40,883 nucleotides of DNA, taken from the UHGV virus genome UHGV-0848487. One strand, 5' to 3'. Both the position numbers and the translations under genes were made by a program. The notes beneath the pieces are model-generated. The model saw only the letters and a program-made list of their open reading frames with translations, did no database searches and was not told the DNA's origin. Position 1 is the stretch's first letter. Each line of letters starts with the position of its first letter. Shown here in pieces: positions 1 to 40,883 of the stretch. Origin of the DNA: a virus.

Positions 1-496
1 GACAGGTCAGGGTGTGTTGGATGCCCGCACCAGTAACAACCGTATCCGTTACTGCAGTAACAATAAATGGTTTTGCGTTATCGCCTGTTAAATCGGTAAA
101 TGCAATCAGGTCGCCTACCCCAACTCCGTCAGTGATAAAACTGCCGGTAGCGCGTGTGAACGTCTTGCCCGCGGGTGCGACGGTAATCGACAGACTGGAC
201 AGGGAAACACCGGATCGCCACGTAGAGCCTAAAGCACCAGCCAGCCAGTCATCCTGGCTTTTCGAGCTAAGCTCGATCGCGTATTCACCGCTAACCTGTT
301 TGTTACCGGTGCGGATGGATGTAGTTTCACGGCTGCCGTCCAGTTCGTTGGAGGTCAGCGTGTCGCGGGTGATAGCAGGAACGCCACCTGTGTTACGCAA
401 TGGCGACCAGACCGGGTTAGTCGGTGTTACGCCAGGGGTAGTTTCTGCCACATAGAATTGCGCAGTATTCGCGCCCTTAAAAGGAGTTGTAGCCAT
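1..496 (-). CDS. major tail protein, N-terminal part (partial; ORF runs off window start)
   Basis: Minus-strand frame opens at ATG 494-496 (MATTPFKGANTAQFYVAETTPG...) with no stop before position 1; lies downstream of neck genes; frame is continuous with the partial minus ORF at the window end if the ends are joined. Confidence 0.5.
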   Translation of the reverse strand, partial: MATTPFKGANTAQFYVAETTPGVTPTNPVWSPLRNTGGVPAITRDTLTSNELDGSRETTSIRTGNKQVSGEYAIELSSKSQDDWLAGALGSTWRSGVSLSSLSITVAPAGKTFTRATGSFITDGVGVGDLIAFTDLTGDNAKPFIVTAVTDTVVTGAGIQHTLTC

Positions 497-498
497 AT

Positions 499-915
499 TC
501 ACAGCCTCTTGGTGAATGCAATAAAGTTAATTGACAATGGTCGTTTGGCCCATCCGTTTTCTACAATCAGCGGCCCCAGGCTAACCGATTGAACCTCGGC
601 GCAGATGTCGTTACGAGAAAATGACTTACCTGCTTTGAATGCCGTGTTAAGTAAGTCTGCCATTTTATTGATTGGCGCGCTACCTTTCACCGATGCGTAG
701 TTAATGTCGACCTGATAAACACCCGCGCGTTGTTCCGTGAAGAACAAATCTGCTTGCTCGGTATCCGCCAGTAACATGTAACTTGCCAGATATGGCGTAT
801 CGGTTGACGTCGGCGCGTCGATGTTTTCAAGCGCGACCTTGATGCCGTTGGCGGTTCCGAAGGCTACCAGCGGAACATCGAACGCTTTTGTTAAGTCCTC
901 AAAGTAGCCCATCAT
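499..915 (-). CDS. tail completion / tail terminator-like neck protein (putative)
   Basis: 138 aa ORF immediately upstream of major tail protein in late operon; ATG at 913-915; function by position only. Confidence 0.35.
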   Translation of the reverse strand: MMGYFEDLTKAFDVPLVAFGTANGIKVALENIDAPTSTDTPYLASYMLLADTEQADLFFTEQRAGVYQVDINYASVKGSAPINKMADLLNTAFKAGKSFSRNDICAEVQSVSLGPLIVENGWAKRPLSINFIAFTKRL

Positions 916-1307
916 TTCACCTTGTTGGCTTCTTCGTTAATGAGTTGCTGGAAGCGAGACACATTAGTCCTGACAACCCCGGCTGGCGCCTGTTGCGACC
1001 AACCATACTCCAGCCGTTGCGCATACGGCAGATTATTTGTCAGCGTGAACTCATGCCAGTCAGCGGCTTTCAGCACGAAACTCGTAGCGTTTCCGGTTGC
1101 TGTGTTTCCTGATTTATCCGTAGCGTCCGTAATCCCGGAAGCAGGAGTACCGCCAGATGCCATCCAGTTCATACGAAAGCGGCCCGTGTCTACCGGACTC
1201 GCCTTTATAATAGCGGAAAACAGCTTGATAGACACCTGACGCATCACCTTCTCAGGGTTCTTCTTCGCCTTTTCCACGAACTTAGAGACATCGAGCGCGA
1301 AACTCAT
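912..1307 (-). CDS. head-tail joining / neck protein (putative, HK97 gp10-like by position)
   Basis: 131 aa ORF, 4-nt overlap with neighbours typical of coupled neck genes. Confidence 0.35.
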   Translation of the reverse strand: MSFALDVSKFVEKAKKNPEKVMRQVSIKLFSAIIKASPVDTGRFRMNWMASGGTPASGITDATDKSGNTATGNATSFVLKAADWHEFTLTNNLPYAQRLEYGWSQQAPAGVVRTNVSRFQQLINEEANKVK

Positions 1308-1663
1308 TTTCTCACCTGAATAAAGTACGCCACGACGTCATCGTTAACCATCTTCTTCTCAATAGCTACGATGGACCATTGCTCGCCGCCGAATTGCACC
1401 TTGTCTTCCATCTTCGGAACGACGCTGTAATCGGCTTTAACAATCATGTCGCCAGCCTGAATCGTCGCACCGTTTACCAGTCCCGCGTTTACCGGAACCG
1501 GAACGGCCTTCAACGGCAACACTTCATCCGCAGACCAGACGTACTCACCGAGAACTTCATCCCATACTTTTGAACCAGCGCGAATCAGAGATACCGTGCT
1601 ACCGAATTTGGTTAGCAGGCGCGTACCCACGCCTTGCATACGTTTACTGAAAGCGGTGCTCAT
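1304..1663 (-). CDS. head-tail adaptor / neck protein (putative)
   Basis: ORF track 1304..1744; preferred start ATG 1663 (MSTAFSKRMQ...) preceded by GAGGTG Shine-Dalgarno. Confidence 0.35.
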   Translation of the reverse strand: MSTAFSKRMQGVGTRLLTKFGSTVSLIRAGSKVWDEVLGEYVWSADEVLPLKAVPVPVNAGLVNGATIQAGDMIVKADYSVVPKMEDKVQFGGEQWSIVAIEKKMVNDDVVAYFIQVRK

Positions 1664-1758
1664 TTTAGCACCTCTTGCAGCGTCAAAAGAACACCGTAAC
1701 TGTGCAAGACTACCGCGGTAAGAAAACCAAAAACTACACCACATGTGAACTTATTCAT
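1660..1758 (-). CDS. small hydrophobic peptide (32 aa), hypothetical
   Basis: ATG at 1756-1758 preceded by GGAGG; translates MNKFTCGVVFGFLTAVVLHSYGVLLTLQEVLK; stop overlaps next ATG (ATGA); below the 60-aa ORF-track cutoff. Confidence 0.3.
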   Translation of the reverse strand: MNKFTCGVVFGFLTAVVLHSYGVLLTLQEVLK

Positions 1759-1808
1759 CAAGCGGCCTCCAGTCTCGAAATAACCAGTAGCGCAGAAGGC
1801 GCTGTGCC

Positions 1809-2372
1809 TCATGCGGTTACGGTAGCCGCTTGAGGGTATACGCCACCAAAGTTAGCCCCGGAGCTATCCCGCATAATCTGAACGGCAAACGTCTGGCCTG
1901 CGGTTGGGCTAATAACAACGCGGGACTCGATAGGAATTGTTATGTCGGCGCTTACCAGCTTAGTTGCTGCGGGAGAGCCGTACTGAGCACCGTTTACTAA
2001 AATACGTGATAGCAGGATTGATGTCCCACTAGCGCCAGTACGCCCCGCCTGTAACTTGATGCGAACGGCGTAGTTACCCGCGGTGTTGAATGTAACAAGC
2101 CCTGCGGCATTAATCATTACCGGGTTAGACGCGCCTCCCTGCGCAGCCCCGAAAGTTAACTGTAACGCTGTATCTACTGCGGTAGGCGCTTGCGCCACGG
2201 TTGACGTGGCACGGAGAACTTCTACCTCTTTAACACCGGATGCAGCGTAAAGCATGGAGTCCGCTAACTGGGTATTTACCTCGCGCAACAACTCAGGGGT
2301 TATAGCGCCAGTTGTATTATCGGCGAGATTTGTCCCGATAAGGGTGAACATCTCTGTTTTAGTCTTCGCCAT
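1809..2372 (-). CDS. structural protein, hypothetical (head/neck region)
   Basis: 187 aa ORF, A/G/T-rich, within late operon. Confidence 0.3.
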   Translation of the reverse strand: MAKTKTEMFTLIGTNLADNTTGAITPELLREVNTQLADSMLYAASGVKEVEVLRATSTVAQAPTAVDTALQLTFGAAQGGASNPVMINAAGLVTFNTAGNYAVRIKLQAGRTGASGTSILLSRILVNGAQYGSPAATKLVSADITIPIESRVVISPTAGQTFAVQIMRDSSGANFGGVYPQAATVTA

Positions 2373-2374
2373 TT

Positions 2375-2887
2375 TTAACCCCGGTACACGTTAAACGAGA
2401 AGCCATTGTTAAGACCACCACACAGTAACGGGCGTAATGCGTCGTCCGCAGCGGTAATAGCGGTTGTGGCGCCACTGTTGCCGTTGTTGAAGTATGTCAC
2501 TGTCACAGCACCCTCAACACGCTCAGTCTGCACGGAACGCCCATCTGAGTTAGCCCGAACATCAGTACCCGCACCATACGTAACCGCAGCGATTACTTGT
2601 GCCCGGATTAACTGCGACGGGATAACATTATCCGCTACGGTGAAGCCGTTTAGTGTTGTTCCTGTACGTGGGTACGCCAGAGACTGTTCAGCGGATACGC
2701 GACGCCCGCACATCTGAGGTTCTGCAAGCCCGACATAAGTAGCGCCGTTGCGCAAGGCCACCTCTGCTGCGGTATCGTCTTCTGGTAGCTCAAGACCATA
2801 ATTAGCCGCTAACGCGCGGGCGTCGGCCAGACTAACGTAACTGTCGGCATCAGGTACTATCGACCCATCTTCCACGATTAGCGGCAT
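2375..2887 (-). CDS. head-tail connector / head completion protein (gp6-like, putative)
   Basis: 170 aa; N-terminal SYVSLADARALAANYGLELPEDD resembles head-tail connector family N-termini; position after capsid gene. Confidence 0.4.
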   Translation of the reverse strand: MPLIVEDGSIVPDADSYVSLADARALAANYGLELPEDDTAAEVALRNGATYVGLAEPQMCGRRVSAEQSLAYPRTGTTLNGFTVADNVIPSQLIRAQVIAAVTYGAGTDVRANSDGRSVQTERVEGAVTVTYFNNGNSGATTAITAADDALRPLLCGGLNNGFSFNVYRG

Positions 2888-2890
2888 AAA

Positions 2891-3058
2891 TTATTCCTCT
2901 GATTTCGCCCGGCGCTGGCGGCGTGGTGTCTCTTCTTTAGCCGATTCTACCACGGTGCCTTCTGGTGCGAAACGAGCATCTACCACACGGAACCCCTGAC
3001 GGTTATACTCGCGCTTCTGCTCGATGGTAATTGGCATTGGTACGTATTTAATTTCCAC
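2891..3058 (-). CDS. small hypothetical protein (55 aa)
   Basis: GTG start at 3056-3058 preceded by GGAGA; stop TAA overlaps RBS of next gene; not in ORF track (under 60 aa). Confidence 0.3.
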   Translation of the reverse strand: MEIKYVPMPITIEQKREYNRQGFRVVDARFAPEGTVVESAKEETPRRQRRAKSEE

Positions 3059-3074
3059 TTTAATTTCTCCTAGT

Positions 3075-3100
3075 AAAAAAGGGCCGAAGCCCCTTTGTTT
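3075..3100 (-). terminator. intrinsic terminator-like hairpin after major capsid gene
   Basis: Minus strand reads GGGGC-ttcg-GCCC followed by TTTTTT directly after capsid stop codon. Confidence 0.4.
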
Positions 3101-3115
3101 TTACTACTAACCGTG

Positions 3116-4120
3116 TTACCGGTCTGCGTCGGCGATTGCCAGAGTACCGAGGGTGTGCTTGTTCTCGGCAACAGCTTTGCCCCAGTTAGTCGCGGTGAAC
3201 AGTTCTGCGTCCAGCGGAGATTTACCGCCGTTGGTAACGTCCCAGCTGTAGCCTTTCAGTTTCAGGCCGAAGCTGTAGTCCGCCTGCCAGGTGGTCTGGA
3301 TGCGGGTGTTACCGTTGCTGGTGTCAATGTTGCTGATAATGTCAGAAGCATTATCAACGATGATGCCGTTCGCAACTACGGACAGAACCTTAGTCTTGTT
3401 CGGGCTGCCAGCTTCGTACGGAACCTTAGTCTTGTTCGGGCTGCCAGCTTCGTACAGCGCAGGGATGTCGGAAATTACGTAACGCTTGCCGAGAACATCG
3501 ACAACCATAACGTTGCCAGCAACGAACAACTGGTTTGCGTTGGTCAGCGCTTTGTCCACCAGAGTGTGGTAGGCCGCGCCGGTCATGATGTCAGTGACCA
3601 ACAACTGAGACTGGTCGCCGAATTTAGCGTGGCTGTTGTTCAGCACGTTCAGGGACAAGCCAGCGGTCGCGGATACATCGTTAACCAGTGCAGTCTGACC
3701 GGATACCGCGGCAACGGCGGCACCAACAGCGGTGTTAAGCTGGTCAGCTAACAGTGCGTCAGAGAACCCTTCGGAGATAGCACGAATCGCGCTCGCCGGG
3801 TCTTCGTTCAGCCAGGTCATTTGCGCAGGCTCGAACAGTACCGGTCCGAAGCCGCCAGCGACTTTAACGCCTACATGCTCGCCCTGAGTCAGCGCGGTAG
3901 CTGCCTGAGACGCGATAGTGGCGTAACGGTCAACGCGGCGTTTAGCGGAGGCAATCTGGTTAAAGAAAGACTCACGGGAGAAGTCACCGCGCCATGAAGC
4001 GGTAGACAGTACAATTGCGCCACCGGAGGCTGCGTTAAACTGGTCAGTTTTCTGGCCAAGCAGTTCGATAGTGGTACCGACGATATCGTCGTTATAAACC
4101 TTCATATCTGACAGAGACAT
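3116..4120 (-). CDS. major capsid protein
   Basis: 334 aa ORF following scaffold-like gene; followed by terminator; position in head module; contains 36-bp in-frame tandem duplication. Confidence 0.6.
   Translation of the reverse strand: MSLSDMKVYNDDIVGTTIELLGQKTDQFNAASGGAIVLSTASWRGDFSRESFFNQIASAKRRVDRYATIASQAATALTQGEHVGVKVAGGFGPVLFEPAQMTWLNEDPASAIRAISEGFSDALLADQLNTAVGAAVAAVSGQTALVNDVSATAGLSLNVLNNSHAKFGDQSQLLVTDIMTGAAYHTLVDKALTNANQLFVAGNVMVVDVLGKRYVISDIPALYEAGSPNKTKVPYEAGSPNKTKVLSVVANGIIVDNASDIISNIDTSNGNTRIQTTWQADYSFGLKLKGYSWDVTNGGKSPLDAELFTATNWGKAVAENKHTLGTLAIADADR
3384..3455. repeat. 36-bp tandem direct duplication (2 copies, 35/36 identical) inside capsid gene
   Basis: gaaccttagtcttgttcgggctgccagcttcgtacg repeated head-to-tail; encodes duplicated peptide YEAGSPNKTKVP. 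Confidence 0.9.
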
Positions 4121-4126
4121 ATTCTG

Positions 4127-4753
4127 TTATCCTCGTTTGCCGTATTTGGCGTTAAGTTTTTGCTGGATTACGTCCGCACCACCGGCCCCGCCAGTAGAAT
4201 TTTTGTTACCGGAAGCCCCGCCGCCGGTTGCTGCATCTGCTTTAATCAGATGCGAAAATGCTTTGTGCTCACGCAGATACTTTTTAAATTGCTCTGCGTC
4301 GGTGGTGATGACATTACCATCTGCACCTGTGAACTTGGTCACAACGTCATCGCCGTCAAATTCGGTCTTGACCATCATAGCGATAATATCCGCTGCGCTC
4401 TCATCAATCAACATTCCAGACAACTGGCTGATAACTGATTTACGTTCCGCGCCGAGGATACGCTCAGCCATTTTGCTAATCTTACCGTCTTTCTCGGCGA
4501 GTACTGGCTCATACTGACTGCGCAACGTTTTCTCGAATGCCTCAAGTTCGCCGTTCTGTTTTGCGCGTTCCTGTTCGGCTTTCAGCTTCGCATCTGCGGC
4601 TTCTTTCGCGGCAGCGGCGGCAGCTTTCTTTTCAGACAAGAGCTTCTCGTTGTTAGCTTTAAGACCGGATACCAGCGCGTCAACTTCTTCTTTGGTAAAC
4701 GTGGTCTTAGTCTCTTGTTGTTCGATAGTTTCGTCTTTCACTTCTTCGCTCAT
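4127..4753 (-). CDS. capsid scaffolding protein
   Basis: Acidic, Ala/Lys/Glu-rich coiled-coil protein directly upstream of capsid gene; preferred start ATG 4753 (MSEEVKDET) after GGGGA. Confidence 0.55.
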   Translation of the reverse strand: MSEEVKDETIEQQETKTTFTKEEVDALVSGLKANNEKLLSEKKAAAAAAKEAADAKLKAEQERAKQNGELEAFEKTLRSQYEPVLAEKDGKISKMAERILGAERKSVISQLSGMLIDESAADIIAMMVKTEFDGDDVVTKFTGADGNVITTDAEQFKKYLREHKAFSHLIKADAATGGGASGNKNSTGGAGGADVIQQKLNAKYGKRG

Positions 4754-4775
4754 CAGTATGTCCCCTGGACGTTGG

Positions 4776-4794
4776 AATCCGGGCCACCCGGATT
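4776..4794 (-). promoter_or_regulatory. perfect 8-bp stem / 3-nt loop hairpin in scaffold 5' leader
   Basis: AATCCGGG-cca-CCCGGATT about 20 nt upstream of scaffold ATG; no U-tract. Confidence 0.35.
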
Positions 4795-4832
4795 TACATG
4801 TCAAGAATAAATTATTCCAACATACAAGGCAA

Positions 4833-5096
4833 CTATTCCAGAATATTCCTCACGTAATCCTGCAACATGAACACTTTAAGTCTCAGTTGCCGTACACATT
4901 CTGCGTTCTGGACGTCAATAGCTAAATCCTCGTCCGCGTCGTTACTTGGCAGTGCCAGTTTGCACGGCGGCTGCATCATCGTCGTATCCGGGGATGGAAT
5001 TGGCGTTTGCGACGGCGCGGGACTTGAGTTGCACGCGCTCAGGGTCAAAAGTGCACACGCTGCGGCCAGGCGTTTTAATGTACTTAACGACTTCAC
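4833..5096 (-). CDS. Rz1: o-spanin (Rz1-like outer membrane lipoprotein)
   Basis: GTG start inside Rz in another frame; signal peptide with lipobox LSAC (MKSLSTLKRLAAACALLTLSAC); Pro-rich mature region; overlaps and extends beyond Rz 3' end. Confidence 0.7.
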   Translation of the reverse strand: MKSLSTLKRLAAACALLTLSACNSSPAPSQTPIPSPDTTMMQPPCKLALPSNDADEDLAIDVQNAECVRQLRLKVFMLQDYVRNILE

Positions 5097-5328
5097 GGGT
5101 GATTACCTCTGATTTCGTCTTGCCTTCGTTATCAGCGGCGGCGGCCTTCGATTCATCCTGCTGCTGCCGTTGTGTTTTCTTAGCTAACTCAGCCTGTGCT
5201 TTCTGCTGTTGCTGCGAAACGAGATTCTCCCGGCCTCCGTTCCAGCCGCTGCGATACTGGTAGATGCCGTGTGCGTAAGCCAGGATGATGAAACATGCCC
5301 CCGCTACGACAGTTGCTTTAAGATTCAT
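4942..5328 (-). CDS. Rz: i-spanin (Rz-like)
   Basis: 128 aa; N-terminal transmembrane segment, Gln/Ala/Lys-rich coiled-coil, overlapping lipoprotein gene in alternate frame; AAAGGGGAAAC RBS. Confidence 0.7.
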   Translation of the reverse strand: MNLKATVVAGACFIILAYAHGIYQYRSGWNGGRENLVSQQQQKAQAELAKKTQRQQQDESKAAAADNEGKTKSEVITREVVKYIKTPGRSVCTFDPERVQLKSRAVANANSIPGYDDDAAAVQTGTAK

Positions 5329-5352
5329 GTTTCCCCTTTCTCGATAAGTAAA

Positions 5353-5372
5353 GCCCCGCCTTAAAGCGGGGC
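5353..5372 (-). terminator. hairpin GCCCCGC-loop-GCGGGGC followed by TTTAC, upstream of Rz
   Basis: Stem-loop read on minus strand; near-identical element in opposite orientation at 16780..16802. Confidence 0.4.
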
Positions 5373-5648
5373 GCTAGTCCTTATCATTTAAACATAGAAA
5401 CGGCGTAATCTCAGTAAACCAGTTACTTTTTACACAAGCAATAGAGTATGGCCCTTCCGAACGCGTCAGCGTAACTACACTCAGGACTTACGTCCCGCTC
5501 CGTTACCTGCCCGCGCCGCGGTCGCTTGTTCATACTTCACAAGCTCAGGTGGAGCTTAGCACATTTTTGGTGAAAAGTCAACTATTCGAATAGTTTATTC
5601 CAACATTTACAATTGAGTGGAATGACTGGAATAATCACAGGCACTAAA

Positions 5649-5666
5649 AAGCCCCTTTCGGGGCTT
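5649..5666. terminator. intrinsic terminator hairpin (bidirectional-looking)
   Basis: AAGCCCC-tttc-GGGGCTT flanked by A5 on plus side (U-tract on minus strand) just downstream of the 153-aa gene. Confidence 0.6.
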
Positions 5667-5670
5667 CAGT

Positions 5671-6132
5671 TTATTCTTGCTTAGTAACCTTCGCTGCTTT
5701 ACTTACGGCCTCTATACCATCGGCATCAGTGACTTTAACGAAGTATTCACCAACTGCGTTAACCGTCAGAGACAGAGCCTCTTCCGGGGCGTTTACCACT
5801 TCCTTCCCGTCTTTGTACCAGGTCAGCGCATATGGTGCTTTGCCCGCCTTAACTTCGACAGCGATATTTGCGCTGCCGTCTGCCAGTTCAGCGTCCTGCG
5901 GTTGTACGGAGAAATACACATCACCAGCATCCGCCAGGTACTGAATCTCATAAAGCATACCTGCCGCTGGCAGCGCAATACCGGTCTTGTCCGCAAACGG
6001 CATATCGTCCACTGGTGTTCCGAGTACACTTTCGTCTTCAATAAACACCACGTTCTCGCCAGAGCCAGACACGCGGGCGTACTGGACTACGCGACGAGAC
6101 GGTACGTCAGTTACTTTGAAAAAGCCCATCAT
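5671..6132 (-). CDS. Ig-like domain head protein (decoration-like, putative)
   Basis: 153 aa; C-terminal segment YALTWYKDGKEV...GEYFVKVTDADG resembles Ig-like fold signature; ATGA overlap with upstream MuF-like gene. Confidence 0.3.
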   Translation of the reverse strand: MMGFFKVTDVPSRRVVQYARVSGSGENVVFIEDESVLGTPVDDMPFADKTGIALPAAGMLYEIQYLADAGDVYFSVQPQDAELADGSANIAVEVKAGKAPYALTWYKDGKEVVNAPEEALSLTVNAVGEYFVKVTDADGIEAVSKAAKVTKQE

Positions 6133-7208
6133 TATTCCCCTTTCAGATAATCAGCAACACGTTTATCGAGTTCCGCCATCTGCTTAAGCGTGAGCGGATT
6201 CCCGAAACCATCTACAGATATTACGCGAAACTCTTCCGGCGATATACCGCTGTTACGGAAAATCTTACCTCGCACCGGGCCGAGCGCCTGGTCCTGAAAC
6301 CACGCCGGTTGTTGTTTAAGGAACTCGTAGTAAGTGGTGTCTACGCTTACCTGAGTGCCACCTTCCGCGCCTTTAGCCGCGCGTTTTGCGCCTTTATCGA
6401 GGAAGTCGAACTCGGAACTGATTACCGGAGCCGTGCACGACCGGCAGTTCGGATGGGCAGGGGGCATCGGCCCCTTACCAATTTCCCACGTCATCCCGTC
6501 TCTGACCCTGCAAATCGTACTGGTGCGGCTGTCAAGCGTTGACACCCACTCGTACTTCTCGATGATGTCGTCGTTCTGGCGGTACGTCTCGTTACGGGCT
6601 TCGTTGGACACGTGAGACAGCGCGGTGCGGATGACGGTAGCGGCGTTACGCTCAGAGATGTCAGCCAGCCCACCGGCGCCTACTACATTCTTAACAATCT
6701 GCCGTGTTGTTTGACCTTGTACAAAGCCCATCTTAACGCCGGTTACAAGACGTGCTACTTCCGTTTCACCCCAACCTGACATCAGTTTAGTGAAATCAAC
6801 TGGCTTGCCACTCAATGATAATGGCTGAAACTCAGCAGCGGCCCACACCTGTTCGGCGGTGGGCGTAACAAATTCCGCATCTACGTTGGCGGTCAGGGTC
6901 TTTACGTTCCACTCAGCTTCATACACCGCCAGTTCCTTGAGGTCTTCTGCCAGCTTTGTTTGCCAGTCACCAGTAAGTCCTGTCAGTACTTCTTCAAGGT
7001 CACGTAACAGTTTATTCAGTCGCGCAGTGCTGCGACCGTCGTCGCCGAATAGCAGCACCTGCCGTTTGATTTCGTCCCGCATCTCCTTAATGAACGGCGC
7101 GAGGTCTTTCACCTCACCGGATGCGGTGCGTTGCAGCCATATTTGGTGGCTGATTAGTGATGTAAGTAAGCTCATAGATAAACCCTGTGGCGCTAAAGTT
7201 AATAGCAT
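6132..7208 (-). CDS. head morphogenesis protein (Mu F-like / SPP1 gp7-like minor head protein)
   Basis: 358 aa located directly after portal; conserved-looking C-terminal region with HPNCRSCTAPV motif. Confidence 0.65.
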   Translation of the reverse strand: MLLTLAPQGLSMSLLTSLISHQIWLQRTASGEVKDLAPFIKEMRDEIKRQVLLFGDDGRSTARLNKLLRDLEEVLTGLTGDWQTKLAEDLKELAVYEAEWNVKTLTANVDAEFVTPTAEQVWAAAEFQPLSLSGKPVDFTKLMSGWGETEVARLVTGVKMGFVQGQTTRQIVKNVVGAGGLADISERNAATVIRTALSHVSNEARNETYRQNDDIIEKYEWVSTLDSRTSTICRVRDGMTWEIGKGPMPPAHPNCRSCTAPVISSEFDFLDKGAKRAAKGAEGGTQVSVDTTYYEFLKQQPAWFQDQALGPVRGKIFRNSGISPEEFRVISVDGFGNPLTLKQMAELDKRVADYLKGE

Positions 7209-7218
7209 ACTATAAGAA

Positions 7219-7234
7219 AGCCCCTTTCGGGGCT
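7219..7234 (-). terminator. hairpin AGCCCC-tttc-GGGGCT between portal and MuF-like genes
   Basis: Same GCCCC-TTTC-GGGGC core as 5649..5666; weak U-tract on minus strand (TTCTT). Confidence 0.35.
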
Positions 7235-7244
7235 ATATGTGAAC

Positions 7245-8738
7245 TTACTGCTGGGTGGGGTCTTTTTGCTGCGCCGACTGCGGAATCTCCCCAGCCACCT
7301 GAGCAACAGCACCTAATGGCAGAGGCGCATCCTCGATAGCGTTCTGAATGTCCTCGTCTGTCCAGTCAGTTACCCCCGCCTTACGCAACGCAGCATAGTA
7401 AGCGGTAGCCGGTAACAGGCCCGCGTTAATATCCGCCATCCACTGCGCGCGGTCCTGAGCGGTCATTGGTTGCAGGAAGAACTCCATGTTCAGTTTGAAC
7501 TCAATTTCAGTGCTGTCGCTAATCCCAAGCATACCCGCGACCCAGCGCAACGCATCGGTATACGCCATGCTTACGTTACGTGCGATTGTTGCCATAACGG
7601 ACGTATCAGCGCCGCGTTGCAGGCGTGCCGATTCCGCGGTGATTTGCTGCGTCGGGGTAATAAGCTGTGCACCAATCTGGATTGCCTGGTTCTCTTTATC
7701 CAACATGTTCTGCTTGGCTAGGTTGTTCTCACCGGCCTGGACCAGAAACGCATTGCCGCCGTAACCGATGTTATGGCCGGAACGTGACCCCATACGCACT
7801 CCGTGAGGGTTGGCTTCTTTCCATTGCCCCATGCTCATGTTCTCACCGGGGGCGATGAACAGAGTAGGCTGGCCTACGACGAAGCTGGACTCCTCATTGT
7901 CCGCGCTGTTGCGGAAGTGCCCGATATTAAGTTCAGCCAACGGCAGCAAAGGTGCATCGTCAGGGGTTGAGTCGTTATTCCCTGCACCAATGAATGTGAA
8001 CGGAATCACCCCGACCGGAATATTACCGAGTTTCGGGAATATTTCGATATAGCCACCTTCCATCAGTGCACCTTTCTGGTTAAAGCGGTACAGACGCTGG
8101 CGATACTGGCCTTCGAAAATATCAAGGACGCGGTATTGCTCGCCGTAGTTGGGGCTGAACTCATCCGCGCCATCGGTGTACTCGTATTCCTCACGCAATA
8201 CAACCATAACCACACGATTAACAGACCCGACGCGCTGGAGACGCCAGTTGATGATATTCTCTGCGGTGTAGAAAGCGATTGTTGGGTTTAGTAAACCCTC
8301 GTTTTGCTCTGCCATGGTAGCTACTTCTACCGCGGGGGCGTCAACCAGCAACCCACCGCGACCAACAGCATCAATCTCATACAGAGTATCCTGTGCGTGC
8401 TGCCACAGGCCAACGCCCGACCCGTCACAGTTAGTGGTCAGGTATTCCATCTGAGACGGAATAATCATCTCGGGGTCTTTGCGCATTACGCTGCCGACCA
8501 TGCCTGAAAGCGTTCGCTTGGTGAAGTTGTAGCAAATTGCCCCTGCTTCGTATTCAGCCTGACGCTGGCGACCGTAAACCGGGTCCGGCTCATTCTTACC
8601 GACGTCACGTAGATACGATGTCAGGTCGCCAGAAAGCGCATGTCGCACCTTCTGCCACTTAGGGAAATACTCTTCGTACTGGCGGTGGTGGGTTTTAACG
8701 TTCTGCCCTTGCCCTGCGTTAATGTTTGCGGAAACCAT
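7245..8738 (-). CDS. portal protein
   Basis: 497 aa ORF immediately downstream of terminase large subunit and upstream of MuF-like gene. Confidence 0.65.
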   Translation of the reverse strand: MVSANINAGQGQNVKTHHRQYEEYFPKWQKVRHALSGDLTSYLRDVGKNEPDPVYGRQRQAEYEAGAICYNFTKRTLSGMVGSVMRKDPEMIIPSQMEYLTTNCDGSGVGLWQHAQDTLYEIDAVGRGGLLVDAPAVEVATMAEQNEGLLNPTIAFYTAENIINWRLQRVGSVNRVVMVVLREEYEYTDGADEFSPNYGEQYRVLDIFEGQYRQRLYRFNQKGALMEGGYIEIFPKLGNIPVGVIPFTFIGAGNNDSTPDDAPLLPLAELNIGHFRNSADNEESSFVVGQPTLFIAPGENMSMGQWKEANPHGVRMGSRSGHNIGYGGNAFLVQAGENNLAKQNMLDKENQAIQIGAQLITPTQQITAESARLQRGADTSVMATIARNVSMAYTDALRWVAGMLGISDSTEIEFKLNMEFFLQPMTAQDRAQWMADINAGLLPATAYYAALRKAGVTDWTDEDIQNAIEDAPLPLGAVAQVAGEIPQSAQQKDPTQQ

Positions 8739-8749
8739 TTGTTGTCCTC

Positions 8750-10000
8750 TTAAAGTGCGAAAGTCACCGGGATGTTGATTACTGGTTTAACCACCGGCAT
8801 CTCGTAAACTACAGGATAGCCGAGAGCATCCGCCATATGGTCAATGACGCCGTCTTTAGCTGGCTCTCCGTTATCATCGTATGCCTGCTGCTCCAGCGTC
8901 TTCGCTATCTCGGGGCATAAGTGGTCATTAACCCACAGCTTACCTTTTTCCAGTGCGGTATTCACGGCTAAAACACGGTCTTTAACCGGAGGGTTGGCGG
9001 ATTTAGCGCGAACATCGAAACCGGCCTGCTGGAGTAACGCAATATCTGAGATTGACGCCGAGTTGGTCTTGCGGTTCTTGCCGCTGGCGTCCGGGTAAAC
9101 GACTATGCGGTGGCCCTGCGACTTCCACTTCTCAGTAATTACACGCACGGTGTCCGGCGTATCAAACAGACCTTTCAGTTCTGCCACCGCGTGCCAGCCG
9201 TCTTTACGTTGCACATACACGGCGCTGGCGTTCTTCGTAACGTTGAAGTCCTGCCCGATGTACAGTGTATCGCCCGGTTGAATTGTCTCTTTGCTGCGGT
9301 GCTTGCGACGGTCATACGCATAATACACGCTGCCGGATGTCAGGTTAACGAACTCACCGTTCAGGTACGCGTTAATCAGTTGCGCGGGGTAAGTCTCGGT
9401 CAGTGAGCTAATGTAGTCAGGCGGCAGGAATCGCGCGTTCTCGTGTGTAGAAGCCTGCACCATCGAGTAACTCGGCGTCGGGTTCTCTTTGAACTTGGCG
9501 TAGACGAACTTGAACCCTTCCGGTGTCGTGGTGACAGAGATGTGGTTAGTTACGCCGGGGATAACCAGACGCATACGGGCGACTATTTTGTTCCACGCCA
9601 GCTCAGCTTTCTCACGGCTCAATACATCAAGCTCATCCACGACCGCAGCAGCGATTTTGAAGCCGACTATCGAGCCTGGGTTATCCATAGAACGGCAGAT
9701 AACTGTACCTAGCACCGTCTTACCGCGAGTAACCACGACTTCTTTGTCGCCAGATTTAACCAGCACATCGAGGCCGAGCAGGTTAGCGGCTTCCTCAAAT
9801 GTCGGGTAGAAGATGTCACGGATAGCCGGGTATGTCGGGCCGAAGTAACCCAGGCGCGTACCTGGATGCTTGAGCATAAACGTAAGCAGGTCAAGGCAGC
9901 CAACAAATGTCTTTCCGCTGCCGAAGCCGCCGACATAGGCTTTGTATTTGTTATCGCAATTCAGGAACAGTGCCTGCGGTGCGGATAGCTGAATACTCAT
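8750..10000 (-). CDS. terminase large subunit
   Basis: Walker A GGFGSGKT, Walker B-like AAAVVDE, C-terminal nuclease-like acidic motifs; 416 aa. Confidence 0.9.
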   Translation of the reverse strand: MSIQLSAPQALFLNCDNKYKAYVGGFGSGKTFVGCLDLLTFMLKHPGTRLGYFGPTYPAIRDIFYPTFEEAANLLGLDVLVKSGDKEVVVTRGKTVLGTVICRSMDNPGSIVGFKIAAAVVDELDVLSREKAELAWNKIVARMRLVIPGVTNHISVTTTPEGFKFVYAKFKENPTPSYSMVQASTHENARFLPPDYISSLTETYPAQLINAYLNGEFVNLTSGSVYYAYDRRKHRSKETIQPGDTLYIGQDFNVTKNASAVYVQRKDGWHAVAELKGLFDTPDTVRVITEKWKSQGHRIVVYPDASGKNRKTNSASISDIALLQQAGFDVRAKSANPPVKDRVLAVNTALEKGKLWVNDHLCPEIAKTLEQQAYDDNGEPAKDGVIDHMADALGYPVVYEMPVVKPVINIPVTFAL

Positions 10001-10542
10001 TCCTCTACCTCACCCATATTCGTTGTTACAATTTTACCTACAGGCTCTGCAACACTAAAAATAATCTCAGTCGGTGCTGTTTCTTCTGTGGACTCAACCG
10101 GTTTCTCTTTGCTGAGGCCCAGTTTAGCTGCGGCGAACGTAGCAGAGATGCCCGCGGCCCCTGTCTCAGTGAAATATGCCTCTTCCAGCGCCTGTGCTGT
10201 TTCATAGGCTTCTGCAAATGCGGGAATCTCACACAGCCACAGCTTAATAATCGGGATAGTTACGCCGATGTGTAAGGCGAAGCGGGCCAGTGACGGGGGT
10301 TTATCCTGAATCAGCGGGCGTTCGTCACCCTTAGACGTAGGCACGAGTTCCCACGACGTGCGGTCGAAGAACTCGATTAGCGCGTCGCAATAATCCGGGT
10401 CCCACAGCGCGGCGGAATTACGGGATGATTGATAAAGGCTCTGTTTACCGCGCGGTCGTTTACGGCGGCGGTTTGCACTAACAGCTTCTTCATGTGCAGC
10501 TTGCACCACCTCTGGCGATGGCTGCTTGAGTTTCAGCTTCAT
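9997..10542 (-). CDS. terminase small subunit (putative)
   Basis: ATGA overlap with terminase large subunit; preferred start ATG 10542 (MKLKLKQ) after AAGGGGA; basic N-terminal region. Confidence 0.45.
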   Translation of the reverse strand: MKLKLKQPSPEVVQAAHEEAVSANRRRKRPRGKQSLYQSSRNSAALWDPDYCDALIEFFDRTSWELVPTSKGDERPLIQDKPPSLARFALHIGVTIPIIKLWLCEIPAFAEAYETAQALEEAYFTETGAAGISATFAAAKLGLSKEKPVESTEETAPTEIIFSVAEPVGKIVTTNMGEVEE

Positions 10543-10564
10543 AGAATCCCCTTGCATATGCGTC

Positions 10565-10600
10565 TAAAGGGATTATATAAGGTGATTGGGCAGGATGTAC
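10565..10600 (-). promoter_or_regulatory. candidate late promoter (TATAAT -10, poor -35) upstream of terminase small subunit
   Basis: Minus strand reads caccTTATATAATccc about 30 nt upstream of the terminase small subunit ATG, immediately after a terminator. Confidence 0.3.
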
Positions 10601-10624
10601 AGAAAAGCCCTCGGTAGAGGGCTT
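10601..10624 (-). terminator. intrinsic terminator separating early small-gene block from late operon
   Basis: AAGCCCTC-ggta-GAGGGCTT with U-tract on minus strand. Confidence 0.55.
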
Positions 10625-10726
10625 GTATCAGTTGTATAGGCCGTGGCGTGGTGCTCTTTTACCGTCGCCGCCGTAATGGTCGTTAGCTACGGGAATGGCC
10701 CGGGCGTTAGGGATGATTAGTAGTCT

Positions 10727-10883
10727 CATTTGAAGAAACCATCCTTGACAAGCTGACGGTATAGTTTAGCTGCGTAACGCTCTGCCTGGCCTTTGCGCCG
10801 AAATATTTTCCCATTAACTGAATACTTATTTAACTCTGGCTCGTACCAAACTTGGTTGTCGATGAACTCCAGAATACTAATCA
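10727..10883 (-). CDS. hypothetical protein (52 aa)
   Basis: ATG at 10881-10883 overlapping upstream stop (ATGA); MISILEFIDNQVWYEPELNKYSVNGKIFRRKGQAERYAAKLYRQLVKDGFFK. Confidence 0.35.
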
Positions 10884-11117
10884 TTCCCCGCTCTCCTCTT
10901 TAGCAATACGTTGCTCAGTTTTAGTGATACCCCGGCGCGTGAATAACACCGGGCTTGTCTTAACGTGCGTCATCAGACGGTTGTTATAAATTACATGGCG
11001 CTCGCAGTTAACGTCTTTGCTGTACTTGGCAATCGTCATTTCGTTGATGCCGGTTTGTCGGCATGTCTCGGCCATCGTGCCGTATTCTTTAATCAGGTTT
11101 GGAATGCTGGTAATCAT
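10881..11117 (-). CDS. hypothetical protein with HTH-like segment
   Basis: Track ORF 10881..11141; preferred start ATG 11117 overlapping upstream stop; segment ETCRQTGINEMTIAKYSK resembles helix-turn-helix. Confidence 0.4.
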   Translation of the reverse strand: MITSIPNLIKEYGTMAETCRQTGINEMTIAKYSKDVNCERHVIYNNRLMTHVKTSPVLFTRRGITKTEQRIAKEESGE

Positions 11118-11284
11118 CCTAAGAAATTCCTCGTTGTCCACATCGCATTCGGATATTTGTTATCGCGGTCCTGCACTACGGCAACCATGTTACCGCGTTG
11201 CACCAGGCAAAAGTGCCGTTGTTGCTCGCCGTTGTAACGACGCCAGATTGCTTCTTCGATTGCCGCGTTAATGTCACTGAACAT
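11114..11284 (-). CDS. hypothetical protein (56 aa)
   Basis: ATG 11282-11284; stop overlaps next start; under ORF-track cutoff. Confidence 0.3.
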   Translation of the reverse strand: MFSDINAAIEEAIWRRYNGEQQRHFCLVQRGNMVAVVQDRDNKYPNAMWTTRNFLG

Positions 11285-11286
11285 AA

Positions 11287-11469
11287 TCACCCCACTATCT
11301 CATCACCAAGCCACGCCGTTTCTCGTATATCGTCGACCACACAGGCGGCGTGCTCACGGCTAATTGCAAAAATGTAGAAACTAAACTTCTTCCCGTCGGC
11401 GTCGATATGGTTAACCGAGTAGGGTTTCCACAGGACACCATCAATTACTACTGGTTTAGGCGACTCCAT
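11287..11469 (-). CDS. hypothetical protein (60 aa)
   Basis: ORF track; part of tightly packed early operon. Confidence 0.35.
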   Translation of the reverse strand: MESPKPVVIDGVLWKPYSVNHIDADGKKFSFYIFAISREHAACVVDDIRETAWLGDEIVG

Positions 11470-11713
11470 ACGCTTTACCGCATTTTAAGCATGTGACTCG
11501 ATGCACCCCATCAACTAAATGCAGGCGGTAATCATGCTCGCAGGCGTTCATCTTTTCCTCTTCTCCTCTCAACAACATGAGAAGAACCTTAAATGCGGCT
11601 AACTGGTACTCACCGTTAATTGACAGTTGCCCGCCTAACGTCTGTTTCTCCGACTCAAGCACCAGAATACGGCGCTCGAGCGATGCGATTGTGATTTTAG
11701 GCATTGGTGTCAC
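11456..11713 (-). CDS. hypothetical coiled-coil / zinc-ribbon protein (85 aa)
   Basis: N-terminal heptad-like region, C-terminal CEHDY...CLKCGK Cys pairs. Confidence 0.4.
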   Translation of the reverse strand: MTPMPKITIASLERRILVLESEKQTLGGQLSINGEYQLAAFKVLLMLLRGEEEKMNACEHDYRLHLVDGVHRVTCLKCGKAYGVA

Positions 11714-11882
11714 CTTTGTTCAGGTTGAAGCGGTTAATCAGTTCACGGCGTGTCTCGTATAGCGACTCAACCATTTGCTCGGCTACCGCGATTTTAGTAT
11801 TCAGGACGTACATCACGTGCCCGATGTCTACGCCGCCGTCAACGGCCTCTACCATCATCTTTTCATATTCGCGGTCAGTCAT
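11697..11882 (-). CDS. hypothetical protein
   Basis: Track ORF 11697..11897; preferred ATG 11882 (MTDREYEK) overlapping upstream stop. Confidence 0.35.
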   Translation of the reverse strand: MTDREYEKMMVEAVDGGVDIGHVMYVLNTKIAVAEQMVESLYETRRELINRFNLNKGDTNA

Positions 11883-12034
11883 TTCTTCTCTCCCCACATG
11901 CGATTGAGATACTTGTTCTTGTCCGGCCCAGGGAAACTGTTACGTTTCATCAGTTCCTCGCGTGTCGGGAACGGAGTGTGACTTACTTTACGACCTACGC
12001 GTAACGGTTGGCTTATCTGACCTTGTTCGCTCAT
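11879..12034 (-). CDS. hypothetical protein (51 aa)
   Basis: ATG 12032-12034 after GGAGAG; ends ...GEKK with ATGA overlap; under track cutoff. Confidence 0.3.
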   Translation of the reverse strand: MSEQGQISQPLRVGRKVSHTPFPTREELMKRNSFPGPDKNKYLNRMWGEKK

Positions 12035-12180
12035 TTCTTCTCTCCTGCATAAGCTGCTTTCAGTGTCTGCATCGCGGCGAACCAGAACGCGTCCGCAGGA
12101 ATGCTGTTGCTCAGGTTACTAACGGCGATGCGTGCCATCAGTTGCGCATCTTTGAATGCTTCGGTATCTGTGATTTTCAT
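12031..12180 (-). CDS. hypothetical protein (49 aa)
   Basis: ATG 12178-12180 after GGAG; ends ...GEKK; shares 15-nt junction repeat with neighbour. Confidence 0.3.
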   Translation of the reverse strand: MKITDTEAFKDAQLMARIAVSNLSNSIPADAFWFAAMQTLKAAYAGEKK

Positions 12181-12213
12181 CTTCTCTACTCCGTTCTCGT
12201 TGTCGATGGAGTA

Positions 12214-12242
12214 AATATAATTGGTGTGAGAGTAATAGTCAA
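12214..12242 (-). promoter_or_regulatory. sigma70-like promoter TTGACT-N17-TATATT (minus strand)
   Basis: Read on minus strand upstream of the 12180 gene block. Confidence 0.4.
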
Positions 12243-12271
12243 CTAGTCATTGCGGAAGATAGATAAAAAAA

Positions 12272-12296
12272 ATCCCGGCTGGGTCAGGGCCGGGAT
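12272..12296 (-). terminator. strong intrinsic terminator
   Basis: ATCCCGGC-9 nt loop-GCCGGGAT followed by 7-8 U on minus strand. Confidence 0.7.
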
Positions 12297-12375
12297 AAAA
12301 CTGGAGAGCAGAGGGATGGAACAGGAGGTGATTTAAGTATCGTCGGATTAGTCTCAGGTGTCAATTGGTAAAATA

Positions 12376-12400
12376 AAACCCGAATTCGCGGTCCGGGTTT
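12376..12400 (-). terminator. intrinsic terminator downstream of endolysin
   Basis: AAACCCG-11 nt loop-CGGGTTT followed by TATTTTA on minus strand. Confidence 0.45.
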
Positions 12401-12529
12401 CGGTCATAAGCCCCTGAACCCTACGCAGTCTCCACCGCTTGGGCTGCTGCTTCAGGTTTACCAGGGCTTAGTATGCAAATACGAAAAACTTGGCCTGACC
12501 ATAATACTAAACGCCTTCGTATTCGTCCA

Positions 12530-13033
12530 TCATTTAACTGCCCTCCCGATAGCTTCAGCCTCTCGCCACGGTTTACCGTCGAACAGCGCCAGACGTCCGG
12601 CAACACGTCGACGTAGACCAAGCACAGGCTCGAGTTTACCTGTTTTCGGGTTGCGCTGGTTAATAAACTGACTCATCTTGTGCCGTAAGGTAGGGATGTC
12701 ACCCTGCCGTAGTGCCTTACCGGTTCCGGTATTAGCTGCGATAACACCAGTTCCTGCGTTGAACACCAGGTCAACAACAGCATCAAACTGAGCCTGGGTA
12801 AGTGACGGATGTGCCACCTCGTCGACCGCTTTCACCGCCCACTGCATATCGCGGTTCAGTAACAGCAGCCCCTGGCCCTCAGTAATCTTCTGTCCTTCGT
12901 ACACATCCGGCCCGGTATGGCCCCAGCCGATAGTCCAGTATTTTTCGTTCTTTGTTGCTTTGTATGCAGTTCCGCGGAACCCTTCGAACGCTGCGGTAAA
13001 ATGCGATCCATTATCTGAAATGTTTCGAGACAC
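12530..13033 (-). CDS. endolysin, glycoside hydrolase family 24 (T4/P22-type lysozyme)
   Basis: Motifs FEGFRGTAY ... TIGWGHTG ... LTQAQFDAVVDLVFNAG match phage lysozyme catalytic Glu/Asp/Thr region and helical core. Confidence 0.9.
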   Translation of the reverse strand: MSRNISDNGSHFTAAFEGFRGTAYKATKNEKYWTIGWGHTGPDVYEGQKITEGQGLLLLNRDMQWAVKAVDEVAHPSLTQAQFDAVVDLVFNAGTGVIAANTGTGKALRQGDIPTLRHKMSQFINQRNPKTGKLEPVLGLRRRVAGRLALFDGKPWREAEAIGRAVK

Positions 13034-13283
13034 GCTTGTGCCCTCCGTACGATAGCCACGCCTGACGAATCTGACGCAGCGCGACTAATGTGATTAATGT
13101 CTCGGGCAGCGTTGGCGACATGCTGCCCTGTAACAGGTGGATACTCCCGGCGGCGCAGACGATAGCGGTCAGGATATAGAGCACCCGACCGAATAATCCG
13201 TCATCAACGCTGGGGTGGTATACATTAAACAGCGATGTGCCCCCGATTGCCAGCATACCGCCGAACCAGAATAGCTCATTCAT
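13011..13283 (-). CDS. membrane protein, holin/antiholin-like
   Basis: 90 aa with two hydrophobic segments, between holin and endolysin. Confidence 0.5.
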   Translation of the reverse strand: MNELFWFGGMLAIGGTSLFNVYHPSVDDGLFGRVLYILTAIVCAAGSIHLLQGSMSPTLPETLITLVALRQIRQAWLSYGGHKRVSKHFR

Positions 13284-13584
13284 CCGGGCCTCCTCGACGT
13301 GAGATGTATTCTCCGGCGACGATACCAGAGAGACGGGAATAGATAGGCATCCAGAGAATGGCGATGATGAATCCGAGGCCAGCTATCTCGCGCTCGCCGG
13401 TAATACCGAACCATTGGGCAGCGAGAGGTGCACCAAATACAGCGCAGGTGAAGCCGGTTGCGATAAAGCAGAAGCCGTCGATAGGGCCGGAAATAACGGA
13501 CTTATGTTGTCGTAGTCCGATAACCCCTCCGGCTAGTGCGGCAGCGAGAAGCCACCCCGTCACTGTTTCAGTAAATTTATCCAA
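13276..13584 (-). CDS. holin (putative, multi-TMD)
   Basis: 102 aa with three hydrophobic helices and charged C-terminus; TTG start preceded by GGAGGA; first gene of lysis cassette. Confidence 0.55.
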   Translation of the reverse strand: MDKFTETVTGWLLAAALAGGVIGLRQHKSVISGPIDGFCFIATGFTCAVFGAPLAAQWFGITGEREIAGLGFIIAILWMPIYSRLSGIVAGEYISRRGGPDE

Positions 13585-13589
13585 GATGA

Positions 13590-13629
13590 ATCCTCCAGGT
13601 GCGTATTAAGTATGCAGTAACTGGAGGAT
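13590..13629 (-). promoter_or_regulatory. 9-bp inverted repeat that can sequester the holin Shine-Dalgarno
   Basis: ATCCTCCAG ...22 nt... CTGGAGGAT; 3' arm contains the GGAGGA RBS 6 nt before holin start. Confidence 0.45.
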
Positions 13630-13659
13630 AGCACGGTTAGGAATTATCTTAATAACGGT

Positions 13660-13962
13660 TTATTTATGTCTCCAGATGTATTGTCGTCTCTGCGGCTTCG
13701 TCGGAATATCATTGTATCCCAGCGATTTCCAGTAATTAAATAACCGGTTAGCGATAGCTGCGCGTTCCTTTGTTTTAAACTCACCGAGATTCACGGCCTT
13801 CCCGTTCTGGAACCCACAGGCGCGGACAGCCTTGCGTCTGGCCTGAATCTCTGGGTACAGCGCGTTACGGCGGCGCTTGTATATCTGTGTTTTAGCTCTC
13901 GGTGACAGCGGCGCAAGGCCGCTTCGTTTCAGGATGCCAGGCTCATAGGTCGAGAATCTCAC
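13660..13962 (-). CDS. basic hypothetical protein (possible nucleic-acid binding)
   Basis: 100 aa, Arg/Lys-rich; directly upstream of lysis cassette. Confidence 0.35.
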   Translation of the reverse strand: MRFSTYEPGILKRSGLAPLSPRAKTQIYKRRRNALYPEIQARRKAVRACGFQNGKAVNLGEFKTKERAAIANRLFNYWKSLGYNDIPTKPQRRQYIWRHK

Positions 13963-14122
13963 GCGCTAATTCATCCGTCTTCCAGTCGCACGGGCTGTTT
14001 AACACCTGCTTAGCGAACCCTCGAAGTTTGCGCTCCAGCTCCACGTAATCTTCGTAGCGGACAAAATTACCTTCCAGGGCCTGAAACATATCGCCGTGGT
14101 CGTTTTCATATCTATGTACCAT
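13943..14122 (-). CDS. hypothetical protein (59 aa)
   Basis: Track ORF 13943..14167; preferred ATG 14122 overlapping upstream stop (TGATG). Confidence 0.3.
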   Translation of the reverse strand: MVHRYENDHGDMFQALEGNFVRYEDYVELERKLRGFAKQVLNSPCDWKTDELAREILDL

Positions 14123-14301
14123 CACTCCACCCCTTCCACACGTGTAATTGACCCGCAGTTCGCGCACTCGACATAATCCGGGAACTGGTCTTTGTATTTC
14201 TGCAACTCGGCTTCGAGTTTCACGTAAGCGCTATATAAGACCCAGTGTCCTTCATCATACGGGGCGACAAAACCGCCTTGTAATAAATATCTCTGTACCA
14301 T
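14122..14301 (-). CDS. hypothetical CxxC protein (59 aa)
   Basis: ATG 14299-14301 after AGGGGAAG; contains ECANCG motif; under track cutoff. Confidence 0.35.
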   Translation of the reverse strand: MVQRYLLQGGFVAPYDEGHWVLYSAYVKLEAELQKYKDQFPDYVECANCGSITRVEGVE

Positions 14302-14303
14302 AA

Positions 14304-14507
14304 TTACTTCCCCTGTTTACCAATGCGTTTAGGTGAGCAGATAGCGCGTATCTCTGAATCGTTAGGCTTGTCGCCCTGAAACAGAAAGTGCGCGTTCTCT
14401 GCGGCGCGTGCCGCGGACTGGCACGCCTCCATCGAATAAAACGTTTCTGATGCCGCTAGTTGCATCTGGCCCGCCGACAGTACCCAGATAAATAAGATGC
14501 TGGTCAT
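14304..14507 (-). CDS. small secreted/periplasmic protein (signal peptide), hypothetical
   Basis: Preferred ATG 14507 (MTSILFIWVLSAGQMQLAAS...) overlapping upstream stop; hydrophobic N-terminus then about 45 aa with two Cys. Confidence 0.4.
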   Translation of the reverse strand: MTSILFIWVLSAGQMQLAASETFYSMEACQSAARAAENAHFLFQGDKPNDSEIRAICSPKRIGKQGK

Positions 14508-15052
14508 CAGAAGTATTCCCCACACGTTTTACATACTTTCGTACCGAACGGCGCGGAGCCATCTGTTATTACATAATAGAAACTGTGTTTGCACTCCCGT
14601 GTACAGGCTGTTGGCTCATACTCAAGTCCGCCCCACTCACGCTTGCCGCATTCGCAGCAAAACCGGCTACCGGGCACGTTGTCCTTGTGGCCTTCGGCAA
14701 TAAACAATCCTGGAGCGATAATCCAATTGTGGTCACATTCCTGCGTATCTTCTTTTCGGCAACCAGATTGCTCCGAACCGTACGCACCTTTGCGGATAAG
14801 TTTGTATGCCTCCACGTCACCAGTAGCCTCAACCAATGCCAGATGCAACTCCTTAACTTGCCCTGTCAGGTGCGATATGTGCTCAGATTTCTTAATGTTG
14901 TCTTCCCGCAACTCCTTAATCTGCGCCGACGCATCACGTAACTGATTCTTAAGTGACTGCACCTCATGCGCCAGGTCTTCGCTCCGGCTGTTATTTACCT
15001 GCTGCCGTAGCTGGTCGATCAGGTACTCGAATATTTCGTTTTTGTTACTCAT
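14507..15052 (-). CDS. coiled-coil plus Cys-rich zinc-ribbon-like protein, hypothetical
   Basis: Preferred start MSNKNEIFEYL; N-terminal heptad region; C-terminal CDHNW...CCECGK...CTRECK...CKTCGEYF. Confidence 0.45.
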   Translation of the reverse strand: MSNKNEIFEYLIDQLRQQVNNSRSEDLAHEVQSLKNQLRDASAQIKELREDNIKKSEHISHLTGQVKELHLALVEATGDVEAYKLIRKGAYGSEQSGCRKEDTQECDHNWIIAPGLFIAEGHKDNVPGSRFCCECGKREWGGLEYEPTACTRECKHSFYYVITDGSAPFGTKVCKTCGEYF

Positions 15053-15212
15053 CAGCTTCACCCCTTTTCTCATCCACCCCGACTAGCAGCGATTTAGTGT
15101 CGCCGCCACACACCGAAGTGCTACTAATTATTTCGTAAGCGTCTACCAGTTCGCCTAAAGTCCAGCTACCGTACCAGCCCACCTCTGTCTCTCCTCTCGC
15201 TTGTGTAAATGA

Positions 15213-15241
15213 ATAGTAGCCTATTCTATCTTAGTGTGCAA
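15213..15241 (-). promoter_or_regulatory. sigma70-like promoter TTGCAC-N17-TACTAT (minus strand) overlapping GAATAG palindrome
   Basis: Minus strand TTGCACactaagatagaataggcTACTATtcattta; near-identical to promoters at 16507..16535 and 37733..37761. Confidence 0.5.
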
Positions 15242-15248
15242 GTAAATT

Positions 15249-15422
15249 TTATTGATGTGTTATGGAGTCGATGAATGCCAGTAACTCCCTTTCCGCTTCT
15301 GCCTCTCTTTCTTCAAGCGACCAGGTAGCGGATTCCTCTGTCGCCGTTGCTAAATCGGTTTTCGCATCAACCATCGTGTCGATTAACGTGATTAGTCGTT
15401 CAGCCTGTTCTTTAGTAATCAT
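15249..15422 (-). CDS. hypothetical protein (57 aa)
   Basis: ATG 15420-15422 after AGGAG; MITKEQAERLITLIDTMVDAKTDL...; the overlapping plus-strand Ser-rich ORF 15262..15483 is judged a shadow. Confidence 0.4.
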   Translation of the reverse strand: MITKEQAERLITLIDTMVDAKTDLATATEESATWSLEEREAEAERELLAFIDSITHQ

Positions 15423-15502
15423 TGTTGCATCTCCTGCAATAGTCGCTTCGATTGTTGCGTTTGATGAAAGTGTCGCCTTTTGACGACACTAAGTTAAAGT
15501 TG

Positions 15503-15524
15503 TACGCTGCTGTGTAGCAGCGTA
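15503..15524 (-). terminator. hairpin ACGCTGCT-gtgt-AGCAGCGT downstream of the 15557 gene
   Basis: Perfect 8-bp stem; modest U content after it on minus strand. Confidence 0.35.
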
Positions 15525-15556
15525 AGTCACTCAGTAAAATCCCAAACTATTGAACA

Positions 15557-15757
15557 TCACACTTCTGGCGGCTCGGGTAACGGCATCCAGTGCGTCACGT
15601 ACTTATCGTAGTGATTCCAGAAAGGCTTTCTCCCGTCATCAGGAACTATGTAATAATCGTGCTGAACTGCGTTATTTAACGTTTCATACACCAGGAACTC
15701 TTTATCCGTATACCCATTACCCGGCAGCATCTCACTACACTTAATCCACTCACCCAT
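15557..15757 (-). CDS. DUF551-like protein (66 aa)
   Basis: C-terminal THWMPLPEPP motif; paralog on the plus strand at 20925..21182 ends ITHWMYLPELPEG. Confidence 0.5.
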   Translation of the reverse strand: MGEWIKCSEMLPGNGYTDKEFLVYETLNNAVQHDYYIVPDDGRKPFWNHYDKYVTHWMPLPEPPEV

Positions 15758-15905
15758 ACCTCACACCTCTTTCAATCAAGGATTGCACACCAGCTTTCCA
15801 CGCCCGCCACGCGAGACGCGTCTTAACGTTCAGGTACTCTTTCTTTGAACCCTTGTTAACCGGCAGACCCTCGACCACAGCCCACCGTTCAAATGCTTCT
15901 CTCAT
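15750..15905 (-). CDS. hypothetical protein (51 aa)
   Basis: ATG 15903-15905 overlapping upstream stop (ATGA); under track cutoff. Confidence 0.3.
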   Translation of the reverse strand: MREAFERWAVVEGLPVNKGSKKEYLNVKTRLAWRAWKAGVQSLIERGVRYG

Positions 15906-16090
15906 ACCAGAACCTCACATTCATCCCGATACGCGAACAATAACGACCCTTTGTACTCAATCATAAAACCATAATGGTTGATGCTGAACGCCGGAAAAAC
16001 ATCACCTACCGAGATACCGAAATCTATAAGCCTGCGGTCAGTTATACGGACAAGCCTGCGGTCAGTTATACGGATTCGCATTAACGGCAA
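15902..16090 (-). CDS. hypothetical protein (62 aa) containing a 24-bp in-frame tandem duplication
   Basis: ORF track; peptide RITDRRLV duplicated. Confidence 0.4.
   Translation of the reverse strand: MPLMRIRITDRRLVRITDRRLIDFGISVGDVFPAFSINHYGFMIEYKGSLLFAYRDECEVLV
16028..16075. repeat. 24-bp tandem direct duplication (2 copies, 23/24 identical)
   Basis: aagcctgcggtcagttatacgga repeated head-to-tail. Confidence 0.9.
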
Positions 16091-16284
16091 CCTCCCTCAG
16101 AGTCGTCGGCACAAGCATCACGATTCGATGCCGTTTTGATTGCCTGTAAGCTATTTAGCATTTGCTGGCTATCCATCGTAATAATTGTAATCCCGTCCGA
16201 TAAATGCACCTCGTAGCGTTCAGCTACGAAATATATTTCCTCGAAATCATGATGTTTCAGTTCTTCAAATAATTCTTCCATCAC
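16081..16284 (-). CDS. acidic hypothetical protein (67 aa)
   Basis: ORF track; early leftward operon. Confidence 0.4.
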   Translation of the reverse strand: MMEELFEELKHHDFEEIYFVAERYEVHLSDGITIITMDSQQMLNSLQAIKTASNRDACADDSEGGCR

Positions 16285-16472
16285 TTCGCCCCTTTGAATT
16301 TAAAATTGTTGCCAATGAGTTTTAAGTTCTCCTCTTCTACGTATATTTGTGAATTTACCCCTCTCACCTTTTGCACGGTCACTACGTACTCACCGGGAAA
16401 TAAATTAGATTTTAATTCAATTATGCCGTGTTCACCGTCGGCGCATTTAACCAACTGACCATTCTTAAACAT
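16281..16472 (-). CDS. hypothetical protein, first gene of leftward early operon
   Basis: Preferred ATG 16472 (MFKNGQLVKC) after AGGAG about 10 nt upstream. Confidence 0.4.
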   Translation of the reverse strand: MFKNGQLVKCADGEHGIIELKSNLFPGEYVVTVQKVRGVNSQIYVEEENLKLIGNNFKFKGAK

Positions 16473-16506
16473 AACCCTCACTCCTCTGTCTCGTTCCGAT
16501 AAGTGA

Positions 16507-16535
16507 ATAGTATCCTATTATGTTGGGGCGTGCAA
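16507..16535 (-). promoter_or_regulatory. sigma70-like promoter TTGCAC-N17-TACTAT (minus strand) overlapping GAATAG palindrome
   Basis: Minus strand TTGCACgccccaacataataggaTACTATtcactta, about 25 nt upstream of the 16472 gene. Confidence 0.5.
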
Positions 16536-16594
16536 GAGATTAGTTACGTTGCCGTTGTGATTCTTTCGTTTCTTAAAGGAGTACGCAACGCAGT

Positions 16595-16614
16595 GGGTGG
16601 GCGTTAGCCCACCC
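16595..16614. promoter_or_regulatory. GC-rich 8-bp hairpin GGGTGGGC-gtta-GCCCACCC in early intergenic region
   Basis: Perfect stem, no U-tract on either strand. Confidence 0.3.
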
Positions 16615-16779
16615 CAGCGGAGTGAAGTACTCTCTACCTCACTCACGGCAACTATAGAAACTTTTAATTATCAGTGACTTATGAAGGAGGGTAAAATTTA
16701 AATAGACGGGGGCTTTCTTGCCACTTGCTGTTACTGGGATGAAACTTAGATACTAACGTTACCAAGAGTACTGTTTAGC

Positions 16780-16802
16780 GCCCCGCTTTAGGGCGGGGCT
16801 TT
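16780..16802 (+). terminator. hairpin GCCCCGC-loop-GCGGGGC followed by TTTA
   Basis: Near-identical to the element at 5353..5372 but in opposite orientation. Confidence 0.35.
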
Positions 16803-16956
16803 AAGTACCCGAGACTTAAGAATGATGTTTCTAAGTAATTCTGAATTAAGGTCCTTCGATACATTGATTTTACAGCTACATTTTATTTTGTCAATAGGTT
16901 GTGTTTGGCTATTGTAGGTGTTATAGTTGTTTCACTTGATAAAGAGGGCACGTAAA

Positions 16957-17136
16957 ATGACACAGAAAGAAGTAGCAGACTTAATCGGAGTTTCTCCTAT
17001 GACGCTTAATCGCTGGCTGCGGTCGGGTAAGTTCCCTGAGTGTTGCCGGGTTATTAACGGCTACCGTCAGCCGGGTACGTTTGACCGCGCTACTGTGGAG
17101 GCGTGGATTAAGGAGAACGTAAAAGATGCTAACTAA
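16957..17136 (+). CDS. AlpA-like HTH transcriptional regulator
   Basis: Preferred ATG 16957 after AGAGGG; sequence EVADLIGVSPMTLNRWLRSGKFPE ... TVEAWIKEN matches AlpA/excisionase-like family pattern. Confidence 0.65.
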   Translation: MTQKEVADLIGVSPMTLNRWLRSGKFPECCRVINGYRQPGTFDRATVEAWIKENVKDAN

Positions 17137-17401
17137 ATTCCAGAAACATATATTAATGTGTGCACGCAGACTGACCGAAGCGAACGGCGCTTTTACGGTA
17201 GACGGGCTTCGGAGATACCGGTTGGATAATTACGGTGTAAACCCGATTAAACATGCTTTAGATGTGCTCGAGCGACATGGTGAGATTCTTAATAAAGGAA
17301 AGTTTTATCGGGCAACAAGAGCAACGCCGATTACAGAGAAAGCGAGAAGTATTGGAAAAGTGTTGGTCCCCGAGGGTAATATCTCCCGCGACCTGGAATA
17401 A
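17126..17401 (+). CDS. hypothetical protein (91 aa)
   Basis: ORF track; start overlaps AlpA-like stop. Confidence 0.45.
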   Translation: MLTKFQKHILMCARRLTEANGAFTVDGLRRYRLDNYGVNPIKHALDVLERHGEILNKGKFYRATRATPITEKARSIGKVLVPEGNISRDLE

Positions 17402-17459
17402 AAGAAAGCCCCGACGCGGTGAACGCCGAGGCTAAATTACTTGCTGAAGGAAATACAAC

Positions 17460-19745
17460 ATGTCCGATGTAATTTTATCCTACTCGTGGTCCCGTCGCAA
17501 CGCGCGGGCGGAGAAAAAGGATATAAACGTCAGAACCACACATACGGCAACACTGGATGACCTGAAAGAGTTAATTCAGCCGCTTGATGCTGTTCGTGAC
17601 GGGATTAACCCTAAGACCGCGCCAGGTTATATCACTGCCGCGTGCGATTCTATACACAGCACCGTAAAAGACCCGGAAACAGGTGACTTTAAGCAGGCCC
17701 GTAAAGGCTTCTTTTATCGCTGTGACGCGTCTGTAAGCAAATCGTCGCTGGCGTATCTGGACTTCGACAGCGCAACGCCGGAAGAGTACCAGGAAGCGGT
17801 GCGCCTGGTTAAACGCAGCCGCCTGGCTATGTGCCTCTACACCACGGCATCCCATACCGATGGGTCACCGCGCTTTCGCGTCGTCATGCCGCTGGGCCGC
17901 CCGGTAGAAGGCGGTGACATCATCCGTGTTCGTCATGGATTGCTGGAGCACTTCTTCAAAGGTATGGGTGCGGACCGCAGCGGGTTCACTCTGTCTCAGC
18001 CGATGTACCTGCCGCCGGTTGGCTCTACTGTTATCTGGTCGCGCCGCAACGACCTGATTGACCCGGACGAGTTACTGGAAGGCATCCCCGCCGTTGACGT
18101 TAGCAGCGCATCGGATTACCAGATACCGAAAGAACTGCGAACAGCGTTTACCGATGCGTTTGAAGCACTGGCGTTCGAGTACGGCGGTATTATGACCCCG
18201 CGCGGCCTTAAGATGCCCGCTACGCCGGAACACGCCGAGAACTACAGCGACCCGACACCGCGCCCGGATGACTTCCTGCTGTGCTTCCCGCGCGAGGGAT
18301 ATGAAGCGCCTAACGTAACCATGATTCACGACACCGACATTACGGCGACCGAGGGCATGTCACCGAAAGAGGTGTGGAAGTATGCGTGCGATGCAACCGG
18401 GCTGCCGTTCAGTGAAGTCGCAGAGGCCATCGGTTGGGGTGCACGTGAATCTGTTTCTTGCAGCCTGGACGACCTTGAAGACGACGAGGACTCAGAGGAG
18501 GACGAGTTACCGGAACCGGTAAAGGCTGATTTCGTCGTTGAAGGGTACATGCCGTCGGATTGCATATGGGATATCGTCGGGGAGTCCGGTACGTATAAAT
18601 CCTTCTATACGCTGGGGATGATGTACCTGAGCGCCACCGGATACCGGTTTGCGGGTGCTGACACCCAGCGTTGCCACCATTTCTATATCGACGGTGAAGG
18701 CGGCGCAGCTACCCGCACCCGTATCGATGCGCTCGCGGCTAAATATGGCGAGGAAGGTAAAGATTATGTACATGTTATAGACATGGGTGAAATACTCGGT
18801 ATGCGAGAGGATAAAAAACTTACAGCACTCATCCGTATGATGCGTGAAACAGCAGGAGAGGAACCGATCGGTATGATTGCGTTCGATACCCTCAACCAGA
18901 CGCTGGCCCTGACGATTGATAAGTTTGATGAGAACAGTTCATCAACTGCAATCGGCATGGGTAAAGTCATCGCTATCCTTAAAAAAGCGCGTGACGCGAC
19001 TAAAGCTGCGGTAGGCGTTGTACACCATACACCGAAGGGCGGAAAGAAAGCCCGAGGTAGTGGTGCGCTGTACGCTGGCGTCGATGTGGAGCTGACAATC
19101 GAACGCGCGACAGACCGTCAGATAAATGTATACCACTCTAAATTTAAGCATGGGCCGCAACAGAAGACGGTTGGTATGGTGCTTGAGTCGGTACAGTTCC
19201 GCGAAGCCCCGCCACCGAAAGAATACCGCGCGGTTGAGTTCCTCGGTAGCACAGAGGAATACGGCACAACCGTTAACCTCGACCTGCCTGAGCCGCACAA
19301 AGCGCTTGTGCTTATGCCGTGGGGCTTCGAACCGTTCAAGACCGACGAGGAGAAAGAGCGGGAAGAAGGACTGACTAAGGAAGGTAAAGAAAACGTACGT
19401 AGGACCATGGAGAACGCCGTCAACAGTTCGGAAGCCACGATACTGGCGGCGTTTGAACTGGCGGAAGGAACCTACAACGGCAACGAAGGTATCACGGTAG
19501 CCGCGGCAAATAAGCTCGCACAGTCTGACCCCAACGCGAAGGCGTTCAACTCCAAAGAAGTCATAGAACGCGGAAAGATTAAGAAAATGGTTGAGGCGGG
19601 GTATCTTGTACCTGGTACGGACGAAAACAATCAGATAATCCCGGGCCGTTACAGATTGAATACCCGAATAACGGACAACAAGATTCCGAAGACAATATAC
19701 GAACCGAATGAAATGCTGACAGTGACAGAGGAGGATTTGGAATAG
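17460..19745 (+). CDS. replication protein: primase-like N-terminal region fused to RecA-like/AAA ATPase (helicase-type) domain
   Basis: 761 aa; LAYLDFD acidic motif in N-terminal half; deviant Walker A GESGTYKS, Walker B-like IGMIAFDTLNQ, HHTPKGG motif in C-terminal half. Confidence 0.55.
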   Translation: MSDVILSYSWSRRNARAEKKDINVRTTHTATLDDLKELIQPLDAVRDGINPKTAPGYITAACDSIHSTVKDPETGDFKQARKGFFYRCDASVSKSSLAYLDFDSATPEEYQEAVRLVKRSRLAMCLYTTASHTDGSPRFRVVMPLGRPVEGGDIIRVRHGLLEHFFKGMGADRSGFTLSQPMYLPPVGSTVIWSRRNDLIDPDELLEGIPAVDVSSASDYQIPKELRTAFTDAFEALAFEYGGIMTPRGLKMPATPEHAENYSDPTPRPDDFLLCFPREGYEAPNVTMIHDTDITATEGMSPKEVWKYACDATGLPFSEVAEAIGWGARESVSCSLDDLEDDEDSEEDELPEPVKADFVVEGYMPSDCIWDIVGESGTYKSFYTLGMMYLSATGYRFAGADTQRCHHFYIDGEGGAATRTRIDALAAKYGEEGKDYVHVIDMGEILGMREDKKLTALIRMMRETAGEEPIGMIAFDTLNQTLALTIDKFDENSSSTAIGMGKVIAILKKARDATKAAVGVVHHTPKGGKKARGSGALYAGVDVELTIERATDRQINVYHSKFKHGPQQKTVGMVLESVQFREAPPPKEYRAVEFLGSTEEYGTTVNLDLPEPHKALVLMPWGFEPFKTDEEKEREEGLTKEGKENVRRTMENAVNSSEATILAAFELAEGTYNGNEGITVAAANKLAQSDPNAKAFNSKEVIERGKIKKMVEAGYLVPGTDENNQIIPGRYRLNTRITDNKIPKTIYEPNEMLTVTEEDLE

Positions 19746-19754
19746 GTAAAAATA

Positions 19755-19773
19755 AAGGGGCGTTAAGCCCCTT
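19755..19773 (-). terminator. hairpin AAGGGGC-gttaa-GCCCCTT, U-tract on minus strand
   Basis: Stop codon of the XRE-like gene lies in the loop; located 10 nt after the replication gene stop on the plus strand. Confidence 0.5.
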
Positions 19774-19978
19774 CACCCAACGCCAGCCACTTGGCATCTA
19801 CTTGCAGCACTTCCGCCAGTTTAAACAGCGTCGCTGGGCGGACGTCCTGAGTTACCCCAAGTGCCAGCTGGTTAATCGCGCCTTGGGAAACACCGGCCAG
19901 GACAGCCAGATGGCGCTGGGAGATACCGAGTTCTTTACGGCGTTGCTCTACACGGATACCTAGTTCAGATGGTTGCAT
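19763..19978 (-). CDS. XRE-family (Cro/CI-type) HTH transcriptional regulator
   Basis: 71 aa; LGISQRHLAVLAGVSQGAINQL helix-turn-helix; AAGGAG RBS; antisense to the replication module. Confidence 0.8.
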   Translation of the reverse strand: MQPSELGIRVEQRRKELGISQRHLAVLAGVSQGAINQLALGVTQDVRPATLFKLAEVLQVDAKWLALGEGA

Positions 19979-19998
19979 GTCAATTACTCCTTAGTCAG

Positions 19999-20027
19999 TT
20001 GATATGTGAATAGTACCATATTAATTA
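19999..20027 (+). promoter_or_regulatory. candidate promoter TTGATA-N17-TAATTA overlapping the divergent XRE promoter (-10 TACTAT on minus strand at 20010..20015)
   Basis: Contains GTGAATAGTA operator-like motif; face-to-face overlapping promoters. Confidence 0.4.
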
Positions 20028-20042
20028 TTTTAGAAAAGCCCA

Positions 20043-20071
20043 TTGACAAGTGAATAGTTCGCTATTATAGT
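20043..20071 (+). promoter_or_regulatory. strong sigma70-like promoter TTGACA-N17-TATAGT
   Basis: Consensus -35, 17-nt spacer containing GTGAATAGTtcgCTATTA palindrome, -10 TATAGT; 30 nt upstream of the 20103 gene. Confidence 0.6.
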
Positions 20072-20102
20072 TAGCCCATACCAAACGAGAGGAGAATAAA
20101 TA

Positions 20103-20612
20103 ATGTTAGAGAAATTCTTAGTATTACTGGAACGTTTCGTAGTTGCGCATGAACTGATTGCTGCGAACAGCGCGAAACGACCGATGCCGTCAACTGAGTG
20201 TGTAGGTGAAATGCTTGTAGATGTATCGGTTACCGGAGAGGTGCTTGGAGTCGACCCAGGCACTGGCGTCGGGAAAGAAATCCCGGTCGAAGGCGAGGGC
20301 CTCGTTGACACTAAACCTGCGGAAGAAGAGAAGCCGAAACGCAAGCCGCGTAAAGCTAAAGTAGAGGAGCCAACGCCAGAGCCGGAAGAAGAGAAAGAAG
20401 AAGTCGATTACCAGTCTCTGCGCGACCAGATTCAGGCTATCGACGATGCGATTAACGAAGGCCCAAGCGATGCCGCGTGCGACGATTCTGACGAACTGCT
20501 GGAAGAGTTTACCGGTAAGAAGATGAAGATTGCAGCGATTAAAGACGAAGACCTGGCTGAGTATCTGGAGCGCCTGACAGCAATCAAGAACAAGTATTTC
20601 GAAGAAGAATAA
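20103..20612 (+). CDS. highly acidic hypothetical protein
   Basis: 169 aa, Glu/Asp-rich with short basic patch KPKRKPRKAK; GAGGAG RBS; first gene after strong promoter. Confidence 0.55.
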   Translation: MLEKFLVLLERFVVAHELIAANSAKRPMPSTECVGEMLVDVSVTGEVLGVDPGTGVGKEIPVEGEGLVDTKPAEEEKPKRKPRKAKVEEPTPEPEEEKEEVDYQSLRDQIQAIDDAINEGPSDAACDDSDELLEEFTGKKMKIAAIKDEDLAEYLERLTAIKNKYFEEE

Positions 20613-20619
20613 CTATCCC

Positions 20620-20638
20620 GCGGCCTTCGGGCCGCTTT
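20620..20638 (+). terminator. hairpin GCGGCC-ttcg-GGCCGC followed by TTT
   Basis: Directly after acidic protein gene. Confidence 0.45.
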
Positions 20639-20655
20639 AACTGAGGGTCGGGATT

Positions 20656-20928
20656 ATGATTTACCAACTATACCGCGCCGTTGACCGGCGGGATACCACA
20701 GAGGCGCTATGGTTATTGCGTGCGCCGTCCGGTGCGCACCAGATGGAAGAGATGGCGTACTTAGGCAAAGTACCGCTGTCTAAAGATATAGGCCGTCACG
20801 TGTCGCAGATTAAGCGCACGACATTCGCCAAGCCTGACTTTTATGTCTTTGAGTCGATGTACAGCTGGGCTATGCACTGCGACCATAAGACACGACATTT
20901 AATTGACCAGTGGGAGAGCAGGGTATGA
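20656..20928 (+). CDS. hypothetical protein (90 aa)
   Basis: ORF track; RBS GAGGG. Confidence 0.45.
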   Translation: MIYQLYRAVDRRDTTEALWLLRAPSGAHQMEEMAYLGKVPLSKDIGRHVSQIKRTTFAKPDFYVFESMYSWAMHCDHKTRHLIDQWESRV

Positions 20929-21182
20929 ATTGGGTTAGTGTAAACGAAGCATTGCCGGAGTCAAAAGATGATTCTGTTTTAGTTTGCTCAGTAGATGGTG
21001 GTAAATATGACGATAACGGGTTCCCGGAAGGTGGGATCGATTTTGTACATATACAGGACTATTTCGACGACATTACGGCTGGGCTGGATGAGAACGGAAA
21101 TCAGCTATATACGAAACGGTATATCGAGATGGGCATAACTCACTGGATGTATTTACCGGAACTGCCGGAGGGCACTAAATGA
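20925..21182 (+). CDS. DUF551-like protein
   Basis: Preferred ATG 20925 (MNWVSV) overlapping upstream stop; C-terminal ITHWMYLPELPEG. Confidence 0.5.
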   Translation: MNWVSVNEALPESKDDSVLVCSVDGGKYDDNGFPEGGIDFVHIQDYFDDITAGLDENGNQLYTKRYIEMGITHWMYLPELPEGTK

Positions 21183-22432
21183 TGATCCTAAAAGAGCGCG
21201 GCGGCAATAACGATGTACACGCCTTACTATCACCGTCAGGCGCTAAAAAGTGGCTAACCTGCCCGGCTTCTCTGGCCTGTGAAAAAGATATTCCTAACAC
21301 GTCCGGTAAAGCCGCGGTATTAGGCACAGCTATGCACACCATAGCCGAGATGCATCTTAACCAGTACATCAAAGGTGCTGCGCTGCCGTTAGAGCGTGAA
21401 GTCGGCGCTTACGTGCTGGATGAAGGTAAAGGCCAGATTAAGGCGCTAATCAGCCCAATGAAAGGCGCGGTACTGGTTACGGCGGACATGATTGAGCAGG
21501 TGCGCAAGTACACCGACTACTGCAAAGCGATTATCGACGTAGCGACTTACGACAAGCTGGAAATGCGAGTCAATCTTACTGAGGTATTGCATCCTGGGTA
21601 TGAAGGTGTCGAGACGTTCGGAACGGCTGACCTCGTTGCTGTCCAGGAACTGGCGAACACCGACGAGCACATGCTCATTATTGGCGACCTTAAAACTGGA
21701 CGGCATCGTGTTGAAGCGAAAGAAAACAAGCAGCTTATGCTTTACGCTCTCGGTGTTTATCGCCGACTCAAGAGACGTTATAACATCACAGTAGTGCGCC
21801 TGGTCATCTTCCAGCCGTACGCGGGGGGTGCGTCAGAGTGGGACATCTCGGTCGAAGGTCTGGAACTGTTCGCTAAGTTCGCACAGAAACGGGCACTGTT
21901 AGCGCTTGATGCTTATTTCCGTGGAAAGAAGAACCTGAAAGCGTCGGACTTTAAACCGTCGGTCGATGGTTGCCAGTGGTGCCGGTTCTCTGAACAGTGT
22001 GCCGCGCGTACAAAGACGGTTAATTCTGTACTGGCGGAAGAACTTGAAGACGACTTTGTGCTGGAACTGACGACGGAGCAACTCGTAGTTGAGTATGAGA
22101 AGTTGCCGCTGTTACGCCAGCACATCGACAAGGTTGAGAAAGCGATGTCCGCCGCATTGCATTCCGGTAAGAAAGTTCCTGGGTACAAGCTGGTTGAAGG
22201 TAAGATGGGCAACCGTGCGTGGAAAGATGCCGATGCGATTGAAGTGTCACACGGCGACATTCTCAAAAAAGAGGTATTGATGACCCCTACGGAGGCAGCA
22301 AAAGTTCTTTCGGCGGATGAGATGGCAGCGCTTGAGCCGTTTATTACCCGTAAGCCGGGCGCACCATGTGTCGCAACGGCAGACGACAAACGTCCTGAGT
22401 GGAATCAGGTTAGTGAAGAAGATTTGGAATAA
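21179..22432 (+). CDS. PD-(D/E)XK exonuclease, Cas4/RecB-like with Cys cluster
   Basis: GTADLVAV ... IIGDLKTG nuclease motifs; C-terminal CQWCRFSEQC; 417 aa. Confidence 0.6.
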   Translation: MMILKERGGNNDVHALLSPSGAKKWLTCPASLACEKDIPNTSGKAAVLGTAMHTIAEMHLNQYIKGAALPLEREVGAYVLDEGKGQIKALISPMKGAVLVTADMIEQVRKYTDYCKAIIDVATYDKLEMRVNLTEVLHPGYEGVETFGTADLVAVQELANTDEHMLIIGDLKTGRHRVEAKENKQLMLYALGVYRRLKRRYNITVVRLVIFQPYAGGASEWDISVEGLELFAKFAQKRALLALDAYFRGKKNLKASDFKPSVDGCQWCRFSEQCAARTKTVNSVLAEELEDDFVLELTTEQLVVEYEKLPLLRQHIDKVEKAMSAALHSGKKVPGYKLVEGKMGNRAWKDADAIEVSHGDILKKEVLMTPTEAAKVLSADEMAALEPFITRKPGAPCVATADDKRPEWNQVSEEDLE

Positions 22433-22436
22433 AGTG

Positions 22437-22465
22437 TTGACACCTGAATAGTTAGCTATTATAGT
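22437..22465 (+). promoter_or_regulatory. sigma70-like promoter TTGACA-N17-TATAGT
   Basis: Near-duplicate of promoter at 20043..20071 including TGAATAGTtagCTATTA palindrome. Confidence 0.6.
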
Positions 22466-22518
22466 TCTAATCACTGGCCGGGCAGTTCCCGGAGTAAACT
22501 GAAAAGCGAGAAATCACG

Positions 22519-23145
22519 ATGGGTATTAAACTGAATCTGCGTAAAGTAAACACTGCATGGGTTAACGTATTCGAACGCGAAAAAGACCGTGAAAACGATG
22601 ATGGCTCAATCACTAAAGGCCAGTACAGCGCGACTATCATCCTGCCGTCTGACCACGCACAAATCGACGCGCTCTACGACACCGTTTACGCTGTGGTTGA
22701 AGAAGCGTTGGGCGCAGCTGCCGCTGAGAAGTGGATGAAGTCCAACTACGGCGAAGGTAAGCACATGGATAAATGTGCGATTAAAGACATTGCCGAGCGC
22801 GACAATCCGTTTGAAGACTTCCCGGAAGGCTTCTACTTCAAGGCGAAGGCACAGAAACAGCCACTGATTGTAACCTCTAAAAAAGGCGAGACTCAGGTAG
22901 AACAGGACTTCAATGTAGACGGCGAACAGATTGAAGGTGAACAGGTTTACAGCGGCTGCGTCGCTAACGTAAGCGTTGAAATCTGGTTCAGTCAGAAATA
23001 TAAAGTCCTCGGCGTTAACCTGCTGGCGATTAAATACATTGGCGAAGGCAAAGCGTTTGGCGGTTCTAAAGTCGCTGCCAGCGTAAATGACCTGGAAGAC
23101 GACGAAGAAGATGAAGCACCGCGCCGCGAGCGTCGTCGTCGCTAA
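22519..23145 (+). CDS. ssDNA-binding protein-like (T7 gp2.5-type, putative)
   Basis: 208 aa with acidic C-terminal tail DLEDDEEDEA; position immediately upstream of DNA polymerase. Confidence 0.4.
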   Translation: MGIKLNLRKVNTAWVNVFEREKDRENDDGSITKGQYSATIILPSDHAQIDALYDTVYAVVEEALGAAAAEKWMKSNYGEGKHMDKCAIKDIAERDNPFEDFPEGFYFKAKAQKQPLIVTSKKGETQVEQDFNVDGEQIEGEQVYSGCVANVSVEIWFSQKYKVLGVNLLAIKYIGEGKAFGGSKVAASVNDLEDDEEDEAPRRERRRR

Positions 23146-23164
23146 TATCTGAATCAATTTAACT

Positions 23165-23187
23165 AAGGCCCTTCATTGGGCCTTTTT
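23165..23187 (+). terminator. hairpin AAGGCCC-ttcatt-GGGCCTT followed by TTT
   Basis: Between SSB-like gene and polymerase. Confidence 0.45.
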
Positions 23188-23204
23188 ACTAAGGGTCAAA
23201 AATA

Positions 23205-25385
23205 ATGAGTTACCTGTTCTTAGACTTTGAAACATTCTCCGAAGCCGATTTGAAGAAAGTCGGCTCCTACGCTTACGCCGAACATCCAACCACCGAAGTT
23301 CTAATCTGCACATATGCTTTTGACGACGAGCCTGTGCAGGTATGGGATTGCACCAACGGCAGCGACATACCGGGCGATTTGCACCGCGCGTTACGCCGTC
23401 TGGTGAAACCAAACAGCCGTATTAAGATGGTGTGGCACAACGGCTCAATGTTCGACAGGCCCATCATGAAGCACTGCTGGGGTTTTGATATTCCCGTAAG
23501 CAACACCATTGATACGATGATTTGGGCGTTTCGTCACGCGCTGCCGGGTTCACTCGACGCATTGTGCGAAGTGCTTGGCGTGTCTGCAGACAACGCGAAA
23601 GACAAACGAGGCAAAGCGCTTATTCAGCGTTTCTCTAAACCGACGCCGAAGAACTACAAAATTCGCCGCTACACTGCTGAAACGCACCCGGATGAGTGGG
23701 CGCTGTTCATCAAGTACGCCGTTAGCGACATCACCGCGATGCGTGAAGTGTTCCATAAGTTGCCGCGTTGGGGTAACTCCGAGTTCGAAGACCGTGTACT
23801 GGAACTGGACCAGTTAATTAACGACCGCGGGTTTAAGGTCGACGTTGCGCTGGCGGAAGCCGCAATTGAAGCTGTGGAGAAACACAAGGCACAGTTACAG
23901 GAAGAAGCCCAACGTAAATACGGCGGCTCGCTTACAGGTAAGGACTTCCTGCCGATTCTGCGTGAACTGGCGCCTGCGCATCGCATCCACAACGCGCAGA
24001 AGTCTACGCTTAACGACCTGCTTGCTGACGATGATTTACCGGACGACGCCCGCACGATTATAGAAATGCGCCTCGGGGCGGCATCCACTGCGTCAACGAA
24101 ATATAACCCGCTGCTGTTAGGCCGCTCGTCTGACGACCGCCGTCGCGGTTGCATCCAGTATGGTGGAGCTAAACGTACGTTACGATTTGCGGGTAAAGGC
24201 TTCCAGCCGCAGAACCTGGCGCGTGGGTACTATCACGATGATGAACTGGATAAAGGTATTTCAGCATTACTTAAGGGCCGAGCACATCGCCGTTTTGATG
24301 TAGCCAAGCTAACGGCATCTACGGTTCGCAGCTGCATTATCCCGGAAGCCGGACATAAGTTTGTCGTCGCCGACTACTCGAACGTTGAAGGCCGCGGTTT
24401 GGCGTGGCTGGCTGGCGAAGAAACCGCGCTTGATACGTTCCGTGCCGGGCTGGATATTTACTGCGTAACCGCAGGCAAGATGTTCGGCATGGAGCCGGAT
24501 TACATTAAGAAAGAACGTAAAGACTTACGCCAGATTGGTAAGGCATGCGAACTTGGACTTGGCTACGCGGGTGGTGTCGGCGCATTCGTACAGTTCGCCA
24601 AGAACCTCAGCCTTGACCTTGTTGATATGGCAAAAACAATGGACGGGACTTTCCCCGACCACATCTGGGCTGCTACCGCACGTGGATATGAGTGGGCGCG
24701 TATTCAGGAAGCCAAGCGACCACCACGTCCAGGTGAAAATGATGACCGACCATCTTATATTCTTGATAAGAAAGTGTGGCGTACCTGCGACGCTATCAAG
24801 CGTATGTGGCGTGAGTCACACCCGGAAACAGTAGCTTTCTGGCGGGATATTGAAGACGCAGCTATGGCAGCTATCCGCAATCCGGGCAAAGAGTTCACCG
24901 CAGGGCCGCGGGGAGTTAAGTTTTCGCGCAACGTAGAAACGGACAACAACGGCAACAAAGTCGCCGGTTGGTGGTTGCGGATGACGTTGCCGTCGGGCCG
25001 CGTTATGTCTTATCCGGGCGTCGGGTTGAGCGTGTCGAAAGAGACAGACGAAGATGGAAAGGTGTCCACTAACGTCCGCATCAAATACCAGGGGGAGAAC
25101 CAGTTAACCCGTCAGTGGGGCTTCCAGTACACCTACTCTGGTAAACTGGTGGAAAACTGCACTCAGGCTCTGTGCCGTGATTTGCTGGCTAATGCGCTGC
25201 TGAACGTAGAGGCAAACGGCTACCCGATTGTTCTTCACGTACACGATGAGATTATCTGCGAGACACCAGATTTACCGGAATACAATGTAGATGAACTGGA
25301 GAAATTAATGTGTGCGTTGCCTGAGTGGGCAGAAGGCTTCCCTCTTGTAGCAGAAGGTGCGGAGATGAAGCGTTATGCCAAGTAA
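23205..25385 (+). CDS. DNA polymerase, family A with 3'-5' exonuclease domain
   Basis: Exo I motif LFLDFETFS; motif A ADYSNVEGR; motif B RQIGKACELGLGYAGG; motif C HVHDEII. Confidence 0.85.
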   Translation: MSYLFLDFETFSEADLKKVGSYAYAEHPTTEVLICTYAFDDEPVQVWDCTNGSDIPGDLHRALRRLVKPNSRIKMVWHNGSMFDRPIMKHCWGFDIPVSNTIDTMIWAFRHALPGSLDALCEVLGVSADNAKDKRGKALIQRFSKPTPKNYKIRRYTAETHPDEWALFIKYAVSDITAMREVFHKLPRWGNSEFEDRVLELDQLINDRGFKVDVALAEAAIEAVEKHKAQLQEEAQRKYGGSLTGKDFLPILRELAPAHRIHNAQKSTLNDLLADDDLPDDARTIIEMRLGAASTASTKYNPLLLGRSSDDRRRGCIQYGGAKRTLRFAGKGFQPQNLARGYYHDDELDKGISALLKGRAHRRFDVAKLTASTVRSCIIPEAGHKFVVADYSNVEGRGLAWLAGEETALDTFRAGLDIYCVTAGKMFGMEPDYIKKERKDLRQIGKACELGLGYAGGVGAFVQFAKNLSLDLVDMAKTMDGTFPDHIWAATARGYEWARIQEAKRPPRPGENDDRPSYILDKKVWRTCDAIKRMWRESHPETVAFWRDIEDAAMAAIRNPGKEFTAGPRGVKFSRNVETDNNGNKVAGWWLRMTLPSGRVMSYPGVGLSVSKETDEDGKVSTNVRIKYQGENQLTRQWGFQYTYSGKLVENCTQALCRDLLANALLNVEANGYPIVLHVHDEIICETPDLPEYNVDELEKLMCALPEWAEGFPLVAEGAEMKRYAK

Positions 25386-25506
25386 ACTGATTATCGCGGT
25401 ACTGGCTGGATTCGCCGCCGGTGTTTACTGTCATGAGGGTCAGTACGGCATGATGGTTGCCGTATTGGGTATATTCATCGCAATTTATCTGTGGGTGCTG
25501 GAATGA
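25375..25506 (+). CDS. small membrane peptide (43 aa), hypothetical
   Basis: ATG overlapping polymerase 3' end; two hydrophobic segments; under track cutoff. Confidence 0.3.
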   Translation: MPSKLIIAVLAGFAAGVYCHEGQYGMMVAVLGIFIAIYLWVLE

Positions 25507-25598
25507 AAATTTACTGGTTATATGAAGAAGACTGTCGAATCTGCCCTCGCTGCGGTATCGCGCATACGAAACGGGAGGGGTGTATAGATGAGTACGCC
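25503..25598 (+). CDS. small Cys-rich peptide (31 aa), hypothetical
   Basis: ATGA overlap; CRICPRCG ... C motif. Confidence 0.25.
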
Positions 25599-25875
25599 TG
25601 AGGGGCGCGTGCAGAAATACGCAAAAGAGCGATTCGAGGCCCTGGGAGGCCTCGTACGCAAATTGTCGTACGAAAATAGAGCGGGCGCCCCCGACCTGCT
25701 GGTAATTCTCCCTGGTGGCATCATCTGGTTCGTCGAGGTTAAGAAAGACGAAAACACGAAGCCGGACCCGCACCAGTTACGAGAGCACGAGCGGATGCGT
25801 AAACGTGGTGCAAATGTTTTTGTCGTTGGTTCGTTTAAACAGGTTGACGACCTAATAGCGGGCTATTATAGTTAA
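25588..25875 (+). CDS. VRR-NUC domain nuclease
   Basis: GAPDLLVILPGGIIWFVEVKKDENTKPDPHQ matches VRR-NUC PD-(D/E)XK core; RBS GGGAGGGG. Confidence 0.7.
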   Translation: MSTPEGRVQKYAKERFEALGGLVRKLSYENRAGAPDLLVILPGGIIWFVEVKKDENTKPDPHQLREHERMRKRGANVFVVGSFKQVDDLIAGYYS

Positions 25876-25905
25876 TCACACACCAACAATATAAGGAATT
25901 GAGAA

Positions 25906-26100
25906 ATGAGACACGAATATGACCGCAAACCAGCACGTGACATCGTACCGGGTGACATGATTTTCAACGTTAAGACACGTCAACCTGTTGCCGTTGATAC
26001 GGTGTTCGTCGAGTCGAACGGTAAACTGGTTATCGAAGATGTAACGGGTAACGTTACGGCGTTCGGGCGTAAAGAGCTGGTACTCTACATTAAGGGTTGA
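25906..26100 (+). CDS. hypothetical protein (64 aa)
   Basis: ORF track; RBS AAGGAA. Confidence 0.45.
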   Translation: MRHEYDRKPARDIVPGDMIFNVKTRQPVAVDTVFVESNGKLVIEDVTGNVTAFGRKELVLYIKG

Positions 26101-26102
26101 TT

Positions 26103-27527
26103 ATGTCTAAATTTATCCGTCGAGAGTACCAAAAGCTCATGACTTCATTCATGCTGCGGCATCCGCGCTGTAATATTTGGGCTTCGATGGGCGCGGGCAA
26201 AAGTTCCGCAACGATGTGGGTGCTTAACCGACTGTTCCGCAACGGCCAACTTAATGATGATGACCGCGTGTTAATCCTCGCCCCTTTACGTGTTGCGTCC
26301 GGTACGTGGCCATCAGAACAAACTAAGTGGGGATTCCCGTGTCTGCGCGTCGTAGATGCGACCGGTTCAGAGAAGCGCCGCATCGCGGCGCTGGAGTCAG
26401 ATGCTAACGTGGTGTGCACTAACTACGAAGTTATCGAATGGCTGATTGACTACTACGGCAAAGACGACTGGCCTTTTACCGTTATCGTCGCCGACGAAAG
26501 CACGAAGCTGAAATCATTCCGCAGCCGTTCAGGTGGAAGCAAGAGGGCGAAGGCGCTAAGTAAAGTTGCGTTCGGTAAGGTTAAGCGTTTCATTAACCTG
26601 ACTGGTACGCCGTCGCCGAACGGCCTCAAGGACTTATGGGGCCAGAACTGGTTTATCGACGCGGGTGAGCGCCTCGGTTCTTCATACACAGCATTCACCG
26701 ACCGCTGGTTTAACTCGGTACAGAAAGGCAAGTCAGCTATGGCGCGTGAGTACCATGCGCGCCCGGGCGCAGATAACGAGATTCACCAGAAGATGAAAGA
26801 CATTAGTCTCACGATTGACGCCGCCGAGTGGTTTGGATGTGAAGCGCCGATTATTGTACCAGTGGAAATTGACCTGCCGAAGAAAGCACGTCAGGCGTAC
26901 ATCGATATGGAGGAAAAGTTATTCGCGGAACTGGAGAGCGGGGAAGTTGAAGCGGCTAACGCCGCGGCGAAGACCTCAAAATGCTTGCAGCTTGCATCTG
27001 GTGCCGTATATGTGACGGGCGAAGACGGGGAAGCAACGAAAGACTGGGAGAAAGTGCACGACACGAAACTGGATGCGCTGGAGTCAATTGTTGAGGAGCT
27101 ACAAGGTGCGCCGTTGCTTGTGGCTTATCAGTTTAAGCATGAACTGGAGCGCATCCTTAAGCGATTCCCGCAGGCGCAGGCGTTCGCCAAAGGTGCGAAG
27201 GGTAATAAGCAGATGGAAGCGTGGAACCGTGGCGAAATCGAAATCTTATGCGTGCACCCGGCGTCAGCCGGGCATGGTTTGAATTTACAGGACGGCGGGC
27301 ATCATCTGGCGTTTATTTCGCAAGGCTGGAATCTTGAGCACTATTTGCAGGTTGTCGAGCGTATAGGCCCGGTCCGCCAGAAACAGGCTGGCCACGAGCG
27401 CCCGGTGTTCCTTTATCACATAGTCGCTAAAGACACTCTTGACGAGGTTGTTGCCGCGCGTACAGACGAGAAGAAATCGGTCCAGGAAGAATTGCTTAAT
27501 TATATGAAGAGAAGAGGTAAGAAATGA
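26103..27527 (+). CDS. SNF2-family DNA helicase
   Basis: GAGKS Walker A, VIVADESTKLK motif II, NLTGTPSPNGLKDLW motif III; preferred ATG 26103. Confidence 0.7.
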   Translation: MSKFIRREYQKLMTSFMLRHPRCNIWASMGAGKSSATMWVLNRLFRNGQLNDDDRVLILAPLRVASGTWPSEQTKWGFPCLRVVDATGSEKRRIAALESDANVVCTNYEVIEWLIDYYGKDDWPFTVIVADESTKLKSFRSRSGGSKRAKALSKVAFGKVKRFINLTGTPSPNGLKDLWGQNWFIDAGERLGSSYTAFTDRWFNSVQKGKSAMAREYHARPGADNEIHQKMKDISLTIDAAEWFGCEAPIIVPVEIDLPKKARQAYIDMEEKLFAELESGEVEAANAAAKTSKCLQLASGAVYVTGEDGEATKDWEKVHDTKLDALESIVEELQGAPLLVAYQFKHELERILKRFPQAQAFAKGAKGNKQMEAWNRGEIEILCVHPASAGHGLNLQDGGHHLAFISQGWNLEHYLQVVERIGPVRQKQAGHERPVFLYHIVAKDTLDEVVAARTDEKKSVQEELLNYMKRRGKK

Positions 27528-27661
27528 ACATCATAGCCCCGATTCCCGCATTGCAAAAACGTATCAAGGAACTCGAAGAGGAGGTTCTACGACTACGACA
27601 ACAGAGGGATGCCGCTAATGCACAACTGGCGTTTGTACTGGAGAAGCTATCAGAAGAGTAG
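27524..27661 (+). CDS. small coiled-coil peptide (45 aa), hypothetical
   Basis: ATGA overlap with helicase stop; under track cutoff. Confidence 0.3.
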   Translation: MNIIAPIPALQKRIKELEEEVLRLRQQRDAANAQLAFVLEKLSEE

Positions 27662-27665
27662 AGAA

Positions 27666-27685
27666 AAGGCCCCGTTTGGGGCCTT
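27666..27685. terminator. bidirectional intrinsic terminator at convergent junction
   Basis: AAGGCCCC-gttt-GGGGCCTT flanked by A-run upstream and TTTTATTT downstream. Confidence 0.6.
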
Positions 27686-27689
27686 AGTT

Positions 27690-30644
27690 TTATTTATCTT
27701 CTAGTGCTGCCAGCCTCTTCTCGAACTCGCGCATCTTCTTACGCTGATAGGCAATCTCTATGAAGAACATCTGGTCCGCCCTAACCCCCCATCTGCCGCC
27801 GGGAGGGGATACTTGTACAGTCTGGCCATCTTCATCAATATCATACGCAGCTTCAATTGAGTCGTAGCACAAGAAAGCATATTTACAATCGGTAGAATCT
27901 TTCTCCATAAGCCCATGGTTGACCAAGATGTCTCGCACATCTTGGGCTATCACACCGAAGTGTATCCTTGCAGTGTCACCCTTGATTGCTAGGCTTTCAA
28001 GCCACTTAAAAGATATTACATGTATATCCTCCCATGCGGTAAGGAGTTGTCCCTCAATTTCCTCTTTGTTCGTCTTAAGTGTACCATCAGACGTGTTTAT
28101 CGTACCGGTGGCCGCGTACACCGTAGTCCACCTATTACTTGCCGAACCTAAAGACACTCGCGCGTCTAAGTAAGGAAGAAAATTGTTGTATGAGTAGAAG
28201 CCTCCTGACGCATACATAATAGCCCTGTTAGGCGTTGCATGGTTTGCCCCGTACAGTTGCAGCAACGCACCATCGGAACTGGATGCACCATCACCACCGC
28301 TAACTATCAGTCTTTGACCCGATGGGGTTTTAGTGGGGACTGTTTTTGAAATCAGCCCGTAATCACCATCAAACCGTGCACGCACGGCGGACTGTTGTGT
28401 ACCATCGTATTCCAGCCCCGTTACATGCAGGGAGTACACGCTTACATCATTGTCAAACGTTAAAGGTGCTTCTACATGGCGTACACCATCTACCCCCATG
28501 GCGACAGGTATTGTACGGTTAGGAGTTGCTCCGTATTTGAAATCACGTGATACGTACGGGTGGTCTTCAATCTTTATCCGGTAGCTATATAAGTCAGCCG
28601 GATGCCCATCATGTTTGTACCATAACCTCGCACTGTTATCCCCTATGCTCCAGGGAGAGAAGAAGTCTTCCCCACCAAAGATATAGTACAACCAGCCATC
28701 TTTAACACAGACCGAGCCGACGCCGACAGCAGAGTTAACGATATGACCCTGGTATATTTGGTCGGTAATATTAAACCACTGAACATCATCTAAAGATGAA
28801 GGCCAGGACGACACATTAACTTTGCACATAAAGGTCCTCGGATACGAACCTTCATAGCGGCTGTCCTGCTCGCCACCTTCCCACTCACCAAAGGCACGTT
28901 CTGTACCAAAGATATAGAGATAGTCACCTACTTTAGCGAACGGAAGATTGGAGTGATGTACATTGTTCGGAAATCGCAAGTAGCTCCAGTTTTGCCCAGA
29001 ATCGGTGCTCATCGCCAGTGTAGAGCCAGGGGAAGTAGGTAATGTGCCGCGTGTGGTAAGGTATAACACACCACCATAACTTTTCACGCACGGCTCAGAA
29101 GCGTTATCAGCGTATGCCTGAGCGACAGTGCGACGAACGAATACGCCTGGATTGTCATACACGTTACTAAAATACAAGACACCGAGACGCCGAGGGGACA
29201 CATCGCCGTTGTGATAGCCGACAGCGATAGTGTAGTTAACATCATCTATGACCGCAAAACTATGTGTCTCCGTGACACACAAATCAGCGTTAGTGGAGTA
29301 TGCTACCCCAGGCAATTCGGTAATTTCCCACGGGCTGTCCCAGAATCGCGTTGCGAAGTTCCAGGTAACACCCGCATTGTTTATGGTGGAACTCGCCGGG
29401 CTTGAGAGCGTAACAGTGAACGTATTTCGGTTAATTATAGACGAAACCGTCATATTACCCGATACGCCAGTTGCCGATGTATTAGAGAAGTTAACCGCAT
29501 CTCCTGCTTTTAGGCCATGATTTTCTATGACAATGGTAGCAGTAGTGGAGCCAGAACTAATAGTTATTCCGCCGGTTGGGTGTCTAAAATACGGCATTGG
29601 GCGTGACCAAAGTTCTGCCTTCTTCATCCGCATATTAGATAAGTAGCGGGTTTCTATAACTGCATATAATCGGTTGCCACACGTACCCATGCTCATGCAG
29701 TGGTAGTTAACTCTGTCCGTAGAAACACTAGCGTTATAGTCAGCATGGATTGGAGTCAACCACTCAGGCATTGACCAAGTCTGCCCGTCGTCACCAGAGC
29801 GAACCCAAGCTACATGTAAGTTTTGAACGCCATGTCGTTCGCCTGCCATAAACGGGGCGTAAATAACATGGTCGTAGACGAAAGTTTTATCCTGCGTCCA
29901 TGCGTTGTAGAACGGGGTATCCGTCACCTTAGTTAGTGAGCCGTTAAAGAAGCCATCAGCTACATAAGTAAGCGGTTGCCCGGCTACGCGCTCGTAAACG
30001 AATGCAGCATTCTTAAATTTACTAATGTCAGGTAATTGGGAAACTTTATAAGTCAAACCCCTGCCGTCTATAATCCAATTGTTGGGGGAAGCTGCTAATA
30101 CATTAAAAATAGATTGAGTATCATCAGTTACGCCGTCGCCCACGGCGCCCCATGCGCGCGGGTCGTATTCGTCCTTCCATCGCGCCACATGTAAATCTGG
30201 GTACAGAATTGCACCATTTACATCAGATATTTGCTGCCGCAGTATGACCGACCCGACAGGCTGCCACGCCCCATCTGCCACGCCACCGGTGGACTGCGGA
30301 GAAGATGACGCTGGGATAATTTTTGGTAGAGCACCCAACCAATAGTACCAATCCCCGTCACCGCCAGAGGACGACGGCCACAAAACTGCGGTGTTTCGGT
30401 CGTTAGCGGATAGTGTACCGCCTGACGTGAAATCAAAATCTGCCAGTTTAAAACCTGCGTCACGCAACACGGCGGGGAGTGTCTTCTGCGTCTGTCCAGT
30501 AACCTGATTTGTCGCGTAATCAATATCGGCACCACCGGCGACACCGCCGGATTTGCCAGTGATAACCTCGGCCTCGAAAATCTGATGTTTCTTGGCGGTT
30601 TGTAAATCCGCCAGGCTTAAAACGTCACCGCATCCGCTTGACAT
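27690..30644 (-). CDS. tailspike / tail fiber with sialidase-like beta-propeller (candidate endosialidase) and C-terminal intramolecular chaperone domain
   Basis: 984 aa; Asp-box motifs SGDDGQTW and STDSGQNW; C-terminal SDGTLK ... HFGVIAQDV region resembling autoproteolytic chaperone domains of endosialidases/tail fibers. Confidence 0.7.
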   Translation of the reverse strand: MSSGCGDVLSLADLQTAKKHQIFEAEVITGKSGGVAGGADIDYATNQVTGQTQKTLPAVLRDAGFKLADFDFTSGGTLSANDRNTAVLWPSSSGGDGDWYYWLGALPKIIPASSSPQSTGGVADGAWQPVGSVILRQQISDVNGAILYPDLHVARWKDEYDPRAWGAVGDGVTDDTQSIFNVLAASPNNWIIDGRGLTYKVSQLPDISKFKNAAFVYERVAGQPLTYVADGFFNGSLTKVTDTPFYNAWTQDKTFVYDHVIYAPFMAGERHGVQNLHVAWVRSGDDGQTWSMPEWLTPIHADYNASVSTDRVNYHCMSMGTCGNRLYAVIETRYLSNMRMKKAELWSRPMPYFRHPTGGITISSGSTTATIVIENHGLKAGDAVNFSNTSATGVSGNMTVSSIINRNTFTVTLSSPASSTINNAGVTWNFATRFWDSPWEITELPGVAYSTNADLCVTETHSFAVIDDVNYTIAVGYHNGDVSPRRLGVLYFSNVYDNPGVFVRRTVAQAYADNASEPCVKSYGGVLYLTTRGTLPTSPGSTLAMSTDSGQNWSYLRFPNNVHHSNLPFAKVGDYLYIFGTERAFGEWEGGEQDSRYEGSYPRTFMCKVNVSSWPSSLDDVQWFNITDQIYQGHIVNSAVGVGSVCVKDGWLYYIFGGEDFFSPWSIGDNSARLWYKHDGHPADLYSYRIKIEDHPYVSRDFKYGATPNRTIPVAMGVDGVRHVEAPLTFDNDVSVYSLHVTGLEYDGTQQSAVRARFDGDYGLISKTVPTKTPSGQRLIVSGGDGASSSDGALLQLYGANHATPNRAIMYASGGFYSYNNFLPYLDARVSLGSASNRWTTVYAATGTINTSDGTLKTNKEEIEGQLLTAWEDIHVISFKWLESLAIKGDTARIHFGVIAQDVRDILVNHGLMEKDSTDCKYAFLCYDSIEAAYDIDEDGQTVQVSPPGGRWGVRADQMFFIEIAYQRKKMREFEKRLAALEDK

Positions 30645-30656
30645 ATAGAGTCCTCT

Positions 30657-33212
30657 TTAATTAAAACCATTGCTGAATCCGTCGGAGAAACCGCTGCCGT
30701 ATGGCGCGACGCCGTCGTATTTGTAGAGGCCGTCGTCATAGTTGTAGCCAGTAATCTTGACCGTGCGGTCGTCGCCCGGGTCGATTGAAGAAACAACTAT
30801 CTTCTGAGCATTATGCCTTGCTTCGTTGCCGAATGAAAACTCAGTTTTTAGTGCGCTATTCCCCGTGTAGATTGCTTCTTCCGGCGCGGAGAGCATAATC
30901 ACTTCGCGGTCGTGGCTTCCTTTGATAACGGAGATACTCTGTACAGAGCCATCGCGCTTCTTGAGGATGATGGAGTGGTCATCACCCGGAGTAAACGTAA
31001 CCGGCTGTGACAGTGTCAGCGTAAGCCCATTAACGGCAGCAACATAGCCGTCCTGTGGCGCAATACGCGAGCCTTTAACTACGCTGATTACACCGCCTGG
31101 GGTAGCGAGCGCACCTTCTTCGGTAGCTTCAAACTCTACGACAACTTTACTTAACGCATTGCGCTGATAGCGACGCCACGCCAGCCAATACGCCTGCTGA
31201 TAGTTACGTACGCCCTTCGATTCGTATTCCTCTGTATTTGCCCCGAGTTCTTCCGGGATATAAATCGTTTCCTGTACATTAGTATCCGGGTCGATGTACG
31301 AGAACGACAGGCTATCGTAGGTTGTCGAATCGTTGAACGTGCGGGTCCATTTCTCTGTACCGGTAGTTTTGCTGCGGTGGGTGAACACCATTTCAGGCCC
31401 CGCAACCGGACGGTCGAATCGCAGCATAATATCCGCGCCTTTACGGTACGCAGTACAGAACACGGCTTCCGCTATAGTCTGAACGATGTCCTGCATAGTA
31501 GTGTCGTAGTCGTCGAACGTGTAGCAGAATTGTCCGGCTAATTCGCTGCCAAAATAGTACTCAATCTCTTCCTGTACGGCAAGCAACTTATTCATGTTTG
31601 CCGTTGTCAGTTCCAGATTACCCACTGCGGGGTCACGAGCCAGTCTGATTAGCGACTGCACGGCCTGGGTGTTCGGTGTCATTACGCTATCAAATACGCC
31701 GTTACCTAGATATTTGTAGCACATCTCGGTCGCAATCATGCGCAGTTCAGGGTTATCGATACTGGCGGCCCGCGGTGTCTGTTTACGAGCGCAATGCACC
31801 GTTGTCCTGTTGCCGTAGTGCGGGGTTGTGTCCAGCGATTGCCCGTACAGGTTGATAAATGTTATCTCGTCGCTTACGGTACCGTCGTAGTCCTTGTCGA
31901 AATTAGTTATACGGCGCATACGGGCGCGGAAACGCGATGCAGTAGGCAACTGCCCGTAGATAGAAGTACCGACGTAATCCGTATTGTTGCCTGTAATTGT
32001 AGCCTGTACCGTGTAAATATCGCTCAACGGGTTACGCTGAGAGTCAATCATCTGGTACTGGAGTTCTACGGTTACGCTGGTGCGGTTATAGCCGCCGTCG
32101 TATTTGTAGAGGCCGTTCTGCCCGGCTACGTTAGCGAGCACACGGTCGACTTCCCCACGCACCATGTAATACCAGTCTGTAAGGGATACGTCGTAGGTGT
32201 TGCTCGGGCCGATAAACGTATCTGAACGCTCTGTTAGGGTGTACGTCTGTCCGCTGGTCAACGCCGCCCAGTTAGACGCTCCGTTTACCGCTAATCTTAC
32301 TTCGAAGTCGTCAACGTATAAAACATTAAACGAGCCGTTCAGGTTAGTGACATCAGCAACGTCAAAGTTGCTAAGCACCGCCACATCACCAACGCTAAGA
32401 AACTCAGAAAAAGCAGAGTTGCCTGACGGGTCATAGATGTAGCCGGTGTTTGAAATGCGTTTAGCCGTGCCGTCGGCGCTTGGGTTAGCTCCGATGTCGT
32501 TTGGCGCTTTCAGTACAATACCGTCAACGTCGTCGTTGGAGTATGTCACATAGAGTTTCTGGTCGATGACGTCGCCGATTTGTAGTTGCGGCGATGTGGT
32601 GTTGTTCGGTGACGTATACGGCGCGTATACGGCAACAGAGGAACCTGTGATGTCGCTTATCAGGGTGTCGCCCTCTGTGACGCCATCAGCCTCAATATGC
32701 AGATGTCCGCGCCCTGCGTCATAGTACGAATACTCCAGCAAAGCACCAGTGGAGTTGAACGCCTTATACGTCTGCATCAGGTCGTTAGGGATTGTCTGCA
32801 CAGTCCCGCAGATGTCATAGGAGCGCTCGTAAGGGCGTGGTTTGTTTGAGCGGTCTGTGAGGCTGTTATTTGGTGATGTTGTCTGGTTGTTAGTCGCCGT
32901 ATAGTTGGCGTTTGCGGACCTGTTCAGACCAAACAACTTAGCGATTGGCTTAAGGATAAAACCGAACACCTTACTAACGGCACCAAGCGCCCCGCTACCA
33001 GCACCCTCTATAATGTGGTACACGGCGTCTTCGTCTTTGAGTGCGTCGAAGTCGTCAGTTACGTCGGTATCATCACCAATCTCGCCGAGGTAGACGCGCA
33101 CCGGCACGCCGTCAGGGATACGGTTAACGACAAACTCCATCGGCATCCCGACGTGTTTTGTACGGTCGAAAGCTCCATCAGCGTTTCGCGTGTAGTGCAG
33201 GATTATCGCCAA
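30657..33212 (-). CDS. central tail tip / host specificity protein (lambda J-like)
   Basis: 851 aa at the position of gpJ in lambda-like order; TTG start assumed. Confidence 0.5.
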   Translation of the reverse strand: MAIILHYTRNADGAFDRTKHVGMPMEFVVNRIPDGVPVRVYLGEIGDDTDVTDDFDALKDEDAVYHIIEGAGSGALGAVSKVFGFILKPIAKLFGLNRSANANYTATNNQTTSPNNSLTDRSNKPRPYERSYDICGTVQTIPNDLMQTYKAFNSTGALLEYSYYDAGRGHLHIEADGVTEGDTLISDITGSSVAVYAPYTSPNNTTSPQLQIGDVIDQKLYVTYSNDDVDGIVLKAPNDIGANPSADGTAKRISNTGYIYDPSGNSAFSEFLSVGDVAVLSNFDVADVTNLNGSFNVLYVDDFEVRLAVNGASNWAALTSGQTYTLTERSDTFIGPSNTYDVSLTDWYYMVRGEVDRVLANVAGQNGLYKYDGGYNRTSVTVELQYQMIDSQRNPLSDIYTVQATITGNNTDYVGTSIYGQLPTASRFRARMRRITNFDKDYDGTVSDEITFINLYGQSLDTTPHYGNRTTVHCARKQTPRAASIDNPELRMIATEMCYKYLGNGVFDSVMTPNTQAVQSLIRLARDPAVGNLELTTANMNKLLAVQEEIEYYFGSELAGQFCYTFDDYDTTMQDIVQTIAEAVFCTAYRKGADIMLRFDRPVAGPEMVFTHRSKTTGTEKWTRTFNDSTTYDSLSFSYIDPDTNVQETIYIPEELGANTEEYESKGVRNYQQAYWLAWRRYQRNALSKVVVEFEATEEGALATPGGVISVVKGSRIAPQDGYVAAVNGLTLTLSQPVTFTPGDDHSIILKKRDGSVQSISVIKGSHDREVIMLSAPEEAIYTGNSALKTEFSFGNEARHNAQKIVVSSIDPGDDRTVKITGYNYDDGLYKYDGVAPYGSGFSDGFSNGFN

Positions 33213-33568
33213 AATTCAATCTCCGTGTACGTGTCTCTGAGGTCCGCCAGCCTGTCAAGCCGTACCTGACGTGAGGCAAGCTCGCAATGGCTGACCATCC
33301 CGTCGAAGTAAACTCCTGCGTGCCACACGATACGACCCCCACGGTGATACCCCATAAGCACCGCACAGAAGTTTTCAGGCTTATCAATTTTCGTAAGCCC
33401 TTTTGTGTTGCGGTGGCCTTCGTCAAACGCTTCGTTAATTGCCGCCGGGCTTGTAACGTCGAACGCCGGAGTATCTAGCCCGGCATCCGCGCGGACAATG
33501 CGCACGTGATGCCAGCAATTGCGCTTGCGAAAGTCGTAAGGTATGCCCGTGTAGTCGTTAATATTCAT
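33203..33568 (-). CDS. tail assembly protein with NlpC/P60-like peptidase signature (lambda K-like)
   Basis: 121 aa; Cys-His-His arrangement NCWHH ... WHAGVY ... SHCE; position between L-like and J-like genes. Confidence 0.5.
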   Translation of the reverse strand: MNINDYTGIPYDFRKRNCWHHVRIVRADAGLDTPAFDVTSPAAINEAFDEGHRNTKGLTKIDKPENFCAVLMGYHRGGRIVWHAGVYFDGMVSHCELASRQVRLDRLADLRDTYTEIEFWR

Positions 33569-34080
33569 GTGGTCAACAGGCCGCGTAATAACGGTATCTC
33601 TTTAGGTGTCATCAGTATACCAGTGCTTCGTTGGTTCAGCATAGGCGTACCAACATCCGCAGAAAACTCGCCTTTCTCCTGGTTGATGGCCTGTAACTCG
33701 TACACGACGGGGCCGTCAGCCGGGTAAGACAGGTCGGTGCTGACGTAACGGCGAAATACGAACTTCGGCAACTCGGTGTTACTCATCGGGATTTTATCCA
33801 TCTCATCATCAAGTTGATTGAGGATATCCGGTAGAGTAAACGTCGTCGTCTGGTCCATGTCACTGTTGTTAGCCGCGCCCGACGCCTCCATCGGGGTTGG
33901 CTCGAATGTGATTGTTTCACCCGTCTCCAGTGTTGCTGTAAGTTCCTGTAGCCCGCGCACAAGATAATACGTCTTTGACAGCAACGGGTGGCTGATTTGC
34001 AACGTGATGTAGTCCATCTCACCGTCGGGATTTGAGGCCAGCTTACGGCGATAGGCGGCTTCTACTGATTCCTGGCTCAT
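33565..34080 (-). CDS. minor tail protein (lambda L-like)
   Basis: Preferred ATG 34080 overlapping upstream stop; position. Confidence 0.45.
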   Translation of the reverse strand: MSQESVEAAYRRKLASNPDGEMDYITLQISHPLLSKTYYLVRGLQELTATLETGETITFEPTPMEASGAANNSDMDQTTTFTLPDILNQLDDEMDKIPMSNTELPKFVFRRYVSTDLSYPADGPVVYELQAINQEKGEFSADVGTPMLNQRSTGILMTPKEIPLLRGLLTT

Positions 34081-34577
34081 TGCATCGGGTCCCAAATTCG
34101 TGGAAACGTTGATTGTGCAGTTCCGTAGGCTTTAAGGAAACACCCCAGCCCGTCACCATAGCAACCGTACAAATCTGGCAGATTGTTAATCAGGCACTGG
34201 TTCTCAAGGTTCTGGAACGGCGATTTCTCAGCGGTTGCCGTGAAAGTAATCGTCCAGTTAATGCCGTCTTCGGTGGACTCGGCGATGGTGGACGTAATTG
34301 TTACCTGATAATCCTCAATACCCATGCCGAAGTCGTGCGCCATCCAGAAACTTGACGCACCGCCGTCGACTTTTTCGAGGAACGACAGAAACGCCTGCCG
34401 TCCCAGCGCGGATGTAATCAGGGTTACGCTTATTGGGAACACGTCGTAATATGTGTCACGACCCTGGCGCACCCCGCCACCGGCTAAATCTACACTCCAG
34501 ACGTTGTTACGTCTGGTCATTGAGTAGCCTTTCGATACAATTGGCTTAAGGCTACGTGGGAAATATAAGTCGCTCAT
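34077..34577 (-). CDS. minor tail protein (lambda M-like)
   Basis: 166 aa directly downstream of tape measure gene. Confidence 0.45.
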   Translation of the reverse strand: MSDLYFPRSLKPIVSKGYSMTRRNNVWSVDLAGGGVRQGRDTYYDVFPISVTLITSALGRQAFLSFLEKVDGGASSFWMAHDFGMGIEDYQVTITSTIAESTEDGINWTITFTATAEKSPFQNLENQCLINNLPDLYGCYGDGLGCFLKAYGTAQSTFPRIWDPMQ

Positions 34578-36850
34578 TACTTGAACCCCGGCGCGTTTCT
34601 TGTGGCCTTGCGGGCCTTGCTAATCTTACTGTTGCTGTTCTGCAAAGAGGCCGCCACTTGCTCTTCAATGATGATACGCAAACGGCCTTCATCATCTTGT
34701 TCAGTGGATACGTTGCCAATCTGAGAACTCGTGTTGTTTACGATGGTAACATTAGACGGTCCGGAAGAAGACCCGTTTTGCCCCATAATTTCTTTCATCT
34801 GCTGCGCGGTGCGAACACGCGATGCCCCCGCGGGCATGATAACCTCAGGTTTACCACGTTCGGCGATGGTGGAAGCCTGCCCCGCGGATAACTGACCGCC
34901 CTGTTCACGCGCAGATCTGATAGCGGAAATCTGCGCCATACCCGCCCCAACGGCAGCGGCGGCGGCTACAGGTGCCAGGAACGGACCGACTACAGGGATA
35001 GCTGCCGTGGACTTGTACGCCTCAATAGCTGCGGTGTATGTGGCTATAGTGGCCTGTACGATAGCGAATGCCTTATACGCACCAGAAGCCTCGCCCAAAG
35101 CCGAACCGATGTTTGAGGCCATGTTACCAAAGGCGGTTGCCGTCGCGTCGGCGCGTTTCGTGGCGTACTGCTCGTTGATGGCGTTAAGAGCGGCCTGATA
35201 CTGCTTCTCGCTAATCAAACCCTGCTCGCGGTACTTATCCGCTACCGCCAGTTTCTGCTGTTCCTGGATGTCGAGAAGCTCAAGCTCAGTAGCGTTCTGA
35301 CCCATAATCTGAGCCATGAAGTCGTCACCTTTCTGCTGCTTTTCCTGGGCTTCTTTCTGGCGTTTATCCAGTTCATCTTGTCGTTTTTTCCCGGCTTCGA
35401 GGACGATAGCTGTTTTAGCTTGTTCATATTCTTTCAGGGACAACGCGCCCTGGCTGTAGAACTCTTTTGCCTTAGCCAGTTTCTGCTGTTCCTGCGCGTC
35501 GATAGCCTTTAACTCGTCGTTGTTCTGACGGGCCAAAGTGTCGAGGTAATCTTGCGCCTGATTCCGCAATTGCTCTGCTTTCTTGGCGGCGGCTTTTGCT
35601 GCTTTATCGTCGGTTGTCCCCACCCCACCAGTTCCGCCCTTTTTATTAACAAGGCTGGCTAAGTCTATTTCTTGCTTCTTACGCTCGTTGTACTGCTTGC
35701 GCTGTTCCTCAATTTCTTTCTTACGCTGCTTAGACCTGTTGGTGATGGCCTGTGATTCGGCCTCGGCGCGTTTTATGCTGGCGGCGTATGCGGCGTCAGC
35801 TTCTGCGGTCAGGTTTTTAAATGTGAGTGCTGCCGTTTTGCTCGGATCAAACACGTCTGCGAGGGTCTGACCTAACGCTACGGCGTAATCGTCAATGCGC
35901 TGGAACCACGCAATAACCTCGTGAAACGTCTGCTGGATGTCAGGCAACCATTCACGGATAGCATCCGGTATAGTACCCAGCGAGTCTGACATATCCGCGG
36001 ATTTGTCCTCGGTATCGTATGCCAGGTCGTTTAAGGCATCAGAAATAAACTTGAATGATTCATTGAACAGTGTCACCCAATCCTGGAGCGTGGCGGCTAT
36101 CTCATTAGACGCAATGGCGTCGGTGAGTGCCGAAATAGCGTCTTCTGCCTTCGCGGCTTGCTCACCTACGGCGTCGCCGAAACCGGATTGCGCCACCGCA
36201 AGTACAAGGCCATCAAAGGAGTCCGCCAGGCTCGACAACTGACCGTCTAACGTCTTAGAGCGCGTCTCCATCGCCCCGGCGAAATCGGTGTTGCCGATGT
36301 TTAGCAGGTATTTCTGAATCTCTTCGGAGTTCTTTTTAACCGTGGTGGTGACGCCGCGGAACGTGAACGAAACGGTATCTGCCTGTTGGGAAGACTTGAT
36401 ACCGAACTCTTTCAGTCGCTCAAACTCAAAGGTACTGGCGTCGGCAACCGCCTCAATCATCTGATTAAGGTCTTTACCCATAGCCGCCGCGGTGTTGCCG
36501 TAGGAGATTAACGCCTCTTTGCTTGGGTTCAGGCCGAGGGCCACCAGCTTAGTAAAGCCTTCCACCGCCTGGTTAAGACCATATGGGGTTTCTTTTGCGA
36601 ACTGTTGCAGGACGCTGAAAGCCTTAGCCGCGTTCTCAGCGCTCCCGGTCATTGTGATGAGGCCGGAGTTCAGCTTATCGAAGTTGCGCTGGGAGTCCAC
36701 CAGCGCACTGAACACCTGTTTGGCAGTTTCCAGACTGACAACGGCAGCGGCGGCGGCCCCCGCGGCTTTGGTAAGCCCGTTCAGTTGTGATGTGGTTTTA
36801 TCGACGCCGGTCGATGATACTCGTACGATCAAGCTAGCGGTATCAGCCAT
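34577..36850 (-). CDS. tail tape measure protein
   Basis: About 757 aa, Ala/Gln/Lys/Glu-rich coiled-coil with Gly-rich C-terminal region; preferred ATG 36850. Confidence 0.8.
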   Translation of the reverse strand: MADTASLIVRVSSTGVDKTTSQLNGLTKAAGAAAAAVVSLETAKQVFSALVDSQRNFDKLNSGLITMTGSAENAAKAFSVLQQFAKETPYGLNQAVEGFTKLVALGLNPSKEALISYGNTAAAMGKDLNQMIEAVADASTFEFERLKEFGIKSSQQADTVSFTFRGVTTTVKKNSEEIQKYLLNIGNTDFAGAMETRSKTLDGQLSSLADSFDGLVLAVAQSGFGDAVGEQAAKAEDAISALTDAIASNEIAATLQDWVTLFNESFKFISDALNDLAYDTEDKSADMSDSLGTIPDAIREWLPDIQQTFHEVIAWFQRIDDYAVALGQTLADVFDPSKTAALTFKNLTAEADAAYAASIKRAEAESQAITNRSKQRKKEIEEQRKQYNERKKQEIDLASLVNKKGGTGGVGTTDDKAAKAAAKKAEQLRNQAQDYLDTLARQNNDELKAIDAQEQQKLAKAKEFYSQGALSLKEYEQAKTAIVLEAGKKRQDELDKRQKEAQEKQQKGDDFMAQIMGQNATELELLDIQEQQKLAVADKYREQGLISEKQYQAALNAINEQYATKRADATATAFGNMASNIGSALGEASGAYKAFAIVQATIATYTAAIEAYKSTAAIPVVGPFLAPVAAAAAVGAGMAQISAIRSAREQGGQLSAGQASTIAERGKPEVIMPAGASRVRTAQQMKEIMGQNGSSSGPSNVTIVNNTSSQIGNVSTEQDDEGRLRIIIEEQVAASLQNSNSKISKARKATRNAPGFK

Positions 36851-37232
36851 GATTTCTACCTTCAAAGATTGCTTCTAAGCCCATGATAATGTCTATCTCG
36901 AACAGGCTAAGCTGTTTTTGCGTAACATCGAGATAGGCTTTCAGGTCTTGCCACGTAACGGATTCTCTTGCGAACAATACTACAGCGTCCTCGCGCACGT
37001 GTCGCGTAAACTTAATGTCGCAGTACGTCTCGAAGGTGGATATAAAAAGGGGCGGGCATTCTGGCCCACCCCGTCGCGCTGCACGTTTTTTCTTATCGAT
37101 TACACCCATCGCGATAAGCGCCTGTTCGTGTCCGTCGGCTATAGAATCAAACTCTCTGATTTTATGCTTATCCACAAACTCATAGGTGGCGAACCTGTAC
37201 AGCGCGTCTACTTTTCCTGTAATGCTTTGCGC
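36843..37232 (-). CDS. tail assembly chaperone T-like ORF (candidate -1 frameshift extension of G)
   Basis: Frame is open from 37232, overlaps last 8 codons of the G-like gene in the -1 frame; ends 8 nt into the tape measure gene. Confidence 0.35.
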   Translation of the reverse strand, partial: AQSITGKVDALYRFATYEFVDKHKIREFDSIADGHEQALIAMGVIDKKKRAARRGGPECPPLFISTFETYCDIKFTRHVREDAVVLFARESVTWQDLKAYLDVTQKQLSLFEIDIIMGLEAIFEGRNHG

Positions 37233-37624
37233 TCAGCGTTATGGAACGCTGCTACCTGTGTGCCTAATGCCTTGAACTGGTCCAGCAATTTGTTAAATGC
37301 TTCTTTAGAGAAAGGCTCATCAAAGCTCCAGCCGTTTACGACTTCTGCCGCGAGTTGCCGGTTGAGGTCTTCCGCCAGTTCGTTAATAGCCAGGTTATAT
37401 TCAGTATAGTCGCCGGATTCTTTGGCGGCTTTTTCCAGTTCTTCGAAACGCGCCAACCCGCGACGGTACGAAATAATGAAAGCACGCCCCGCTTTAACGG
37501 CGACATCCGCATCGGGACTTACAACGTTAAGCCATTCACCGGAGTCTTCGCCGTTTGGCAGCAGAATGGGCATCTTCTTGCCTACCAGTGCTTTCTCTTC
37601 GAAATAAAAATCAGAAAGTTTCAT
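37208..37624 (-). CDS. tail assembly chaperone (lambda G-like)
   Basis: 138 aa acidic protein immediately upstream of T-like ORF and tape measure gene. Confidence 0.45.
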   Translation of the reverse strand: MKLSDFYFEEKALVGKKMPILLPNGEDSGEWLNVVSPDADVAVKAGRAFIISYRRGLARFEELEKAAKESGDYTEYNLAINELAEDLNRQLAAEVVNGWSFDEPFSKEAFNKLLDQFKALGTQVAAFHNAERKALQEK

Positions 37625-37732
37625 TCTTTAATCCTTTGGTTAAGAGGTTACAGGTTAACGATAAATGCGCCAGACGGGAACCACCCGCTTTTCGTGTGCG
37701 ACACTAGGCGCAAAATTATTCTACCACAATAC

Positions 37733-37761
37733 TTGCACACCCCAATATAATAGGGTACTAT
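37733..37761 (+). promoter_or_regulatory. sigma70-like promoter TTGCAC-N17-TACTAT driving plus-strand accessory island
   Basis: TTGCACaccccaatataatagggTACTATtcactta; near-identical to the minus-strand early promoters at 15213..15241 and 16507..16535. Confidence 0.55.
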
Positions 37762-37791
37762 TCACTTACACCAACAATGAAGGGGTTTAAA

Positions 37792-37983
37792 ATGTCCAGT
37801 TTACCAGTTTCCTTAATTCTGTTTGCACTGCTCGCTTATTTCGCGCCTTTCCTGGTTGCGTACTTCCGTAACCATAAAGCGAAGTTAGCGATATTCATGG
37901 CTAATCTGTTTCTTGGTTGGGTTCTGCTGCCGTGGGTATTTATCTTAATCTGGGCGTGCAACTCGAATGTCAAAGAGAAGTGA
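37792..37983 (+). CDS. superinfection-immunity-like small membrane protein
   Basis: Preferred ATG 37792 after AAGGGG; AYFAPFLVAYFRNHKAKLAIFMANLFLGWVLLPWVFILIWA resembles the small superinfection immunity protein family pattern. Confidence 0.55.
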   Translation: MSSLPVSLILFALLAYFAPFLVAYFRNHKAKLAIFMANLFLGWVLLPWVFILIWACNSNVKEK

Positions 37984-38020
37984 GCTAGTATAGGACAAAT
38001 CCTAAACACGAGGAATAAGC

Positions 38021-39151
38021 ATGGCCAGGAAGAAAATAACCGACGAACAGTTACAGGAAGAATTGAACGCCGGTATGAAGAATATCGACATCGCCCGTAA
38101 ATACGGCATCTCCGACCGCGTTATTCGTATCCGTAAAGCGAAGCTGGCTAAGAAAGGTGTAGGCCACGGGCGTGACGTTAGTTACCTTGTACCGGACGGC
38201 TACAAGATTAAAGGAACGTCATCACTGGTGGATGAGTTTGGCAACACCAAGTTGCAATGGGTTAAGACCGACACCGATGCCGAACGTCAGGTTGAATTGA
38301 TGAAAGCCGTAATCGAAGGCATGAAGTCGGAGATTACACCAGTTGCACCTGTTAAAGCCGTTCGCGCCAAACGAGACGACAAGCTACTCAACCTTTACAC
38401 TGTGTCTGATTTCCATCTCGGTATGCTGGCCTGGGCTGACGAGAGCGGCGACGACTGGGACATGAAGATTGCGGAAGACCTGTTCTCCCGCTGGTTCGAC
38501 GCAGCGTTCCAGAAAGCACCGGATGCCGGAACAGGAGTTATTAATCTGCTGGGCGACCTTGCGCATTTCGATAGTCTGGACGCCGTTACACCTGCCAGTG
38601 GTCATGTTCTTGACGCTGACACCCGCTATCAGAAACTTGTACGCTACATGATTCGTATGGTCCGCCGTGTCATTGATATGGCTCTCGTTAAACATAAAAA
38701 TGTTCGCTTGCTTATCGTGCAAGGTAACCACGACGAAAGCGGAATGATTTGGTTAGCTGAGATGTTTAGTACGCTGTACGACAATGAGCCGCGTGTGTTC
38801 GTCGATACGTCGCCGGATGTTTACAAGATGGTGCAACACGGCAAAACGACGCTGTTCTTCCATCATGGGCATAAAGCACGATTCGACGCTATCGAACCGG
38901 TTATGATCGCCAAGTTCCGCAAAGCGTTCGGCGAGAGTGTTTACAGCTACGCCCACGTGGGTCACCTGCACCACCAAAAGATTGTAGAAAGCCGTAACAT
39001 GATTGTTGAGCAACACCGCACTCTCGCGGCTAAAGATGCATATGCCTCCCGCGGTGGGTGGATGTCGGGCCGCAGTGCAAACGTAATTACTTATAGCGCC
39101 GAATATGGCGAGGTCGCACGTTTAACTATTTCACCGGAGATGCTTGGATGA
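38021..39151 (+). CDS. HTH domain fused to calcineurin-like metallophosphoesterase
   Basis: N-terminal GMKNIDIARKYGISDRVIRIRK HTH-like; phosphoesterase motifs DFH, LLGDLAHFD, GNHDE, FHHGH, GHLHH in order. Confidence 0.7.
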   Translation: MARKKITDEQLQEELNAGMKNIDIARKYGISDRVIRIRKAKLAKKGVGHGRDVSYLVPDGYKIKGTSSLVDEFGNTKLQWVKTDTDAERQVELMKAVIEGMKSEITPVAPVKAVRAKRDDKLLNLYTVSDFHLGMLAWADESGDDWDMKIAEDLFSRWFDAAFQKAPDAGTGVINLLGDLAHFDSLDAVTPASGHVLDADTRYQKLVRYMIRMVRRVIDMALVKHKNVRLLIVQGNHDESGMIWLAEMFSTLYDNEPRVFVDTSPDVYKMVQHGKTTLFFHHGHKARFDAIEPVMIAKFRKAFGESVYSYAHVGHLHHQKIVESRNMIVEQHRTLAAKDAYASRGGWMSGRSANVITYSAEYGEVARLTISPEMLG

Positions 39152-39633
39152 AAGATATTGTGATTTTCGATTTAGACGGGACATTGGCAGATGGTACTCA
39201 TCGTTTACACCTGCTGCCGAAAGATAACTACGGCGAAACCTGTGCGTGGAAACCATTTAACATGGCGTGCAAAGACGATGCACCCATTAAAGATAACATC
39301 GAACTGTGTAACGCCCTTAATCGTCGCTATGCCGTTATTATCTTAACAGGCCGTAGTGATGACGCGGAAAAAGAAACCAGAATGTGGTTGCAGCGCCACC
39401 GCGTCGAATTTTATCAGTTAATCATGCGCAGCAAACACGACAACAGAAAAGACATCGTAATTAAAGAAGAGGTGTTGCGTGCTATTGGGCCGGAGAGAAT
39501 CTTGTGTGCATTCGACGACTCTCCAGCGGTAATAAAGCATTTCCGCGAACTCGGCATAACCACTCACGCAGTTACTGAATACGACTGTAACGGGAACTCT
39601 ACGCACTTAAAACCACATGGGAGTGATAAATAA
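39148..39633 (+). CDS. HAD-superfamily phosphatase
   Basis: Motif I FDLDGTL, motif II ILTGRS, motif IV FDDS; 161 aa. Confidence 0.7.
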   Translation: MKDIVIFDLDGTLADGTHRLHLLPKDNYGETCAWKPFNMACKDDAPIKDNIELCNALNRRYAVIILTGRSDDAEKETRMWLQRHRVEFYQLIMRSKHDNRKDIVIKEEVLRAIGPERILCAFDDSPAVIKHFRELGITTHAVTEYDCNGNSTHLKPHGSDK

Positions 39634-40187
39634 TGGCTAAGGTAATTATTCTTAATGGTCCTGCGGGCTGCGGGAAAGACACACTTGCTAGGGCGCTGGT
39701 AGAAATGGGCTTTGCGAAGGGTGTCGCCAGTTTCAAGAATCCGATGTTCAATATTGCTATGGCTGCGTTAGGCCAGGATGCTTACCGCGAGTTTCTCGAC
39801 GGCTACGACGACCGGGCGCGGAAAGAAAAGCCAGAGGGTTTCCTTAACGGGTTGTCTCGGCGTCAGTTCATGATTGCCATTTCCGAGCAATTCATTAAAC
39901 CGGTATTCGGTGATGATTATTTCGGTAAGTATCTTGCCGGAAACTTGCCCGACGGCGACGAAGTTTTTGTGGTGTCTGATGGCGGGTTCGCCAGCGAAGT
40001 AGCCCCTATCGTTGCCGCGGGGCATGATGTGAGAATCGTCCGCTTGCACAGAGACGGCCATACGTTTGAAGGGGACAGCCGCGGTTACCTGTACGATATT
40101 GATGGTGTAAAAGATTATGACACCTACATCATACCGGGTTACGTTAAATCGAACGCTATAGGCATTGCTTTAAGATTAGGCTTGTAA
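39633..40187 (+). CDS. P-loop nucleotide kinase (dNMP kinase-like; polynucleotide kinase not excluded)
   Basis: Walker A GPAGCGKDT resembling T4 gp1-type GKDT P-loop; 184 aa. Confidence 0.55.
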   Translation: MAKVIILNGPAGCGKDTLARALVEMGFAKGVASFKNPMFNIAMAALGQDAYREFLDGYDDRARKEKPEGFLNGLSRRQFMIAISEQFIKPVFGDDYFGKYLAGNLPDGDEVFVVSDGGFASEVAPIVAAGHDVRIVRLHRDGHTFEGDSRGYLYDIDGVKDYDTYIIPGYVKSNAIGIALRLGL

Positions 40188-40191
40188 GAAA

Positions 40192-40211
40192 AAGGCCCCA
40201 AACGGGGCCTT
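40192..40211. terminator. bidirectional intrinsic terminator at convergent junction
   Basis: AAGGCCCC-aaac-GGGGCCTT then agTTTTAT; same stem as 27666..27685 with complementary loop. Confidence 0.6.
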
Positions 40212-40215
40212 AGTT

Positions 40216-40883
40216 TTATGCGTATGTGATACGCTGAATAACAATAGACGACTGGTACTGGTTGCCAGTAGCCTGGCCTTCAATAGACTGAGTGATTGAC
40301 TCAGGTCCTCCAATCTCAGGTGTAGCCGCCGTAAGTTCTGCACGTTTCAAACTGAAAGACATAGCCCCGTTTACCCCAGCCAGAATAGAGTTAATCTCCA
40401 CCTGCTGCTCGTTGATAAACTTCTGAATCATCGCCATGTCGTACAGCTTACCGGAGATGGAGAAGGTGTTAGCTGCTCGGCTACGCTCCACAAACGCTAC
40501 GTTAGTGTTGCCGAGTTCGAACTGTGCGGACGCGCTGTTGTCGTTGGTGATGGTCAGGCTGTCGCAACGCAACGGCGTAGAACCGTCGAACACAGAAACA
40601 TCGACCGAGGAGAATGGCTCATCACCAAAAGTAACAGATGAGAAGTTGGAACCGGTCGGCGGCGTAGTGAGAATCTCCTGTCTGCGACCGATGAATGGGA
40701 AGCTGCCAGTTACCATCGCGTTAACAGCCTGTTCGATGGTAAAACCAGAAACTTCCACGCCTTTGGTTAACGTGTACGCGTCAGTACCGCCGCACTGGCC
40801 TTTGTACCAGGTAAGGATAGAGAACGTCTTACACGTGTTACCGGTTTCCAGCGTGTCGCCGGTTTTAGCCTTACTAGTTTTTG
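40216..40883 (-). CDS. major tail protein, C-terminal part (partial; ORF enters from window end)
   Basis: Minus-strand frame open from 40881 to stop at 40216 (ORF track gives 40216..40758 from an internal GTG); upstream codons translate without stop to the window edge. Confidence 0.5.
   Translation of the reverse strand, partial: KTSKAKTGDTLETGNTCKTFSILTWYKGQCGGTDAYTLTKGVEVSGFTIEQAVNAMVTGSFPFIGRRQEILTTPPTGSNFSSVTFGDEPFSSVDVSVFDGSTPLRCDSLTITNDNSASAQFELGNTNVAFVERSRAANTFSISGKLYDMAMIQKFINEQQVEINSILAGVNGAMSFSLKRAELTAATPEIGGPESITQSIEGQATGNQYQSSIVIQRITYA

Follow-up and report, generated by a model that had tools for sequence, protein, structure and literature searches.

Phage T4 polynucleotide kinase-phosphatase (Pnkp) combines, in one polypeptide, an N-terminal kinase with a HAD-type phosphatase. 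T4 also encodes gp1 (PDB 1dek), a dNMP kinase whose T4 record annotates it as inactive on dAMP and dCMP, whereas R1DNK-type enzymes accept both substrates. In vitro, R1DNK itself, the gp58 product of the T1-like phage Rao1, phosphorylates all of dAMP, dGMP, dCMP and dTMP; in vivo it increases dADP/dATP, and the K15A substitution abolishes its activity. dNMP kinases (DNKs) of this subfamily from Rao1, KarlJaspers and vB_KpnS-VAC2 trigger Kongming defence, which T5-type Dmps neutralise; T5 Dmp is a proven 5'-dNMPase that also affects Clover sensing, and Dmp homologues co-occur with DNKs. A related danger signal, m6dAMP from host-genome breakdown, is sensed by Metis and PUA-Cal-HAD and is detoxified through dephosphorylation by the host HAD protein MisB. 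Phages T1 and TLS break down host DNA and reuse its nucleotides through genes that have long been sought, and the authors of a Drexlerviridae study interpreted the 'PNK' and dNMP kinase genes of that family as an extension of nucleotide supply.

Here we examined a gene cassette encoding a metallophosphoesterase (MPE), a HAD phosphatase and a P-loop kinase in a viral genome of 40,883 nucleotides (UHGV-0848487; the whole stretch is called the window). A sequence-only reading had proposed that the HAD and kinase genes encode a split polynucleotide kinase-phosphatase, and had named T4 gp1 as an alternative relative of the kinase.

Architecture of the cassette

The source phage is a Kagunavirus (K1G-like coliphage, Guernseyvirinae), in which the MPE, HAD and kinase genes at 38021-40187 are co-directional and translationally coupled (Table 1). 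The MPE gene ends in an ATGA overlap with the HAD start, GGAG-type ribosome-binding sites precede the HAD and kinase starts, and the HAD/kinase junction reads TAATG, with a 1-base overlap between the stop (TAA, 39631-39633) and the start (ATG, 39633-39635). The sequence-only reading had thus placed the adjoining HAD and P-loop kinase ORFs correctly, at 39148-40187, and its overlapping stop and start are real, although the string it quoted for the junction, ATGGCTAA, consists of the first kinase codons (ATG GCT AAG) and not of the overlap. It was likewise right about a neighbouring metallophosphoesterase.

Table 1. Features of the cassette and its borders within the window
Feature	Position	Strand	Remarks
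Small membrane protein, superinfection-immunity-like	37777-37983	+	ORF; fTaEco03 homologue annotated superinfection immunity protein
HTH-metallophosphoesterase (MPE), 376 aa	38021-39151	+	ORF; first enzyme of conserved trio
HAD phosphatase, 161 aa, stand-alone, PNKP/Dmp-type fold	39148-39633	+	DLDGT at residues 8-12
P-loop kinase (predicted dNMP kinase, DNK), 184 aa	39633-40187	+	Walker A GPAGCGKDT at residues 9-17
Bidirectional intrinsic-terminator-like hairpin	40192-40211	.	8-bp stem, 6 GC pairs, T-rich tails on both strands

The gene block lies antisense to the flanking tail genes, and the hairpin separates the cassette from a convergent tail tube gene. The small membrane protein gene that opens the block, for which a PADLOC search returned no match, is context and stands outside the enzyme cassette proper; a weak promoter-like site (37765-37793) lies near its start. 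Relatives in GenBank carry annotations for all three enzyme genes. The family matches behind the domain assignments, given in detail below, are much stronger than chance would produce; an NCBIfam search gave sub-threshold, generic matches only. In fTaEco03, the nearest relative with an annotation (98.5% identical), neither an RNA nor a DNA ligase is listed, and all ORFs of at least 300 aa are otherwise assigned.

The kinase belongs, by sequence, to the R1DNK subfamily

Across residues 1-172 the kinase is 50% identical to Rao1 R1DNK (E 2e-60), with comparable identities to the KarlJaspers (52%) and vB_KpnS-VAC2 (49%) enzymes; this 49-52% full-length identity comes with the same size as R1DNK (184 aa) and the same catalytic lysine, K15. 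The P-loop, GPAGCGK15D16T, follows the pattern GxxxxGKD[T], and all 20 family-invariant residues are present, including K15 and D16, which are invariant in 49 homologues. Motifs held in common with R1DNK and related DNKs extend along the protein (NGPxGxGKDT, SFKxPMF, DDRxxKE, SDGGFxxE and RLHRxGxTFEGDSRxY). The Rao1 enzyme is experimentally characterised, whereas the kinase here is known from sequence, and the surroundings also differ: the Rao1 trio lies beside a lysis cassette, the Kagunavirus trio antisense inside a tail-gene module.

The alternative kinship with T4 gp1, suggested from the GKDT Walker A motif, was well chosen. Both proteins fall in phrog_139 (E 3.8e-46 for the kinase) and have a two-domain fold, in which a P-loop core is combined with a helical NMP-binding domain; their profiles align collinearly over 2-237, with a common GKD[T] P-loop, DR motif and D..E motif. 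Identity to gp1 is nevertheless 20%, gp1 has an insertion of ~50 residues in its NMP domain, and the kinase has an additional invariant GDSR in its lid. The kinase gave no match to Pfam DNMK (PF21448) at E <= 1, while T4 gp1 itself scores 3e-107; because this model is narrower than the family, the result lowers the case for Pfam DNMK membership and not that for DNK family membership.

Beyond Walker A, a Pnkp-type 5'-kinase domain (AAA_33-like) is absent: only 28 P-loop columns align with T4 Pnkp. T4 Pnkp (PDB 1ltq, 5uj0) and Capnocytophaga Pnkp1 (4xrp) have Pnkp-type kinase domains, and the kinase here is of another family. This sequence evidence places it among the gp1-like kinases, as a dNMP kinase of the R1DNK subfamily and not as half of an RNA-repair enzyme.

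The HAD protein resembles both Pnkp and Dmp

The likeness of the DxDGT HAD protein to the Pnkp phosphatase, which the sequence-only reading had pointed out, reflects true homology. The protein matches Pfam HAD_PNKP (8e-20, 71.9 bits against a cut-off of 27.6) and aligns with the T4 Pnkp phosphatase at 27% identity over 154 aa (BLASTP, E 1e-8). Equivalents of the whole Pnkp catalytic set (Asp165, Asp167, Ser211, Lys258, Asp277 and Asp278) are present, the residue pairs (Pnkp/HAD) being D165/D8, D167/D10, R176/R19, D187/D44, S211/T67, R213/R69, R246/R94, D254/D102, K258/K106, D277/D123 and D278/D124. R94 is invariant in the HAD family; its Pnkp equivalent, Arg246, was, together with Arg279, reportedly proposed by Zhu et al. 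in 2007 to bind the penultimate polynucleotide phosphodiester, a point to which we give low weight. Several features depart from Pnkp. Arg279 is replaced by Ser or Leu, the tetramer-interface residues of Pnkp are not conserved, and an extra segment follows motif I (HRLxLLP...W..FN) that is shorter or absent in T4 Pnkp. We considered this last segment (HR...W..FN) as a sign of a small-molecule cap and set it aside as ambiguous, because the polynucleotide enzyme Pnkp1 has a similar PYNA..D motif.

The HAD protein also falls in phrog_415 (4.5e-66), the PHROG that contains T5 Dmp. The catalytic positions of the two correspond throughout (HAD/Dmp: D8/D22, D10/D24, R19/R33, D44/D57, T67/T86, R69/R88, D102/D136, K106/K140, D123/D160 and D124/D161), and the segments DLDGT..HR and N.AC..D are common to both. 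The similarity falls short of full length: Dmp has 244 aa, with internal and C-terminal extensions, against the 161 aa of the HAD protein, and lacks equivalents of R94, D98 and R100. BLASTP aligned the N-terminal 49 aa only (E 3e-3), and ~70 N-terminal columns aligned at E 8.6e-5. T5 Dmp was not among the best 50 matches of a BFVD fold search, whose library may lack it. Overall, by sequence, the HAD protein is closer to the T4 Pnkp phosphatase than to T5 Dmp.

Phage Rao1 offers a functional comparison. It is Kongming-sensitive and dAMP rises upon its infection, even though it has an intact orthologous HAD gene (50% identity) directly upstream of its DNK gene. The orthologue thus comes without a Dmp phenotype, which is indirect evidence that the HAD protein here does not deplete dAMP efficiently either. 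Taken together, the sequence comparisons show genuine homology between the HAD protein and the phosphatase domain of Pnkp, and predict that it is a phosphomonoesterase.

The metallophosphoesterase is a predicted nuclease

Behind an N-terminal HTH, the MPE carries the five metal-binding motifs DxH, GD..H, GNHD, HxGH and GHxH (D130-x-H132, G178-D179..H182, G235-N-H-D238, H282-G283 and G314-H315-x-H317), which are invariant in 6 homologues. It matches phrog_704 ('DNA repair exonuclease') at 3.7e-167 and scores below the Pfam cut-offs for Metallophos_2 (21.6 bits; cut-off 27), Metallophos (18.9; 21.5) and GerE. SbcD appeared in a PDB profile search at E 0.2, and the depositor's HHpred note in the fTaEco03 annotation cites PolD DP1 (99.6%). 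Its fold suggests a calcineurin-like enzyme that is probably a nuclease.

In T5, Dmp lies in an operon with the metallophosphatase nuclease A1 and the DNA-binding protein A2, an arrangement analogous to the HTH-MPE protein here. The MPE was rejected as an A1 homologue, as BLASTP and hhalign find the GNHD motif alone in common (hhalign probability 0.6%), and any likeness of the cassette to the A1/A2/Dmp module is functional speculation. T5 encodes a DNK as well; expression of its Dmp and DNK is separated in time, whereas the HAD protein and kinase here are co-translated.

Distribution and partner genes

The T1-like phage Rao1 shares the MPE-HAD-DNK order, with identities of 45% (its MPE, gp56), 50% and 50%, respectively, and further Drexlerviridae (T1-like phages) carry the trio as well, in genomic surroundings unlike those of the Kagunavirus; the MPE is 69% identical to the corresponding neighbour in a further locus, L010. 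Among kinase homologues from IMG/VR, clustered at 70% identity, a HAD gene lies upstream on the same strand in 9 of 25 clusters, as the immediate neighbour (gap <=54 bp) in 8 of these 9, and 6 also have MPE. Among the more remote kinase homologues, many have neither gene beside them. A 403-aa protein that joins HAD and kinase is encoded on 3 contigs, with an MPE gene adjoining; in this single natural fusion lineage found, HAD is N-terminal and the gp1-type kinase C-terminal, the opposite of the Pnkp order.

Other partners recur around the HAD and kinase genes. In KP34-like podoviruses, whose HAD proteins are 58-60% identical to the one here, a MazG-like protein (dGTP_diPhyd_N) follows HAD directly. 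In another locus (L011) a DUF4406 protein, presumably nucleoside-2-deoxyribosyltransferase-like, stands between MPE and kinase in the place of HAD, and the kinase homologue of Aeromonas phage 4_4572 lies next to a gene annotated as a nucleoside 2-deoxyribosyltransferase. The HAD-kinase pair belongs to a type of cassette that is common in phages, has been annotated before and deals with the building blocks of DNA.

A probable cassette for deoxynucleotides released from DNA

We favour, with a probability of about 0.7, a reading in which a broad-specificity dNMP kinase, translationally coupled to the PNKP/Dmp-fold HAD phosphomonoesterase, forms with the HTH-MPE a mobile three-gene cassette. Its substrates would be deoxynucleotides set free from DNA, most likely that of the host, and it would not heal RNA ends. 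The MPE, given its nuclease-like fold, would help to degrade DNA to dNMPs; the kinase would convert these to dNDPs, a reaction demonstrated with the Rao1 orthologue (50% identity), and host NDK would complete the path to dNTPs for phage replication. The HAD phosphatase would remove a phosphomonoester from a nucleotide-sized substrate, and could either trim the dNMP pool or dispose of species unfit for the kinase. The mononucleotide enzymes that partner HAD, or stand in for it, across the analysed loci (DNK, MazG-like and DUF4406 proteins) support such a mononucleotide role. Several observations count against it. If a phosphatase and a kinase that both act on dNMPs are translated together, a futile cycle results unless their specificities differ; in sequence the HAD protein lies nearer to Pnkp than to Dmp and keeps R94; Rao1 is Kongming-sensitive, with rising dAMP, despite its orthologue; the MPE, a predicted nuclease, lacks specific homology to T5 A1; and both neighbours are missing beside many distant kinase homologues.

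The best surviving alternative, which we nonetheless regard as unlikely, is that the HAD protein acts as a polynucleotide 3'-phosphatase and so prepares clean DNA ends, either for the MPE exonuclease or for replication and recombination, while the kinase salvages dNMPs independently, so that adjacency would reflect a shared DNA-metabolism operon and not a shared substrate. The greater likeness to the phosphatase domains of T4 Pnkp and Pnkp1 than to T5 Dmp, the family-invariant R94 and the undepleted dAMP of Rao1 speak for it, as does the persistence of MPE, the more constant Drexlerviridae partner (508/522 genomes). The loss of the second proposed phosphodiester ligand at the Arg279 position and of the tetramer interface speaks against it, as do the mononucleotide enzymes beside or replacing HAD in three unrelated contexts. 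Because the T4 Pnkp phosphatase also hydrolyses 3'-dNMPs, fold similarity cannot separate mononucleotide from polynucleotide substrates.

A more specific and rather improbable proposal is that the HAD protein neither heals ends nor acts on dNMPs in general, but selectively sanitises those dNMPs that should be kept from the kinase. Candidates would be m6dAMP, dIMP and further dNMPs that are modified or damaged, or else nucleotides with a 3'-phosphate, produced as the cassette nuclease digests methylated host DNA. If this were true, the dNMP stream would be divided, with the kinase serving reuse and the phosphatase disposal, which would resolve the apparent futile cycle; danger signals would be hidden from the m6dAMP sensors Metis and PUA-Cal-HAD; and the genes with which T1-like phages degrade and reuse host DNA, long looked for, would be identified.

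We give still less credence to a counter-defence pair in which HAD clears away dNMP-type molecules (dAMP, dIMP, m6dAMP) that the phage nuclease and kinase make and that act as danger signals or their precursors. Sensing of the Kongming, Metis or PUA-Cal-HAD type would thereby be blunted, in the way that T5 Dmp counters Kongming. The triggering of Kongming by R1DNK-subfamily kinases, its neutralisation by DNK-associated Dmps, the MisB precedent for m6dAMP, and the PHROG and catalytic residues common to HAD and T5 Dmp fit this proposal; yet Rao1, with its orthologous HAD upstream of DNK, is strongly restricted by Kongming, and the validated anti-Kongming Dmps are of the long T5 type (215-244 aa), which aligns with HAD in the N-terminal third only.

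Least credible of all, and very improbable, is a T4 Pnkp-like split enzyme that repairs broken tRNA or DNA by healing 5'-OH and 3'-phosphate (or 2',3'-cyclic phosphate) termini: its bona fide Pnkp-type phosphatase domain, translational coupling, fusion in one lineage and 'polynucleotide kinase' labels in GenBank and PHROG are outweighed by a kinase whose fold and family are gp1/DNK and whose close homologue R1DNK has proven dNMP kinase activity, by the want of an annotated ligase in fTaEco03 and by a fusion order opposite to that of Pnkp.

Two further candidates were dropped. A phage-borne Metis-type defence system of MPE and HAD found no match in PADLOC, and the HAD protein is PNKP-type, not HAD_2. 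A DNA hypermodification pathway (5-hmdU DNA kinase type) was discarded because the genome annotation, DNA methyltransferases aside, lists no modification genes, thymidylate-synthase-like or otherwise.

These assignments correct a widespread annotation. The phrog_415 label 'polynucleotide kinase' covers HAD-only phosphatases, even T5 Dmp, and is for that reason an annotation-transfer artefact, and the neighbouring 'ATP-binding protein' is a predicted dNMP kinase of the Kongming-triggering type. A Pnkp-fold phosphatase tied in this way to a dNMP kinase and a predicted MPE nuclease bears on how host-DNA-recycling phages may control dNMP pools under nucleotide-sensing immunity, and Kagunavirus phage therapy candidates are predicted to be sensitive to Kongming-carrying E. 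coli.

Gene layout and host phage

The window is a near-complete Kagunavirus genome, from a K1G-like siphophage of E. coli (Guernseyvirinae). It contains a three-gene cassette encoding an HTH-metallophosphoesterase (MPE), a DxDGT phosphatase (HAD) and a P-loop kinase. Over the surrounding 3.2 kb, identity is 98-99% with Escherichia phages vB_EcoS-UTI89UKE1, fTaEco03 and K1G, and 342 phage records give a match. The sequence-only reading had described adjacent HAD and kinase genes with overlapping stop and start codons beside a metallophosphoesterase, and this arrangement was confirmed. In the upstream MPE, an HTH occupies the N-terminus, and the five metallophosphoesterase motifs are all present and invariant in six homologues; the protein matches phrog_704 ('DNA repair exonuclease', 3.7e-167). 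The junction string quoted at the time, ATGGCTAA, was imprecise, representing the first bases of the kinase gene and not the overlap. Because the genes overlap by 4 nt (MPE/HAD, ATGA) and 1 nt (HAD/kinase, TAATG), with a GGAG-type Shine-Dalgarno before each junction, all three are almost certainly co-translated.

In fTaEco03 the block is oriented against the surrounding tail genes, lying between those for the tail tube and the tail assembly chaperone. In the window, the block lies antisense between tail tube and chaperone/tape-measure genes; GC content is 45.1% in the HAD gene versus 51.1% for the window and 50-51% for neighboring genes. Position and lower GC fit a moron-like accessory insertion. 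Because 223 Salmonella phage records match the region at the DNA level but only 43 match the kinase protein, most Jerseyvirus-type Guernseyvirinae seem to lack the kinase, and cassette composition appears variable within the subfamily.

Coordinates of the cassette and of comparison loci
Source	Feature	Coordinates	Strand	Remark
Window	entire block	37777-40211		imm-like gene to terminator
Window	superinfection-immunity-like small gene	37777-37983		5' boundary of three-ORF block
Window	MPE ORF	38021-39151	+	376 aa
Window	HAD ORF	39148-39633	+	161 aa
Window	kinase ORF	39633-40187	+	184 aa
Window	terminator-like hairpin, bidirectional	40192-40211		3' boundary of three-ORF block
T5 (L009)	dmp	124-858	-	phrog_415
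Rao1 (L093)	locus with gp57 (HAD) and gp58 (kinase)	36693-39056		HAD intact
Rao1-like contig (L004)	HAD gene	4438-4902		two in-frame stops
Rao1-like contig (L005)	HAD gene	448-912		two in-frame stops
Dickeya phage BF25/12 (L094)	HAD and MazG-like genes	5001-5863
Shigella phage Buco (L095)	HAD and MazG-like genes	5001-5953
L011	MPE homologue, DUF4406, kinase	4341-6594
L010	HAD-kinase fusion (P0349)	6001-7212		403 aa
Aeromonas phage 4_4572 (NC_048773.1)	kinase homologue and nucleoside 2-deoxyribosyltransferase gene	near 29325-29813		adjacent genes

The kinase belongs to the phage deoxynucleotide kinases

The kinase's P-loop matches to curated Pfam models all fell below threshold; in PHROGs it matches phrog_139 ('deoxynucleoside monophosphate kinase', 3.8e-46), as does T4 gp1 (1.8e-65). 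Across 49 aligned homologues, N8, P10, G14, K15, D16, K35, K64, R77, I81, S84, E85, K89, P90, G93, D116, G118, F119, E122, D148 and R150 are invariant, and an AlphaFold model built from this alignment reached a pLDDT of 94.2. Alignment against both T4 enzymes had been proposed earlier. In profile comparison the family is collinear with gp1 over its whole length (172 columns, E 4e-5), whereas its alignment to T4 polynucleotide kinase-phosphatase (Pnkp) is limited to 28 P-loop columns.

Decisive evidence comes from the literature on R1DNK, gp58 of Escherichia phage Rao1. In the Kongming study (bioRxiv 10.1101/2024.12.20.629578), R1DNK used dAMP, dGMP and dCMP efficiently, dTMP as well and dIMP weakly; K15A abolished activity, gene deletion reduced dATP during infection, and the enzyme set off the KomABC defence via dITP. 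Alignment of residues 1-172 of the window kinase with the R1DNK sequence from that study's supplement gives 50% identity (E 2e-60), and every family motif is shared; the window kinase is also 52% and 49% identical to the DNKs of KarlJaspers and vB_KpnS-VAC2, likewise Kongming triggers. Because of this homology to tested enzymes, we assign it as a dNMP kinase of the R1DNK subfamily, within the phage DNK family but outside the narrow Pfam DNMK model, and the broad-specificity dNMP-to-dNDP activity shown for its 50%-identical orthologue probably extends to it. At E <= 1e-3 the family counts 6,973 cluster representatives, and 1,544 phage records contain a match.

The proposal of a split Pnkp was thus not upheld, and the pair falls outside the Pnkp family: the kinase domain is of another type, the two activities reside on separate polypeptides, and no ligase partner for Pnkp-type repair is annotated in fTaEco03, a 98.5%-identical relative genome.

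The phosphatase belongs to the PNKP/Dmp HAD clade

The HAD itself had rightly been called Pnkp-type: it matches Pfam HAD_PNKP above the curated threshold (8e-20), aligns to T4 Pnkp residues 157-298 (probability 97.7%, E 2e-12), and has a predicted structure with pLDDT 90.4. The ten T4 Pnkp positions compared, which we take to be catalytic or architectural, all have equivalents (T4 Pnkp/window: D165/D8, D167/D10, R176/R19, D187/D44, S211/T67, R213/R69, D254/D102, K258/K106, D277/D123 and D278/D124). Roles of Asp165, Asp167, Ser211, Lys258 and Asp278 are stated in PMC3592404. The window HAD's PHROG, phrog_415 ('polynucleotide kinase'), consists of HAD-only proteins lacking a kinase domain, and T5 Dmp matches it over its full length (3.6e-57). 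Because Dmp, the classical deoxynucleoside-5'-monophosphatase, shares both this PHROG and all ten residues, the fold is compatible with a polynucleotide 3'-phosphatase and with a mononucleotidase and does not choose between them. Dmp D22, equivalent to window D8, is experimentally essential (bioRxiv 10.1101/2024.12.20.629578).

Globally, the window HAD is nearer to the T4 Pnkp domain than to Dmp. Of the two Pnkp arginines reportedly holding the penultimate phosphodiester (Zhu et al. in 2007), Arg246 is retained (R94) and Arg279 replaced (S125). The features expected to discriminate polynucleotide from mononucleotide substrates are mixed, and we place the protein in a PNKP/Dmp HAD clade. Because phrog_415 is HAD-only and includes a proven 5'-deoxynucleotidase, many GenBank labels of 'polynucleotide kinase' or '3'-phosphatase, 5'-polynucleotide kinase' on ~160-aa proteins are annotation-transfer errors.

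Conservation, alternative partners and fusion

The trio is conserved well beyond the window's phage group. Rao1 gp56-gp57-gp58 keeps the MPE-HAD-kinase order (identities 45%, 50% and 50%), and in Webervirus-like and other Drexlerviridae contigs the trio adjoins the lysis cassette. A Drexlerviridae pan-genome (PMC13164509) found the exonuclease in 508/522, with 'PNK' and dNMP kinase as the commonest accessory genes directly downstream, interpreted by its authors as raising nucleotide supply. Among 80 IMG/VR loci with a kinase homologue (25 clusters at 70% identity), nine clusters have a same-strand upstream HAD, an immediate neighbor in eight and accompanied by MPE in six; the remaining 16, more distant clusters have no HAD or MPE within 5 kb. 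In a Drexlerviridae contig resembling Rao1, MPE and an intact kinase flank a HAD gene with two in-frame stops (…LHLT*SW…, …LRSC*YT…); this gene, in the same state in two samples, looks like a decaying pseudogene.

Elsewhere the partners of the HAD are mononucleotide enzymes. KP34-like podoviruses encode a HAD of 58-60% identity whose gene adjoins an Endonuclease_7-family (endonuclease VII-like) gene; a MazG-like dGTP_diPhyd_N protein comes directly after the HAD, and the arrangement suggests that dNTP is converted in two steps, first to dNMP and then to nucleoside. In phages BF25/12 and Buco, the HAD gene lies just after the Endonuclease_7-family gene and overlaps the MazG-like gene. At L011, a DUF4406 protein, presumably nucleoside-2-deoxyribosyltransferase-like, occupies the HAD position between the MPE homologue and the kinase, with a dCMP deaminase alongside, and in Aeromonas phage 4_4572 an annotated gene for a nucleoside 2-deoxyribosyltransferase lies beside the kinase homologue. 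The middle gene seems to have undergone non-orthologous replacement by a different enzyme of nucleotide processing.

A HAD-kinase fusion occurs in one lineage (three contigs), adjoining a 69%-identical MPE gene followed by PAPS_reduct and Dam-type methyltransferase genes. Its linker spans ~60 aa, and its HAD part reads NRSS instead of the family's NRKD (Ser at the Pnkp Asp254 equivalent). With an internal Met-Met ahead of the kinase domain, separate translation of the kinase part is possible.

A possible role in nucleotide recycling

We propose that the MPE would act as a nuclease supplying dNMPs from DNA breakdown, the kinase would channel these to dNDPs and dNTPs, and the HAD would cleave a phosphomonoester on a nucleotide-sized molecule. 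Such a role fits the biology of T1-like phages, which break down host DNA and reuse its nucleotides via genes yet to be identified (PMC11447400). The T5 pre-early operon offers a parallel in A1 (a metallophosphatase that suffices to digest host DNA), the DNA-binding A2, and Dmp, although comparison of the MPE with A1 found no specific homology.

The weak point is that a phosphatase co-translated with a kinase implies an apparent futile cycle. Either the specificities of the two enzymes complement each other, or the HAD's substrates are 3'-phosphates or DNA ends. Rao1, despite its intact orthologous HAD, is still restricted by Kongming, and dAMP rises 2-3 fold when it infects (bioRxiv 10.1101/2024.12.20.629578); enzymes of the window HAD's subfamily therefore do not deplete dAMP efficiently in the manner of a Dmp.

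Nothing in the cassette is categorically new, since dozens of GenBank records annotate the genes as 'putative deoxynucleotide kinase' or 'kinase-phosphatase', the kinase type is characterised, and DNK/Dmp co-occurrence was already noted in the Kongming study. Interest remains in the uncharacterised phosphatase and in a possible cassette role in host-DNA recycling, which would matter under the nucleotide-sensing defences Kongming, Metis and PUA-Cal-HAD, the latter two sensing m6dAMP. Rao1 gp57, annotated 'polynucleotide kinase', directly upstream of the trigger kinase and without a mention that we found in the Kongming study's supplementary files, would provide a ready-made test case for HAD function.
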